Of a DNA stretch of 64,000 nucleotides, positions 1 to 64,000 are shown one piece after another (position 1 is the first letter of the stretch; every line of letters begins with the position of its first letter). The notes below the pieces were generated by a model that was not told the origin of the DNA, did not search any database, and worked only from the letters and a program-made list of their open reading frames with translations. The DNA lies in the NCBI GenBank assembly GCA_048881705.1, contig JBHLSH010000011.1, positions 1 to 64,000 on the forward strand, given 5' to 3'. The position numbers and the translations under genes were made by a program. The stretch comes from Candidatus Heimdallarchaeota archaeon (GTDB lineage: Archaea; Asgardarchaeota; Heimdallarchaeia; Hodarchaeales; Hodarchaeaceae).

Positions 1-8627: not shown

Positions 8628-9440
8628 ATGTCTACATGTGAAGAGACAATATGTACAGGCGCCTGCGAGGCATGTACAATTGCGATTTGTGCGGACGTTT
8701 TTTCTGGATGTCAATGCAATCAAGGCCCTCAGTGCAGTCCTAACTGTAATCCCCAATGCAGTGGATCATCCTGTCGCTGCGGATCTTCCAGTTCGGTCAT
8801 CCTGCCAGGAATACTTGGGATTATGGGATTCTTGCTAACGGGGATTTTTGGAATTGGAATCTTGAGCAGTTTTGGAGCGAAAAGTCCGTATGTTCTTACT
8901 GTTTTGGGCGCAGTCGGTCTCAGTTTTAGCCTTTCTGGAATTAGACTTGATAGAAATCCCTCTCAATGCCCTGATGCAGTTAAAACCCGTACAAGATGGC
9001 GAGGACTTGTGATTAACCATTCTCATCATCCCCCAGATCAACGTATAAGGGGACATGAAATTAGAATCGGGGAAAAGTACTTTTGTACTGGCTGCTATGG
9101 CATTCTAATAGGTACTGTTCTGGCCTTACTTATGGCGTTTTTTTATCTTGGAATTGGAATTGTCGATTGGATGTGGCCTCTAATCTTGGTTGGGGTTCCC
9201 GCAAGTTTTGTCCCAATAATATTACGTTACACAGTATACCAAGATGGGTCCTCAATATTTCGATTAATATCTAACATTCTTCTTCCAGTGGGTTGCTGCC
9301 TGATATTCGTAATTTTTGATGCTACCTCACAAGGATTAACCAATAATATCCTGTTAACCCTGGGCATAATGATTATCGCATTATTGCGAGCTTTTGCAGC
9401 TGCTCAATCTAATCGCAATCTAGGAACTGTGAAATCTTAA
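8628..9440 (+). CDS. Multi-pass membrane protein, DUF2085-like (His/CxxC core), with a 12-Cys N-terminal extension
   Basis: ATG 8628 follows AGAGGT (the track start at 8496 is probably too long). Core HSHHPPD...GHEIRIGEKYFCTGCYG followed by several TM segments. Confidence 0.7.
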   Translation: MSTCEETICTGACEACTIAICADVFSGCQCNQGPQCSPNCNPQCSGSSCRCGSSSSVILPGILGIMGFLLTGIFGIGILSSFGAKSPYVLTVLGAVGLSFSLSGIRLDRNPSQCPDAVKTRTRWRGLVINHSHHPPDQRIRGHEIRIGEKYFCTGCYGILIGTVLALLMAFFYLGIGIVDWMWPLILVGVPASFVPIILRYTVYQDGSSIFRLISNILLPVGCCLIFVIFDATSQGLTNNILLTLGIMIIALLRAFAAAQSNRNLGTVKS

Positions 9441-9649
9441 AAAAACAACGAATTGCCTTCTTTTTACCTTTATAGAATTTTTTCGTTTTTAGAAGACCGT
9501 CTCCTTGACTTAAGGGTCATTTCCCGGGTGATGGGACTATTTTATGGACAGAGAACCTTCGAGAGAGGTTTTAGTTACGATGTATTCACACAACACACAA
9601 AAAAACCACATTTGGCTGTGACCGCAATAGGTGAGTCGAGGCTAATTCA

Positions 9650-10879
9650 ATGAAACAGCTTATGAAGATTTTTAAAAACTTCAATTGGACAAAAGAACAG
9701 CAAGAAGAAAATCAAATGATCTTGGAGATGGTATACGATCTGGCAATGGGTGAAGTCTTCGAAAAAGACCAGGATTGGGATATGGAGGGGGCAAGGTTTG
9801 ATCCTGACACAAAAAAGGCTTCCTATCCTCCTGGAATGATGGATCTTTATCAGAAATGCCAAGAAAACGATGTTTTGAACGTAATCGTACCCGAAGAGTA
9901 CGATGGATTTGGTTTATCATATTCTCTCTGGTGTGCCATAATTGAACTAATGGCCAGAGCTTCCTTGTCGTTTTCGATGTTCTTTCCCAGTCAAGGCCTC
10001 GCGATTGAGATTATTAACAATTTTGCCACTAAAGAGGCCAAACTGAGCTATCTTCCACGTTTAGGAAGCGGGGACGTGATAGGGGCAATGGCATTTTCGG
10101 AACCCAATGCAGGGTCCGACATCTCCAGTGTAGCTACAAAAGCTGAGCGTGACGGAGACAACTATTATCTAACAGGAAACAAAATTTGGCTTTCTCATGG
10201 AGGAGCCGCAGGGCTCTACATTCTTCTGGCAGTAACTGATAAATCAAAGGGTCCCAAAGGGCTCTCTGCCTTTGTGTTAGATCCTAAAATCGCACAGGAT
10301 GGCTTTGAGGTAGTTCGAATTGAGGAAAAAATGGGGCTCCATGGCTCAATCACAGCTCAAATTGCCCTCGATCGAGCTGAAGTTCCTAAAGAAAACCTAC
10401 TCGGTCAGGAAAACCATGGATTAAGACTCGTGTTAGGGAGTCTTGCCTCAAGTCGGATAGGTATTGCTGCGCAGGCAACAGGTATAAGCGAGACCGCCTT
10501 ACAAGAAAGCATTAACTATGCCAACCAACGAGTCCAGTTCGGAAAACCAATAGGTCGCCATCAAGCCATATCTTTTATGCTAGCAGATATGGCCACAAAA
10601 GTTCATAATGCACGTCTTCTATACTTAAATACGGCACGAACAAAGGATAACGGAGAAGATACCCAAATTGAGTCTTCCTATGCGAAATATTACGCTACTG
10701 AAATTGCCCAAGACGTAACCTATAACGCGGTTCAGATCCACGGTGGATTTGGATATTCGAGAGAATACCGTGTAGAACGGTTGTTCCGCGATGCCCGTGT
10801 CCTTACAATTTATGAAGGAACGTCTGAGATGCAAAAAACAATCATTTCTCGTGGAACTCTTTCCCGGATTCAACAGTAA
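9650..10879 (+). CDS. Acyl-CoA dehydrogenase
   Basis: Motifs GAMAFSEPNAGSD, LTGNKIWLSHGG, EEKMGLHGS, RVQFGKPIGRHQAI, QIHGGFGYSREYRVERLFRDARVLTIYEGTSEMQK. Confidence 0.97.
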   Translation: MKQLMKIFKNFNWTKEQQEENQMILEMVYDLAMGEVFEKDQDWDMEGARFDPDTKKASYPPGMMDLYQKCQENDVLNVIVPEEYDGFGLSYSLWCAIIELMARASLSFSMFFPSQGLAIEIINNFATKEAKLSYLPRLGSGDVIGAMAFSEPNAGSDISSVATKAERDGDNYYLTGNKIWLSHGGAAGLYILLAVTDKSKGPKGLSAFVLDPKIAQDGFEVVRIEEKMGLHGSITAQIALDRAEVPKENLLGQENHGLRLVLGSLASSRIGIAAQATGISETALQESINYANQRVQFGKPIGRHQAISFMLADMATKVHNARLLYLNTARTKDNGEDTQIESSYAKYYATEIAQDVTYNAVQIHGGFGYSREYRVERLFRDARVLTIYEGTSEMQKTIISRGTLSRIQQ

Positions 10880-10910
10880 TCAAGATTAAATAAGCAAAAA
10901 TTGATTTGGA

Positions 10911-11717
10911 GTGATTCCTATGAATATACTCGTATTTGTTAAAGCTACTCTGTCTCGAACGGCAGAGCTCGACCCTGAAGAAATATTCCCTGGGGATATG
11001 GATGACTCGTCAGAGGTGCAAACTAATCCCTACGACAAGCATGCAATTGAAGCCGCTTTGCGACTCGTTGAGGAAAAAGGCGAAGGAAAGGTAACAGCAG
11101 TCTGCCTTGGATCTGATATGGCTGACAAGGTGGTGAAAGAAGCGATCGCTATGGGGTGCACTGAAGCCATACGAATTGAAAACAGTGATGCGGAAATCAC
11201 TAATTTCTTTTCAGTTGCAAAAATCCTAGCGGCCGCTGCCATGAAATTAGAATTCGATCTCCTTTTGTTTGGAATGCAATCTTACGATTACGGCACAGCA
11301 GCAGTAGGCCCAATGGTGGCCGAAATGCTACAACTCCCCTCCGCGACCTATTGTGAACAAGTAACAATTTCTGATGGAAAAGCCGCAGTTCGGAAGGTTA
11401 TTGAAGGAGGAACACGAGATGTTCAAGTCCAACTTCCTGCGGTTTTAACCATCGCAAGTACAGGAGATTACGAGGAACCGCGTTACACTCCTGTCCGTCG
11501 TATAATGCAAGCCAGTAGAACAAAGGTACCTGTTTGGGTAATCGGGGATCTGGACACTGGGGATTATAAACCAAGTGTCGAATTTGATGATATCGAACAA
11601 CCTCCAGCTAGGACAGATGCCTGTCAAGTTTTCAAAGATGCAGATGCAAGTGATCTTGTCAATCAACTGCTAGGTGCGCTGAAAACCAAAGGCCTTAACC
11701 TGGGAGCTTACAAATAA
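10911..11717 (+). CDS. etfB: Electron transfer flavoprotein beta subunit
   Basis: NPYDKHAIEAALRL, AIAMGCTEAIRI, FGMQSYDYGTAAVGPMVA, EPRY; lies between the ACAD and etfA genes. Confidence 0.93.
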   Translation: MIPMNILVFVKATLSRTAELDPEEIFPGDMDDSSEVQTNPYDKHAIEAALRLVEEKGEGKVTAVCLGSDMADKVVKEAIAMGCTEAIRIENSDAEITNFFSVAKILAAAAMKLEFDLLLFGMQSYDYGTAAVGPMVAEMLQLPSATYCEQVTISDGKAAVRKVIEGGTRDVQVQLPAVLTIASTGDYEEPRYTPVRRIMQASRTKVPVWVIGDLDTGDYKPSVEFDDIEQPPARTDACQVFKDADASDLVNQLLGALKTKGLNLGAYK

Positions 11718-11731
11718 CGGAGGTACGAATT

Positions 11732-12691
11732 ATGATACTCGTAATTATTGAAATTTCGCAGGGAAAGATTGTCGGATTATCAAAAGAATGCATTAGTGCC
11801 GGTAAGAAACTTAGCACAGACCTGGGAACCGAACTCCATGGGGTTATTTTGGGTCGGGGTATTGAGAGATTGGCTACCGAAGCCACTCAATATGGATTAA
11901 ACAAGGTCTACGCGGTTGATGACGAAACCATGGCAGGAACCAACATCCTATACCACGCTCGAACGCTGGAGGCATTGATAACACAACAAAATCCCCAAGT
12001 TGTCCTTGCGGGAGCCACGCTTTATGCACAGGAGCTGGTACCACGTCTAGCGGCGCGTTTTGGCAAGGCAATGTTTGCCTCCGTTGACCGATTAGCGGTT
12101 AGTGATGGAGAGTTCAAAGGAGTGCATCCTTTATTTGAGGAAAAGCTCCTTGCTACCATGGAGGCCGACACAGATCAGTTAACATTTGCGACCATTCTAA
12201 GTGGCAAGAATCCAGAAGTCGAATTGGATACTTCCTTATTAGGAGAAGTTATTGCATTCGCTCCCGTGGTTGAGGAAAGCGATAAGCGTGAAACGTTTGT
12301 TTCAGATACCATTGCCAAAGTTTCGGTTGACATTACCAAAGCGAAGCTTATTGTCTCAGGTGGTCGCGGTGTTGGCTCGAAGGAGAAATTTGACATAGTT
12401 TTTAACACGGCAAAGGCCTTGGGGGGCGAAGTAGGTGCAAGTCGTGCCGCAGTCGATGCAGATTGGGTTCCCTATGATCACGAGATCGGACAAACGGGAA
12501 AAACCGTGTCTCCCGACTTCTATATTGCCGCAGGTATATCTGGTGCCATTCAACATCTGGTCGGTATGCGAAATTCAAAAACAATCATTGTAGTCAACAC
12601 CGACGAAGAGGCCCCGATAATCGAAATCGCCCACTTTGCTCTAATCGCAGATCTTCACGAGGTTCTTCCTGAACTGATAAAACAGGTATAA
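11732..12691 (+). CDS. etfA: Electron transfer flavoprotein alpha subunit
   Basis: IVSGGRGVG, GASRAAVDADW, IGQTGKTVSPDFYIAAGISGAIQHLVGM, VNTDEEAPI. Confidence 0.97.
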   Translation: MILVIIEISQGKIVGLSKECISAGKKLSTDLGTELHGVILGRGIERLATEATQYGLNKVYAVDDETMAGTNILYHARTLEALITQQNPQVVLAGATLYAQELVPRLAARFGKAMFASVDRLAVSDGEFKGVHPLFEEKLLATMEADTDQLTFATILSGKNPEVELDTSLLGEVIAFAPVVEESDKRETFVSDTIAKVSVDITKAKLIVSGGRGVGSKEKFDIVFNTAKALGGEVGASRAAVDADWVPYDHEIGQTGKTVSPDFYIAAGISGAIQHLVGMRNSKTIIVVNTDEEAPIIEIAHFALIADLHEVLPELIKQV

Positions 12692-12699
12692 CCCTTCTC

Positions 12700-12731
12700 C
12701 TCTTTTTTTCTCTTCACTTTTCAAAAAAAAA
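12700..12731. terminator. Probable bidirectional archaeal oligo-T terminator between etfA and the convergent gene
   Basis: T7 run at 12703-12709 on the + strand and A9 run at 12723-12731 (T9 on the - strand) in the gap between convergent stops. Confidence 0.5.
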
Positions 12732-12749
12732 GAATGATTTCCCAGGTTT

Positions 12750-13448
12750 TTAAGCCCGAGGAATTGGCTCTGGAGTTTCAGCCCTGATACTTTTGATCAA
12801 ATTCGCCAGATTGGTAAAGGATATGGACGCAACCAATACACCGAGAATAATAGTGGCCAAGGCTATATAGTTTAAAAGATCACCCATACTGAAGAAAGTG
12901 ATGATAGTAGTTGCTAATTGTCCCGTAGTTCCAATTAAGATACCTACTTCCAGGAAATGTATTTTAGAGACATCTTCCATCTCGCCATAAAGTTTACCGA
13001 AAATTCCCATTGAAATAAACAGTGGAATGCAAATAAGGAGATTGAATGCTGCGTCACTAATAGCGAAATCAACATACATTAGGTTAAACATCTCATTCCC
13101 AGATAAAACTAAACCCATGAAGATATAAATCCCTGAAAACCAGGTCAAATTGCGATTTCTCCATGCATAGAATCCATTGACAATCATATAGGATGAATAT
13201 ACAAGACCTAAGGGAGCAAAGAGAAATATAACCGTTCCGAAATTTGATAACGGAGTGGGATCCCCTAAGGGGAGGATGTTTAGCTCATGGAGTTGAAGAA
13301 CTCCTGAAATAGCTGTATTGAATGCATAAAACGAGGTAGTTGTTGCAAACGCGATATTTGCAGGATTTTGCGATTTTCGTAACACAAGGAAGGTTAGAAA
13401 GGAAAATGATGCCGAGAGACCTGAGTAAAGGACTAGTAGTTCGAACAT
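12750..13448 (-). CDS. Hypothetical membrane protein with about seven TM helices and no soluble domain
   Basis: 232 aa; seven hydrophobic stretches counted by eye; short C-terminal tail. Confidence 0.75.
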   Translation of the reverse strand: MFELLVLYSGLSASFSFLTFLVLRKSQNPANIAFATTTSFYAFNTAISGVLQLHELNILPLGDPTPLSNFGTVIFLFAPLGLVYSSYMIVNGFYAWRNRNLTWFSGIYIFMGLVLSGNEMFNLMYVDFAISDAAFNLLICIPLFISMGIFGKLYGEMEDVSKIHFLEVGILIGTTGQLATTIITFFSMGDLLNYIALATIILGVLVASISFTNLANLIKSIRAETPEPIPRA

Positions 13449-13928
13449 GACTGATCACGGTTTACCTAGTTGAATTCAATATTTTAAATCGTATTTTTAC
13501 GAAAACAGAAAGGATTGAATGGCGGATGAATTCCTCATGGCGCTTTTTAAATCGAGATGCCAAAATAGAAGGAAAATCTAGGAACCTACTGGGACTGCAA
13601 TTATATCAAACAGACTGCATGCATGCGAGGGGTCAAATTGGATTGGGACTACCAGGTTAGGTAAGGCGACTCATCATATTCCTTCCGGAGGAAGAATAGC
13701 TCTTAGGCTTCAAGAAACGGAAAATGACCTCCGAAATCTTCTACAGAAATGGCCGATTTTTCTTCTCAATGGTATTCCTCCTTGTGATTGTATGATAATG
13801 ACAATAGATTCAAAAAAGAACCCAAACTTATTAACATGGGTGGCTTATAACTCCCTTATGTTGCTTCTGCATTAATCGGCCTCCTTAGCCAATTTTAATA
13901 TGGAACTCATTGTAAGAAGGTTAATTAA

Positions 13929-14003
13929 ATGATTGTTCTTACTTTTAAACTACTTCAGGAAGAGATTAATGAAGCTTTACGCGATGGTGATTTTAATGAT
14001 TGA
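13929..14003 (+). CDS. 24-aa upstream ORF duplicating the N-terminus of the next gene
   Basis: MIVLTFKLLQEEINEALRDGDFND*; its stop (TGA 14001-14003) lies just inside the downstream gene in ATGATTGA; 10 of 19 residues identical to MIEFLLTILQEDINEARRE. Confidence 0.4.
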   Translation: MIVLTFKLLQEEINEALRDGDFND

Positions 14004-16155
14004 GTTTCTTCTTACCATACTTCAGGAAGACATAAATGAAGCTCGTAGAGAGCTTTTCTGGCCTGGAAGGGGTGTTTCATATGCTGACCAAATCGGGTTC
14101 CTAATCTATTTCGGATCGGCCATAGTCGTGGTGCTGATACTTCTCGGGATCCTCCGCCATATGCGGGTTTGGTTTCATGGGAAATATGACCGGGAAGAGC
14201 AAGGATTTTTATCTTTCTTTGTGGGACTTATCAATAGGACGCTCAGAAACATCTTTTCCCGTTCGTTTCCGACTAGGCTATCGTACAGTTTAGGAGCGGG
14301 GATTAAAAACAGGCAATCCAAGAAGAGAAGGAGTTTTCTTGCTCATACTCTGATGATGTGGGGTTTCATAGGATCTGCGATTGCGACTACCATTTTAACC
14401 ATTCATGAGTACATATTTCACGAAGAACTTCTTGTGGGATGGCTATACCTGATCTATTCCTTTGGAGCCGATATGGCTGGAGTAATTCTTGTCGTAGGAA
14501 CAATTATGGCATTCACAAGGAGATATGTTACCGATCGCGATTATTATGTTGATACAGGATTTGAAGATATTTTCTTATTGGCGCTGCTGTTCTGGGTAGG
14601 TGTATCTGGCTTTCTTATGGAGGCTGCAAGGATCACATATGGTTTTGTAAACACCCCAGATCTAGTGAAGTATGAATTCTTTTCTGTCACAGGTTGGCTA
14701 ATTGCCCAATTACTTTTTGTCCTAGTGGCAGCTTCTAATGATCCGAACTTTCTGATCCTTGGTTTTCACCTAATAATATACCTAACGCACCTTGCAACTG
14801 TTTTTACTTTGCTGGTATATGTTGTACTCAGCAAATTCCTCCATATTGGAGTTGGTGTGGCTAACATCGCATTGAAGGATCTGGGCCAGCCCAGCGGTCA
14901 ACTGAGTTTCAGCGAGGAGGGGCTTTCAAAAATCGAAGATTTTTCCTTTTACCAACTTCTAGAATCTTCGGCATGCATGAAATGTCACTTCTGTCACAAT
15001 TACTGCCCAGCACAGGATACAGGTGAACCCCTTTCGCCAATGAGAGTGATTCAAGATGTGGTAGCATGGGGACAGAAACAATATACCTTGTTAGGATCCA
15101 AAAAGAACGTTCCAATGCTCGGCGATGTTCCAGACCAGTCAGGAATAACCAAGGACGTTCTTTGGGCGTGTGTGACCTGTTATGCTTGTGTGGAGGCTTG
15201 CCCCGTCCTGATTGGACACGTAGATATGATTGTAGGAATGCGGGCATCTCTACTGGAATCAGGTGATATACCAGCAACGTTCACAACGATGCTTGAGTCA
15301 GTCTATCAAAATGGCAATGTATGGAACCAACCCAAAAGAGAACGTACCGATTGGCTTAAAGAGGATAATCTCCCGAAAATCAAGAAATCTGAGTCCAAGC
15401 TGCTTTGGCTGCCGGGCGATACACTTGCTTATGACCCACGGAACCAAAAAGTGGCACGTGCGACATACGATATTTTTTCCAAAATCGACCTCGACTATGG
15501 AACATTTGGAGATGCAGAGAAGAATGATGGTAACGAAATTCGTCGTTTAGGTGAAGAAGCGCTGTTTCGGATGCTAGCGGAAGAAAATATCAAAATGTTT
15601 CAAAAAAGGGACGTTCAACGAATTGTTTGCTCATCGCCCCATGCCTATAATACCATCAAAAATGAATATCCGGCATTCGGAGGAGATTTCGATGTTGTCC
15701 ACATTACCCAGTTCCTTTGGGAACTAATCGAAGCCGGGAGGATTGAATTTACAAAAGAACTGAATTATGATGTTACCTTTCATGATCCTTGTTACCTCGG
15801 GAGGTACAATGGGGTCTTTGATGAACCACGGAAAATAATTGAAAGGCTGCCTGGAGTGGTTATTTGCAAAGAAATGCCGAATCACAGACAATTCTCATAT
15901 TGCTGTGGTGGCGGCGGGGGGGGAATGTTTCGAGAAACCCCGAAATGGGTAGAAACTCGGATTTCTGAGCGTCGGGTATTAGAAGCCAAAGAAACTTTCG
16001 ATTCTATGGAAGCAAGCGGTCGGAAGAAGATATTAATAACAGCGTGTCCTTTTTGTACTAGTATGTTGGTTGATGCCACCAAAACCAGGCAATTAGAAGA
16101 TGAAATTGAGGTAAAGGATTTAGTGGAATTAGTTAGTGAAGCCATGGGGCTTTAA
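13996..16155 (+). CDS. Membrane-bound Fe-S oxidoreductase (NarI-like TM domain + 2x[4Fe-4S] + two CCG domains; HdrD/GlpC/FadF-like)
   Basis: About five TM helices with His residues; CMKCHFCHNYCP and CVTCYACVEACP; CSSPHAYN, FHDPCYLGR, CCGGGGG, TACPFC. Start moved to ATG 13996. Confidence 0.92.
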   Translation: MIEFLLTILQEDINEARRELFWPGRGVSYADQIGFLIYFGSAIVVVLILLGILRHMRVWFHGKYDREEQGFLSFFVGLINRTLRNIFSRSFPTRLSYSLGAGIKNRQSKKRRSFLAHTLMMWGFIGSAIATTILTIHEYIFHEELLVGWLYLIYSFGADMAGVILVVGTIMAFTRRYVTDRDYYVDTGFEDIFLLALLFWVGVSGFLMEAARITYGFVNTPDLVKYEFFSVTGWLIAQLLFVLVAASNDPNFLILGFHLIIYLTHLATVFTLLVYVVLSKFLHIGVGVANIALKDLGQPSGQLSFSEEGLSKIEDFSFYQLLESSACMKCHFCHNYCPAQDTGEPLSPMRVIQDVVAWGQKQYTLLGSKKNVPMLGDVPDQSGITKDVLWACVTCYACVEACPVLIGHVDMIVGMRASLLESGDIPATFTTMLESVYQNGNVWNQPKRERTDWLKEDNLPKIKKSESKLLWLPGDTLAYDPRNQKVARATYDIFSKIDLDYGTFGDAEKNDGNEIRRLGEEALFRMLAEENIKMFQKRDVQRIVCSSPHAYNTIKNEYPAFGGDFDVVHITQFLWELIEAGRIEFTKELNYDVTFHDPCYLGRYNGVFDEPRKIIERLPGVVICKEMPNHRQFSYCCGGGGGGMFRETPKWVETRISERRVLEAKETFDSMEASGRKKILITACPFCTSMLVDATKTRQLEDEIEVKDLVELVSEAMGL

Positions 16156-16313
16156 GGTAACATGGAATGCCAGCGTTCGAACCCCACAAAGACACGTTCT
16201 ATAGATTTTTCGTGAGGTGGGTTCTTCTTGGATTCAGATACCAACAAAATTTATGAGCAAGCTCTTGAAATGAGCATTAATCTCGCACAAGTGTCACCAG
16301 AGTAAGGATTATA

Positions 16314-17276
16314 ATGGAAACAGAAGTCTTTTTTGTTGTTAATCCCACTGCAGCAGGAGGACGTGTTGGTAAGATTTGGACCAATCAGATTCACCCATTA
16401 CTTGAGGCTAATGGCATAGATTTTGACTTTAAAACTACCACAGATCAAGGAAATGCCATAAATGTTGCTCAGGAACGCGTGAATGAAGGTTACCGAATCA
16501 TATGCTCTGTGGGCGGCGACGGAACATCGAATGAAGTTTTAAACGGGGTATTAAAGGCCAAAAAACCAGGAATTTTTGCAGCGTTTCCCGTGGGGACTGG
16601 TAATGACATTCCTATTTCGTTTGGAATTCCTGACACTAATATCGAAGAAATGTATGATTGCTTGGTTTCAGGTCAAGACAAAGAGTTTGATGTGGGTTAT
16701 TGCGAAAAGGCTGACCGCTATTTTGGGGGGGTAGCATCTATGGGTTTTGATGCAGAAGTGGCAGCTCGTACACAGACCAAGAGACGATTATTTGGTCGAT
16801 GGAACTACGAACTTGCCCTCTTGAAAACCATCCTTAACTTCAGACCGTATAATATCAAAATCGAATATGATAACGAATCTGTTCTCGAGGGACAGAGAAT
16901 GATTGTTGCTATTGGCAATGGAAAAAGGTACGGTGCCGGTATGCATGTTTGTCCTAAAGCCAAGGTGACCGATGGCAAGTTTTTCGCGGTTACTCTTTCT
17001 AAGATCAGTCGTTTTACATTACTTCTTCGAGTTTTTCCCAAAATCTATGATGGCAAGCACATTGAGCACAAAAAGGTTCTTTCAATGGAAGGAAGCGTTT
17101 TCCGTGTGGAATCGCCGGATAAGGAATGTCTTTACCAAGCAGATGGAGAAATACTTGGGTATTTGCCCGAAACTTTCGTCACCAGACCGAATCTATTGAC
17201 TGTTCGTGTGCCTGATCCTTGGGTGTCGTATACGGAGATTTGGGAAAAAAAACTGGAAGCCAAAGGCAAGAAATGA
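16314..17276 (+). CDS. Diacylglycerol kinase catalytic-domain family lipid kinase (YegS/BmrU-like)
   Basis: VVNPTAAGG, SVGGDGTSNEVLNG, FPVGTGND, GFDAEV, GNGKRYGAGM, QADGE. Confidence 0.93.
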   Translation: METEVFFVVNPTAAGGRVGKIWTNQIHPLLEANGIDFDFKTTTDQGNAINVAQERVNEGYRIICSVGGDGTSNEVLNGVLKAKKPGIFAAFPVGTGNDIPISFGIPDTNIEEMYDCLVSGQDKEFDVGYCEKADRYFGGVASMGFDAEVAARTQTKRRLFGRWNYELALLKTILNFRPYNIKIEYDNESVLEGQRMIVAIGNGKRYGAGMHVCPKAKVTDGKFFAVTLSKISRFTLLLRVFPKIYDGKHIEHKKVLSMEGSVFRVESPDKECLYQADGEILGYLPETFVTRPNLLTVRVPDPWVSYTEIWEKKLEAKGKK

Positions 17277-17297
17277 ACTGTAGTTGAGGATAGAAAT

Positions 17298-18572
17298 TTG
17301 AAAATTAAAAACATATATGCTCGTGAGATTTTCGATTCACGGGGCAATCCCACTATCGAGGCTGAGTGTCACCTGGAAAATGGTACCTTTACTCGGAGTA
17401 TGGTGCCATCTGGCGCTTCTACTGGGATTCATGAAGCTCTAGAACTACGGGATAGCGGTTCTCGCTTGATGGGAAAATCTGTGTTACAGGCGGTTGCGAA
17501 TGTGAATCAATTAATTTCGCCAGCTCTTGTTGGAAAAGATCCCGTAGATCAAAAAGAAATCGATCGCCTTATGATTGAGCTTGATGGATCTAAGAACAAA
17601 TCAAAATTGGGGGCGAACGCGATTCTCGGCGTTTCTATGGCGGTGAGTAAAGCTGGAGCAAAATCTCTTGATATTCCATTGTATCAGCATTTAGGTTCCC
17701 TCTGTGGAAAAACCGATTTTGTTCTGCCTGTTCCAAGCCTTAATGTGATCAATGGGGGAAAGCATGGTGGGAATGAAATTGCTTTTCAAGAGTTCATGAT
17801 CATGCCTGTGGGAGCTAAGTCCTTCAAAGAAGCTATGATACTAGGGGTAGAAGTCTATCATTCTCTGAAAGACATCATAAAAAAGAAGCATGGAATCACG
17901 GCAATAAATGTTGGAGACGAAGGGGGCTTTGCTCCTCCTCTTAACAAGATTGAAGAGCCTTTAAAGCTGATTATGGAAGCCATAGACGAAGCAGGACATA
18001 CCGAACTAATTAAAATTGCTCTAGATCCTGCAGCTTCTGAATTCTATGATACGGGAAAATATATAGTGGATGGGACTCCTTTAAGTTCCGATGAATTCAT
18101 TCATCTTTACGAGGCACTACTTGAGGAATACCCGATAATTTCGATTGAGGATGCTTTTGATCAAGATGATTGGGAAACATTCACTGAATTTACAAAGCGT
18201 AATGGTAGTAAACTACAAATTGTTGGTGATGACCTTCTTGTTACGAACGTAGAACGGATTCAAAAGGCCATCAAGAAGAAAGCATGTAACGCATTGCTAT
18301 TAAAGGTGAACCAAATAGGTTCGGTCACTGAAAGCGTTAATGCTGCCACATTAAGCCAAAAAAACCAGTGGGGAGTGATGGTATCACATCGTAGCGGCGA
18401 AACCGAGGATCCATTCATTGCTGACCTAGTTGTCGGCTTAAAAACAGGTCAAATCAAAACAGGCGCACCTTGTCGTTCTGAACGGCTGGCCAAGTATAAC
18501 CAACTAATCCGGATTGAAGATCGACTCGGAACGGCCGCTCAATATGCTGGCCTCGATTTTAGGCAAGTCTGA
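17298..18572 (+). CDS. eno: Enolase
   Basis: [83 protein letters not shown] start after GAGG. Confidence 0.99.
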
Positions 18573-18795
18573 TATGCAGTGAAATTAGGAGGATGGTAAT
18601 CATTACAACCTCCCCACCCATGTTATCGATACAGTTTTGAAGTTTTTATTCTGACTTCCCAAAAAGCAAATCTCGCCGAAAAGGGTGTATAAAGAAGGAA
18701 AAACAGCTAGATATCTAACAAATAATCTCATCTCCCTAAATTTTTCCGCATAATTATGTCTTTTGGACAGTTTGATATATGGGGTAATCAGAACA

Positions 18796-21234
18796 ATGTC
18801 AAAAGAAGATAGATTTATCCTTTGGTTTCACGAAATTGAAAATAAAGATCTTCCACTTGTTGGAGGGAAAAATGCTTCCCTAGGAGAAATGTATAATCAA
18901 CTTAATCGTTTTGGGATAATGGTTCCCAATGGGTTTGCCATCACCTCAGCCGCCTATCGGCATTTTATTCGAATTACTGGCATCGAGGAGAAAATTCGCG
19001 CGACCATTCAGGGACTTGATACTCATAACATTAATGATCTCCAGACCCGCGGGAGACGAGTTCGGGAAATCATCAGATATGCCCAATTCCCTGCTGATCT
19101 AGAGCAAAAGATTCGAGAAGCGTACCGTTCTTTATGCATGGAACATCAGAAAGTAGATATCGACGTAGCTGTCCGATCAAGTGCTACAGCCGAAGATCTG
19201 CCTGATGCAAGTTTCGCGGGCCAACAGGACACATATTTGAACGTTCAAGGCGAAGATTCGTTATTAGCAGCATGTAAGGCCTGTTTTGCCAGCCTTTTTA
19301 CTGATCGTGCAATAAGTTACCGTGAAGATCGCGGATTTGGCCATCTGGATGTCTATCTCTCGATCGGAATACAAATTATGGTACGATCGGATGTTGGCTC
19401 ATCTGGTGTAACTTTTACAATCGATACAGAGTCAGGCTTTCGAGATGTCGTTTTCATTACGGGTTCATATGGGCTAGGAGAACCCGTCGTACAAGGTGCG
19501 GTCAACCCTGATGAATTCTATGTATTTAAACCGACTCTTAAGGAAGGCAAGAAACCAATCATTGGAAAAAAACTGGGTACAAAAGAGCAAATGATGATCT
19601 ATTCTCCTAATCCGCAACGGCCAACGAAACTAGTCGATACAACAGAATCAATGAGGAATAGCTATTGCCTAAGTGACGACGAAATATTACAGCTGGCTAG
19701 ATGGGCCATGGTAATCGAGGATCATTATAAAAAGCCAATGGACATTGAATGGGCAAAAGACGGAGACGGCCTGTTTTCGGGATCTGGTGACCTCTTCATA
19801 GTTCAGGCGCGTCCTGAAACAATACATTCCCAAAAAAAAGGAAATATTTTAGAGACCTATGTGCTGGAAGAGTATGGGGAAGTCTTGGCCACGGGACAAG
19901 CTGTGGGGTCAAAGATTGGCCAGGGGAATGTGAATGTCATAGAGACCTCCTCGCGAATCTCAGAATTCAAATCTGGAGAAGTCTTGGTTACATCTATGAC
20001 CGACCCAGATTGGGAACCGATCATGAAAATAGCCTCGGCAATTGTTACCGATCGTGGAGGGAGGACCTGCCATGCAGCCATCGTTTCTCGTGAGCTGGGA
20101 ATTCCCGCGGTCATTGGCACAGAGACAGCATCCCGAATTTTACAGGATGGTCAGCAAATAACTGTTAGTTGTGCTGAAGGTCAAGAGGGCCGTGTTTACA
20201 AAGGTTCTTTGCCATTTCGTATTGATACGGTTCAATTAGATGTAATTCCTAAGACCAGAACTAAAATAATGATGAATGTTGGAATACCTGAGAAAGCTTT
20301 TGTACAGGCCCAAATACCAAATGATGGCGTTGGTCTTGCACGTGAGGAATTCATCATAAATTCGTATATCGGAATCCATCCATTGGCACTTGTCCACTAT
20401 GACGAACTTAAGGAAAAAGCAGGGTCAGATCCGGAGATCAGGGCCGTTCTACAGAAGATCGAAAATCATACAATTTCTTATGGGAATAAAACTGAGTTTT
20501 TCGTGGACAAGTTATCTATGGGAATTGGGAGGATAGCTGCTGCTTTTTGGCCAAATGACGTCGTGGTTAGGCTTTCGGATTTTAAATCAAATGAATATGC
20601 CAACCTGATCGGGGGATCGCTTTATGAACCTATAGAATCCAATCCTATGATTGGTTGGCGTGGGGCATCCCGTTATTACGACAGTACATACAAGTCCGCA
20701 TTTGTCTTGGAGTGTAAAGCCTTGAAACGGGTACGTGACGTGATGGGGCTTACTAATGTCATTGTAATGGTGCCATTTTGTCGTACCGTAGAGGAAGGAA
20801 GGAAAGTAGTTGAAGTGATGGCCGAGGTTGGTTTGAAACAAGGGGAAAACGGTCTCCAAATTTACGTTATGGCCGAGATACCTTCAAACGTTATTCAAGC
20901 AGACGGATTTGCGGAAGTATTTGACGGATTTTCAATCGGATCAAATGATCTAACTCAGCTAGCTCTGGGATTGGATCGGGATTCCGAGCTAATTTCACAT
21001 ATTTATGATGAACGTAACGAATCAGTAAAACGGCTGGTAAAGGCGGTTATTGAAACCGCAAAAAAATACGACCGAAAGATTGGAATATGTGGACAGGCAC
21101 CTTCAGATTTTCCAGAGTTTGCAGAGTTTCTGGTGGAATGTGGTATCGACTCCATGAGCCTGAATCCCGACACGGTTGTTAAAACACGCATTGAAGTAGC
21201 TAAAAAAGAGAGGAGTTTGGGAATCTCGCCTTAA
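18796..21234 (+). CDS. ppsA: Phosphoenolpyruvate synthase (pyruvate, water dikinase)
   Basis: VGGKNASLGEM, AVRSSATAEDLPDASFAGQQ, QARPET, GGRTCHAAIVSRELG (phospho-His), EIPSN, FSIGSNDLTQL, GICGQAPSD. Confidence 0.99.
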   Translation: MSKEDRFILWFHEIENKDLPLVGGKNASLGEMYNQLNRFGIMVPNGFAITSAAYRHFIRITGIEEKIRATIQGLDTHNINDLQTRGRRVREIIRYAQFPADLEQKIREAYRSLCMEHQKVDIDVAVRSSATAEDLPDASFAGQQDTYLNVQGEDSLLAACKACFASLFTDRAISYREDRGFGHLDVYLSIGIQIMVRSDVGSSGVTFTIDTESGFRDVVFITGSYGLGEPVVQGAVNPDEFYVFKPTLKEGKKPIIGKKLGTKEQMMIYSPNPQRPTKLVDTTESMRNSYCLSDDEILQLARWAMVIEDHYKKPMDIEWAKDGDGLFSGSGDLFIVQARPETIHSQKKGNILETYVLEEYGEVLATGQAVGSKIGQGNVNVIETSSRISEFKSGEVLVTSMTDPDWEPIMKIASAIVTDRGGRTCHAAIVSRELGIPAVIGTETASRILQDGQQITVSCAEGQEGRVYKGSLPFRIDTVQLDVIPKTRTKIMMNVGIPEKAFVQAQIPNDGVGLAREEFIINSYIGIHPLALVHYDELKEKAGSDPEIRAVLQKIENHTISYGNKTEFFVDKLSMGIGRIAAAFWPNDVVVRLSDFKSNEYANLIGGSLYEPIESNPMIGWRGASRYYDSTYKSAFVLECKALKRVRDVMGLTNVIVMVPFCRTVEEGRKVVEVMAEVGLKQGENGLQIYVMAEIPSNVIQADGFAEVFDGFSIGSNDLTQLALGLDRDSELISHIYDERNESVKRLVKAVIETAKKYDRKIGICGQAPSDFPEFAEFLVECGIDSMSLNPDTVVKTRIEVAKKERSLGISP

Positions 21235-22286
21235 ATTCCGTTCAAGACAACAACTGGATTGAAAAGAGGCATTATCAGTTTTTGATTAGTTTCTTCAAAT
21301 TTTGTTAAAATTCGAGTGAAACCTTTCCAGTTTTTTATCTGTGAGGAAATATAATTGAGGTATTGCACCCGATCTTCATATAAGCCAAGTGTTAGATAAG
21401 TATGACCCAAGGGACTTGGAAGAAAGATGGTGGCGTCCCCCTCAGCAGTTCTTAGGCTGTTTGAGTCTGGGTGCGACATAGTTGGATCATATTCCTTTAG
21501 TAGAAAAACGAGGCGGTTTAAAGCCAGATAAAGTTCCCCGTAACATATCCGATATGCATGCCAAAGAACTGGATTATAAGAACTTGATAGAGCATATTGG
21601 TAAATGAACTCGATCGATTTCACTGGATATGGCGGATCCCGTTTTGGCCGACTTGAAATCAATCCAGCGGCTCTTTTAAGTGGCCCCGTTAAACCCGTTT
21701 GTAATACATCTTCTTGAGAAAGTATTGGAATGGATTTTAGGCTACTAACAAGCCTTGGATCGGACTCAATCATCTTAGCGATCTTATTCGCCACATGAAT
21801 CTGAGACGAAAGGATGGTTACCCCTTTAGAAATGTTTCGTATCTCAAACGGCTTGCATATCATGCCGGGTCTTACAAGTTCCTGAAATCCACCACCCCAT
21901 AGTAAATTCGTCAATTCCTCAATGGAGGAAATACCACTCGCTGCAAAGGTGGCCCCTTGTGAATGGTTAAGGTTAGCAAACAGTGATTCAAAAAGAGAAT
22001 AGAGCACTTTTGCTCTTTCAAAACACGCGAGAAATGCGCGATGAAATAAAACGGATTTGGGGATTAGAATACCCCTAATCTGCTCTACAGCCTCGGAAAG
22101 TAAAAGTTGCAGGGTAACTGGAATAGCTGGATCCATTTCTTCAAATATCGAAAATGCTTTGGATAAGGGTTTGCTAATTAGATCATTAAATTGAGTATTT
22201 CTTTTCTGAAATAAATCAGGCAACTTCAAGGGAGCACGGCCTTCTTTCTCGGTGCGTTCCCAGGTATCATCATCATTTGAAGACAT
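21231..22286 (-). CDS. Degenerate NuoD / group-4 [NiFe]-hydrogenase large-subunit-like protein lacking Ni-binding cysteine motifs
   Basis: SEAVEQIRGILIP...HRAFLACFER, VRPGM, GLTGPLKRAAGL, PY, PSPLGH follow the order of the AVE..GI.vP..R...ER, rPGG, G.tGP..RasG, EsPrGE landmarks of the family. Confidence 0.65.
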   Translation of the reverse strand: MSSNDDDTWERTEKEGRAPLKLPDLFQKRNTQFNDLISKPLSKAFSIFEEMDPAIPVTLQLLLSEAVEQIRGILIPKSVLFHRAFLACFERAKVLYSLFESLFANLNHSQGATFAASGISSIEELTNLLWGGGFQELVRPGMICKPFEIRNISKGVTILSSQIHVANKIAKMIESDPRLVSSLKSIPILSQEDVLQTGLTGPLKRAAGLISSRPKRDPPYPVKSIEFIYQYALSSSYNPVLWHAYRICYGELYLALNRLVFLLKEYDPTMSHPDSNSLRTAEGDATIFLPSPLGHTYLTLGLYEDRVQYLNYISSQIKNWKGFTRILTKFEETNQKLIMPLFNPVVVLNGI

Positions 22287-22298
22287 AGCTTACACATC

Positions 22299-23171
22299 TT
22301 AAAGGAAAAGGAGTATGGCTCCGATTACAATGAATCCAGCTGCTACCCAACGTTGATTGATCTCTTCGTTCATGAATCGGGACGCAATTATCATGGCAAT
22401 GAAAATATTAAGAGTACTTGCAGGCTCCGCCAATGCTATCTCAATCCCTTCTGATACTGCAAGGATAAGGCAAAGATAGGACAGTCCGTTCACAGCTCCT
22501 GAGGCGATGGCTATTTTAGGAGCATCTAAGAAAACCTTAACACAAATTGAAAGTCTTCGACTTACTAGTAGGACCAAAAACAAATCTATAGTAACAATCG
22601 CGTAAATGTAGAAAGAATAAACAAATGAATTTACCTGTAAACTTGCAACAGTGAAAGCATCAATTACTCTTCCCAATGCCATTAGGACTGATGCAGATAT
22701 CATGTATTGGGCCCCTCTATTTGTAAGAACACTTCTAACTGAATTCAGCATGGTTGTACTCTTTTCCAGATAGGAAAGGCCTACGAACATACATAAAATG
22801 CCGATGATTGAAAAAACAGAAAATTCTGACCCTAGGAACACAGTAGAAAGTATCAGAAGAAATAGAATATTGAAATTGTAAAGCGGAGCTACAAGACTGA
22901 CCGCTTCTTGTCGTAAGGAGCTCGCATAGAGAACGAAAGCTCCTGAATAAAAGATGCACGCCAAGAATGCGTTTAATATGGCTGGTGATAAGGTTAAGAC
23001 AGGAAATCCTAGTATAAATAGTATTAATGCGCCGATGCCAAAAAAAATAGTAGTGACGGCTATTGATTGGTCTGTTTCGCTTTTTTCTCCAAAAATTTTG
23101 AGAATTACACGTTCGAATCCCAGGAGTACAATTCTAATCCCTAGGAACGCTCCCGCGAGAAGGATCGACAT
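22299..23171 (-). CDS. EamA/DMT family transporter
   Basis: About ten TM helices in two repeats; SLVAPLYNFNILF and ALAEPASTLNIF at matching positions. Confidence 0.85.
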   Translation of the reverse strand: MSILLAGAFLGIRIVLLGFERVILKIFGEKSETDQSIAVTTIFFGIGALILFILGFPVLTLSPAILNAFLACIFYSGAFVLYASSLRQEAVSLVAPLYNFNILFLLILSTVFLGSEFSVFSIIGILCMFVGLSYLEKSTTMLNSVRSVLTNRGAQYMISASVLMALGRVIDAFTVASLQVNSFVYSFYIYAIVTIDLFLVLLVSRRLSICVKVFLDAPKIAIASGAVNGLSYLCLILAVSEGIEIALAEPASTLNIFIAMIIASRFMNEEINQRWVAAGFIVIGAILLFL

Positions 23172-23386
23172 TTATTCAGAGCGGGTGATAGGTATTGAAA
23201 TGATTTTTGGACGTGGTTTTTTTTTGTGAGCACGTTTGATGCTCTAGAATAAACTTCAACAGGCGTTTGATAGGTTGTCTAATTTATTCTTGGAAGGTCC
23301 TCTTGTATTCAAGATATATTAAGGGTCCTCCCTAGCCCTATTCTTGACGGGCTCCGCAATATTTTGGTGAAAAAAAGAAGAATGAA

Positions 23387-24340
23387 CTAAACGCCACATT
23401 TTGCTTTCAGTTCTTCCCATCGCTGATCGATGTCTTCTTGGAAGAAGTTAATTAGATCTTCACGATAATGAGGCTTGAATACATGCTTAAAACGTCCTTG
23501 AGTCTTTAAGTACTCCTCAATAGGCTTCTTACGAGTTGGATCCTTAGCAATACGAAGACTGGCGCGGTCCATAGTATATTCACCGTCAAACACGTGGTAT
23601 AGAGGGTGAATACATGTTTCAACAGCCAATCGAGTAATAGCGATGGACATGGCGGGATCAAAGCGCTGGCCCCGTGTGCAGGATGCATCCACATGCATAA
23701 AAGCAGGCCCTTCAACATCTAGTCCCATACGGACTTTTTGAATCAGGTCTTTTGGTTCAGCAGGTACAGCAGTAGCCACAAACGGAATGCGATGGGCGGC
23801 AATTATATCCATCAGAGGTTTCTTGAACTGGGTCTTACCAGGAATAGCGGATCCTGCAGGAGATGTCGTTGTGCTCGCTGTAAAAGGGGTTCCACCACTA
23901 CGTTGTATGCCAGTATTCATATAAGCCCCGTTATCGTAACAAATGTAAAGAAAGTCATGTCCGCGTTCGAGGGCGCCCGATAGCGATTGTAGACCTATGT
24001 CAAATGTTCCACCGTCACCGCCAAGGACCACGATATCGATGTGCTCGTCTTTGATCATCCCCTTTTTTCGCATGGATTTATAGGCGGCTTCGACTCCACT
24101 AGCAACAGCAGATGCGTTTTCAAATGCAACATGGAGCCAAGGAACCTTCCATGCTGAGAATGGATAAATCGTGCTTGCGACTTCTAAACATCCTGTCGCT
24201 TGGCAGACAACGGTTGGTTTATCGAAAGCCATTGTAACCTGTCTCGCCATACTCCCTGCAGCGCATCCCGCACATAATCTATGACCTCCAGTAAATTTCA
24301 CCTCTTTCTGCGCATATTCTTTGAGCTTCACATTAGGCAC
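23387..24340 (-). CDS. porB: Pyruvate:ferredoxin oxidoreductase beta subunit
   Basis: GHRLCAGC, TGCLEV, FENASAVASG, TPP motif GGDGGTFDIG...YDNGAYMNTGIQRS. GTG start after GGAGG. Confidence 0.96.
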   Translation of the reverse strand: MPNVKLKEYAQKEVKFTGGHRLCAGCAAGSMARQVTMAFDKPTVVCQATGCLEVASTIYPFSAWKVPWLHVAFENASAVASGVEAAYKSMRKKGMIKDEHIDIVVLGGDGGTFDIGLQSLSGALERGHDFLYICYDNGAYMNTGIQRSGGTPFTASTTTSPAGSAIPGKTQFKKPLMDIIAAHRIPFVATAVPAEPKDLIQKVRMGLDVEGPAFMHVDASCTRGQRFDPAMSIAITRLAVETCIHPLYHVFDGEYTMDRASLRIAKDPTRKKPIEEYLKTQGRFKHVFKPHYREDLINFFQEDIDQRWEELKAKCGV

Positions 24341-24343
24341 CTC

Positions 24344-25519
24344 CTATTCCCGGAGCCCCCACCAAAAGTATGGTAGGTTTTTGCCGGCCAAGAACGCTTG
24401 TTTTGAACGGTTGTAAATGGCAACCCATTCTCTCACCAGACAATCTCGCCCACCCAGTCCGTAACAGTATTCGGCAATGGAGGGGGTTAATTTAGCATCA
24501 AACAAACAGGATTTAACATCCTGACCGAGGATTCCACCTGGACTTCCGAAAGAGTGTGCTCGTTCAACGCTGATCACACCTTTTAGATTTTCAGCATATC
24601 TTTGGAATAATTTTCCGAACCAAGGACGGTAGATACGAATTTTTAATAATCCTACCTTTTCCCCTCTCGCTCGGAGCTCATCAACGGCCGTTCTCGCATT
24701 ACCAGCTCCACTACCCATTGTTACAAAAGCATATTCAGCATCGTCCATCTTATAACCTTCAATAGGATTGTATTCACGACCCGTCAATTCCCTCCATTCT
24801 TGGAATGTATCTATGATGATTTGCTTAGCTCTTTGTTGTGCATCACGTACTTGACTACGGGCTTCCATATAGTAATCCTGAAGATGTAATAAACCTATAC
24901 TAACCGGCTTATCAGGATTAAGTCGCAATTTGGATTTTCTGTTTCCACCAAGGAAATTCCAAACCTTTTCTTGAGAAATTGGTTCTATTCCTTCAATGGC
25001 GTGACTCACAATGAATCCATCCAAACCAACTGCAACTGGCAATAGAACTTCAGGATGTTCTCCGATTTTGAATGCAAGGCATGTGTGATCATAAGCTTCT
25101 TGATTTGTTTCTGAAAAGATGCTAATCCAGCCACTGTCACGGAAGAGAAGTTGGTCTGTTTGCTCTCCATGAATGTTTATGGGACCACTGATTGCTCGGT
25201 TTGCGATGGCCATAACAATAGGGGTCCTAGAAGAGGACGCAATTTGGATTATCTCATACATCAACATCAAACCTGCAGATGCAGAAGATGTGAAAACTCT
25301 GCCGCCAGCTGTGCTAGCTCCGATACAAGCAGACATCGCTGAGTGTTCGGATTCAACACAAACATACTCAGTATCAACTTCCCCATTAGCTACGAACTCA
25401 GAGAACTTCTCTACAATGATTGTCTGGGGTGTGATTGGATAAGCAGCTACAACATCAGGATTGGCTAGTTTTGCCGCTAAAGCTACGGCATCATCACCTG
25501 TTACTGCAATGCGGCTCAT
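24344..25519 (-). CDS. porA: Pyruvate:ferredoxin oxidoreductase alpha subunit
   Basis: AAYPITPQT, VESEHSAMSACIGA, ANRAISGPINIHGEQTD, LLKIRIYRPW, YGLGGRD. ATG 25519 overlaps the porD stop. Confidence 0.96.
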   Translation of the reverse strand: MSRIAVTGDDAVALAAKLANPDVVAAYPITPQTIIVEKFSEFVANGEVDTEYVCVESEHSAMSACIGASTAGGRVFTSSASAGLMLMYEIIQIASSSRTPIVMAIANRAISGPINIHGEQTDQLLFRDSGWISIFSETNQEAYDHTCLAFKIGEHPEVLLPVAVGLDGFIVSHAIEGIEPISQEKVWNFLGGNRKSKLRLNPDKPVSIGLLHLQDYYMEARSQVRDAQQRAKQIIIDTFQEWRELTGREYNPIEGYKMDDAEYAFVTMGSGAGNARTAVDELRARGEKVGLLKIRIYRPWFGKLFQRYAENLKGVISVERAHSFGSPGGILGQDVKSCLFDAKLTPSIAEYCYGLGGRDCLVREWVAIYNRSKQAFLAGKNLPYFWWGLRE

Positions 25520-25872
25520 TCGGTATCCTCCATTGCTATAGCGGATTTGCCTTTCCTTCCTGGACATTCATGTGCACAAACACCGCATCCTTTACAATAA
25601 AAAAGGTTAAATCCCGGAAATTCTTTACCGCTCTCATCGGGTACCATTTCAATTGCCGAATCGGGACAGTATAAGAAGCAAAAGTAGCAATTGATGCAGT
25701 TTTCTTTTATTAGTCTAGGGATTTGAGCTGCCCAGTCACCGGTCCGAAAGAATTGAGCTGTTCCAGCCGGCGTGCTTCCGGCCATAGGAAGTTTCTTTGA
25801 TCCCCACTTCTCCTTTACCCATTGTTTGAATTTTTCTTCAGAAATTTCGGTTGGTAAGACATCAGGTGACAT
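25516..25872 (-). CDS. porD: Pyruvate:ferredoxin oxidoreductase delta subunit (2x[4Fe-4S])
   Basis: FRTGDW, CINCYFCFLYCPD, CKGCGVCAHECP. Confidence 0.95.
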   Translation of the reverse strand: MSPDVLPTEISEEKFKQWVKEKWGSKKLPMAGSTPAGTAQFFRTGDWAAQIPRLIKENCINCYFCFLYCPDSAIEMVPDESGKEFPGFNLFYCKGCGVCAHECPGRKGKSAIAMEDTE

Positions 25873-26490
25873 TTAATTAACAACCTCCTGATAAGATCGC
25901 TTTATAGCATTAACATTCTTGTAAGCAATGTCTGCCTTATCTTTAAAACGATGATTTATGGCCTTTTCCAGTGCTTTTAGCGTTATTACTCTTTCACCTG
26001 TTATTCTACACATGGCGCCTAATATAGCTGTATTGGTTACAGTAAGTCCAATTTCCTCCCGAGCAATTCTTGATGCATTCACCGTTGCTAGTCTTGCGTC
26101 GGGCCGCTTCTCACGAACTGTCTTAATTGATTCAGAGAAAGGATCACTTGTATTAATTAGAATAATCCCATTTTCTAGTAAACCTGCAGTGACATCGATC
26201 TGACCTAGTAGAGAAGGATCTTGAACAACAACGATATCTGGTTCATAAATCTCTGACTTAATATAGAATTTTTCATCAGAAATCCGTGCAAAGGCAGCAA
26301 TTGGCGCACCTGATCGTTCCGGGCCAAATGTAGGGAACGCGTGAACATGTTTATCCTCTAATAAGGCAGCTTCAGCGATTAAATAGCTACTGGTCATGAC
26401 CCCTTGGCCTCCTCTCCCGTGTAGTCTGATATCTATAATTTTATCAGTCAAAACAAGTACCTCTTCTAATTTTTTTTCTTGATGATCCAT
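25873..26490 (-). CDS. porC: Pyruvate:ferredoxin oxidoreductase gamma subunit
   Basis: IRLHGRGGQG, FPTFGPERSGAP, PDIVVVQDP, NTAILGA; first gene of a gamma-delta-alpha-beta operon. Confidence 0.95.
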   Translation of the reverse strand: MDHQEKKLEEVLVLTDKIIDIRLHGRGGQGVMTSSYLIAEAALLEDKHVHAFPTFGPERSGAPIAAFARISDEKFYIKSEIYEPDIVVVQDPSLLGQIDVTAGLLENGIILINTSDPFSESIKTVREKRPDARLATVNASRIAREEIGLTVTNTAILGAMCRITGERVITLKALEKAINHRFKDKADIAYKNVNAIKRSYQEVVN

Positions 26491-26825
26491 CTAAAGTATG
26501 AACTAGGCTGATATACATGTGGTAGGTGGGTAATAATATTGTATTGATTAACAATAGTAAAAAAAGCCGAGAAAGAATTCCTACTGACTCTATGGATGTA
26601 TAACTAGATAGAAACAACTTTGATATAAGGATGTAATATTCATCGAGTCGATTGAAGTAATAAAGCGGCAAATCGCCTCCTTTCCGCTTTTTCGGTATTC
26701 TTCCATTTTTCAATTTTACCTTGAATGTCTTGATTATTACAAGTTAGATACGGTTCTTATGATTCAGGAATATATAATAACGATGTCCTTAAGCGATCAA
26801 ATAACGGCCGTATTTTCTGTCAAGG

Positions 26826-27254
26826 ATGTACAAGCCTATGGGCCTTTACGATCAATCTGCTCCGCTTTCACATGGTGACTTGGTGGCAGTCATGGAAGAA
26901 GCATTATCAGGGATGGAACTCCCTGCGTGCATATCTTTAGTTGATACCGACGGTTTGGTTGTATACAGCATTGGAAATTGCCTTGAAACAGTTGTCCTGG
27001 AGAGTTTTAATGCTTACCTCATTATGTCGTTTGAATCCGCTGCAACTAAACTTGGTAGCATGAACGAGATACTAGATTATCAGATTTTAAACACTGGGGA
27101 TAAATCCATCTATGTGGATGATTTACGGGGAAGCGAAGGTCTTTTTATTATTGTACAGACAGGTCCTGCCGTTATGACTAAGATTCTACCCTTTTTGAAA
27201 TCTTTTGTTTCCACAGTTGAATCTGCGTTTGAACGATCTCTTAGAGGGAGATAA
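26826..27254 (+). CDS. Roadblock/LC7 (LAMTOR/MglB-like) domain protein
   Basis: 142 aa with a helix, ISLVDTDGLVVYS hairpin, helix, three strands, helix pattern typical of the Roadblock fold. Confidence 0.65.
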   Translation: MYKPMGLYDQSAPLSHGDLVAVMEEALSGMELPACISLVDTDGLVVYSIGNCLETVVLESFNAYLIMSFESAATKLGSMNEILDYQILNTGDKSIYVDDLRGSEGLFIIVQTGPAVMTKILPFLKSFVSTVESAFERSLRGR

Positions 27255-27463
27255 TGAGTTGGTTATAAGTCACAGTTAATGAATGGTACCATCTTACCTC
27301 CATTACATCCGATACAACCTACACTCTTTTTGGGAGGATGGTGCTCATAGAAATCTTCTTGAGCATGCTTTATTTCACCATATTGTTAGGACCTTTCTAT
27401 CGAAAACGTAATTTATTTTTTCATAAATCGGAATGCTGTTTCTGATATTCAGGATGGTACAGG

Positions 27464-28549
27464 ATGACAAAGATTCGAGTCGCTATTGCCGGTCTAGGTA
27501 ATTGTGCTTCCGCTCTCATTCAAGGAGTTCATTATTATCGAAATGAAAAGGATGATACACGCGTCCCAGGGCTCATGCACGTTAGGTTCGGGGAGTATCA
27601 TGTCAAGGATTTAGAATTTGTAGCTGCTTTCGAAGTTAATCGCGACAAGATCGGGAAATCGATTAGTGAGGCCATTTGGGTGCCTCCTAATTGTACCCCA
27701 AAATTCAGTGATGTGCCTCAAACAAAGGCTCGAGTATATCCAGGTCCAATTTCCGATGGTGTTCCTGAACACATGGTGAAATCATTTCGCTGCTATAATC
27801 CCGAGGAAACGAAAACAGCTGACATTGCTGAAATCTTAAATGAGACACAAGCCGATATCCTTGTAAATTTCCTCCCGGTTGGTAGTGAAGACGCTACTCG
27901 TTTATACGTTGACGCGTGTTTAGATACGGGTGTGGCCTTAGCTAATGGAATTCCGACTTTTATCGTGTCAGATCCTTCGAAAATTTGGCCCAAGAAATTC
28001 ATAGAGAAAGGAATACCCTGCGCTGGCGATGATATCAAATCACAGGTGGGGGCCACTATTTTGCATCGAGTGTTGGCAAAACTGATGCTTGACCGGGGTG
28101 TCGAAATCAAAAAGACTTACCAACTTAATGTGGGCGGTAACACCGATTTTGAGAACATGAAATACGAATCCAGGCTAAAAACGAAGCGGATCAGCAAAAC
28201 AGAAGCAGTTACAAGTTTGATACCACATGATGTGCCAACTCGAATTGGGCCCTCCGACTATGTGCCGTTCTTGAATGATCGCAAGATTTGCTACCTCTTG
28301 TTGGAAGGAGAAAAATTCGGAGGACAGCCGCTTTCAATCGAGTTAAAGCTCTCAGTTATCGATTCGCCCAACTCAGCTGGCGTAATGATTGACGTAATCC
28401 GTGCTCTTAAGATAGCACAAGATAGAAACGTGAAAGGACCCTTGACCTCAATTTCTTCGTATGCATTTAAGCACCCACCTAAACAAATTCCAGATTTCGA
28501 GGCACACAATTTGGTTGAGCAGTTCATAGCGGGAGAGGTAGAGAGATGA
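27464..28549 (+). CDS. ino1: Inositol-3-phosphate synthase
   Basis: IAGLGNCASALIQG, LPVGSEDA, GDDIKSQVGAT, QLNVGGNTDF, SKTEAV, GPSDYV, DSPNSAGV. Confidence 0.98.
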   Translation: MTKIRVAIAGLGNCASALIQGVHYYRNEKDDTRVPGLMHVRFGEYHVKDLEFVAAFEVNRDKIGKSISEAIWVPPNCTPKFSDVPQTKARVYPGPISDGVPEHMVKSFRCYNPEETKTADIAEILNETQADILVNFLPVGSEDATRLYVDACLDTGVALANGIPTFIVSDPSKIWPKKFIEKGIPCAGDDIKSQVGATILHRVLAKLMLDRGVEIKKTYQLNVGGNTDFENMKYESRLKTKRISKTEAVTSLIPHDVPTRIGPSDYVPFLNDRKICYLLLEGEKFGGQPLSIELKLSVIDSPNSAGVMIDVIRALKIAQDRNVKGPLTSISSYAFKHPPKQIPDFEAHNLVEQFIAGEVER

Positions 28550-28584
28550 TTAATAAGTTGGCAATATTTCAGTGAGAGGATTTT

Positions 28585-29523
28585 TTGAACATAAGAGAAG
28601 CTTTTCGGGATTTTTATGACCTAACTCGGCTCCCACTTGGAATAATGGGAGCGATTATGGGATTAACCGCAGGGATGATCGTCGTTCTTGTTCAACGAAA
28701 AGAGCCAGGCCAAAACTCTATCCTAGCAGTTATTCAGTTGTTACCTGAGTACTGGGATCTTGCTACGCTAGGTTTGGCCATCCCCTTCCTAATTGTGGGG
28801 GCTTCGATGGCTCTAAATGATTTTCATGATGTAGAGGCCGATCGGATCAATCAACGAATGGATCGGCCCTTGGTTCGCAATCCCTCCCTGAATCCTCAGT
28901 ACGTTCTCTTCTTGGCCCTTTCGATGATCGCACTTGGAATAATTATCTCATTCTTTCTATTTGTGGACAATCTTTTAGTGACAATTGGCGTAGCGATATT
29001 TAGTTTTCTGTCGATATCTTATAATCTATGGACCAAAGAAATGGGTATCATTGGTAACATGACGGTAGCGGCAAGTGATACAGCGCCCGCTATTTTGGCC
29101 CTGATTGCACTTAGGGGAACTGATCCTTCCACAATTCTTTTAGTTCTTTCAATGTCTGGTATCACTTTTTTTGGGGTTGTTGGTCGTGAGCTAGTTAAGG
29201 GAGTGATGGATATTGAGGGGGATAGAATTGCTAGATCAAATACTTTTGCTGTTAGGTTTGGACCGATAAGAGCTGTTCAATTAGCAACAATTTTTTTCGT
29301 TATATTAGCAGCTATCGCGCCTGTTCCATTATTTGTGAAGTTTCACAATAATTTACTCTATGTGATTCTAATGGGAATTACTCTTGGTCTCTTTTTCTAT
29401 AGCATTATCATTCTCTATCAAAATCCATCCGTAGAAAACGGAAAGAAAGCGAGGTCATACACTCGATTGGCGCTTTGGACAGGGGCATTATCCTTTTTGG
29501 CAGGTGCCCTCTTCTTGCCTTAA
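28585..29523 (+). CDS. UbiA-family prenyltransferase, DGGGP synthase-like
   Basis: First Asp-rich motif NDFHDVEADRIN...RPL; second motif RELVKGVMDIEGD; about eight TM helices. Confidence 0.8.
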   Translation: MNIREAFRDFYDLTRLPLGIMGAIMGLTAGMIVVLVQRKEPGQNSILAVIQLLPEYWDLATLGLAIPFLIVGASMALNDFHDVEADRINQRMDRPLVRNPSLNPQYVLFLALSMIALGIIISFFLFVDNLLVTIGVAIFSFLSISYNLWTKEMGIIGNMTVAASDTAPAILALIALRGTDPSTILLVLSMSGITFFGVVGRELVKGVMDIEGDRIARSNTFAVRFGPIRAVQLATIFFVILAAIAPVPLFVKFHNNLLYVILMGITLGLFFYSIIILYQNPSVENGKKARSYTRLALWTGALSFLAGALFLP

Positions 29524-29547
29524 TGTCATCCGCCCTAGGTTGAAACG

Positions 29548-30942
29548 ATGTTTGGTGATCCGAGTTTATTCTGTCAACGGATAGCTGAACGAAGTCGACT
29601 TCTTGAAGGCGAAGAAGGGATCAGAAAAATCATAGTGGAAATGTATCGCAGACAAGACCGTAAGATCTCAAACAAAGAACTAGCAATGCTTGTTAAGATC
29701 CCTGTCCCAGTATTATCTGCTGTGAGAAGTGAGTTGTTAAATGCAGGGTTCCTTGAAACCAAGAGTATTATATCTCCAGATGCTATTAAATGGATCAAAT
29801 CCGACTTAAAGTTAAACTATCCGTATACTTTCTTTCATGAGTTTATTTCATCTCTAGATAGCCCCCTTTCTCAAACCTATTACGACTTTTTCAAACCTGT
29901 CGTTACCTATCTTGATAAAAGACCATCTCCAGCCTATGAATATGATCAGTCAAGAAGTACCATAGAAACTGTCCTGAAAAGGGCCATGCTAATGCTTCTG
30001 AATGGAGATGTAGAAGGAAAAAGAATTATTGTTATGGGCGATGACGATGGAGTCTCATTAGCACTCGCCCACCTCCAATGTGCTGAAAAAATACTTGTTT
30101 TGGATATAGACCCTAGAGTTACCGAATATGTCGAATCTTTTAGCAAGCAATACGGTTTCACTTCCGTTTTAGGTTCGCGGATTTATGATATTCGAGGAAA
30201 TTTGCAGGAACCCTGGGTTCGCGGGTTTAATGTTTTCGAAACAGATCCCCCTTATACGGTCCCGGGGTTTCGCCTGTTTATTCAACAGGCATTAAAATTT
30301 CTGGATCCGTACAGGAGTGGAAAAGGATACATTTCGTTTGGAACTAAATCTCCCCATTCGACTTGGTTATGTCAACAATATCTTCTAGAGAATGGATTTA
30401 CGATAAGCGACTTTTTTTCTGGGTTTAATGAATATTTAGGATCTACAATATTAGGAAATAGATCCAACCTATATGTTGTGAGCAATGTACCTCAAAAATA
30501 TAGCATTCCGGAAAGTAAAAGCCTCAATCTGGCGATTTATACCGCCGATGAAGAACAAAAGAAGAAAGGCTTGGCCAAGGGTCTGCCATCCGTAGGATTC
30601 CAGATTATCGCAGAATTTTACGGTGTCAAACACAAGTTGCTTACAGACGCATCTCTGCTCCAAGATATACTACAGCATGGGATCACTTTAAGCAGGCTTA
30701 AAGTAGATGAACTCTTCGTCAAAGAGTACACTCCTTTTGGATTTTCAATCATTGCGATTTTGGTTGAAAGCCATTGTCACCTACACACATGGCCTGAACA
30801 TGAATATTTAGCATTAGACCTATTTGTATGCGAAGAACAAGAGAAAGCTGAAATATTGTATAATTTCCTCATAGACCAACTTGAACCCCTAGATTATCAC
30901 TCCAGAAAATTCTTTCGAGGTACTCCTGGAAGGTCTTATTAA
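29548..30942 (+). CDS. bpsA-speD: Fusion of branched-chain polyamine synthase BpsA (DUF43) and pyruvoyl-dependent S-adenosylmethionine decarboxylase
   Basis: N-part: YDQ...TVLKRA, GDVEGKRIIVMGDDDGVSL, LDIDPR, ETDPPYT. C-part: IIAEFYG, PFGFSIIAILVESHCHLHTWPEHEYLALDLFVC. One continuous frame. Confidence 0.88.
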   Translation: MFGDPSLFCQRIAERSRLLEGEEGIRKIIVEMYRRQDRKISNKELAMLVKIPVPVLSAVRSELLNAGFLETKSIISPDAIKWIKSDLKLNYPYTFFHEFISSLDSPLSQTYYDFFKPVVTYLDKRPSPAYEYDQSRSTIETVLKRAMLMLLNGDVEGKRIIVMGDDDGVSLALAHLQCAEKILVLDIDPRVTEYVESFSKQYGFTSVLGSRIYDIRGNLQEPWVRGFNVFETDPPYTVPGFRLFIQQALKFLDPYRSGKGYISFGTKSPHSTWLCQQYLLENGFTISDFFSGFNEYLGSTILGNRSNLYVVSNVPQKYSIPESKSLNLAIYTADEEQKKKGLAKGLPSVGFQIIAEFYGVKHKLLTDASLLQDILQHGITLSRLKVDELFVKEYTPFGFSIIAILVESHCHLHTWPEHEYLALDLFVCEEQEKAEILYNFLIDQLEPLDYHSRKFFRGTPGRSY

Positions 30943-30969
30943 AAGATAAAAACGTCAAGCGGTGAGTTT

Positions 30970-31635
30970 TTGGCAGATGACCCAGAAGTCGAGCTAGAAG
31001 CAAGTACAGACTTCAATTTTTTCAATGAACTTACCCGTAAATCAGTTCATTTGCTTGTGTTGCTCATTCCTCTGACCTATCATGTTTTGAATTTTGACTT
31101 ATGGATCATTCAGCTTGCGTTGCTTGCCACATTAGTGTTTTTCATACCTCTGGAGTTTTATAGACTTAGAATAAACCCTAACTTTTGGCTTAACTACCTA
31201 ACCAGACAAGCCGAAAAAACGGAGCCTGCCAATTATGTGGTTGTCTCAATAGTATGGTTTCTAATATTATTAGGGGTGAACCTATTCTATTCTATTGAGA
31301 TGGCTGAGATGGCAATTGTGTCAACCCATCTTGGGGATTCTCTCGCTGCGCTTTTTGGACGGGGTCTTGGAAAAAATCGATTGCCCCTAACAGAAGGGAA
31401 GACCATTGAGGGTTATATAGCAGGAGTTCTCGGGACGTACAGCCTGGCTTGGATTTTCCTATCATGGCTTGGTATCCCCTCATTATTACTCCCCGTGCTG
31501 CCAGCCCTCGTAGTCGGTCTTTTTGATTTCTTCGAAAACCTACCTTTTTGGGCGGCAGACAATCTAATCCATCCTGGGGTAACTGTCTTCGTCATCTTTA
31601 TTCTTGATATGGTAGGAATTCTCCATTACTTGTAA
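30970..31635 (+). CDS. CTP-dependent isoprenoid alcohol kinase (SEC59/dolichol/phytol kinase family)
   Basis: ELTRKSVHL, GDSLAALFGRGLG, KTIEG, DNL; about six TM helices. Confidence 0.85.
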   Translation: MADDPEVELEASTDFNFFNELTRKSVHLLVLLIPLTYHVLNFDLWIIQLALLATLVFFIPLEFYRLRINPNFWLNYLTRQAEKTEPANYVVVSIVWFLILLGVNLFYSIEMAEMAIVSTHLGDSLAALFGRGLGKNRLPLTEGKTIEGYIAGVLGTYSLAWIFLSWLGIPSLLLPVLPALVVGLFDFFENLPFWAADNLIHPGVTVFVIFILDMVGILHYL

Positions 31636-31648
31636 GACATACTCAATA

Positions 31649-32374
31649 TCACTGCTTCAAAGGAACCATTGAATTTGAGTTGCACATTATACATCCATGA
31701 TTATCAATAAAGCATTGCTTACAATAAGGTGAAAGGCAGCCCACGTTACCGCATCGAACCTCTGCAAAACCTCCACAGGACAAACATCGCGTTTTTCGAC
31801 CCAATAGATCACGAGTGTTCGTAAATCGCCGAATACGAAAATAAATGACAATAACGGGTAAAATCAAAAGAATTATAATGAGGGGAATAAAGAAAGGGAT
31901 GTCAAATGGCGACAATGGGAGAGTAGTTGCATCGACAAGTATCTCCCGGAGGTGGATTTGATAGAATAGTTCTTTGCCATAAAGGCGGTCGCTGGTATTC
32001 GTAAAACCTTTGGAACTAAATGCTGGAATAGTAACGGTTTTTGTCTCTCTAGCCCGCATACCTATGAGAGCTTCCATAAACCCAGCATTTGGCGGGGTAT
32101 GAATATCAGGGAAACGCTCATAGAGTTCCGCAGGAACGGTTGAATCGCTCGGATCGTGGACATAGACTGTACCGTTCTGGATATCATCTATGGTATTATC
32201 TACCCAGAGGGTGTAATTAAGAACTACCACATCATTCAATTCAACAATGGTCTCTGGAGTAACTTCTAGGGCCTCTACTTTCTGTATAGTATGAAAAGAA
32301 TATAGATTGGAACAAAAAGTAACACAAAGCATTGATAAGAAGAAAATTCTAAAAAAATGAAATTTTTCTAACAT
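31649..32374 (-). CDS. Signal peptide + FKBP-type PPIase-like domain + TM helix + 8-Cys zinc finger
   Basis: DVVVLNYTLWVD...GFMEALIGMRARETKTVTIPA...GF...LYGKELFYQIHL (FKBP pattern); TM FFIPLIIILLILPVIVIYF; tail CLSC-x7-CGNVGC-x4-CKQC-x6-CIMC. Confidence 0.75.
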   Translation of the reverse strand: MLEKFHFFRIFFLSMLCVTFCSNLYSFHTIQKVEALEVTPETIVELNDVVVLNYTLWVDNTIDDIQNGTVYVHDPSDSTVPAELYERFPDIHTPPNAGFMEALIGMRARETKTVTIPAFSSKGFTNTSDRLYGKELFYQIHLREILVDATTLPLSPFDIPFFIPLIIILLILPVIVIYFRIRRFTNTRDLLGRKTRCLSCGGFAEVRCGNVGCLSPYCKQCFIDNHGCIMCNSNSMVPLKQ

Positions 32375-32444
32375 AAGAAAGCCAACGAATCAGCCATTGG
32401 GAGAGACAAATGACATGCAAAGTTAATTTTCAATCTTTTAACCG

Positions 32445-33077
32445 TTATTCGGAATCAGATTCCGTAGGGTAACTTTTCGCTTCCTGAATTTCTCTTTCAG
32501 CCAATTTTAGCTTTAGGTAGGAATCCCATTCCTCTTGGGTTTTATTCATTTTTTGTTGCCAATCTGCATTTAACTGAGCGATCTGTTGTGTATATTCCTG
32601 TTCCATTGAACTAACACGATTCTGTAATTCCTGTATTACATTACTCATGTTTGTTAATTGAGTCAAGGACTCGTTTTTTTCCCTTTCGAGGATTGTGGTA
32701 CGTTGTTCTAGGGACTTCGTTTTTGCCGTTAATCCCTCGATCTCTCTATCTTTTTTCTCCACTTGTTGATTCAGTTCCTCAAAATCAGCCTTTTGGATTT
32801 TTGATTGGTTCTTATTCCTGCTCCTTACCTTTTTTGCAATAGTTATGGAGGCTTGGTTTAAAAGATCCTGGTTAATGCGAATCAATTTATCTGCCATTTC
32901 ACGAACGAACTGTTCGGCTTGAGTTAGGGAAACGCTACCACGTGCCATAACTTGCCGCGAAATCTCTCTAGAGTATTGTTCTTTACAGTCTCCCATTAGT
33001 TCCTTGCTTGCCGCAATGAGTTCTTGATCAAATAATTTCATGATATATTGGCCCATATCAAAGTATTGCTCAGTCAT
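32445..33077 (-). CDS. Coiled-coil protein of unknown function
   Basis: E/Q/K/L-rich with heptad periodicity over about 100 aa (FEELNQQVEKKDREIEGL...). Confidence 0.8.
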   Translation of the reverse strand: MTEQYFDMGQYIMKLFDQELIAASKELMGDCKEQYSREISRQVMARGSVSLTQAEQFVREMADKLIRINQDLLNQASITIAKKVRSRNKNQSKIQKADFEELNQQVEKKDREIEGLTAKTKSLEQRTTILEREKNESLTQLTNMSNVIQELQNRVSSMEQEYTQQIAQLNADWQQKMNKTQEEWDSYLKLKLAEREIQEAKSYPTESDSE

Positions 33078-33123
33078 TTTATGCTCACCGATGGAATAGC
33101 GAATGAGTATTCATGAAAAACCA

Positions 33124-33663
33124 CTACCCGGAGAAAAAACGCGAATTTATTGCCTCATGATCTAATAACCTTTTCTTTAGTAAAACCCCTCCTCGAAATC
33201 CAGTCAGATTTCCGTTTTTGCCAATCACTCGGTGGCACGGAATAATGATGGGGATTGGATTTTGCCCGTTCGCCAAGCCAACAGCTCGACTACTGCCGGG
33301 TTTGTTGATTTTTTGAGAGACCCAGCTATAGGATTTGGTCGCACCGTACGGTATAGTCAATAAAGATCTCCAAACCTTTAATTGAAATGGTGTACCTCTT
33401 AAATCCAATGGGCAATCAAAATTCTGTCTTCTTCCATCAGCATATTCAAGCAATTGTTCGCTTGCGGAAGATGGAAGACCTGCAGGGACAATCCTGAATC
33501 TTTTCTCCGATGTTGTGAGCCATGCTTGATAATATTCATTCTCAGGCTCAAGGAACACACGAAACACGCCTTTTTGAGTACTCAGAACAATCAAATCCAC
33601 AATTGAAGTGGAAAGCTTTTCTTCATGGAGTATTTCTCGGTCTTTGTGATAAGTTTCACTCAT
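33124..33663 (-). CDS. ogt: Methylated-DNA--protein-cysteine methyltransferase
   Basis: GTPFQLKVW, IPYGATKSY, SRAVGLANGQNPIPIIIPCHRVIG, GF.GG...K..LL.HE. Confidence 0.97.
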   Translation of the reverse strand: MSETYHKDREILHEEKLSTSIVDLIVLSTQKGVFRVFLEPENEYYQAWLTTSEKRFRIVPAGLPSSASEQLLEYADGRRQNFDCPLDLRGTPFQLKVWRSLLTIPYGATKSYSWVSQKINKPGSSRAVGLANGQNPIPIIIPCHRVIGKNGNLTGFRGGVLLKKRLLDHEAINSRFFSG

Positions 33664-33794
33664 GTTGCCATCCCTGAAAGATGTTTCATCCGGTGTTTTT
33701 TGAACTTATTTGCATCTTTGGCCCGAAGAAAGGGAAGGTATTTTTTTTAATCACATCGTTTAATTTCATTGCCCAAAAGGAGAGGATTGACCGA

Positions 33795-34673
33795 ATGTTG
33801 GATAAAGAAATAGAAAAAGCTCTAATACGTGCACAAAGGAACGAGATTACAGAGTACCGTATATATTCAAAGCTTGCCTCGGGAGCCTCGACGGATCACA
33901 ACCGAGAAATCCTTAATAAAATTGCTGAGGAAGAAATGAAGCATTATGACCAATTCAAGGAATGGTCGAAACGGGAAATTAAGCCATCAAAACCCATCGT
34001 GTTCTTCTATACCCTCATTGCTCGTTTTTTTGGTTTAACATTCAGTGTGCGTTTGATGGAGTTAGGAGAGGGAAGAGCACAAAGAAATTATGCAGTGATT
34101 GCTCCTCATATTCCTGATATTGAACATATTATTGAAGAGGAAGAAGAACACGAAAAGCTTCTCATTGCGCTCTTGGATGAAGAATTACTTGATTATATGG
34201 GGTCCGTAGTATTGGGGTTGAATGATGCCCTAGTAGAATTGACTGGTGCTTTGGCAGGTCTTACCTTTGCACTAAACGACACACGATTGATCGCCATTGC
34301 TGGGTTAGTAACGGGAATTGCCGCATCCATGTCCATGGCAGCTTCAGAATATCTTTCTACAAAATCTGAAGAAGTTTCCTCTAAAAGCCCAATAAAAGCC
34401 GCCATGTATACAGGAGCGGCCTACATCGTCACAGTAATATTCCTGGTAGCACCATACATGTTATTCCCCAATGAGTCTCCCCTCCTTAGTTTGGGGATTG
34501 CACTCATTAATGCTATTATTATCGTATTCTTATTCACGTTTTATATATCTGTAGCGAAGGATCTTCCCTTTAGGAAACGTTTTCTTGAAATTGTAGGAAT
34601 CTCCCTAGGAATTGCTGCGATATCCTTCGTAATCGGATTCGTAGTGAATTCCACGTTCAACATTGACATATAA
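33795..34673 (+). CDS. VIT1/CCC1 iron transporter with N-terminal ferritin/rubrerythrin-like domain (MbfA-like)
   Basis: NEITEYRIY...IAEEEMKHY and EEEEHE carboxylate motifs; VLGLNDALVEL, AASMSMAASEYLS. Start moved to ATG 33795. Confidence 0.92.
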   Translation: MLDKEIEKALIRAQRNEITEYRIYSKLASGASTDHNREILNKIAEEEMKHYDQFKEWSKREIKPSKPIVFFYTLIARFFGLTFSVRLMELGEGRAQRNYAVIAPHIPDIEHIIEEEEEHEKLLIALLDEELLDYMGSVVLGLNDALVELTGALAGLTFALNDTRLIAIAGLVTGIAASMSMAASEYLSTKSEEVSSKSPIKAAMYTGAAYIVTVIFLVAPYMLFPNESPLLSLGIALINAIIIVFLFTFYISVAKDLPFRKRFLEIVGISLGIAAISFVIGFVVNSTFNIDI

Positions 34674-35192
34674 CAAGCGATATAATCGGGCAAAGAATCC
34701 CTTGGCCTACAAATCCTGTAGCGATTGTGGTCAATGGTTCTTGCATCAAAGAATAGATTCCCCTATATCAGCTGCTAGTGGTAAAGCGTATTTTCCGCTG
34801 TACATCTGTAACCATGGCATGTGGTCTTCTTATCTCTCCCACTTGAAATAAATATGTCATAATGGATTTTATTCTAGCGTATCCTGTTATCAAATCACGA
34901 TCGACATGATTCCGAGCAAATTCAGCAGAACCTTTCAATTCTGGGTTCTAAAAAGATTGGAATGGTACCCGACCATCAAGTAGAAACACAAGTCTTTTTA
35001 AGAACCTCTCGAGAGATGAGGAATATGGAAATATACCACTGTGATTAGATACCATTTTATATTGGCAACCATTTTATGATAACGATGTAAGATATCCTTA
35101 ATCACAGACGGTATCAACCAAGTTACTCCATCGTTGACAATTAAATCCATATACCCCTTCATACTAGATAACATAAATGAGGTTACAGAGCA

Positions 35193-35561
35193 TTGAGCTA
35201 CCAAGATATGATGAATAGTCTCATTCAAAATGGTTATATCTCCATTGTGACAATCCTAGACCCTAATGGCAATGTCTATTGGACAAATCAACCCGCCTGG
35301 CAAGTAGACGGGCCCTCTCTCCTTAGATCCTGGCAAAATCGTGAACCAGGAGTCACAATAGCCGGAACACGCTTTTCGGTAATGATTAGTGAGTGGGATG
35401 CTGGTAGGCTTGTCGGCCGAAATGTTGGTGGTGCTGGGGCTGTCGTAATGGTTCGTGCCCCAAACAACTACTTTTTCCTTACTTGGACTCCAGGGGATGT
35501 CAAAATCCCTCCTCTAAACATTTACACAGAAGTTGAACGGATGGCGGTCTTATTCCGCTAG
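35193..35561 (+). CDS. Profilin (Asgard type)
   Basis: 122 aa; MSYQDMMNSLI N-terminal helix, ILDPNGNVYW, GVTIAGTRFSVM, GRLVGRNVGGAGAVVM and a C-terminal helix match the profilin pattern. TTG start after GAGGT. Confidence 0.85.
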   Translation: MSYQDMMNSLIQNGYISIVTILDPNGNVYWTNQPAWQVDGPSLLRSWQNREPGVTIAGTRFSVMISEWDAGRLVGRNVGGAGAVVMVRAPNNYFFLTWTPGDVKIPPLNIYTEVERMAVLFR

Positions 35562-35569
35562 ATCCATAC

Positions 35570-35590
35570 GTTTTTCGTCCTTTTTTTTCT
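35570..35590 (+). terminator. Probable oligo-T terminator after profilin
   Basis: T5 run then T8 run (35581-35588) just after the stop codon. Confidence 0.45.
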
Positions 35591-35623
35591 ACGGGGGTTA
35601 CGGAAGTAGGAAAACTCAGACAG

Positions 35624-36340
35624 TTAGAGGCCTATCCCGAGGACGGTTCTGATTTTGGCCTGCAATAAATAGAGAAGATGCCTCAAGCCGTCTCGAAAAG
35701 GGTTGAGCTTTGAATAGCTGGATTTTGGACGTGCAGAGTAATTAATGGGAATTTCACAGATTCTTAGCTTTCTCTGAAGAGCTTTTACTACAAGTTCAGA
35801 AGCGAACTCCATCCCACCTGAAACCAAGTTAAGATTGTTACCAAGTTCACGGTTAAATGACCTAAAGCCAGTATGAACATCCGTCAATTTGTGATGATTT
35901 CCAAACAGAAAGTTGACAAGAAAAGTAAGCAATATATTTCCAAAGCGATTCAATCCTCGTAATCCTCCTTTCTCAATTGTTCCTTGGAATCTTGAGCCTA
36001 AAACAATATCAGCTTGGCTATCTTGAAGAAGAGAAATCATCTTCACTGATGTTTGTATTGGATAGCTTGCATCTCCGTCCACTAGGATAAGGATATCTCC
36101 CGATGCAGCACGTAATCCCGCCTTGCATGCGTGTCCATACCCGCGCTCTGGTTCAAAAACGATTTTAGCTCCACGTGCCTCTGCTACTGTTGCAGTACGG
36201 TCTTCAGATTTATTATCAACTACAAGAACTTCAAGCTCGAAACCCATCGTACGAATATCTTCCGTGGGGATGGCATCAAGAGTCATTCCAATGGCTGCTT
36301 CTTCATTAAGAGCGGGGATGATAAAGGAGATCTTCTTCAT
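35624..36340 (-). CDS. Glycosyltransferase family 2 (DPM1/polyprenol-phosphate glycosyltransferase-like)
   Basis: IIPALNEE, VVDNKSEDRT, RGYGHACKAG, VDGDASY, GSRF, LTDVHTGFR, GMEFASE, EIPINYSAR. Confidence 0.95.
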   Translation of the reverse strand: MKKISFIIPALNEEAAIGMTLDAIPTEDIRTMGFELEVLVVDNKSEDRTATVAEARGAKIVFEPERGYGHACKAGLRAASGDILILVDGDASYPIQTSVKMISLLQDSQADIVLGSRFQGTIEKGGLRGLNRFGNILLTFLVNFLFGNHHKLTDVHTGFRSFNRELGNNLNLVSGGMEFASELVVKALQRKLRICEIPINYSARPKSSYSKLNPFRDGLRHLLYLLQAKIRTVLGIGL

Positions 36341-36379
36341 CTGGCATTCCTAGGGAATTGATCATTAAACCTTGCTTTT

Positions 36380-38005
36380 TCAAAGGACTTTGTAAATCGA
36401 GATATTCTGGATTACCCGAATGTTTGTGAAATCCTCCAAGTTTAGATTAAGATATAGTTTGGTGCTTTTAACAACACTTCCTTCCCAATCTACGGAGATC
36501 ATGAATCTACCAACGAGGTAATACGGAGGAATAATGACGAAGTCGCCAGGAAGATATTCTGATATGGTTTGGAAGACTTTAAAACGCGAATGGTTGATCT
36601 GGGTGAAGGCCAGGAGAGCACGAAACTGATTCCAATCACAATGTATTGTTGACCTTCCCTCGTCCCATTCACTCAAGCTAAGTGCGACTAAATATTCCCC
36701 ACGACCTACTGATGTCTTTAGGAGAAGATTTTCAAAGTTGGAATTTCCCTCAATGAGAACAGATTGGGAACTGGCTACCATAGGTGTAAACGTAATTGGA
36801 TTTATCAAAATACCCAAGATTCCTAGTGCAAGAAACCTTTGACGTCTTTCAAATTCTATTCCTTTTAATTTCTGGAGAATGGCAGCAGTAAGGAAATAAA
36901 TCCCACTGGAAAAGATTCTTTCGGGTCCAAAATCGTCTATGAAGAAGGTACTAGTCAGAAGTAACATAACTGCCACTGTGGACAAATCGAAGAAGAAATT
37001 GGTCTTATTTTTCCGCCATAGGAAAATAAACAAAAGGAAACCAAAAACGGTAAGTATGAATGTTAAGAGGAACCAAAGCGCGGTATTCGTGAAATAGGAA
37101 AGGACGGTAGACGAGATCGAAAATTTCATTACCATATTAAATAGGAAATCTGCCACCAAGGCGACATATCTGGAGATTAAAGGGAGAATTAGAATCCCCA
37201 ATAACAGCGGCCCAAGAAATAATAAGAAAAAATAGCTTCGTAGATCATTATTGGAGATTAAATCCTTTAAATACATTAGATCACCGTGAAAGTCTCTGGA
37301 AGAGTTTCCAAGGTGTTCGGATGTTCTAATGAATATTAATGGAAAAACCACGGTAGCAATGCTGATAAAGAACACAAGGTAATGGGTAAAAAAGATTAAA
37401 GCCATTCCAGCCCCGACCCGCTTGTAAGTTGGATTTAACAAGATTAAAAGAAGCCAAATTAATGCAAACGACTCACGTAGCCCGATCCACCATGAAGGAC
37501 TAATGAAAAAGAATGAATTGACTATTATTGAAGCAATAACAAATGAAAGTGGCTTAGAAGTATATTTGCAGAGAAATATGAACAGAACTACTGATTTTAT
37601 TGCCGCGGTAACTAATAGGAGAATGTGGTAGGCCAAAAGCCACGCATTATTTCCCAAAAAGAGAAATAGAGCTCTACCTAACATGAAGAAGGATAGCAAA
37701 GGGACAAGTGCTAGAGAATAGTTATCAAAAAAACTGATGTTAAGGGGATCCATAGTATATTGGATGTTCTGACTAAGTTGCGTAAATACTCGTAGTTCTC
37801 CCGCTTGGTCGATTCCGACAAACACTATGTCGCGCCCCCAGAAAATTACCCAATATTCAACTAGAATTTGCATCAATAACAATGATAAAGGTAATATCCT
37901 TCCCCTACGAGTCTGCCAATCTAGGCCTACGGCTGTTGAAATCATTATAGCAAGTGTTATAAGAATTATTACTGCTATAAAGAATAAATTCAGGAAATAG
38001 GTCAT
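36380..38005 (-). CDS. Multi-pass membrane protein (GT-C or polymerase-like) in the glycosylation cluster
   Basis: More than ten TM segments, a loop with an acidic pair near the N-terminus and a soluble C-terminal domain; co-oriented with GT genes. Confidence 0.55.
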   Translation of the reverse strand: MTYFLNLFFIAVIILITLAIMISTAVGLDWQTRRGRILPLSLLLMQILVEYWVIFWGRDIVFVGIDQAGELRVFTQLSQNIQYTMDPLNISFFDNYSLALVPLLSFFMLGRALFLFLGNNAWLLAYHILLLVTAAIKSVVLFIFLCKYTSKPLSFVIASIIVNSFFFISPSWWIGLRESFALIWLLLILLNPTYKRVGAGMALIFFTHYLVFFISIATVVFPLIFIRTSEHLGNSSRDFHGDLMYLKDLISNNDLRSYFFLLFLGPLLLGILILPLISRYVALVADFLFNMVMKFSISSTVLSYFTNTALWFLLTFILTVFGFLLFIFLWRKNKTNFFFDLSTVAVMLLLTSTFFIDDFGPERIFSSGIYFLTAAILQKLKGIEFERRQRFLALGILGILINPITFTPMVASSQSVLIEGNSNFENLLLKTSVGRGEYLVALSLSEWDEGRSTIHCDWNQFRALLAFTQINHSRFKVFQTISEYLPGDFVIIPPYYLVGRFMISVDWEGSVVKSTKLYLNLNLEDFTNIRVIQNISIYKVL

Positions 38006-38013
38006 CTAGGGAA

Positions 38014-39090
38014 TCACATGTTAGTTACATCTTCAAGAACTTCCTCGATTTTATCGAGGGACTTTTTCCATGAGAATTTCCTTGCATAATCAATATGTTT
38101 CAAGGCAGTTTTCTTTCTTAATTCAGGATTCGAAGCAAGATCTAAAAGCATTTCTTTAAATTGTTCGCTATTTTGTGCTAAAGAAAGTCCAATATTTGCG
38201 AACTCCCTATGGCTCCCCTTATTGAATGCAACGATCGGGATTCCACTCCTCATAGCTTCGAAAATGGGAAGATCAAATCCTTCCCATGACGAATATGTGG
38301 CATAAATGTCAGCAGCGCTGTAAATCCCACATAGATCAGCATCATTAAGAGAACCAAAATACTTTACGGTGTCTTTATGGTCTTCAACCACCTGAAGTAA
38401 CTTGGTGGCATATTTTCTATCGTAAGTTGCAGATCCGATCAATATCAAAGCGAGAGAAGGTTCAATGGAACGTAGGTCACTTATCGTGGCAATAAGCTTG
38501 TGTATTCGTTTGTGAGGGCTCCAACGCCCTACAAACAAAACCACGATTCGTTTCTTTAGATCTAATTCTTTGCGAATCTTCTCTCTTTTGACTGAGGAGA
38601 AAGAAAAATTATCCGTAATCCCATTGTATATAACTGTGGACTTTCTTCGATAAACTATCCAATTAATACGCTCTAAAAACCTACTTATAGTTATAATACG
38701 GTCCGCAAGCCATAGGCTTGGTATACGCATAAAGAATTCCAAAGAATATCGAATCTTCGCATTCCCGCCAAACAACCAAGGGAATGCTGTTCCATGATCA
38801 TGGATTACCAAAGGACGCTTTAGTTTCAACTTTAGATATGCAGAAAGAGGTTCAAGAATCCCATAATGGCAATAAATGACATCAGTCTTACGAAACTTCT
38901 CTATATTTATAGATTCGGGGATTTTCTGGATCGCAAACCGAGCTTCCTTGGAAATGCCGCCAGTTGTTAACATAATGACTTCATGCCCTTGATCAATCAA
39001 TCCGTTCCCAATCTGAATCGCGACTCTTGAGACGCCACTTCCAGGATTTACGAATGAATTGAGCAAGAGAATCTTCATGGCTATTCTCAC
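38014..39090 (-). CDS. Glycosyltransferase family 4
   Basis: VIYNGI, LFVGRWSPHKRI, SSWEGFDLPIFEAMRSGIPIV (E-x7-E). Confidence 0.95.
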   Translation of the reverse strand: MRIAMKILLLNSFVNPGSGVSRVAIQIGNGLIDQGHEVIMLTTGGISKEARFAIQKIPESINIEKFRKTDVIYCHYGILEPLSAYLKLKLKRPLVIHDHGTAFPWLFGGNAKIRYSLEFFMRIPSLWLADRIITISRFLERINWIVYRRKSTVIYNGITDNFSFSSVKREKIRKELDLKKRIVVLFVGRWSPHKRIHKLIATISDLRSIEPSLALILIGSATYDRKYATKLLQVVEDHKDTVKYFGSLNDADLCGIYSAADIYATYSSWEGFDLPIFEAMRSGIPIVAFNKGSHREFANIGLSLAQNSEQFKEMLLDLASNPELRKKTALKHIDYARKFSWKKSLDKIEEVLEDVTNM

Positions 39091-39096
39091 AGGATT

Positions 39097-40311
39097 TTAT
39101 TCTGCAAATAATCTCCTAACAGATGAAAAAACTTTGGATCGGGAAAAACGATCACGCAAATACTCGAAGTTCTGTATTGCTAATACATCACGGTTTTTTA
39201 AATTGTAGATCTCCCAAATGTTCTTTTCTAATATATTTATATTTCGAGGTTCACAAAATCGTACCCCCGGCGCTGTTTCACGGCCTCCCCTGTTAACAAC
39301 CCCCTGTGGGCCAGGTATATTGGATATTATGGGAATCGCCCCCATTTGCATTGCTTCAGCGATAACAATTCCGAACCCTTCATTATTGTTCTCTGAGGGT
39401 AGAATTAGACAATCAGCAGCTTTTAATACATCTTGGTATTTGATTCTGTTTAAATATCCTAAGAATTGAACTGATGATCCAATATGTAATAAATTGGACA
39501 AATCCTCATAGAAAGCTCGCATGGGGCCGTCACCAACAACGATTAGACGTGCCTTAGGGCCTCTACGATAAAATCGCCGCCAGGCCCCAAGTACAATGTC
39601 CAGACGCTTGTATGATAATCTTTTACGTAATCCTCCAACGAATACAGCGACAAAAACATCTGGAGAATAACCAAGTTCTTCTTTCTTCCGTTTTTTTTCT
39701 TTTTTAGATAAAGGCTGTGAATTATTTGGCAGGAAGAATGGGGGGATGATAATCAGCTCATTTACATATTTGCCAATTGACATAAAAGATCTGAAATATT
39801 GAAGGGACGAAAATGAGAATTTCTTAATTACCCTACCCCAGATTGCCCATGATATCACCCGATATACTTGAAATAGTCTTTGGAGAACTCCCGTCATGAA
39901 TGTTCCCCCGCCCAATATAACCTCATTAATAACCGTACAAACGACTCTCTTCTTGCTTTTTAGGGCATAAAATACTCCCACATCTAAACTCACGGGGAAG
40001 GGTTTTACGACATGAACGATATCTGGGTTTATTTTTTTTAGAAGCTGATATAATGGTGTGGGATTTATGAGAGGCGAATCATGAATCCACTTCCAAGGTT
40101 GGAGTTGATAGATTGTTGCATTCCCATTTTGAATTAGTGGCCGTTCCGTACCGATAACCATGGATTTATTCGGTGTAGTTGTAACAATAATGACTTCATG
40201 ACCTAGTTGAATTGCAAACCTGGCAATCAACTTGATGTGACTCTGTAGGCCACCAATTGATGGCAAAAAGCTGATTGTTATTATGACGATCTTCTGGGGT
40301 TGACTTGCCAA
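39097..40311 (-). CDS. Glycosyltransferase family 4
   Basis: SFLPSIGG, YKRLD, IVVGDGP, LPSENNNEGFGIVIAEAMQMG. Confidence 0.93.
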   Translation of the reverse strand: MASQPQKIVIITISFLPSIGGLQSHIKLIARFAIQLGHEVIIVTTTPNKSMVIGTERPLIQNGNATIYQLQPWKWIHDSPLINPTPLYQLLKKINPDIVHVVKPFPVSLDVGVFYALKSKKRVVCTVINEVILGGGTFMTGVLQRLFQVYRVISWAIWGRVIKKFSFSSLQYFRSFMSIGKYVNELIIIPPFFLPNNSQPLSKKEKKRKKEELGYSPDVFVAVFVGGLRKRLSYKRLDIVLGAWRRFYRRGPKARLIVVGDGPMRAFYEDLSNLLHIGSSVQFLGYLNRIKYQDVLKAADCLILPSENNNEGFGIVIAEAMQMGAIPIISNIPGPQGVVNRGGRETAPGVRFCEPRNINILEKNIWEIYNLKNRDVLAIQNFEYLRDRFSRSKVFSSVRRLFAE

Positions 40312-40396
40312 AGCGATTTACACCAAGAAAGACTTATTACTTTTCCAGTTCTCGATTAAGTGAAGACTAGGTTAAAGTTTGTGGTTTGATTAGAGA

Positions 40397-41314
40397 GTGA
40401 ATATTACAATATCCATGCTGAAATCCATGAACAGCAACTTCTCTGAGAGTGAATTGGCGATTTTAGCCACTATATGTTATTTCGACATCTTCGACTATCC
40501 ATTAACTGCTCCTGAAATTCACCAGAATCTAGTTCGGACAGCCTTGCCTATTGACTCTATATTAATTGCACTAAAAAATGAACCCCTTCGAAGCATCTTA
40601 GTTCACAAAAACGGTTATTACGTATTAGCTGGACGCGAGGAAATTATCAATATACGAAATTCTCGTTTTGAGTTTTCTCAAAGGCATCTTTGGCCGCTAG
40701 CTATCAGATATGGTTGGTATATCGCAAATCTTCCGTATGTGCGTATGGTTGGCGTTACTGGTAGTTTATCAATGAATAATACTTTCAAATACTCAGATAT
40801 TGATTTCTTCATTGTAGCAAAAGCCAAGCGCGTATGGGTATGTAGGCTTCTCGTTTTTCTGCTACAAAAAGCAAGTGTACTCAATGGTACGGTACTCTGT
40901 CCAAACTACATCATTTCAGAAGAGAACCTCGCTATAAGCGAGCAAGACCTTTTCACTGCATATCAATTAACTCACATAATCCCAATTACAAATACAGCAA
41001 TGTATAAACGGATCTTGAGAAGCAACAATTGGATTTACAAATTCCTACCAAATACTAGAAATGGTAGAAAAGCAAGACTCCCATTCCAGACAAATCACCC
41101 ATTAAAGACTCTGGCAGAATTGGCTTTAAATAATCCCATTGGAATTTGGTTGGATCTTGGAGAACGAGCCCGTGTCCTCAAAAAATATGGTAATATTGAA
41201 TCATCATCAAAAGAGACATCATTTCTTCCCGATAGATATAAGGGGCACTTTTCAGGCCATGCCAAAAGGACTGAGGGGCTTTTCCTGAAAAGATTAGAGG
41301 AAATTTTAATTTAG
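40397..41314 (+). CDS. Pol-beta-superfamily nucleotidyltransferase domain protein
   Basis: VGVTGSLSMNN...SDIDFFIV (GS, DxD) and a third-strand CPNY; N-terminal helical YFDIFDYPLT domain. The real start may be ATG 40415 or 40427. Confidence 0.75.
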   Translation: MNITISMLKSMNSNFSESELAILATICYFDIFDYPLTAPEIHQNLVRTALPIDSILIALKNEPLRSILVHKNGYYVLAGREEIINIRNSRFEFSQRHLWPLAIRYGWYIANLPYVRMVGVTGSLSMNNTFKYSDIDFFIVAKAKRVWVCRLLVFLLQKASVLNGTVLCPNYIISEENLAISEQDLFTAYQLTHIIPITNTAMYKRILRSNNWIYKFLPNTRNGRKARLPFQTNHPLKTLAELALNNPIGIWLDLGERARVLKKYGNIESSSKETSFLPDRYKGHFSGHAKRTEGLFLKRLEEILI

Positions 41315-41391
41315 GAAAATGGAGAAATTTCTTCAATCACGTTCTCCAATGAAAATCCATCAATATTTCCTGTTAGAAAGAACTGGTACAA

Positions 41392-42186
41392 ATGAAATCC
41401 CCCTATTACAGGCAGATTGCCAAATACTATGATCTTGACGCTTTGGATTTTGAGAAACGCTATTCTGCAAACCATATTCTCCAGAAAATCCGAAATGATT
41501 TTCGGAAAGTTACCGAAAGATATGTATGGGATTCTGCTCTTGAAATTGGCCTAGGCCCAGGAATGGACATACTTTACTTCTCTAGAAAATATCCCAGCAG
41601 GGAATTCTATGGAATTGATATAAGCCCAGAAATGATCAAAATTGCCCGAGAAAGAGTCAAGGAAAATCATATCGCCAATGTACACATATTTCATACCGTT
41701 CCAGAGGATCTAGATGGGATAATTACTCCACAGATAGATCTGATTTATTGCTATTTTGGTGCATTAAATACAGTGCGAAGTCTAGAGAGTGTCGTTGAAG
41801 TTTTTGACAAGATTCTATCCATTGATGGTATTTTGGTGCTTACATTTATCAATAAATGGTATTTATTTGATTTAATTTATAATCTGATGCTTTTACGGTT
41901 TCATGCCTCATCTGCGCGCATTAAGAATACCTGGAAAGGATATTCTCCTGATAAAAACCTGAAAACAACCTGTAGATCTTCCAAAGAAATCAGCGAAACA
42001 TTTAATCCAGTTTTCAAATTGGTAGAAAAGAAGGGATATTCAATTTTCTATCCTGCCTGGCCCAGGGCTAGATTTTTCCCACGAGGTAGACTTACTGAAC
42101 TCTTATGGAGGATTGATCAAGGTCTCAACAGGACTGCCCTATGGCAATTTGGTGAATACAGTTTATACGTGTTTAGGAGGAAATAA
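41392..42186 (+). CDS. Class I SAM-dependent methyltransferase
   Basis: ALEIGLGPG (motif I), GIDISPEMI, DLIYCYFGALN. Confidence 0.92.
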   Translation: MKSPYYRQIAKYYDLDALDFEKRYSANHILQKIRNDFRKVTERYVWDSALEIGLGPGMDILYFSRKYPSREFYGIDISPEMIKIARERVKENHIANVHIFHTVPEDLDGIITPQIDLIYCYFGALNTVRSLESVVEVFDKILSIDGILVLTFINKWYLFDLIYNLMLLRFHASSARIKNTWKGYSPDKNLKTTCRSSKEISETFNPVFKLVEKKGYSIFYPAWPRARFFPRGRLTELLWRIDQGLNRTALWQFGEYSLYVFRRK

Positions 42187-43147
42187 TACCGTATTGGCCA
42201 AGTACTTGTGAAATCCCTTGCCTTAAACTTGGGTAAATGGGTTGATATTTTCGATAAAATTCGGAATGATTTGTATCTATTTTCAAAGAAAAATTAAAGG
42301 CTTCCTTAACGGCTCCACCATACCTCCACCTAACGTACAAATTCGAAAATCTTTTTATCGGAAGTCCTGAAAGTTCCGAAATCATACTTGAAAAATCCTT
42401 TTGCCTGATAGGTTTCCCAATAAACAAATTGTAAATCCCCCTTTTCTTCTGAGATGCTATCCAATAAACCATTTCAGCGCAATCTGCAACATGAATAAGA
42501 GACATCCAATTATTCCCTTCTCCGTATAAGGGGACAAAACCGCTTGATTTCATTGGTTTAAGGTAGAATCGCTCAAACCACGAGCCTGATCCATAAATCC
42601 AGCCAGGTTTACAGATTATTAATGGAAACTCTTCATTTAGATTTAACGCACGATATATTGGAAATTCTCCTCTCAAATACTGCTTGGAATAACTTTCCGG
42701 AACTAACCGTGTGCTTTCAGTTACTCTTTCATCTCTGGAGCCATAACTCAGAGATCCAGACAAATAAACCAGTTTTATGTCATGTTCTGACTTGAGGATC
42801 CAATCAGTTAATCCTTTATTAGCGTGGTAGCTTCTGTTTGCTGCGATCATTCTGCCAAGGGATCTTCTACCTGAAATACGTGCTAGATGAAATATTATTG
42901 TCGGGGGGTTTTCCTGAAAAGATTGCCAGGGATAATTAGTGATTGATCCTTCAACCAATCGGATTTTTTTCTTAGAATGGATTTTTCCTTTTTCCAGAGG
43001 TCTCTTATGTATCATACAGGTTATTTGGGCGTTATGATCAATTAGGACCCGTAATAGATGAAGCCCCAAAAAACCGCTCCCTCCCAGCAATAAACATTCA
43101 TTTTCCGGTTGAAATTCGTTTATAGATTGCAGCATGTTTTTGCGCAT
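42173..43147 (-). CDS. NAD-dependent epimerase/dehydratase (extended SDR)
   Basis: LLGGSGFLG, IFHLA, Y-x3-Y..GE region, KPGWIYG, SLIHVADCA. Confidence 0.88.
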   Translation of the reverse strand: MRKNMLQSINEFQPENECLLLGGSGFLGLHLLRVLIDHNAQITCMIHKRPLEKGKIHSKKKIRLVEGSITNYPWQSFQENPPTIIFHLARISGRRSLGRMIAANRSYHANKGLTDWILKSEHDIKLVYLSGSLSYGSRDERVTESTRLVPESYSKQYLRGEFPIYRALNLNEEFPLIICKPGWIYGSGSWFERFYLKPMKSSGFVPLYGEGNNWMSLIHVADCAEMVYWIASQKKRGIYNLFIGKPIRQKDFSSMISELSGLPIKRFSNLYVRWRYGGAVKEAFNFSLKIDTNHSEFYRKYQPIYPSLRQGISQVLGQYGIISS

Positions 43148-44279
43148 TTCCCTGCCAATCTATTCGATTTTTTATAAAAGTTTTATATCCTTGCTCTCCT
43201 ATTTCCTTCGCAATTCTGGGATTTTCCCAAAGGAATTTTAATTCTGAGAATAAATCCTCCGCATCGTGAGGGGAAACCAAAATCCCATTTGCCCGATGTT
43301 CGATATATTGACTTATTCCTTCCCCATTTACCCCAATTATTGGAACTCCTACCGACATAGCTTCAAAATATACAGTACCCATTGCCTCCACAAAACTAGG
43401 TAGGGCAAAGACATCTGACTTTGAAATTCGTTTAACTGCTTCCCTATTTGGTAAGTATCCTGTCAGTTCAACACGCGATTGTATTCGATATTTGGAAATC
43501 AATCTTCTGATGGTTTCAAATTCAGGTCCATCCCCAACCAATACTAATCGTGAGCGCGGATCTACTTTAATTAGCTTAGCAAACGATTCAATGAGGATAT
43601 CAATACCTTTGGTCTTTATAAACCTCGCGACACAAATTACGGTAAAATCGGAGGGGGATTCCTTCTTGAAGGCATAATTATGCACCCCCCAAGGTATTAT
43701 TGAATATGAATGCCTTCCAGCGAGATTTAATCCAATTTCAGTAAGCTTCTTTGAAGCATAGATCACATGATTTGCCTTTCGGATTGTATCAATTATTACT
43801 GTCCTCAGATACTTGTTCTGGGAAGCAACTACCATCAGTTCTGAATCATGAATGGAAACAATAAGCGAGACGTTTCGTTTTAAATCCAAAAGCGCTTGCC
43901 CTGCCAATAAACATGAATGGGCATGAATAACGTCTTCTTCTCCTAGTGCAAAAGACATTACCTCTTTTCGGAGGGCGTTACGATATATAGAACGTTGTAT
44001 CCTATAGAAAACCCCGCCCATTTCTTGAAACCTAGGAATAGAAAGAAATCTTGGATGGATTGTCAAAATATCTTGGTATTTTTCCTTGAGAGGTACTTTT
44101 AAGAGCATATCCCACCGTTCTTTAAGCCCCCTTATTGGTAGAATCCACGGAATAGGAACAATAATGCGTACTTCATATCCTGATTTACTGAAAAGGATAG
44201 CTTGGTCACTGTAAATCCGTCCGGCCATGGGATAAGCTGGAGAGGGGAATCTAGGAGAAACAATCAATATTTTCATCAA
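43098..44279 (-). CDS. Glycosyltransferase family 4 (TuaC-like)
   Basis: FPSPAYP, IHAHS, VARFIKTKGID, LVGDGPE, LPSFVEAMGTVYFEAMSVG. Confidence 0.95.
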   Translation of the reverse strand: MMKILIVSPRFPSPAYPMAGRIYSDQAILFSKSGYEVRIIVPIPWILPIRGLKERWDMLLKVPLKEKYQDILTIHPRFLSIPRFQEMGGVFYRIQRSIYRNALRKEVMSFALGEEDVIHAHSCLLAGQALLDLKRNVSLIVSIHDSELMVVASQNKYLRTVIIDTIRKANHVIYASKKLTEIGLNLAGRHSYSIIPWGVHNYAFKKESPSDFTVICVARFIKTKGIDILIESFAKLIKVDPRSRLVLVGDGPEFETIRRLISKYRIQSRVELTGYLPNREAVKRISKSDVFALPSFVEAMGTVYFEAMSVGVPIIGVNGEGISQYIEHRANGILVSPHDAEDLFSELKFLWENPRIAKEIGEQGYKTFIKNRIDWQGNAQKHAAIYKRISTGK

Positions 44280-44499
44280 ATTCCACCAATCTAACTTTTT
44301 AGAACCAGGTTTTTTTTACCTAGTTAAGAATTAGTTCATTACAAACAAAACCAAGAACATCCACCCCATTGCATTCTTCGCATGTTCACGATAAGGTTTC
44401 ACGATTCCCCTCCCCAAAGCAAGTAGGAATTATCAGTGGTGCCTACAAAACCTTTCCACATATAAGAATCCCGTTTGTAACTAGAATTGTGATCCCCAG

Positions 44500-47376
44500 T
44501 TGAAATCACCTGACGACCATGTGATTGATGGATTTTATCGTGCGTTACTCGATACAGGAGAGTTCCTCCTAAAGAATCTGTCTGGAATTAGCGATCGTGG
44601 TTCAGCCCGTAAATATATTAACCAGTTAATAATGCAGCTGGTTTTCCTTCGGATCCTCCAAGAAATCTGCCAAAAAAAAGAAAATCAGAATTTTCTCATT
44701 GCAAATTTCAAACGTAATACACGGATCAATCACTTTAACAGTTTTCTTGATCTCTTTCGTCATTGTATTTCTGTATTCCAGGGGCAGGAATCTCCCCTTC
44801 GCAAAGCATTTCAATATCCCAGTTTCCCAATCCATTTACCTTTATGGCATTTATCCGATATACCATCTATTCCGGACTTTTGCTTTTATAAAGAACGGGA
44901 ATCAGCAAATTCAAATCGAATCAATCCCATTCCCCTTTTAAATCTATTAGAATCGCTAGATTGGGATCAAATCCAAAATTATTCATTTTTTTTTGGAGCT
45001 TTATATGAGAAGATAATGACTCAAGCTGAGAAAAAAAGCTCAGGATCATATTACACTCCCCGGTTGGTAGCGGAGTTCATTTCCAATCGAACTATAGAGT
45101 CATTTCTTCTTTCAGACCTTAATTCTCGGTTTTCTAGTGACTTTCAAACGATGGAAGAGTTTTTTTCATCTGTTACCGAAGCCACTAGAATGCTTTATCT
45201 TGGCTACCTGAAAGAACTTCTTCAGAAAATTACAATCCTTGATCCTGCAATGGGTACAGGACACTTTTTAGAATGTAGTGCTCGTAAGTTATTACAATAT
45301 TATAAGAAGATCAGAGATTCTTCACGGGGAGGCCAGGAGAACCTTTATGATGCCTACTCTATACTAAGTAACATCATTCTGCCTAAAAATCTATATGGAG
45401 TAGATAATGATCCCCTAGCGGTTCAGGTCTCCAAATTTCGTATGTTCTTGTTTTTAGTATCCTTCATGAGGGATGAAAACGTTAAACCTAAAAGTTCAAA
45501 AAATATAAATCACGTTTTTAAACATTTCAAAGTTGGTGATACCCTTGCGGGCTTTATATCTCGAAATGGTAAGGTTTTTTCCAATCTAACATCTTATTTC
45601 AGTTCCCCTACTCATAATAATGAATACCCAATGAATGAGAATCTAGCTAAAGAATTTGCGCAACAATACGGTTTGGAAAGAAAAGAACTATTGAAAATCG
45701 AATTTTTTCACTGGTTTGACGCATTCCCAGATGTATTTCCTGAAGGAAATGAACCAAAAGGGTTTAATGTCATAATAGCTAATCCTCCTTATCTTGGAGA
45801 AAGTGGGAACAAAGAGTTATTCCGTACTTACGCAAAAATCTTACCAAGATATTATGAAGGAAAAATGGATCTTTGGTATTTATTTCAACACCGGATAATT
45901 GATCTACTAGCCCAAAATGGATTTGCGACGACTCTTGCCTCCAATTATTGGCTGACAGCAAGTGGAGCAAATTATCTTCGAAGTAGAATTTTCGATGAAA
46001 CCGCTATAATCGAATATATCAATTTTGCAGAGAACAAAGTTTTCAGCAATGCTCAAGGAATTCACACTAATATCATAACCATAAAACGTAGTAGAGCGAA
46101 AAACAACACAATTCAATGTATCCTCTTTGATAAAACCTATCCATCAGAAGCCAACCTTATCGCCAAGATTAAAAATCAGCTGAGGTTTAAACTTTCACAA
46201 AATAAACTGGTAATGAATCAATGGGATACCTACTTCCGCTTTCTACCCGAGCATGTTAGTAATACTGTGCAGGAAATAATTAAAACCTCCAAACCACTTA
46301 AACAACATGGTTTTTACGTGAAAGAAGGGATTGTTACAGGACTAAACAAGATTTCAAAAAATCAAATTAGGAACTATAACTTTCCTGAAAGCTGGTATGG
46401 TATGGGGGTTTTTATCCTTGATCAAACAGCTCAAACAGATACTGAAACCATGGAATCCTTTATAGTCGAAGAACTAGGATTTCTAAAACCCTTTTACAAG
46501 AACTCGGACATTTTCAAGTTTTCAACCCGAATAGGCACAAAAAGGCGAATTCTATATTTAACGAGGAAAACAAGAAACCTCGAAGAGTTACCTAACATCA
46601 ATAGACATCTGAGGAGATTTAGTAAAGCGCTAGAGGCCTCATTAGACAACCCTCCATATCTAAACCGTCCTCGTGAAGAGGAGATCTTTTCCAGCCCAAA
46701 GATCGTTACGCCCCAGCGAACACCGGCTCTAAGATTTGCCTATAATTCATTTGAATGGTATGGTGCACAAGATATCTACTTCATTCGATCTTTAGGGCCT
46801 AATGACCGAGAAAGACTAAAAGGACTTCTTCTTCTTTTAAATTCCAAACTAGCTCATTTCTGGTTCTATTGGATGGGGAAACGGAAAGGAAAGCTGTTGG
46901 AAATGTTCGGTGATCCATTAGGATATTTCCCAATTCCAGCTAAAACTAAATTTGGCTTTTTAGCAATAATATCAGAGTATTTGCTTTTTTTAAGTTCTAT
47001 TGAGCTAGAAGGCAAAGTTAAACGACAGGTAAGCAGTTTTTTTCAACAAATTGCAGATTTAATTGTCATAGAGTTATATTTGCATCCGTATAACTCAGAG
47101 TTATCAACGTATTTAGCTAAAAGTCTCAAGCAAATTGACTATGAGCGGTGGGAATCCCTCCATTATGAGGTTCAGCTGTCTCTGGACGACACGGGGAAAA
47201 TTCCCGATGAATATAGTCAAGCCAAGAGTAAATATTTTCGAATAATCCTAGACGTCTATTCGTCTATTCAAGAAGATAGGGTTTTTCGCCGATTGTTAAA
47301 TGAAGTCAAGAATAATATGCATCTTCTAAAACTTCCCAGACACCCCATCCCCCTAGATGACTTCAGTCTTGATTAG
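44500..47376 (+). CDS. Eco57I/Type IIG-like N6-adenine DNA methyltransferase with C-terminal target-recognition domain; no evident endonuclease domain
   Basis: SGSYYTP, ILDPAMGTGHF (motif I), LYGVD, GDTL, FHW..FP, IIANPPY (motif IV), DLWYLF, PKIV; N-terminus begins at the helical FY..L...LVFL region. Confidence 0.9.
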   Translation: MKSPDDHVIDGFYRALLDTGEFLLKNLSGISDRGSARKYINQLIMQLVFLRILQEICQKKENQNFLIANFKRNTRINHFNSFLDLFRHCISVFQGQESPLRKAFQYPSFPIHLPLWHLSDIPSIPDFCFYKERESANSNRINPIPLLNLLESLDWDQIQNYSFFFGALYEKIMTQAEKKSSGSYYTPRLVAEFISNRTIESFLLSDLNSRFSSDFQTMEEFFSSVTEATRMLYLGYLKELLQKITILDPAMGTGHFLECSARKLLQYYKKIRDSSRGGQENLYDAYSILSNIILPKNLYGVDNDPLAVQVSKFRMFLFLVSFMRDENVKPKSSKNINHVFKHFKVGDTLAGFISRNGKVFSNLTSYFSSPTHNNEYPMNENLAKEFAQQYGLERKELLKIEFFHWFDAFPDVFPEGNEPKGFNVIIANPPYLGESGNKELFRTYAKILPRYYEGKMDLWYLFQHRIIDLLAQNGFATTLASNYWLTASGANYLRSRIFDETAIIEYINFAENKVFSNAQGIHTNIITIKRSRAKNNTIQCILFDKTYPSEANLIAKIKNQLRFKLSQNKLVMNQWDTYFRFLPEHVSNTVQEIIKTSKPLKQHGFYVKEGIVTGLNKISKNQIRNYNFPESWYGMGVFILDQTAQTDTETMESFIVEELGFLKPFYKNSDIFKFSTRIGTKRRILYLTRKTRNLEELPNINRHLRRFSKALEASLDNPPYLNRPREEEIFSSPKIVTPQRTPALRFAYNSFEWYGAQDIYFIRSLGPNDRERLKGLLLLLNSKLAHFWFYWMGKRKGKLLEMFGDPLGYFPIPAKTKFGFLAIISEYLLFLSSIELEGKVKRQVSSFFQQIADLIVIELYLHPYNSELSTYLAKSLKQIDYERWESLHYEVQLSLDDTGKIPDEYSQAKSKYFRIILDVYSSIQEDRVFRRLLNEVKNNMHLLKLPRHPIPLDDFSLD

Positions 47377-47460
47377 AATACCAACTGGTTTATAACACTG
47401 ATTCTGAGGAGTATTCCTCTATACATGGGCTATTCCCGCAGACTTCACAAATGTTAGTCC

Positions 47461-47793
47461 CTAGATTTCCGGTCCAGGACCATAACGTTCCTGCTTCACT
47501 ATTGTAATCACAAACGCCGTACTTATGGTTGCGAAGGATCGATTAAACCGAATCATTTGTAATTGGGATATGTTGGTTCCCATACCATTTACCAATCCTT
47601 CTAGGGGCTTGAACGTGGTATGCGCATTTGCTGGTGTAATTTGCACATCTGACTTTTTCATTTCCTCGAATTGAAAATGATTGGTAGCAATCATAGATTC
47701 ATCATGGACAAAAGAGGTTTTTACGGGTTCCCGAACCGCTTCCTCGCGAGCTCTGGTTCCACTACAGTCTGTACTGCAGGAATCATAACCCAC
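47461..47793 (-). CDS. Possible small hypothetical protein
   Basis: 110-codon open frame filling most of an otherwise empty gap; GTG start with no SD; no motif recognised. Confidence 0.25.
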   Translation of the reverse strand: MGYDSCSTDCSGTRAREEAVREPVKTSFVHDESMIATNHFQFEEMKKSDVQITPANAHTTFKPLEGLVNGMGTNISQLQMIRFNRSFATISTAFVITIVKQERYGPGPEI

Positions 47794-47829
47794 TAATTAT
47801 TGGCATTCAGATATCAACAGTCGAAACCA

Positions 47830-49563
47830 ATGATGAAAAAGGATCGGGGTCTTTACCTAATTTGTTTATTTCTCATTCTTACAACTAATTCCTCCTACAA
47901 TCAAATCCTAGGGTACCAAACACAATATAAATTCTCATTAGAAAATGTAACAACCAGTAGAGATTGGGAATCTCTTTCCTTAATTCATTCAGATAAATAT
48001 CACACACCAGAAGAGTTAATTCAGGAATTAGAAAACATTAATACCACTGCTCCTGGAATTATTGACCTGTTTTCAATTGGAAATAGTATTGAAGGAAGAG
48101 AAATCCTCTGTGTCCGAATCACAAATGAAAACAATACTAGTCGGAAACCAGGGACATTAATCATTGCTCAACACCATGCCCGAGAACAGATTACTGTTGA
48201 AATGGCTCTCCGATTCATTATCCATCTAGCCAATGGGTACGGAATGGTTGATGCCATTTCTGACCTGATAGATACACAGCAAATCTTTGTTATTCCCACT
48301 CTCAACCCTGATGGTCTTCATTACGTACTTGGAAATAAAACATTTCCTGGAAATCCTTGGTTACGAAAGAACGCTCGTAAAATTGATGATGATGGAGATG
48401 GATTCTTTGATGAGGATTCCCCCGATGATTTGAACAAGGATGGGCTAATTTCAAAATATGAAATGTACGTTAAATCAGGTAATGCTTGGAAATATGCTCA
48501 AACGTATTGGGAAGGAAATGATACGGACAATGATGGAAAAACCAATGAAGACCCATTTGGAGGGGTAGACCTAAATCGCAACTATCCTTACCGTTGGAAT
48601 GATTCCACATTAGATTCGGGCTGGGGAAGTGACTCAACGTTAATGGATTATCCTGGAACTGTTCCATTCTCAGAACCTGAGACTGCAGCTCTTAAGAAAT
48701 TTCTTGAGGAAAGATCTTTTGCAACAGCAATGTCATTACATTCTGGAACAAACCAGACATATTTTCCTTGGGCTTCTACAGGAGTTTGGATAAATCATGG
48801 CCTCTATACATCCATTTATACGGATCTTCGGGGCTCTTTGCCTTCTAACTTCTTCTCCTACATCAATGATGGATACAGCGTTGGTTATACCATCGCAGGA
48901 GACTGGGCCGATTGGATGTATAGCGAAAAGACATGTCTCGTTCCAATGACCTTCGAGATCTATCACAACAAATCTGTAGATTCCCTAGAGAAAATCGTTG
49001 AACAGACTGATTATCACGTTGTATATCGGTTTGAGGAAATCTTCGGGTATTTTAATCCTATCGAAGCCTACATTGCCTCCCTTTGGGAAGATCTCAGATC
49101 TTCGTTTGAATATTGGTTGACCCTAACCCCTAGATTGCGACTTACAGGATATTCTGCGATCGGAGGGAATTTAACTGGCGAATCACTGAGAATAAGTTTG
49201 ACCATCAGGAACCTAAGTCCTCGCATCTCTACCATTGAACGGTTATCTATTGTTGATGAAGATTATGATAAAGTGAAGGGCTTTATGGGATCAGATATTA
49301 ATTTTGCTGCTTTAGATGGCTTTAGTACACAAGAACTTACCTTTCAGATTCTTTTGAAGGAAGACCTCCCCCCCGACCGAAATCTTACATTTAGGATTGG
49401 AAACAGGTTTGTAGGATACTCGACATTCATCGTCTTGGGAGAGAAAGTGATCATCTCTACGTCGACGAGCTTCGGTGATATTTGGGCTTGCATCCTTCTT
49501 CCAATTGCGATTTTGATAAAACGCAAACTCCGACCGAAAGAACTCAGAAATTCGAACTCGTAA
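47830..49563 (+). CDS. M14 zinc carboxypeptidase, secreted and C-terminally anchored
   Basis: AQHHAREQIT (HxxE), LNPDG, WLRKN, GVDLNRNY, PFSEPET, SLHSG, TFEIY; signal peptide; C-terminal hydrophobic stretch with basic tail. Confidence 0.93.
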   Translation: MMKKDRGLYLICLFLILTTNSSYNQILGYQTQYKFSLENVTTSRDWESLSLIHSDKYHTPEELIQELENINTTAPGIIDLFSIGNSIEGREILCVRITNENNTSRKPGTLIIAQHHAREQITVEMALRFIIHLANGYGMVDAISDLIDTQQIFVIPTLNPDGLHYVLGNKTFPGNPWLRKNARKIDDDGDGFFDEDSPDDLNKDGLISKYEMYVKSGNAWKYAQTYWEGNDTDNDGKTNEDPFGGVDLNRNYPYRWNDSTLDSGWGSDSTLMDYPGTVPFSEPETAALKKFLEERSFATAMSLHSGTNQTYFPWASTGVWINHGLYTSIYTDLRGSLPSNFFSYINDGYSVGYTIAGDWADWMYSEKTCLVPMTFEIYHNKSVDSLEKIVEQTDYHVVYRFEEIFGYFNPIEAYIASLWEDLRSSFEYWLTLTPRLRLTGYSAIGGNLTGESLRISLTIRNLSPRISTIERLSIVDEDYDKVKGFMGSDINFAALDGFSTQELTFQILLKEDLPPDRNLTFRIGNRFVGYSTFIVLGEKVIISTSTSFGDIWACILLPIAILIKRKLRPKELRNSNS

Positions 49564-50299
49564 TCTCTTCAATAACAAGAGGAAGAAAAACGCCTGACTT
49601 GGCGTCAATACGTACATCTGCAACCTCGTCCAAGGCAGTTTTTCCCTCATTAAGGATAATAAGTTGACTTCCAAGTTGTTTTGCCATTACTGGGAAATTA
49701 GCCGCTGGAAAAACACTGAGGGAGGAACCGATTACAAACATTACATCACAGCGTCGAGACTGTTCTTCCGATTCTTGCATTTCCCGCTCAGGCATTGGAT
49801 CATTAAAATTCACAACCGAAGAAATCAAGCGTCCTTTACATCTCGGGCATGGGGGTTGTCCGCTTCTTGTTTTCTCCGTTCGATACCCTTTTCCATGTTT
49901 CTCGTCTTCCCAGCCCATCTCATTTTTTGAAAAGCGACTATCACATTCAAGACAATTAAGAAGAGTGTAATTGCCATGCAATTCCGTGATTTTTTCTTTT
50001 GGTATCCCCGATTTAAGGTGTAAATTATCTACGTTTTGAGAGATAACAAATTTTAAGATTCCAATTTGGTAAAGCTTAACTAGAGCCAAATGTCCTGGAT
50101 TTGGTTCCGTTAATTCCATGGGTTGTTTGGATTTAGGCGGGGGTAAACCTAGGTCTCGACGAGTCCAGACACCATCAGGCCCTCTATAATCAGGGAGCCC
50201 AGACTCTGTAGAAATCCCCGCTCCAGTAAAAGCCACCAAATATTTGGAATTTTTGATGATATCCGCGACTGCTTTTACGTCTTCGGGAGTGAATGGCAT
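49544..50299 (-). CDS. cobB: Sir2/CobB NAD-dependent protein deacylase
   Basis: FTGAGISTESGLPDYRG, ISQNVDNLH, ELHGN, CLEC...CPRC, IGSSLSVFPA. Confidence 0.96.
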   Translation of the reverse strand: MPFTPEDVKAVADIIKNSKYLVAFTGAGISTESGLPDYRGPDGVWTRRDLGLPPPKSKQPMELTEPNPGHLALVKLYQIGILKFVISQNVDNLHLKSGIPKEKITELHGNYTLLNCLECDSRFSKNEMGWEDEKHGKGYRTEKTRSGQPPCPRCKGRLISSVVNFNDPMPEREMQESEEQSRRCDVMFVIGSSLSVFPAANFPVMAKQLGSQLIILNEGKTALDEVADVRIDAKSGVFLPLVIEEITSSNF

Positions 50300-50319
50300 T
50301 CCAAACCATCTGTTAGGTT

Positions 50320-51963
50320 CTAACTCGCCTCTGCAACTTTTATATTAAAGAGTTTACGCAAATAGTGGATCGGTAAACCCCCATTTTGGAGGATGGTGTT
50401 ATGAAAGAACTTATCAGAGTAGCGATTCCCCATTTTCTCCTTGATTTCATCTCGTAGCTCCAAAAGCATGAATTTTCCCAACAAATAGGAAAACTGATAT
50501 CCAGGATTGGCGGTGTATCGTCTTAATTCAGCAACCACGCCTGTCTCCGCCATGCCTATCTCCTCCATCATCATCTTTTTGGCTTCTTCAAAGGTCATCT
50601 GTCCCGTAGATAGCTTAATGTCAACGATAATACGGACAGCTCGCCATAGCTGGTCTACTAGTTGTACAAAGATCTCTCGTTTGTCTAGAAATCCCTTTTC
50701 TGCCATCAATTGCTCGCAATAATGAGCCCATCCCTCAACAGTTTCGATTCCATTGACAATACTCCGAACTAGACTTGGTTGGAGATTTCCTGACGTCAGT
50801 TGGAGATGATGACCCGGATATCCTTCATGCACAGCAGTATTTCTGCATGAAGCGTAACTATGTTCTTTTAGCATCTCATCGTTACCCTCAGATGGAGTTA
50901 CAATATAAACCCCAATTTGGTCCTTTGCAAACTTTTCTGGGCTCAAATAGGCGGCAAAGGGGATTATTGGGACTAAAAAGGCGGGTGTAGGTATTACCTG
51001 AAGCGTCTCTCCCTCAGGAACGTCCATAAGATCGTGGTCAATGACAAAAGACCGCGATTCTTTGGTTAATTCAGCTACATGCTCAAGTACCATCTCGAAT
51101 GAAGGGGGGTGATCTTCCTTGATAATTTCCCTTACTTCTTCAACCGCCTTTCCGGGGTAGAGTTCATTGGCCAATTCTTTGAGTTGGATTTTGGTGTCTT
51201 TCAAGGCCTTTTCTCCGACTTGGAGGATTTCTTCGGGTGTCTTTCCAATCTTTCTCAACGCAACCAAACGGGCAAATTTCTGAGGCCCGATTACCCAATC
51301 ATGAGTAGCCCGAGGCAGAATTTCGGCTTGTATCCAGTCAGCATAGGTCTCTATAGCTTTACTTGCTCCAGAGATCGCCTCAACTAATTCCTGATGTACT
51401 TCGGTGCGTAATTGAGGTTTTAATGTCTGTTGTATTAATTGAAGAAAACCAATCGTTCTTGGGCCCTCCTCCATCGCAATCTCAGTCCAGAGTTTTACCG
51501 GAAAAAGCCATAATGATTTCGAATCTTCTAAATAACGTGGAGTGGCTTTCAACCGAGAGATCATGGCCTTTACCCTGGTTTCAACGGGAGCGTAGTCTCG
51601 TACATAAAGCAGATATAAGGCACTACCTATCTCTCCAATTGGTCCTTGAGCTGTTGCTCCAGCAGTCCAAGCAGCAAGTTCTGTCATTTCGAAGAACTCT
51701 AGATCTATAAAATATTCAATCAAATCGTAATCAAGCTTACTGTTATCTGATAATTCTGCATAGTTTATGGTTTCGAGTTTCTTCCTAGTTTTAATAGATT
51801 CTAAGATATCAGTTCTTCTTGCCTCTAATGTACTATCTGGTAGCAGATGATCGTATTTATCGTGTTTATAACCCATATACGTGGCATAAGTGGGAAATCG
51901 TTCCATATATTGTTCGAATAATTCCTGAAATAACGCTTCCAGCTTCTTGTCTTCGTCACTCAT
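50320..51963 (-). CDS. DUF885 family protein (metallopeptidase-like)
   Basis: AVHEGYPGHHLQ, EGWAHYCE, LWRAVRIIVD, E..RY...PGY..SY..GK, FH...L..G..P. Confidence 0.93.
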   Translation of the reverse strand: MSDEDKKLEALFQELFEQYMERFPTYATYMGYKHDKYDHLLPDSTLEARRTDILESIKTRKKLETINYAELSDNSKLDYDLIEYFIDLEFFEMTELAAWTAGATAQGPIGEIGSALYLLYVRDYAPVETRVKAMISRLKATPRYLEDSKSLWLFPVKLWTEIAMEEGPRTIGFLQLIQQTLKPQLRTEVHQELVEAISGASKAIETYADWIQAEILPRATHDWVIGPQKFARLVALRKIGKTPEEILQVGEKALKDTKIQLKELANELYPGKAVEEVREIIKEDHPPSFEMVLEHVAELTKESRSFVIDHDLMDVPEGETLQVIPTPAFLVPIIPFAAYLSPEKFAKDQIGVYIVTPSEGNDEMLKEHSYASCRNTAVHEGYPGHHLQLTSGNLQPSLVRSIVNGIETVEGWAHYCEQLMAEKGFLDKREIFVQLVDQLWRAVRIIVDIKLSTGQMTFEEAKKMMMEEIGMAETGVVAELRRYTANPGYQFSYLLGKFMLLELRDEIKEKMGNRYSDKFFHNTILQNGGLPIHYLRKLFNIKVAEAS

Positions 51964-52087
51964 AATTTTTCAAATCCGCTAGAATTTCACAGAGAAGGAT
52001 ACTTGGATAGAAAGATCCCCAAATCGGACACCTGAAAAGCTTTTTTACACGGGCAATCATTCTTAGGTTCCAAAGGATTCGGTTAAA

Positions 52088-52951
52088 ATGGAATCTCAAC
52101 AGGGGTTATTGCCAGAATTACTTAAGATTCAACAAATCGTAATGGAGGATCCAAATAACCTTCCAAAGGGTAAGACAAAACGATTTTGGTGGATCGTAGG
52201 TAGGATTAAACGTCAATCCGCACCTGATCCACAACTTGTTAAAGTAGCTGCGGACATCCGGGATCGCTTGTACCTTGCACGACTTGGCCCCACGAAACCA
52301 ATACGGATTGTATTACCTCTCTGGACAGGTTTTGGTTTAGGGATCATCGGAATAGTCCTAATGTTTTCGATTCCTGATCTGGTATTACTTGCGGCGATAA
52401 TATCTGTATTTTTCACAGTATTCTTTTCCTTAGGATTTATTTGGATAATAGGTCTAAGCAGAAGGATAGCATCACTCTTATTGGTTGCTCTGGTCGGAGG
52501 TACTATCATTATTGATGTGATTTTAGGGTTGATCTCCCTTGAATTACTAGTTTTTGCCAATCAATTCTTGTTATTTGCTGTAATTCCTTGCTTCTATTTG
52601 CATGGACGCTATATAGGCGGGCTTATTGCAAGAATAAGGTTTGACGGAGTCAGTCGTGACGTTTTTCATCTCCCAACATTAAAAATCAATTATGAAAGTT
52701 ATTTATTGGCGTCTCCTCCCTCACGTCAGTGGATCTTCCTATTTGGTGGTCTGGGAACAGTAGTAACATCGTTTTTGGTGGCAGTTGTACAACTCTTGGT
52801 ATTTGGCGTCCCCTACCTCATTATCGTGCCGATTATGCTACTGGTTGGGGAGATCCTTGATTATCTGAACCTTGCTGGAAGCTTAGGTGGTGGGGAATTT
52901 AGCCACCTTCGTCGAGAAAGAAGGATAATTAAAGATTGGAAGGCCAAATAA
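52088..52951 (+). CDS. Hypothetical membrane protein
   Basis: 287 aa, five to six TM segments; conserved-looking KINYESYL..P..R and C-terminal GGEFSHLRRE. Confidence 0.7.
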   Translation: MESQQGLLPELLKIQQIVMEDPNNLPKGKTKRFWWIVGRIKRQSAPDPQLVKVAADIRDRLYLARLGPTKPIRIVLPLWTGFGLGIIGIVLMFSIPDLVLLAAIISVFFTVFFSLGFIWIIGLSRRIASLLLVALVGGTIIIDVILGLISLELLVFANQFLLFAVIPCFYLHGRYIGGLIARIRFDGVSRDVFHLPTLKINYESYLLASPPSRQWIFLFGGLGTVVTSFLVAVVQLLVFGVPYLIIVPIMLLVGEILDYLNLAGSLGGGEFSHLRRERRIIKDWKAK

Positions 52952-52966
52952 ATACCGTAACTTCAG

Positions 52967-53869
52967 TTATGGAGGGAACCCGTACACCTGCCTTGGAGCA
53001 AGATATTTGGGAAAACGATCCAGAAGTTGTTTACGAACTGAATAACAGTAGTGACATTCATCAACATATGACGCATCACCATTTATCCCGTAGGTTTTCG
53101 CAAGCTCATGCGGCCCCCCCTTAAGTAGCGGGCCAGCGATTGGGTGTGTATTAGCATCATATGACAGTATAAGCTCTGAGAGTGGGATATCCCACATGTT
53201 TCCAAGACTCAAGCCTTGGCAGAGATGAACATGCCCAAATGGATCCACATGGACTCGACCAGGATTTTCCAAATCCTCGTAGGGGCATTCCGGAAGTAGA
53301 TCAGATGCCGGCCTTTTCGGAAGCCCTTCGACCAATTTTTCTACCGCACGACCTCTAAAACGAGCATTTCCTCCGATAATAGGAGCTCCTTTCTCTTGAT
53401 TTTCACTAGTTTCAATAACTGGGGGATCAATGCATATACTGCCACAAGGAATGCCCAACTGCCTTAATGCTGATACTGCGTTCTTTGCGGTATTATTCAC
53501 AACCTCACCATAATGAAAAGTATCATCTGAGATGCTTACATCAACAATATTTCGATTTACTAAGGGGCTAAGCCATAAAACAGCATCGTCAACCGTAGTA
53601 GCCCAATATCCATTGGAAACAATCCCTATGTTGAATCCGAGTTCGTCCGCCCTACGAATTCCTTCCATAAGCAGAGGATAGAAAAGAAACGGTTCCCCTC
53701 CCTCAAAAAAGATGGTTTTCGCCTGTTCTAGCTTTGCAAGTTCATCAAGAAGTATCATTAATTGCTTGAGATTAAATGTTCCTTCAGCATCCGGGCTACA
53801 ATAAAGAAAGCAGTGATCGCACTCGAATGTGCATTTGAGTGTCAATAAAATATGGCATCCAGACACCAA
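52967..53869 (-). CDS. Radical SAM protein with a C-terminal Cys-containing (SPASM/twitch-like) region
   Basis: CTFECDHC (CxxxCxxC), FEGGEPFL, SNGYW, SISDD, CPYE...HVDPFGHVHLCQG, ECHYC. Start set to TTG 53869 after GAGGT, which removes the overlap with the NTPase. Confidence 0.92.
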   Translation of the reverse strand: MVSGCHILLTLKCTFECDHCFLYCSPDAEGTFNLKQLMILLDELAKLEQAKTIFFEGGEPFLFYPLLMEGIRRADELGFNIGIVSNGYWATTVDDAVLWLSPLVNRNIVDVSISDDTFHYGEVVNNTAKNAVSALRQLGIPCGSICIDPPVIETSENQEKGAPIIGGNARFRGRAVEKLVEGLPKRPASDLLPECPYEDLENPGRVHVDPFGHVHLCQGLSLGNMWDIPLSELILSYDANTHPIAGPLLKGGPHELAKTYGINGDASYVDECHYCYSVRKQLLDRFPKYLAPRQVYGFPP

Positions 53870-53938
53870 GGGTGAAACCTCTCTGGATTTTGGTGCGAGA
53901 AGAGCAAAGCGGAATTTCTTATCTGTGTTGGCGTAACT

Positions 53939-54514
53939 ATGGTGAAGAAATTGATGGAACATTCAGAGAGCCACGTTTCTCCTCGACATCTTTTAATCAC
54001 AGGGAAACCTGGATGTGGCAAAACTACATTAATCCAAAAGGTAGTACATCACTTTCCATCATATAAGATAACTGGATTTTGGACAAATGAGGTAAAAGCA
54101 GCTGGTCAGCGTATTGGATTTGATCTTGTTATAATAGACGGAGAATCTGGGGTTTTAGCACGGGTAGATAAAAAATCATTACAGGACCCACTGTTCAAAG
54201 TCGGAAAATACTACGTATCGATTATAGATTTGGAAACATTGGCTGTACCATGTCTTTATTTAACAAGTGATCTGTTGGTGGTAGATGAGATTGGAAAAAT
54301 GGAGGTCTACGCTTCAAAATTTCGCCAGGCCTTATTACACTCATTGGATAATCATCCATGCATTTTGGCCACTATAGGTCGTCAATCTCTACCGTTCTTG
54401 GAATTGGTTAAGGCCCGTGAGGACACTTTGCTGTGGGAGTTAACTAAATCTAATCGAGATGCTGTATTTGAAAAAACACTGGATTTCTTGAAAGAGAGAG
54501 GACTTCGTCTTTAA
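53939..54514 (+). CDS. NTPase_1/THEP1-type P-loop NTPase
   Basis: ITGKPGCGKTT, GFWTNEV, RIGFDLV, VGKYYV, LLVVDEIGKME. Confidence 0.95.
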   Translation: MVKKLMEHSESHVSPRHLLITGKPGCGKTTLIQKVVHHFPSYKITGFWTNEVKAAGQRIGFDLVIIDGESGVLARVDKKSLQDPLFKVGKYYVSIIDLETLAVPCLYLTSDLLVVDEIGKMEVYASKFRQALLHSLDNHPCILATIGRQSLPFLELVKAREDTLLWELTKSNRDAVFEKTLDFLKERGLRL

Positions 54515-54567
54515 CAGATGGGGACAATCGTACGATTAAAAATGGGATCCATGCCCCTGGGTTCTGG

Positions 54568-54867
54568 GTGCCGCTTCTAAAAAGTTTATATACATTCTGT
54601 CCAAATATTTTACATGGTGTCATAATACACCAAAAACTGATAAAAAAAGATGAAATGGTGAATAAACAGATGATAGATCTAAATCTCTTTGAAATAGTGT
54701 TATTAGGGTTTACAGGGTTGACTTTCTTTTCTACAATAGTGTGTGGGCTCTGGTTAGGATTTTCTGGCGAACAAGTGGATCTAGGCGCCAAGATTTTTCA
54801 CATAGGAAGTGCCGTTCTTACCCTTGTTTCTACAGCCCTTCTCGTTTTTCTACTTTTAAACCGATAA
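54568..54867 (+). CDS. Small two-TM membrane protein (real start probably ATG ~54652 or ~54669)
   Basis: TM1 FEIVLLGFTGLTFFSTIVCGLWL; TM2 IFHIGSAVLTLVSTALLVFLL. Confidence 0.6.
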   Translation: MPLLKSLYTFCPNILHGVIIHQKLIKKDEMVNKQMIDLNLFEIVLLGFTGLTFFSTIVCGLWLGFSGEQVDLGAKIFHIGSAVLTLVSTALLVFLLLNR

Positions 54868-54959
54868 AAGATAAAGTGTGATCGCAGATTCTTTGATTAC
54901 ACTTATCCTTTTATCTCTATTTTTCTTTACCAAACCATGGGCAAAATGGTGGAGAAATT

Positions 54960-55661
54960 TTGAATAAAAAGAATGAACAATCTAGAAAATCACCAAGCAG
55001 ACAAAGAAGAGAGCTTCAACGTGCTCAATACCGTAGCCAGATCATAAGAGCGGCAGAATCTCTTTTTCTTGAACATGGATACGAAAGAACCAATTTAAAG
55101 CAAGTTGCTGACAAGGCTGGGTTTGTTCGCGCAACGATTTACAATTATTTTGTGAATGGCAAGGAAGACTTATACCTTGCCGTTGCTGCAAACATCTTTC
55201 AATCTCTATGTGAATATGTTGAAGAGGGCCTGAATCAATCTCGTCCTGGAGATGAATTACTCTCCATGACGACTTCATATCTCAATTTGGCTCGTAAACA
55301 ACCTGCACATGCTGATATTATTGACGATGTTAGATTGCGTCAAGCTCTAGCTATAATCGTGGAGAAAGAATCAAAGAACATACGGTTAACAGATGATGAA
55401 GCCCACTTCCGTAATTATCAGATGAAAACTTTTGAGCTCTTGGTGTCTGGAATTACATTGGCTGTCACCAGATTAAGAATTTCAGGTTTATCTTCCCAAA
55501 AAATCCAGGAAATCGCTTTTGCCATGAGTGCTATCATTCCCGGATGGATTAAAGAGCTTGCAAGGAGGGAAATATTTGCCCATCAAACTCCCGATGTTTC
55601 TGAGTCACAGCTTAAATTGATCATTGGTTTCTTTGAGAAAGGAATTCGATCAATGAATTAG
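54960..55661 (+). CDS. TetR/AcrR family transcriptional regulator
   Basis: IIRAAESLFLEHGYERTNLKQVADKAGFVRATIYNYF...KEDL. Confidence 0.93.
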   Translation: MNKKNEQSRKSPSRQRRELQRAQYRSQIIRAAESLFLEHGYERTNLKQVADKAGFVRATIYNYFVNGKEDLYLAVAANIFQSLCEYVEEGLNQSRPGDELLSMTTSYLNLARKQPAHADIIDDVRLRQALAIIVEKESKNIRLTDDEAHFRNYQMKTFELLVSGITLAVTRLRISGLSSQKIQEIAFAMSAIIPGWIKELARREIFAHQTPDVSESQLKLIIGFFEKGIRSMN

Positions 55662-55679
55662 ATGGCTATTAATAGCTTT

Positions 55680-56642
55680 TTAAATGCCGACCAAGTATTC
55701 ATCGAGAAGGGCGGAATTAAGCTCCCGTTTTTTTCGATTCATTGCTTTTTGTATGGATTGAACATATTTCGATCCCCTAATCTGGTTGCTATAATTTTGG
55801 GCCTCCAGAAACCACCATACATTCCATAGGGCACGGTTTTTCCATCCCACAGTTCCAGGTATAGAAAGGTCCTCAATGTTTTCTAGGAATGGCGGAGAAT
55901 ATTTCTCAAATAGGTATTCCGTTAGAGCTTTCCCCTTTTTTGTTTTCTTCCGTGCCTCGTGAACAAAGGTAGATCCCTCTGGGGTGTAGCATGAACAAAC
56001 TGCGGCATTTCGTCTCCAACCGATCCAGTCCACTGAAGCTAAATATGGTTCAAATAGGATTTGATGGAAGGGGCTCCCTATCCCAAATCCATGGAAAAAT
56101 TGCTCGTTTTCCTTAGATTTCTGCGTTATTTCAACAATCCAGCGTGAAACCTCATGAGCACCCCCAGATTGATTAATTTTAAATGCAGGGACCATTCCTC
56201 CTAGACCTATGTAAGGATCAACAAGGTAAGAGGGTCTTTTCGCAGGCCAATGAATAACGGGAAGGATCGGACGATCTAGTTTATCAGAAAGCCATCGCCA
56301 ATTTTCTTTCGATTGATCCAGATTCCCGATGACATCCAGATTGACAATTATATCCTCTTCGTCAACATCAAGCCCCCTTAAGAACTCAAGGTAATTTTGG
56401 GCGGAAATTTCCGCTCCGGAATTAAACGCGGAATACGCCCCACTATCTATCATGAGTGAACCCCTATATGAAAAGTAATCACGGAGGCCTTCCGAGAAAA
56501 GTTTGTCGGTATGTTTTCTAAAAGCCCAATAAGAAAAAATAACGCCTACTTGATTGTCCCGCATCATCTTTGCTATAAATGGCTGATCTTGCCAAGGGAG
56601 GAAACCAGGGACTACTCCTAAGTAAAGCTTCAGGGCTCTCAT
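55680..56642 (-). CDS. Compact TGT-fold protein, DpdA-like (7-deazaguanine transglycosylase family)
   Basis: IFSY, LMIDSGAYS, NLDVIG, LPVIH, YIGLGGMVP, FHGFGI, ASVDW in TGT-family order; 320 aa with no PUA domain. Confidence 0.75.
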   Translation of the reverse strand: MRALKLYLGVVPGFLPWQDQPFIAKMMRDNQVGVIFSYWAFRKHTDKLFSEGLRDYFSYRGSLMIDSGAYSAFNSGAEISAQNYLEFLRGLDVDEEDIIVNLDVIGNLDQSKENWRWLSDKLDRPILPVIHWPAKRPSYLVDPYIGLGGMVPAFKINQSGGAHEVSRWIVEITQKSKENEQFFHGFGIGSPFHQILFEPYLASVDWIGWRRNAAVCSCYTPEGSTFVHEARKKTKKGKALTEYLFEKYSPPFLENIEDLSIPGTVGWKNRALWNVWWFLEAQNYSNQIRGSKYVQSIQKAMNRKKRELNSALLDEYLVGI

Positions 56643-56989
56643 ACCTCCGGATTATTTTTGGGACAACTAACGAGAAATCTAACTTCCCTTAGACGTCATG
56701 ATTTGAACTTCTTTCCATAAGCTATCATAAATTTCGGTAAAATGGGGCAGCTATATTTAGAATAAGGATTTTACCAAAGCTTCTGTATCAAATTTTCTCG
56801 AAATCCGTAGAAAATATCCAGATCCGTTTTAAAATCGTGTATGTCAGTATCTAGCAAAGTGCCGCGGTTTATCATCGATTGATCTACCATCTGTAAAATC
56901 AAATTACGGGTTATTGATTAACTCTATCGATTTATTATTACCTTCTTGCCCTAAATCAATAAATCAGTTGAATCTGTCGAGGGTATTTC

Positions 56990-59900
56990 ATGAAAAGCAC
57001 ATTGAGAATAATCTCAATAAATCTCACGTTTGCTCTTATATTTCTAAACGCTTTGACTTTAATCACTCCTTTAAATCAAGAAGGATTTTCAAATCTGGCT
57101 GGAGTTTCATCTGAACACCTTCGTGGTTTGGGTGTGGATGGAGGGGTAAAATCCAATGTCAAACGAGTACCAGTCCTTAGAACTATGAAACCTAAAAATA
57201 ATTCGCACGATTCATTCTCTACATCTGGAATCCGTTCAGGTGTTCAGTCTCAATACTCAGTTCCAGGATGGGCAGATACGAGATGGAATTATCGGAAGAA
57301 TATTACAATAGGAGCCGCCGCCGCTGATATAATTAATTTTCCCTTATATATTGAACTGGTTGATTCTGATCTGAAAGATCATGCTCAAGTTTCTGGAGGG
57401 GACATATTCTTTACAGATGCATTAGGAAACAAATTAGACCATGAGATAGAGATTTATGACAGGCAATATACCAGTCAACAAGCACGTTTGGTTTCTTGGC
57501 TAAATATCAACCTTTCGAGCTCTCAATCTACCCTATTATCAATGTATTATGGAAATCCCTCCGCGCCAAATCAGCAGAATAGAGCAGGGGTTTGGAATAA
57601 TGATTATGAATTTGTTTTACATATGAACCAAGATCCATCAATATCAAATGTCCGTGATAGCACACCAAACCTGATAGATTTCAGTGTTGAACCTAGTGGA
57701 GGAATGCAAACAGCTGATCTTGTTGACGGAAAAACCGGGTATGGTATTGCCTTTGATGGAACCGATGATTATATTTATATTCCTCTTTCAAGGGGATTTT
57801 CTGGACCCACGGATAAATTAGCTTTTGAGTTCTGGATAATGTTTCCAAATGGCGGTCCTAGTTCGACGGCCTATTTAGCAGCTCCTGGTTCCACATCATA
57901 TGACCCACGTCTATCATTTGCAAATAATTTCTATTTTGAAGTGGAAACAACTCCTTCATCTCATAATGAAATAGCTTCGACCCAAAGTAGTTTTACAGCT
58001 GGTACTTGGTATTATATTACGACTCTTTGGGATGGAGGAACTGGGGTCCAACAAATATACATTGACGGCGTCCTCGATGCAAGTGGTAACAAACTCGGAA
58101 CTCACATAAACTGGAATACTTTGGCAATTGGAGCGCAAGATAATGCTACTAATGGAGTTGGAGGGATTAATCCTTCCAATGAAATAGAAGTCGTTATTAG
58201 TGAATTTCGGCTGTCAAACACGATTAAATCTCCAGAATGGATTCAAACAACCTTTTCAAATCAGTATAATCCCGATGTTTTCTATAGTACAGGTTCTGAA
58301 GAGGTCATAACTAGTGTTATTCAAAGTCTCGATACCGATTGGGTCTTTCCCGCCCTGCGATTTCGCAAAAACCTTACCATAAATGCCTCTGAGGTGAGTG
58401 GGTCAAACTATCTTCACAATTTCCCTGTTTTGGTGGATCTTATAGATTCTGATTTAATGGATACAAGTAAAGTTCAATCGGACGGAGATGACATACGTTT
58501 TGCGAGCGATTTAGGGTGGGTATGGAGTTCCGAACTCCTCGTAAACGGAGATTTCGAATCAGGATCAACGATTCCTTGGATTATATCTGGAAGCTGGGCG
58601 ACTGGAACTGATCCACCCATGGGAGGAGCAGGAACGCATTCTGGAAATTACGCCGCATTCGTTTCTGGCAGTGGAAGTGCAACAGATCAAATATATCAAG
58701 ATGTAAGTATTGCAGGCTTTAGTTCCTATATTGATTCAGGGAAAGCGGTGGCGAACGTTTCAGGGTGGATGGTTTCAGCAGAAACGTCCTTTGACTCTGT
58801 ACAAATGAAAATCCAATATCTCGACAACTCAAAGACAGTGCTTTCCACACCCTTAGATACAGGTTTTCAACAACCTGCTACATGGACAAAATATTCCATA
58901 GGATTCAATGCTATTCCTATTAATACCAGGTACATTAGACTTTGGGCGACATGCTTTGAGGATTCTTGGGATGCAGGTAGTATTGATACGTTTAGTGTGA
59001 AAATTGGAACTTTAGAATTCAAAGCTTCTGGATATAGATTGGATCATGAAATTGAAGCATTCGACCAAACAACTGGTCATTTAACGGCTTGGGTAAGAAT
59101 TCCGGGATTATCAAACCTTAGCAATACAACTCTAACCATGTATTATGGTAATAATGTAATACCAAAGAATAGGAATTACCAGTCTGTTTGGGAAAGCTAT
59201 GAAGGTATTTGGCATCTAAATGAGCAGATAGGTTCTGGAAATTATATCCTTGACTCGACCAAAAATAATCACGATGGAACGCCATATTCTACAGTTTTTA
59301 TGTCAAATGGGATCACAGGAGGAGCACGAAATTTTACAGGTTCAGGAAGTTCCAGGATTGAAATGTCCAACTATGGCAACGTTCTCTCAGGGAATGAAAA
59401 ATTTACATTTTCATTTTGGATATATCCTGATTACGGTAGTGATGCAGAATGGGAATCTCGACAGGATTTGGTCTTCTTTAAGGAAGGTGTGATGGGTTTA
59501 ACCAGAATGTGGAGAAATCCCGTATGGCCTGCTGGAATTGGAAGATTTCAACCTGATATAAAATGGGACGACGGATCAACTTCCTATGCAAATGTAATCA
59601 TCTATCGTCAAAAATGGAATCTAATACACTATACCTATAACGGAACACATCTCTCGATATACCGTAATGGAACCCTGATTTCGTCCTCCTCAAAATCAGG
59701 GGTTAAACTGTTAACAAATAATGGAAGATTCAATCTTGGGAGTGATGGCAATTACCCGTCTTTAATTGGGTCATTAGACGAGTTTCGTATTTCTAATGAT
59801 GCTAAATCTGCATCTTGGATTGCAACAGAAATGAACAATCTTGTTCATGGATCTAACTTTTTTATTAAAGGCGCAGAAGAAGATTATGTTCACTGGTGGG

Positions 59901-62900
59901 CGGATGCTAGCTATACATATAGAAAAGATATTCTGATTGATAGAGCCAAGGTTTCGGGAGATCTGTTTGGCTTTCCCCTACTTATAGATTTTACTTCTAC
60001 CGATTTAAGAATTGGAAATGTCAAACCAGATGCATCAGATGTTCTCTTTACAGCCAGTAACGGAAATATTTTGTACCATGAACTAGAATCGTTTGTTCAA
60101 GGAATATCTCAAGGAACGCTAAAGGCCTGGGTAAGAATTCCAAGTCTATCAGCGGGCAATGACACATTGATTAGCGTTTATTATGGGAACAAAGATATTT
60201 CCTCTCAAGAAGAACCTTCCAAGGTTTGGGATTCGTATTATGCTGGTGTTTGGCACCTTTCAGAAGATCCTACTGGTGGTGGGCCTTCGATTATTGACAG
60301 TACAGGTAATGTCAATGGGTCATCGATAGGCGGTATGACATCAAATAATCTCGTTACAGGACAGATTGAAAATGCTTTAGATTTCGATGGCACTGATGAT
60401 TATGTGAGGATGACTGGATTAGGAACCAATGGTCTATCTTCGGTTACCATAAGTATATGGATTAATCCAGATGTCATTAAAAGATCTCAGTTATTAGCAC
60501 GAGCCACCCAAGGGATAAATCATGGCCTAATCATAAATCCTGGGTGGAATGGAATGTTTTTTCGCTTATACACTGATATTCAAAATCACCTAGGTACAGT
60601 CTACCCCACGACAGGAGTCTGGACTCATGTTACTGGCACATATGATGGAAGCACAATGAAGTTATTTGTAAATGGTGTCCTAGTTAACTCTATGAGTGCG
60701 TCTGGTGCAATCCAGATTGAAGATTGGACTATTTCAGGTGTTGATGTATTTGATGGTCTTCTAGATGAAGGAAGAGTCTCAACAATCGCTCGATCTAGTG
60801 AGTGGATTGCGACAAGGTATAATAACGAAATCGATCCTTTGAACTTTATTTCAGTGGGTGACGTTGCTGTTTACGACCAAACACCTCCAGACGTTAATAA
60901 TTTTGGTATAGATGATTTTGGAAATGGAATTGGGAGATTTTGGGCTGATGTGTCGGATATAGTTTCTAGTGTTTCTGGTGTCACTCTTGAAGTCAATTCT
61001 AGCGAATATTTAATGACCAATAATGGAACATACTGGATCTCACAACTTCCAGTTTTATGGAATAGCTACTACGAGTACCGAATAAAAAACGCTTCAGATT
61101 CGTTCAATAATTTTATACTTTCTCCAACCAGCATAAAAAACTATACTTTCTCTAAAGATGTCACGCCTCCCTCCGTTGATAATTGGGACTATGATCCCAA
61201 TACTGGTGAATATGGTACTTTCTCAGCAAATGTGTCAGATTCTTGGGGAGCAATCGATATTGTTCGTGTAAATGTCACCTATATGGGAGGAACAGCGCAG
61301 AATAACTTAGTGGCAGCAATGAAACTAATCCCATCGGGTTACATAAATGACACAATCGTAATGAGCTCAGGAACGATAAAATATGTGATTATTGTAAATG
61401 ATACAGGTGGAAATTCTTTTACATCAAGTGAACATCAAGGATATGTTCCAATTACCAATCATCCCCCTACAGTAAATAATATTGTTTTGAATCGTATATC
61501 TACACAGACGAATTACTCAACGATTGTTTATAGTAATAGCACCCTTTACCTAAACTACACTTTTATTGATATCGATGGAGATAGTCAGGGTGGTACCATC
61601 ATTCGGTGGTTTCGCAATGGGATTTTGGTATCGGCATACAATAACCTGAAACAAGTCCCTTCTTCGGAGCTTCTAAAAAGCCACTTTTGGAATGTAACCA
61701 TAACTCCGAAAGATGGTCAGGATTTTGGACTCCAATATAACTCTAGTTTGGTTCAAATCCAAAATTCTGCGCCTAAAGCCACTAATGTCTATATTTCGCC
61801 CGAAAATATTACCACGGAAGATAATCTCACTGCAAACTACAATTGGATTGATTCAGACTTAACTGATAGTGAAACCAACACTAAAATACGATGGTATAGA
61901 GATAATGGAACAGGTTTCATTTTGGAGGGACAATATAATGATACCTTGATAATTCCAGAGGCAGAAACACGGAAAGGAGATATTTGGAGATTTTCGGTAA
62001 CTCCTGGAGACGGCGAAGATCTTGGTTCGATGGTTTACTCCCCCGATATAACAGTTTTAAATTCTCCTCCTCGCTTTCCCTCCGTATTCATAAACAGTAA
62101 TAACATAACTTCAACTGAAAATAATGATACGGATCTTGTTGTTGATTACGATTACTTTGATCCTGATAATCAAGAAAACTCATCAATAGATAATCCAGTA
62201 AATGCCACGCGAGAAATTAGATGGTACCAACGAGATACATTGAGAACTGATCTTAACAACACGCTGGTTGTTTCTTTCACAGAAACCAAGGTTGGGGACT
62301 GGTGGTACTATAAAATAAGAATTTCCGATGGAACAGACTACAGTACGTGGCATTGGTCATCATCGATTTGGATAGAAGCGACTCCTAACTTTCCCCCCTT
62401 GGTGGAAAATGTTACCCTTAACTCAAGCTTGGCTATAAGTGGAGGATGGCTTTTTGTTGCTTATGACTATTACGATCCTAATGTTCCCCCTGATCCGGAA
62501 GTAGGAACCCTAATACGCTGGTACCGTAATAGTCAGTATCAATCGCAATACGATAATAAGAAAAATCTAACTAATGCCCAGTTAGTAAAAGGAGATATTT
62601 GGTATGCAGATGTAAGGCCAAGAGATGGCCTTGACTATGGTAATTGGACTCAAAGCACGATTATAGTTATTAAAAACACAGCACCAGTCGTAAATTTGGC
62701 AGACATATTTCCTACTTCAGATGTTTACACTTCAAACACCCTTGTGGCGATCCCTTCATATTCTGACACTGATGGCGACCCAATTATTGATATGATCATT
62801 ATTTGGAAGAATGGTTCAACAGAAGTAACCAGACTAGAGAATAGTACATCTGTTCCAGCTAACTATACAAAAAGAGGGGAATGGTGGTATTACCAAATTC

Positions 62901-64000
62901 AAGTGTTTGACGGAACAAATTGGTCCCAGATAATAGAATCCCCTTGGATAAATATTAAAAATTCCAAACCGACAATTGATAATCTCTTTTTATCAGGTGG
63001 AATGAATACCACTGATGACATTATTCTATACTATGACTTTAATGATTCAGATGGGGATAGTGAAGTTTTAGCTCAAACACAAATACAGTGGTTTATCATT
63101 AGGCAATCGGGGTCACCACCACCAGTTATTGGAGGAAAAACTTTCGCCTCCACGAACTTTGTCGCCGGAGACTTTATATTTTGTTCCGTTATCCCCCATG
63201 ACGGAACTGATACGGGAGACGCTGTTGTATCAACCTACTACGCATTGGGATATCTGATTGTTGGCGATTCTGTTCCTAATGTCAATGGGATTCCAAATCT
63301 GATCGGCTCTAATGGCACGCTTGCTGTTTCTAGTACCACAACTTTATACATAAATTACTCTGTTACTGATTTAGATAGTGGGGAATCAGATCAGATTTTT
63401 GATGTCGAATATGATGCAAACAATTATGTAATTGGCTCTCAGTATAGATGGTACAGGTATAGTAACATCTTTTCTGAGTGGGAACTACAGATTGGTCTGA
63501 CTTCGTATAGCATAGACCCATTCTATCTTGGCCGCGGGGATCGATGGAAGGGTAGTATAAAACCCCGAGACAAATACGGATCTTATGGTGGCTGGGTAAA
63601 TTCGACCGAAATAACAATAGGTAACAGTTATCCACTAGTAAATGGATTTAATTGGATGATTGATAAACCAACTACGATCAATGATTTAGATTTCACTTTT
63701 GAATATTTTGACTGGGATAACGACTTGATAGTGGGATCTCGAACCTTGATTCTGTGGTTTAAAAATGGTCAACTTATTCCAGGCACAGAAAATCAAAGCG
63801 TTCTTCCTAGTCATCACTTTGTGAGGAATGATAATATTTCAGTAATCATTCGTCCTTTTGATGGCACTAATTGGGCATTAAACGACTTTTCAAGCCCAAT
63901 AATAACAATATCTAATTCTCTACCCCAGGCATCAAATCTCATACTTGCCCCAAAGAGAATATCGAACTTGAATATGCTTTACTTGAATTGGTCTTTTTCT
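56990..64000 (+). CDS. Giant secreted/surface protein, 3'-truncated (at least 2337 codons): 3x(DUF2341-like + LamG-like), nested lectin-like domain, stalk module, at least nine Ig-like repeats
   Basis: Not in the ORF track. ATG 56990 after GAGGG gives MKSTLRIISINLTFALIFLNALTLI. I translated large parts of this frame (56990-57600, 58500-59160, 60840-64000) without meeting a stop; it ends ...SNLNMLYLNWSFS. Repeats include W.YRK.I.I, DI.F...L.HE.E, W...YYGN and LDE.R.S...S..WI. Confidence 0.92.
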   Translation, partial: MKSTLRIISINLTFALIFLNALTLITPLNQEGFSNLAGVSSEHLRGLGVDGGVKSNVKRVPVLRTMKPKNNSHDSFSTSGIRSGVQSQYSVPGWADTRWNYRKNITIGAAAADIINFPLYIELVDSDLKDHAQVSGGDIFFTDALGNKLDHEIEIYDRQYTSQQARLVSWLNINLSSSQSTLLSMYYGNPSAPNQQNRAGVWNNDYEFVLHMNQDPSISNVRDSTPNLIDFSVEPSGGMQTADLVDGKTGYGIAFDGTDDYIYIPLSRGFSGPTDKLAFEFWIMFPNGGPSSTAYLAAPGSTSYDPRLSFANNFYFEVETTPSSHNEIASTQSSFTAGTWYYITTLWDGGTGVQQIYIDGVLDASGNKLGTHINWNTLAIGAQDNATNGVGGINPSNEIEVVISEFRLSNTIKSPEWIQTTFSNQYNPDVFYSTGSEEVITSVIQSLDTDWVFPALRFRKNLTINASEVSGSNYLHNFPVLVDLIDSDLMDTSKVQSDGDDIRFASDLGWVWSSELLVNGDFESGSTIPWIISGSWATGTDPPMGGAGTHSGNYAAFVSGSGSATDQIYQDVSIAGFSSYIDSGKAVANVSGWMVSAETSFDSVQMKIQYLDNSKTVLSTPLDTGFQQPATWTKYSIGFNAIPINTRYIRLWATCFEDSWDAGSIDTFSVKIGTLEFKASGYRLDHEIEAFDQTTGHLTAWVRIPGLSNLSNTTLTMYYGNNVIPKNRNYQSVWESYEGIWHLNEQIGSGNYILDSTKNNHDGTPYSTVFMSNGITGGARNFTGSGSSRIEMSNYGNVLSGNEKFTFSFWIYPDYGSDAEWESRQDLVFFKEGVMGLTRMWRNPVWPAGIGRFQPDIKWDDGSTSYANVIIYRQKWNLIHYTYNGTHLSIYRNGTLISSSSKSGVKLLTNNGRFNLGSDGNYPSLIGSLDEFRISNDAKSASWIATEMNNLVHGSNFFIKGAEEDYVHWWADASYTYRKDILIDRAKVSGDLFGFPLLIDFTSTDLRIGNVKPDASDVLFTASNGNILYHELESFVQGISQGTLKAWVRIPSLSAGNDTLISVYYGNKDISSQEEPSKVWDSYYAGVWHLSEDPTGGGPSIIDSTGNVNGSSIGGMTSNNLVTGQIENALDFDGTDDYVRMTGLGTNGLSSVTISIWINPDVIKRSQLLARATQGINHGLIINPGWNGMFFRLYTDIQNHLGTVYPTTGVWTHVTGTYDGSTMKLFVNGVLVNSMSASGAIQIEDWTISGVDVFDGLLDEGRVSTIARSSEWIATRYNNEIDPLNFISVGDVAVYDQTPPDVNNFGIDDFGNGIGRFWADVSDIVSSVSGVTLEVNSSEYLMTNNGTYWISQLPVLWNSYYEYRIKNASDSFNNFILSPTSIKNYTFSKDVTPPSVDNWDYDPNTGEYGTFSANVSDSWGAIDIVRVNVTYMGGTAQNNLVAAMKLIPSGYINDTIVMSSGTIKYVIIVNDTGGNSFTSSEHQGYVPITNHPPTVNNIVLNRISTQTNYSTIVYSNSTLYLNYTFIDIDGDSQGGTIIRWFRNGILVSAYNNLKQVPSSELLKSHFWNVTITPKDGQDFGLQYNSSLVQIQNSAPKATNVYISPENITTEDNLTANYNWIDSDLTDSETNTKIRWYRDNGTGFILEGQYNDTLIIPEAETRKGDIWRFSVTPGDGEDLGSMVYSPDITVLNSPPRFPSVFINSNNITSTENNDTDLVVDYDYFDPDNQENSSIDNPVNATREIRWYQRDTLRTDLNNTLVVSFTETKVGDWWYYKIRISDGTDYSTWHWSSSIWIEATPNFPPLVENVTLNSSLAISGGWLFVAYDYYDPNVPPDPEVGTLIRWYRNSQYQSQYDNKKNLTNAQLVKGDIWYADVRPRDGLDYGNWTQSTIIVIKNTAPVVNLADIFPTSDVYTSNTLVAIPSYSDTDGDPIIDMIIIWKNGSTEVTRLENSTSVPANYTKRGEWWYYQIQVFDGTNWSQIIESPWINIKNSKPTIDNLFLSGGMNTTDDIILYYDFNDSDGDSEVLAQTQIQWFIIRQSGSPPPVIGGKTFASTNFVAGDFIFCSVIPHDGTDTGDAVVSTYYALGYLIVGDSVPNVNGIPNLIGSNGTLAVSSTTTLYINYSVTDLDSGESDQIFDVEYDANNYVIGSQYRWYRYSNIFSEWELQIGLTSYSIDPFYLGRGDRWKGSIKPRDKYGSYGGWVNSTEITIGNSYPLVNGFNWMIDKPTTINDLDFTFEYFDWDNDLIVGSRTLILWFKNGQLIPGTENQSVLPSHHFVRNDNISVIIRPFDGTNWALNDFSSPIITISNSLPQASNLILAPKRISNLNMLYLNWSFS

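What the first reader, a model, noticed from the sequence alone, without database searches (positions are those of the whole stretch)
29548..30942. Branched-chain polyamine synthase fused to its own dcSAM-supplying decarboxylase (BpsA-SpeD)
Seen: one frame carries the BpsA GDDD motif (G164-D167, nt 30037) and a C-terminal class-1b AdoMetDC with the ESH autocleavage site (E407/S408, nt 30766-30771), HTWPE and the catalytic Cys. Established: BpsA makes N4-bis(aminopropyl)spermidine from dcSAM and is characteristic of (hyper)thermophiles such as Thermococcus; AdoMetDC cleaves itself at Glu-Ser to form a pyruvoyl group; the fusions I know are SpeD with SpeE-class aminopropyltransferases. Inference: a self-processing, potentially channelling enzyme in which BpsA stays attached to the decarboxylase beta chain. 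It would imply branched polyamines, and perhaps thermophily or a thermophilic legacy, in an Asgard lineage. Caveat: some SpeD homologues are Arg or Orn decarboxylases.
Basis: partly seen in the sequence, partly recalled or inferred. Interest (0 to 1): 0.75.

Follow-up and report, generated by a model that had tools for sequence, protein, structure and literature searches.

The report
BpsA-like aminopropyltransferase fused to SAM decarboxylase
An Asgard (Heimdall-group) archaeon makes, as one self-cleaving protein, the enzyme that produces the aminopropyl donor for polyamine synthesis and a relative of the heat-lovers' branched-polyamine synthase that should spend it; the fusion is real, recurrent and unstudied, but the transferase is not the classical branched-polyamine enzyme and its product is unknown.

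Summary
ORF 29548-30942 (+) encodes 464 aa with Pfam BpsA_C (1.8e-44) followed by AdoMet_dc (2.3e-24). GDDD, the E407/S408 cleavage site, HTWPE and Cys428 lie at the stated bases. All are invariant in 60 fused homologues of 33-86% identity.

- The SpeD half meets every testable mark of a true class 1b AdoMetDC.
- The transferase half belongs to a strongly supported Asgard clade, separate from the characterised Thermococcus/Thermus BpsA clade. Lys267 replaces the acceptor-activating Glu259, and the acidic C-terminal lid is missing.
- The genome (91% complete) has no SpeE and no other SpeD, so the fusion is its only detectable dcSAM route.
- The same architecture occurs in Odin- and Lokiarchaeota, Xenorhabdus, Erysipelothrix and Lachnospiraceae, annotated only as "adenosylmethionine decarboxylase". 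It is therefore not a thermophily marker.
- No paper in the searched library describes it. This scan noted the same fusion earlier on other DNA.

New here: in 14 of 14 species of the genus the gene sits in a tight block of inositol-phosphate synthase, UbiA prenyltransferase, the fusion and a polyprenol-kinase-like gene. In three other Asgard lineages and one Methanocellales genome it lies beside archaetidylserine decarboxylase/synthase genes. The acceptor is untested.

The parts
29548..30942 (+). Whole ORF, 464 aa: N-terminal wHTH-like domain, BpsA-family Rossmann domain, short linker and class 1b AdoMetDC proenzyme domain
   Evidence: AF2 model mean pLDDT 87.6. The start MFGDP is conserved in homologues.
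29548..29898 (+). N-terminal helical, winged-helix-like domain (residues 1-117), shared with solved BpsA structures
   Evidence: Foldseek alignments to 2qm3/5xnc/6j27 span about 350 columns. Invariant L18, E20, G21, G24, R34, N42, K43, P52, P54, V55, A58, E62. Weak MarR/HTH_24 hits on the same region of relative P0078.
29899..30459 (+). BpsA_C (PF01861) class-I-methyltransferase-fold aminopropyltransferase core, residues 118-304 (profile positions 6-191 of 243)
30037..30048 (+). GDDD motif (G164-D167), the dcSAM aminopropyl-positioning motif of BpsA
   Evidence: invariant in 60. Role in Tk-BpsA from PMC12979288.
30244..30258 (+). D233-P-P-Y-T; D233 aligns with Tk-BpsA Asp225
30346..30348 (+). 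Lys267, invariant, at the position of the acceptor-activating Glu259 of Tk-BpsA (K/R-x-P in all non-canonical clades, E/D in canonical BpsA)
   Evidence: HMMER alignments to 5xnc, 6j27 and 2qm3; MAFFT alignment with canonical representatives
30535..30555 (+). I330-Y-T-A-D-E-E336: subfamily-wide 'IYTxD/E' motif that ends the transferase. Only D334 and E335 are conserved acidic residues, and it stands where canonical BpsA has its acidic lid.
30583..30939 (+). Class 1b S-adenosylmethionine decarboxylase proenzyme domain (residues 346-464)
   Evidence: Foldseek TM 0.87, rmsd 1.7 A to 1tlu/1tmi.
30766..30771 (+). E407/S408: predicted autocatalytic serinolysis site. Ser408 becomes the pyruvoyl group (equivalent to T. 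maritima E62/S63).
30784..30786 (+). His413, equivalent of T. maritima His68
30829..30831 (+). Cys428, equivalent of T. maritima Cys83 (proton donor)
27464..28549 (+). Upstream operon partner: myo-inositol-1-phosphate synthase (one of two paralogues in the genome)
28585..29523 (+). Upstream operon partner: UbiA-family prenyltransferase (DGGGP-synthase-like), 24 nt before the fusion
30970..31635 (+). Downstream operon partner: 221-aa membrane protein of the CTP_transf_1 / polyprenol-, phytol-, dolichol-kinase kind, 27 nt after the fusion

Best explanation
The gene encodes a bifunctional proenzyme.

Its C-terminal class 1b AdoMetDC domain cleaves itself between Glu407 and Ser408. This turns Ser408 into a pyruvoyl group and yields a 46-kDa beta chain (wHTH-like domain, aminopropyltransferase and the first half of the decarboxylase fold) and a 7-kDa alpha chain. 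The two chains stay together because both are needed for one sandwich fold. The protein probably works as a two-fold dimer in which both the transferase domains and the decarboxylase domains pair.

The decarboxylase makes decarboxylated SAM. The attached BpsA-family domain, with an intact GDDD donor site, transfers its aminopropyl group to an amine.

This genome has no SpeE and no second SpeD, so the fusion is its only detectable dcSAM-dependent aminopropyl-transfer system. My best guess is that it builds spermidine-class polyamine(s) from putrescine or agmatine, possibly extending them, rather than acting only as the thermophile-type N4-branching enzyme.

Shown: architecture, conservation, fold, phyletic pattern and gene neighbourhood. 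Inferred: self-cleavage, dcSAM use and coupling of the two sites. Unknown: acceptor and product.
For: Both domains score above curated cut-offs. The catalytic residues of both are invariant in 60 homologues of 33-86% identity: GDDD, D233, Y296; E356, E407-S408-H409, H413, P416, C428. Folds match BpsA (E about 1e-20) and AdoMetDC (TM 0.87).

The two functions are linked in at least three independent ways:
- an Asgard BpsA-SpeD fusion clade;
- a separate bacterial fusion clade;
- adjacent speD then bpsA-like genes in a sister family of the class and in Archaeoglobaceae, Bathyarchaeia, Methanocellales and Chloroflexota.

In the one lineage where the SpeD catalytic residues have decayed (P0077), GDDD is also altered to GDAD.

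The own genome has one SpeD, one BpsA_C and no Spermine_synth match. Real SpeE occurs in 1 of 83 genomes of the class. No CASDH or CASDC orthologue scores near its cut-off. DHS, a PLP decarboxylase and agmatinase-like genes are present.

Homodimer model: score 0.54 against best control 0.00. That mark was reached by 20 of 30 solved homo-pairs and 1 of 23 solved monomers. The runs share at least 62% of contacts and the partner pLDDT is at least 79. The interface uses both domains. Both parent families have solved dimers, so the pass may be from memory.
Against: No activity was tested. Deoxyhypusine synthase is present in 79 of 83 genomes of the class, including 31 genomes of one family with neither SpeD nor SpeE. 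These archaea therefore have some other spermidine source (an unknown pathway or uptake), and the fusion need not be the spermidine synthase.

The genome is 91% complete, so a missing speE is not proof of absence. A Lys at the Glu259 position is unexpected for an enzyme that binds a polycationic acceptor. The conserved neighbours are lipid genes, not polyamine genes. Xenorhabdus, which carries the same architecture, belongs to a group that normally has speED (my own knowledge, not tested here), so there the fusion probably does something else.
Confidence: 0.55

Rival explanations
1. [quoted passage not shown] It would convert spermidine to N4-aminopropylspermidine and N4-bis(aminopropyl)spermidine.
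For: Best Pfam and PDB matches are BpsA. GDDD, D233 (Tk D225) and Y296 (Tk Y290) are conserved. A dcSAM-independent spermidine source must exist in the class and could feed it.
Against: The domain lies in a separate clade from the characterised enzymes. More than 150 representatives at 50% identity score higher against the query (at least 100 bits) than the solved BpsAs do (89-95 bits). Glu259 is replaced by Lys. The acidic C-terminal lid that carries the aminopropyl group and sets product specificity is absent. There is no SpeE in the genome. The same fusion occurs in mesophilic bacteria.
Confidence: 0.2
2. The acceptor is not a free polyamine but an amine-bearing polar-lipid head group or its precursor (for example archaetidylethanolamine or phosphoethanolamine). 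The product would be an aminopropylated, more cationic lipid.
For: In 14 of 14 species genomes of the genus the gene lies in a tight same-strand block of MIPS, UbiA prenyltransferase, the fusion and a polyprenol-kinase-like gene, with gaps of 24-35 nt. The order-level relatives keep MIPS(-UbiA)-BpsA. In three other fused Asgard lineages (about 33-38% identical) the next gene is archaetidylserine decarboxylase, followed in two of them by archaetidylserine synthase. A Methanocellales speD-bpsA pair lies 2 kb from the same two genes. An invariant Lys in place of an acceptor-site Glu would suit a phosphate-bearing acceptor. Relatives are fused to LPG_synthase_C and to carrier-protein domains.
Against: The protein has no membrane segment. 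No such lipid is known to me, and none was found in the literature search. Loki- and other Promethearchaeota loci show no lipid neighbours. The own genome's PSD/synthase pair is on another contig. Neighbourhood may reflect co-regulation of cationic molecules rather than a shared pathway.
Confidence: 0.12
3. The SpeD-like domain is a neofunctionalised pyruvoyl arginine or ornithine decarboxylase (SpeDA/SpeDC). It would supply the amine acceptor rather than the donor.
For: Such neofunctionalisation is widespread, and SpeDA is hard to tell from SpeD by sequence (PMC10407285).
Against: The domain scores above the curated AdoMetDC equivalog cut-off. Both central-region prolines, P396 and P416, are invariant, and one completely conserved Pro distinguishes true AdoMetDC from SpeDA. 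The genome has a separate PLP decarboxylase plus agmatinase-like genes. If this domain were not AdoMetDC, the transferase would have no dcSAM source at all.
Confidence: 0.06
4. The N-domain is a plain SAM-dependent methyltransferase or is inactive, and the fusion has no coupled chemistry.
For: The fold is a class I methyltransferase fold, and the next-best structural matches are methyltransferases.
Against: The GDDD donor motif specific to aminopropyl transfer is invariant. There is recurrent independent linkage to SpeD. GDDD and the SpeD catalytic residues decay together in P0077.
Confidence: 0.03

Closest known systems
BpsA, N4-bis(aminopropyl)spermidine synthase (EC 2.5.1.128): Thermococcus kodakarensis TK1691 (PDB 5xnc/5xnf/5xnh), Thermus thermophilus (6j27), P. 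furiosus homologue (2qm3)
   Same: Same Pfam family (PF01861). Same two-domain fold: N-terminal helical domain plus Rossmann domain. GDDD donor motif, D233 = Tk D225 and Y296 = Tk Y290 are shared. Presumably the same donor, dcSAM.
   Different: Different, strongly supported clade. Lys267 stands for Glu259. A different C-terminal third ('FNxYxGxxxxGNxSNLY...IYTxD/E') replaces the acidic lid with Glu339 and Asp342-Glu345. It is fused to AdoMetDC. The genome has no SpeE. The organism is not an evident thermophile, and relatives occur in mesophiles.
Class 1b S-adenosylmethionine decarboxylase SpeD (Thermotoga maritima 1tlu/1vr7, Aquifex aeolicus 2iii)
   Same: Same fold (TM 0.87, rmsd 1.7 A). Has the E-S cleavage site and equivalents of Glu11, Ser55, His68 and Cys83. 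Has the HTWPE motif with the Pro that marks true AdoMetDC. Scores above the TIGR03330 cut-off.
   Different: About 345 residues of another enzyme are attached to the N-terminus of its beta chain. The alpha chain is short (57 aa).
SpeD-SpeDC double-pyruvoyl fusions of Desulfotignum phosphitoxidans and Ca. Omnitrophica (Li et al. 2023, PMC10407285), and SpeD fusions or operons with SpeE-type aminopropyltransferases
   Same: Polyamine-pathway enzymes are joined to a self-processing class 1b SpeD in one polypeptide, with the products of one ORF staying associated after cleavage.
   Different: The partner here is a PF01861 transferase, not a SpeD homologue or SpeE. That paper reports no SpeD-SpeD fusion in archaea and does not mention PF01861 partners.
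Unfused speD then bpsA-like gene pairs (sister family f7 of the same class; Archaeoglobaceae, Bathyarchaeia, Methanocellales)
   Same: Same two activities, same non-canonical transferase signature (K/R-x-P, IYTGE), and no SpeE in the f7 genomes.
   Different: Two genes in the opposite order. The transferase ends in a CxxC...CxxC zinc-ribbon-like tail that the Asgard fusions lack.

Membership tests
BpsA / PF01861 family (broad) | Significant match to Pfam BpsA_C above the gathering score | tested here: met
   152.2 bits against a cut-off of 27, residues 118-304. Only profile positions 6-191 of 243 are matched.
BpsA / PF01861 family (broad) | GDDD motif that positions the aminopropyl group of dcSAM (Tk 157-160) | tested here: met
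   G164-D167, invariant in 60 homologues. Role taken from PMC12979288.
Branched-chain polyamine synthase proper (EC 2.5.1.128) | Acceptor-activating residues Asp225, Glu259, Tyr290, Tyr316 of Tk-BpsA | tested here: not met
   D233 and Y296 are conserved. Glu259 is replaced by the invariant Lys267 in three independent HMMER alignments and in the MAFFT alignment. Tyr316 is probably Y331, but this is an alignment-only inference.
Branched-chain polyamine synthase proper (EC 2.5.1.128) | Flexible acidic C-terminal lid (Tk Glu339, Asp342-Glu345) that carries the aminopropyl group and sets product specificity | tested here: not met
   The canonical C-terminal segment has no counterpart. Only D334-E335 are conserved after IYT, followed by Lys-Lys and the SpeD domain.
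Branched-chain polyamine synthase proper (EC 2.5.1.128) | Groups with characterised enzymes in a family tree | tested here: not met
   FastTree on 150 rows. The window lies in a 14-row Asgard clade (support 100). Canonical representatives (P0207 scores 288 bits to 2qm3 and 266 bits to 5xnc) lie in another clade (support 98). This was a quick method, and the deep branching between clades is unresolved.
Branched-chain polyamine synthase proper (EC 2.5.1.128) | Works downstream of a SpeE-type enzyme that supplies spermidine | tested here: not met
   No PF01564 match in the own genome (91% complete). Real SpeE occurs in 1 of 83 genomes of the class.
Branched-chain polyamine synthase proper (EC 2.5.1.128) | Produces N4-aminopropylspermidine and N4-bis(aminopropyl)spermidine | not testable with these tools
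   Needs an enzyme assay or LC-MS.
Class 1b AdoMetDC (SpeD) | Match above the curated cut-offs of PF02675 and of the equivalog TIGR03330 | tested here: met
   86.2 bits (cut-off 25) and 83.7 bits (cut-off 75.65).
Class 1b AdoMetDC (SpeD) | Glu-Ser processing site plus catalytic His and Cys (T. maritima S63, H68, C83) | tested here: met
   E407/S408, H413 and C428 align to 1tlu/1vr7/2iii and are invariant in 60 homologues.
Class 1b AdoMetDC (SpeD) | Central-region Pro that is completely conserved in true AdoMetDC and variable in SpeDA arginine decarboxylases | tested here: met
   Both prolines of the central region, P396 and P416 (HTWPE), are invariant. The criterion is from PMC10407285. The figure that marks which Pro is meant could not be seen.
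Class 1b AdoMetDC (SpeD) | Alpha-beta sandwich fold and dimer with active sites at the interface | tested here: met
   TM 0.87 to 1tlu/2iii. Dimer model score 0.54 against best control 0.00, with E356, S400, E407, H409 and H413 in the interface. This may reflect memory of solved dimers.
Class 1b AdoMetDC (SpeD) | Autocatalytic cleavage and SAM decarboxylation | not testable with these tools
   Needs expression, SDS-PAGE or mass spectrometry, and an activity assay.
SpeDC pyruvoyl ornithine decarboxylases | Four diagnostic residues (Gln, Thr, Phe, Tyr) in the central region | not tested
   The positions are defined only in a figure of PMC10407285 that is not held.
SpeE-type aminopropyltransferases (PF01564) | Match to Spermine_synth | tested here: not met
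   No PF01564 hit on the protein or anywhere in the genome.

The most novel reading that the evidence does not exclude
The non-canonical BpsA-like/SpeD module is part of archaeal polar-lipid biosynthesis. It would aminopropylate an amine-bearing head group or precursor (for example archaetidylethanolamine made by the neighbouring archaetidylserine synthase and decarboxylase) and so create a polyamine-like cationic lipid in Asgard archaea. This would explain the conserved lipid-gene neighbourhoods and the Glu-to-Lys change in the acceptor site.
Probability: 0.12. Interest if true: 0.85.

Novelty: new variant of a known kind. Interest (0 to 1): 0.55.

Why it matters
Heimdall-group Asgard archaea are the closest known relatives of the eukaryotic host cell, and spermidine is needed for hypusination of (a/e)IF5A. 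This class almost entirely lacks the universal SpeE spermidine synthase while keeping deoxyhypusine synthase.

A PF01861 enzyme with a built-in dcSAM generator is the only candidate aminopropyltransferase in this lineage. Its product would therefore say how these archaea make, or whether they make, the polyamine that eukaryotes depend on.

More generally, the work shows that 'BpsA' annotations cover a large uncharacterised subfamily. That subfamily has a different acceptor site and has been fused to SAM decarboxylase at least twice. Its presence should not be read as evidence for branched polyamines or thermophily.

The repeated linkage to phospholipid head-group genes is a concrete, testable lead to a new acceptor.

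Tried and rejected
1. Eukaryote-type class 2 AdoMetDC (PF01536) as a hidden dcSAM source in the class: no hit in 83 genomes. The control set also had none, so this is uninformative.

2. Aspartate-semialdehyde route (CASDH/CASDC or the CAPA variant) as the spermidine source in the own genome:
- nspC model: only 21 bits (cut-off 409).
- Carboxynorspermidine synthase model: 39 bits (cut-off 800) on a saccharopine-dehydrogenase-family protein next to an agmatinase-like gene.
- Two other Sacchrp_dh proteins had no NCBIfam match.
Rejected as orthologues. A very divergent version cannot be excluded.

3. Pyruvoyl arginine decarboxylase PdaD: absent.

4. Using DHS presence to argue that the fusion must make spermidine: rejected, because DHS is also present in lineages without any SpeD.

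5. Proteome thermophily proxies were ambiguous. IVYWREL 0.411 gives about 50 C by the Zeldovich formula, while the charged-versus-polar bias of 0.009 is mesophile-like. They are not used as evidence either way.

It was useful only for a handful of extra archaeal and bacterial loci.

7. Literature searches for BpsA/AdoMetDC fusion, Asgard with branched-chain polyamine, Asgard with aminopropyltransferase, DUF43, and aminopropyl with archaetidylethanolamine found no description of this architecture.

8. I could not place the Tk or Tt BpsA sequences themselves in the tree because no reference was available. Close representatives identified through PDB scores were used instead.

Full report
**Observation.** The window holds one uninterrupted ORF at 29548-30942 on the plus strand, 464 codons.
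- A script placed GDDD at residues 164-167 (nt 30037) and Glu407-Ser408-His409 at nt 30766.
- It placed HTWPE at 413-417 and Cys428 within FVC.
- The predicted alpha chain is 57 residues.
- Pfam gives BpsA_C on residues 118-304 (1.8e-44, 152 bits) and AdoMet_dc on 353-458 (2.3e-24, 86 bits).
- NCBIfam's AdoMetDC equivalog TIGR03330 scores 83.7 bits against a cut-off of 75.65.

**Conservation and structure.**
- A search of 5.8 billion proteins found about 69 clusters with the same two-domain architecture. Their sources name them Hodarchaeota/Hodarchaeales, Heimdallarchaeota or Promethearchaeota, and annotate them only as 'adenosylmethionine decarboxylase'.
- Sixty of them (33-86% identical) were aligned. 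Invariant residues are GDDD, D188, D214, D233-P-P-Y-T, K267, Y296, E356, P396, E407-S408-H409, H413, W415-P416-E417 and C428.
- An AlphaFold2 model built on that alignment has mean pLDDT 87.6. Confidence is lower only in the linker, residues 320-350.
- Foldseek puts the N-terminal roughly 350 residues on P. furiosus 2qm3, T. kodakarensis BpsA 5xnc and T. thermophilus BpsA 6j27 (E about 1e-20).
- It puts the C-terminal domain on AdoMetDC 2iii, 1tlu and 1vr7 (TM 0.85-0.87; rmsd 1.7 A for 1tlu/1vr7/1tmi, 2.6 A for 2iii).
- A two-copy model passed its controls: score 0.54 against best control 0.00. That mark was reached by 20 of 30 solved homo-pairs and 1 of 23 solved monomers. The runs share at least 62% of contacts, and the partner pLDDT is at least 79.
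- The interface uses both the transferase domain (266-291, 305-317) and the decarboxylase domain (346-358, 387-426, 453-458).
- Both parent families have solved dimers, so this shows likeness rather than proof.

**The decarboxylase half.**
- HMMER alignments to T. maritima and A. aeolicus AdoMetDC equate E356, S400, E407/S408, H413 and C428 with Tm Glu11, Ser55, Glu62/Ser63, His68 and Cys83.
- Li et al. 2023 (PMC10407285) report that S63, H68 and C83 are shared by true AdoMetDC and by the neofunctionalised arginine and ornithine decarboxylases. They also report that one central-region Pro is completely conserved only in true AdoMetDC.
- Both central prolines here (P396, P416) are invariant.
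- This is the only SpeD homologue in the genome.
- The genome also carries a separate PLP-dependent decarboxylase next to agmatinase-like and deoxyhypusine synthase genes.

I rate an arginine or ornithine decarboxylase reading at about 6%.

**The transferase half is BpsA-family but not canonical BpsA.**
- An exhaustive HMMER search with residues 1-345 found 1202 representatives (E <= 0.001). The 150th still scored 100 bits, more than the solved BpsAs score against the full protein (89-95 bits).
- In a FastTree of 150 rows the window lies in a 14-row clade with support 100. That clade holds the Asgard fusions and two unfused relatives from the same order.
- The canonical enzymes are represented by P0207 (288 bits to 2qm3, 266 bits to Tk-BpsA) and P0191. 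They form another clade with support 98.
- By the 2026 review of Fujiwara and Fukuda (PMC12979288), Tk-BpsA uses D159 and D160 of GDDD to hold dcSAM. It uses D225, E259, Y290 and Y316 to activate the acceptor.
- The same review describes a flexible acidic C-terminal lid (E339, D342-E345) that carries the aminopropyl group and sets product specificity.
- Here GDDD, D233 (= D225) and Y296 (= Y290) are kept. Three independent HMMER alignments and a MAFFT alignment put the invariant Lys267 at the Glu259 position.
- All non-canonical clades read K/R-x-P there, and all canonical representatives read E/D.
- The C-terminal third also differs. The subfamily motifs FNxYxGxxxxGNxSNLY and IYTxD/E replace the canonical segment.
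- Only D334 and E335 are conserved acidic residues before the SpeD domain begins.

Defining features of EC 2.5.1.128 were thus tested and not met. The protein probably works like an aminopropyltransferase, but it should not be filed as a branched-chain polyamine synthase.

**Why dcSAM coupling is nevertheless well supported.** The two functions are linked repeatedly and independently.
- 17 of the 150 best representatives are BpsA-SpeD fusions.
- By the names their sources give, these include Odinarchaeota, Lokiarchaeota, Promethearchaeota, Xenorhabdus (eight species), Erysipelothrix and a Lachnospiraceae bacterium.
- The bacterial fusions sit in a different clade and keep a zinc-ribbon-like insert, so the tree needs at least two origins.
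- In another family of the same class, and in Archaeoglobaceae, Bathyarchaeia, Methanocellales and Chloroflexota, a small speD gene lies directly before a bpsA-like gene.
- In the same order as the window, one genome has bpsA-like and speD as separate genes 18 nt apart in the fusion's order.
- In the one fused lineage whose SpeD catalytic residues have decayed (S408G, H409L, H413Q, C428R), GDDD reads GDAD.

**Genomic setting of polyamine metabolism.**
- The assembly is 3.96 Mb in 155 contigs, 91% complete. It has no Spermine_synth (SpeE) match, no PdaD, and no CASDH or CASDC orthologue near the cut-offs.
- Across 83 species genomes of the class, BpsA_C occurs in 71. SpeD occurs in 35, essentially the window's family (fused), its sister family and one further family (adjacent genes). 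A convincing SpeE occurs in a single genome.
- The fusion is therefore the only detectable dcSAM consumer here, which favours a role in making spermidine-class polyamines.
- The argument is weakened by one fact. Deoxyhypusine synthase is present in 79 of 83 genomes, including a 31-genome family with neither SpeD nor SpeE. Another spermidine source must therefore exist in the class.

**Gene neighbourhood.**
- In the window the gene is flanked on the same strand, with gaps of 35, 24 and 27 nt, by three genes: a myo-inositol-1-phosphate synthase, a UbiA-family prenyltransferase, and a 221-aa membrane protein of the polyprenol-, phytol- or dolichol-kinase kind.
- The block is identical in all 13 other species genomes of the genus that I examined, whose fusion proteins diverge to about 50% identity.
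- The order-level relatives keep MIPS-UbiA-BpsA or MIPS-BpsA-SpeD.
- The genome has second copies of MIPS and UbiA elsewhere, so this set may be specialised.
- In three other fused Asgard lineages (33-38% identical to the window protein) the next gene is an archaetidylserine-decarboxylase-like gene. In two of them an archaetidylserine-synthase-like gene follows.
- A Methanocellales speD-bpsA pair lies 2 kb from the same two genes.
- Loki- and other Promethearchaeota loci show no such neighbours.
- The chance that a single-copy gene lies within 6 kb of a given locus in a 3-4 Mb genome is about 0.3% by my arithmetic, so repeated linkage to polar-lipid genes is unlikely to be accidental.
- The linkage may mean co-regulation, or an amine-bearing lipid head group as acceptor. 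The second idea would also make sense of Lys267. I give it about 12%.

**Thermophily.** The same subfamily and fusion occur in mesophilic bacteria, and proteome proxies for this genome are ambiguous. BpsA-family membership here is therefore no evidence for thermophily or a thermophilic legacy.

**Literature and earlier notes.**
- Seven full-text searches found no description of a PF01861-SpeD fusion.
- The BpsA review mentions neither fusions nor Asgard archaea.
- Li et al. 2023 describe only SpeD-SpeD fusions, and none in archaea.
- This scan's own notes show that the same kind of fusion was flagged before in other genomes: other Asgard archaea, Erysipelothrix and a Patescibacteria-type bacterium. 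The follow-up conclusions there were similar.
- I treated those as leads and re-derived the points above independently. The lipid-gene linkage and the co-decay case are new here as far as those notes show.

**Verdict.** The gene encodes a self-processing AdoMetDC fused to a non-canonical BpsA-like aminopropyltransferase. It is the sole detectable dcSAM system of this Heimdall-group archaeon, and its acceptor and product are unknown. It is a new variant of a known kind, of moderate interest, with a concrete experimental path.

Noticed in passing
window 27464-31635 (+); also L020, L116-L127: The four-gene block of myo-inositol-1-phosphate synthase, UbiA prenyltransferase, BpsA-SpeD fusion and polyprenol/phytol-kinase-like membrane protein is conserved in 14 of 14 species genomes of the genus. 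The genome holds second MIPS (C2) and UbiA (C3, C31, C2) paralogues, so this set may be a specialised lipid module.
   Followed up: partly
L029 6001-9095; L033 3620-5795; L034 2084-5204; L059 2684-7421: In Odinarchaeota, two other Asgard lineages and a Methanocellales MAG, the BpsA-like/SpeD genes lie next to archaetidylserine decarboxylase-like and (except in L033) CDP-alcohol phosphatidyltransferase (archaetidylserine synthase-like) genes.
   Followed up: partly
L016 3888-6412 (genome G006, another family of the same class): A 31-genome family has BpsA-like genes but no SpeD or SpeE at all, yet keeps deoxyhypusine synthase. In the one genome I examined, the BpsA-like protein reads GDSD instead of GDDD and lies back to back with a LysA-like PLP decarboxylase. 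One idea: SAM-dependent 3-amino-3-carboxypropyl transfer followed by decarboxylation, a possible new spermidine route.
   Followed up: partly
L032 4666-6102 (protein P0077, Promethearchaeota): A fused homologue whose SpeD catalytic residues are all lost (S408G, H409L, H413Q, C428R) also has GDAD in place of GDDD. This looks like co-decay of the two active sites.
   Followed up: partly
L017 2986-5330 (genome G043): A small speD gene overlaps the start of a 659-aa protein. That protein has a hydrophobic, signal-like N-terminus and a divergent BpsA_C core (GDDD kept), which is another architecture of the family.
   Followed up: no
proteins P0078, P0094, P0115, P0159, P0190; P0160, P0161; P0105, P0178: Other PF01861 relatives are fused to GNAT acetyltransferase domains, to LPG_synthase_C (aminoacyl-lipid synthase-like) domains with a zinc ribbon, or to phosphopantetheine carrier domains. 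This hints at acylated polyamines or secondary metabolism.
   Followed up: no
G000 contig C86 12024-15078 (L012) and C95 10915-11418: The own genome has a cluster of an agmatinase-like gene, a LysA-like PLP decarboxylase and deoxyhypusine synthase. The DHS gene is cut by the contig end, and a second partial DHS lies at the end of contig C95, probably the same gene split by assembly.
   Followed up: partly
G000 contig C113 3794-6110 (L006, L026): An agmatinase-like gene is followed by a saccharopine-dehydrogenase-family gene with only a faint likeness (39 bits) to carboxynorspermidine synthase. It may be a very divergent ASA-dependent polyamine step, or unrelated.
   Followed up: partly
L019 3402-5155 and L018 2705-3079 (genome G058, same genus): The only genome of the class with convincing SpeE has two tandem speE genes and an extra stand-alone SpeD-like gene, in addition to the fusion. 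This looks like an acquired second polyamine system.
   Followed up: no
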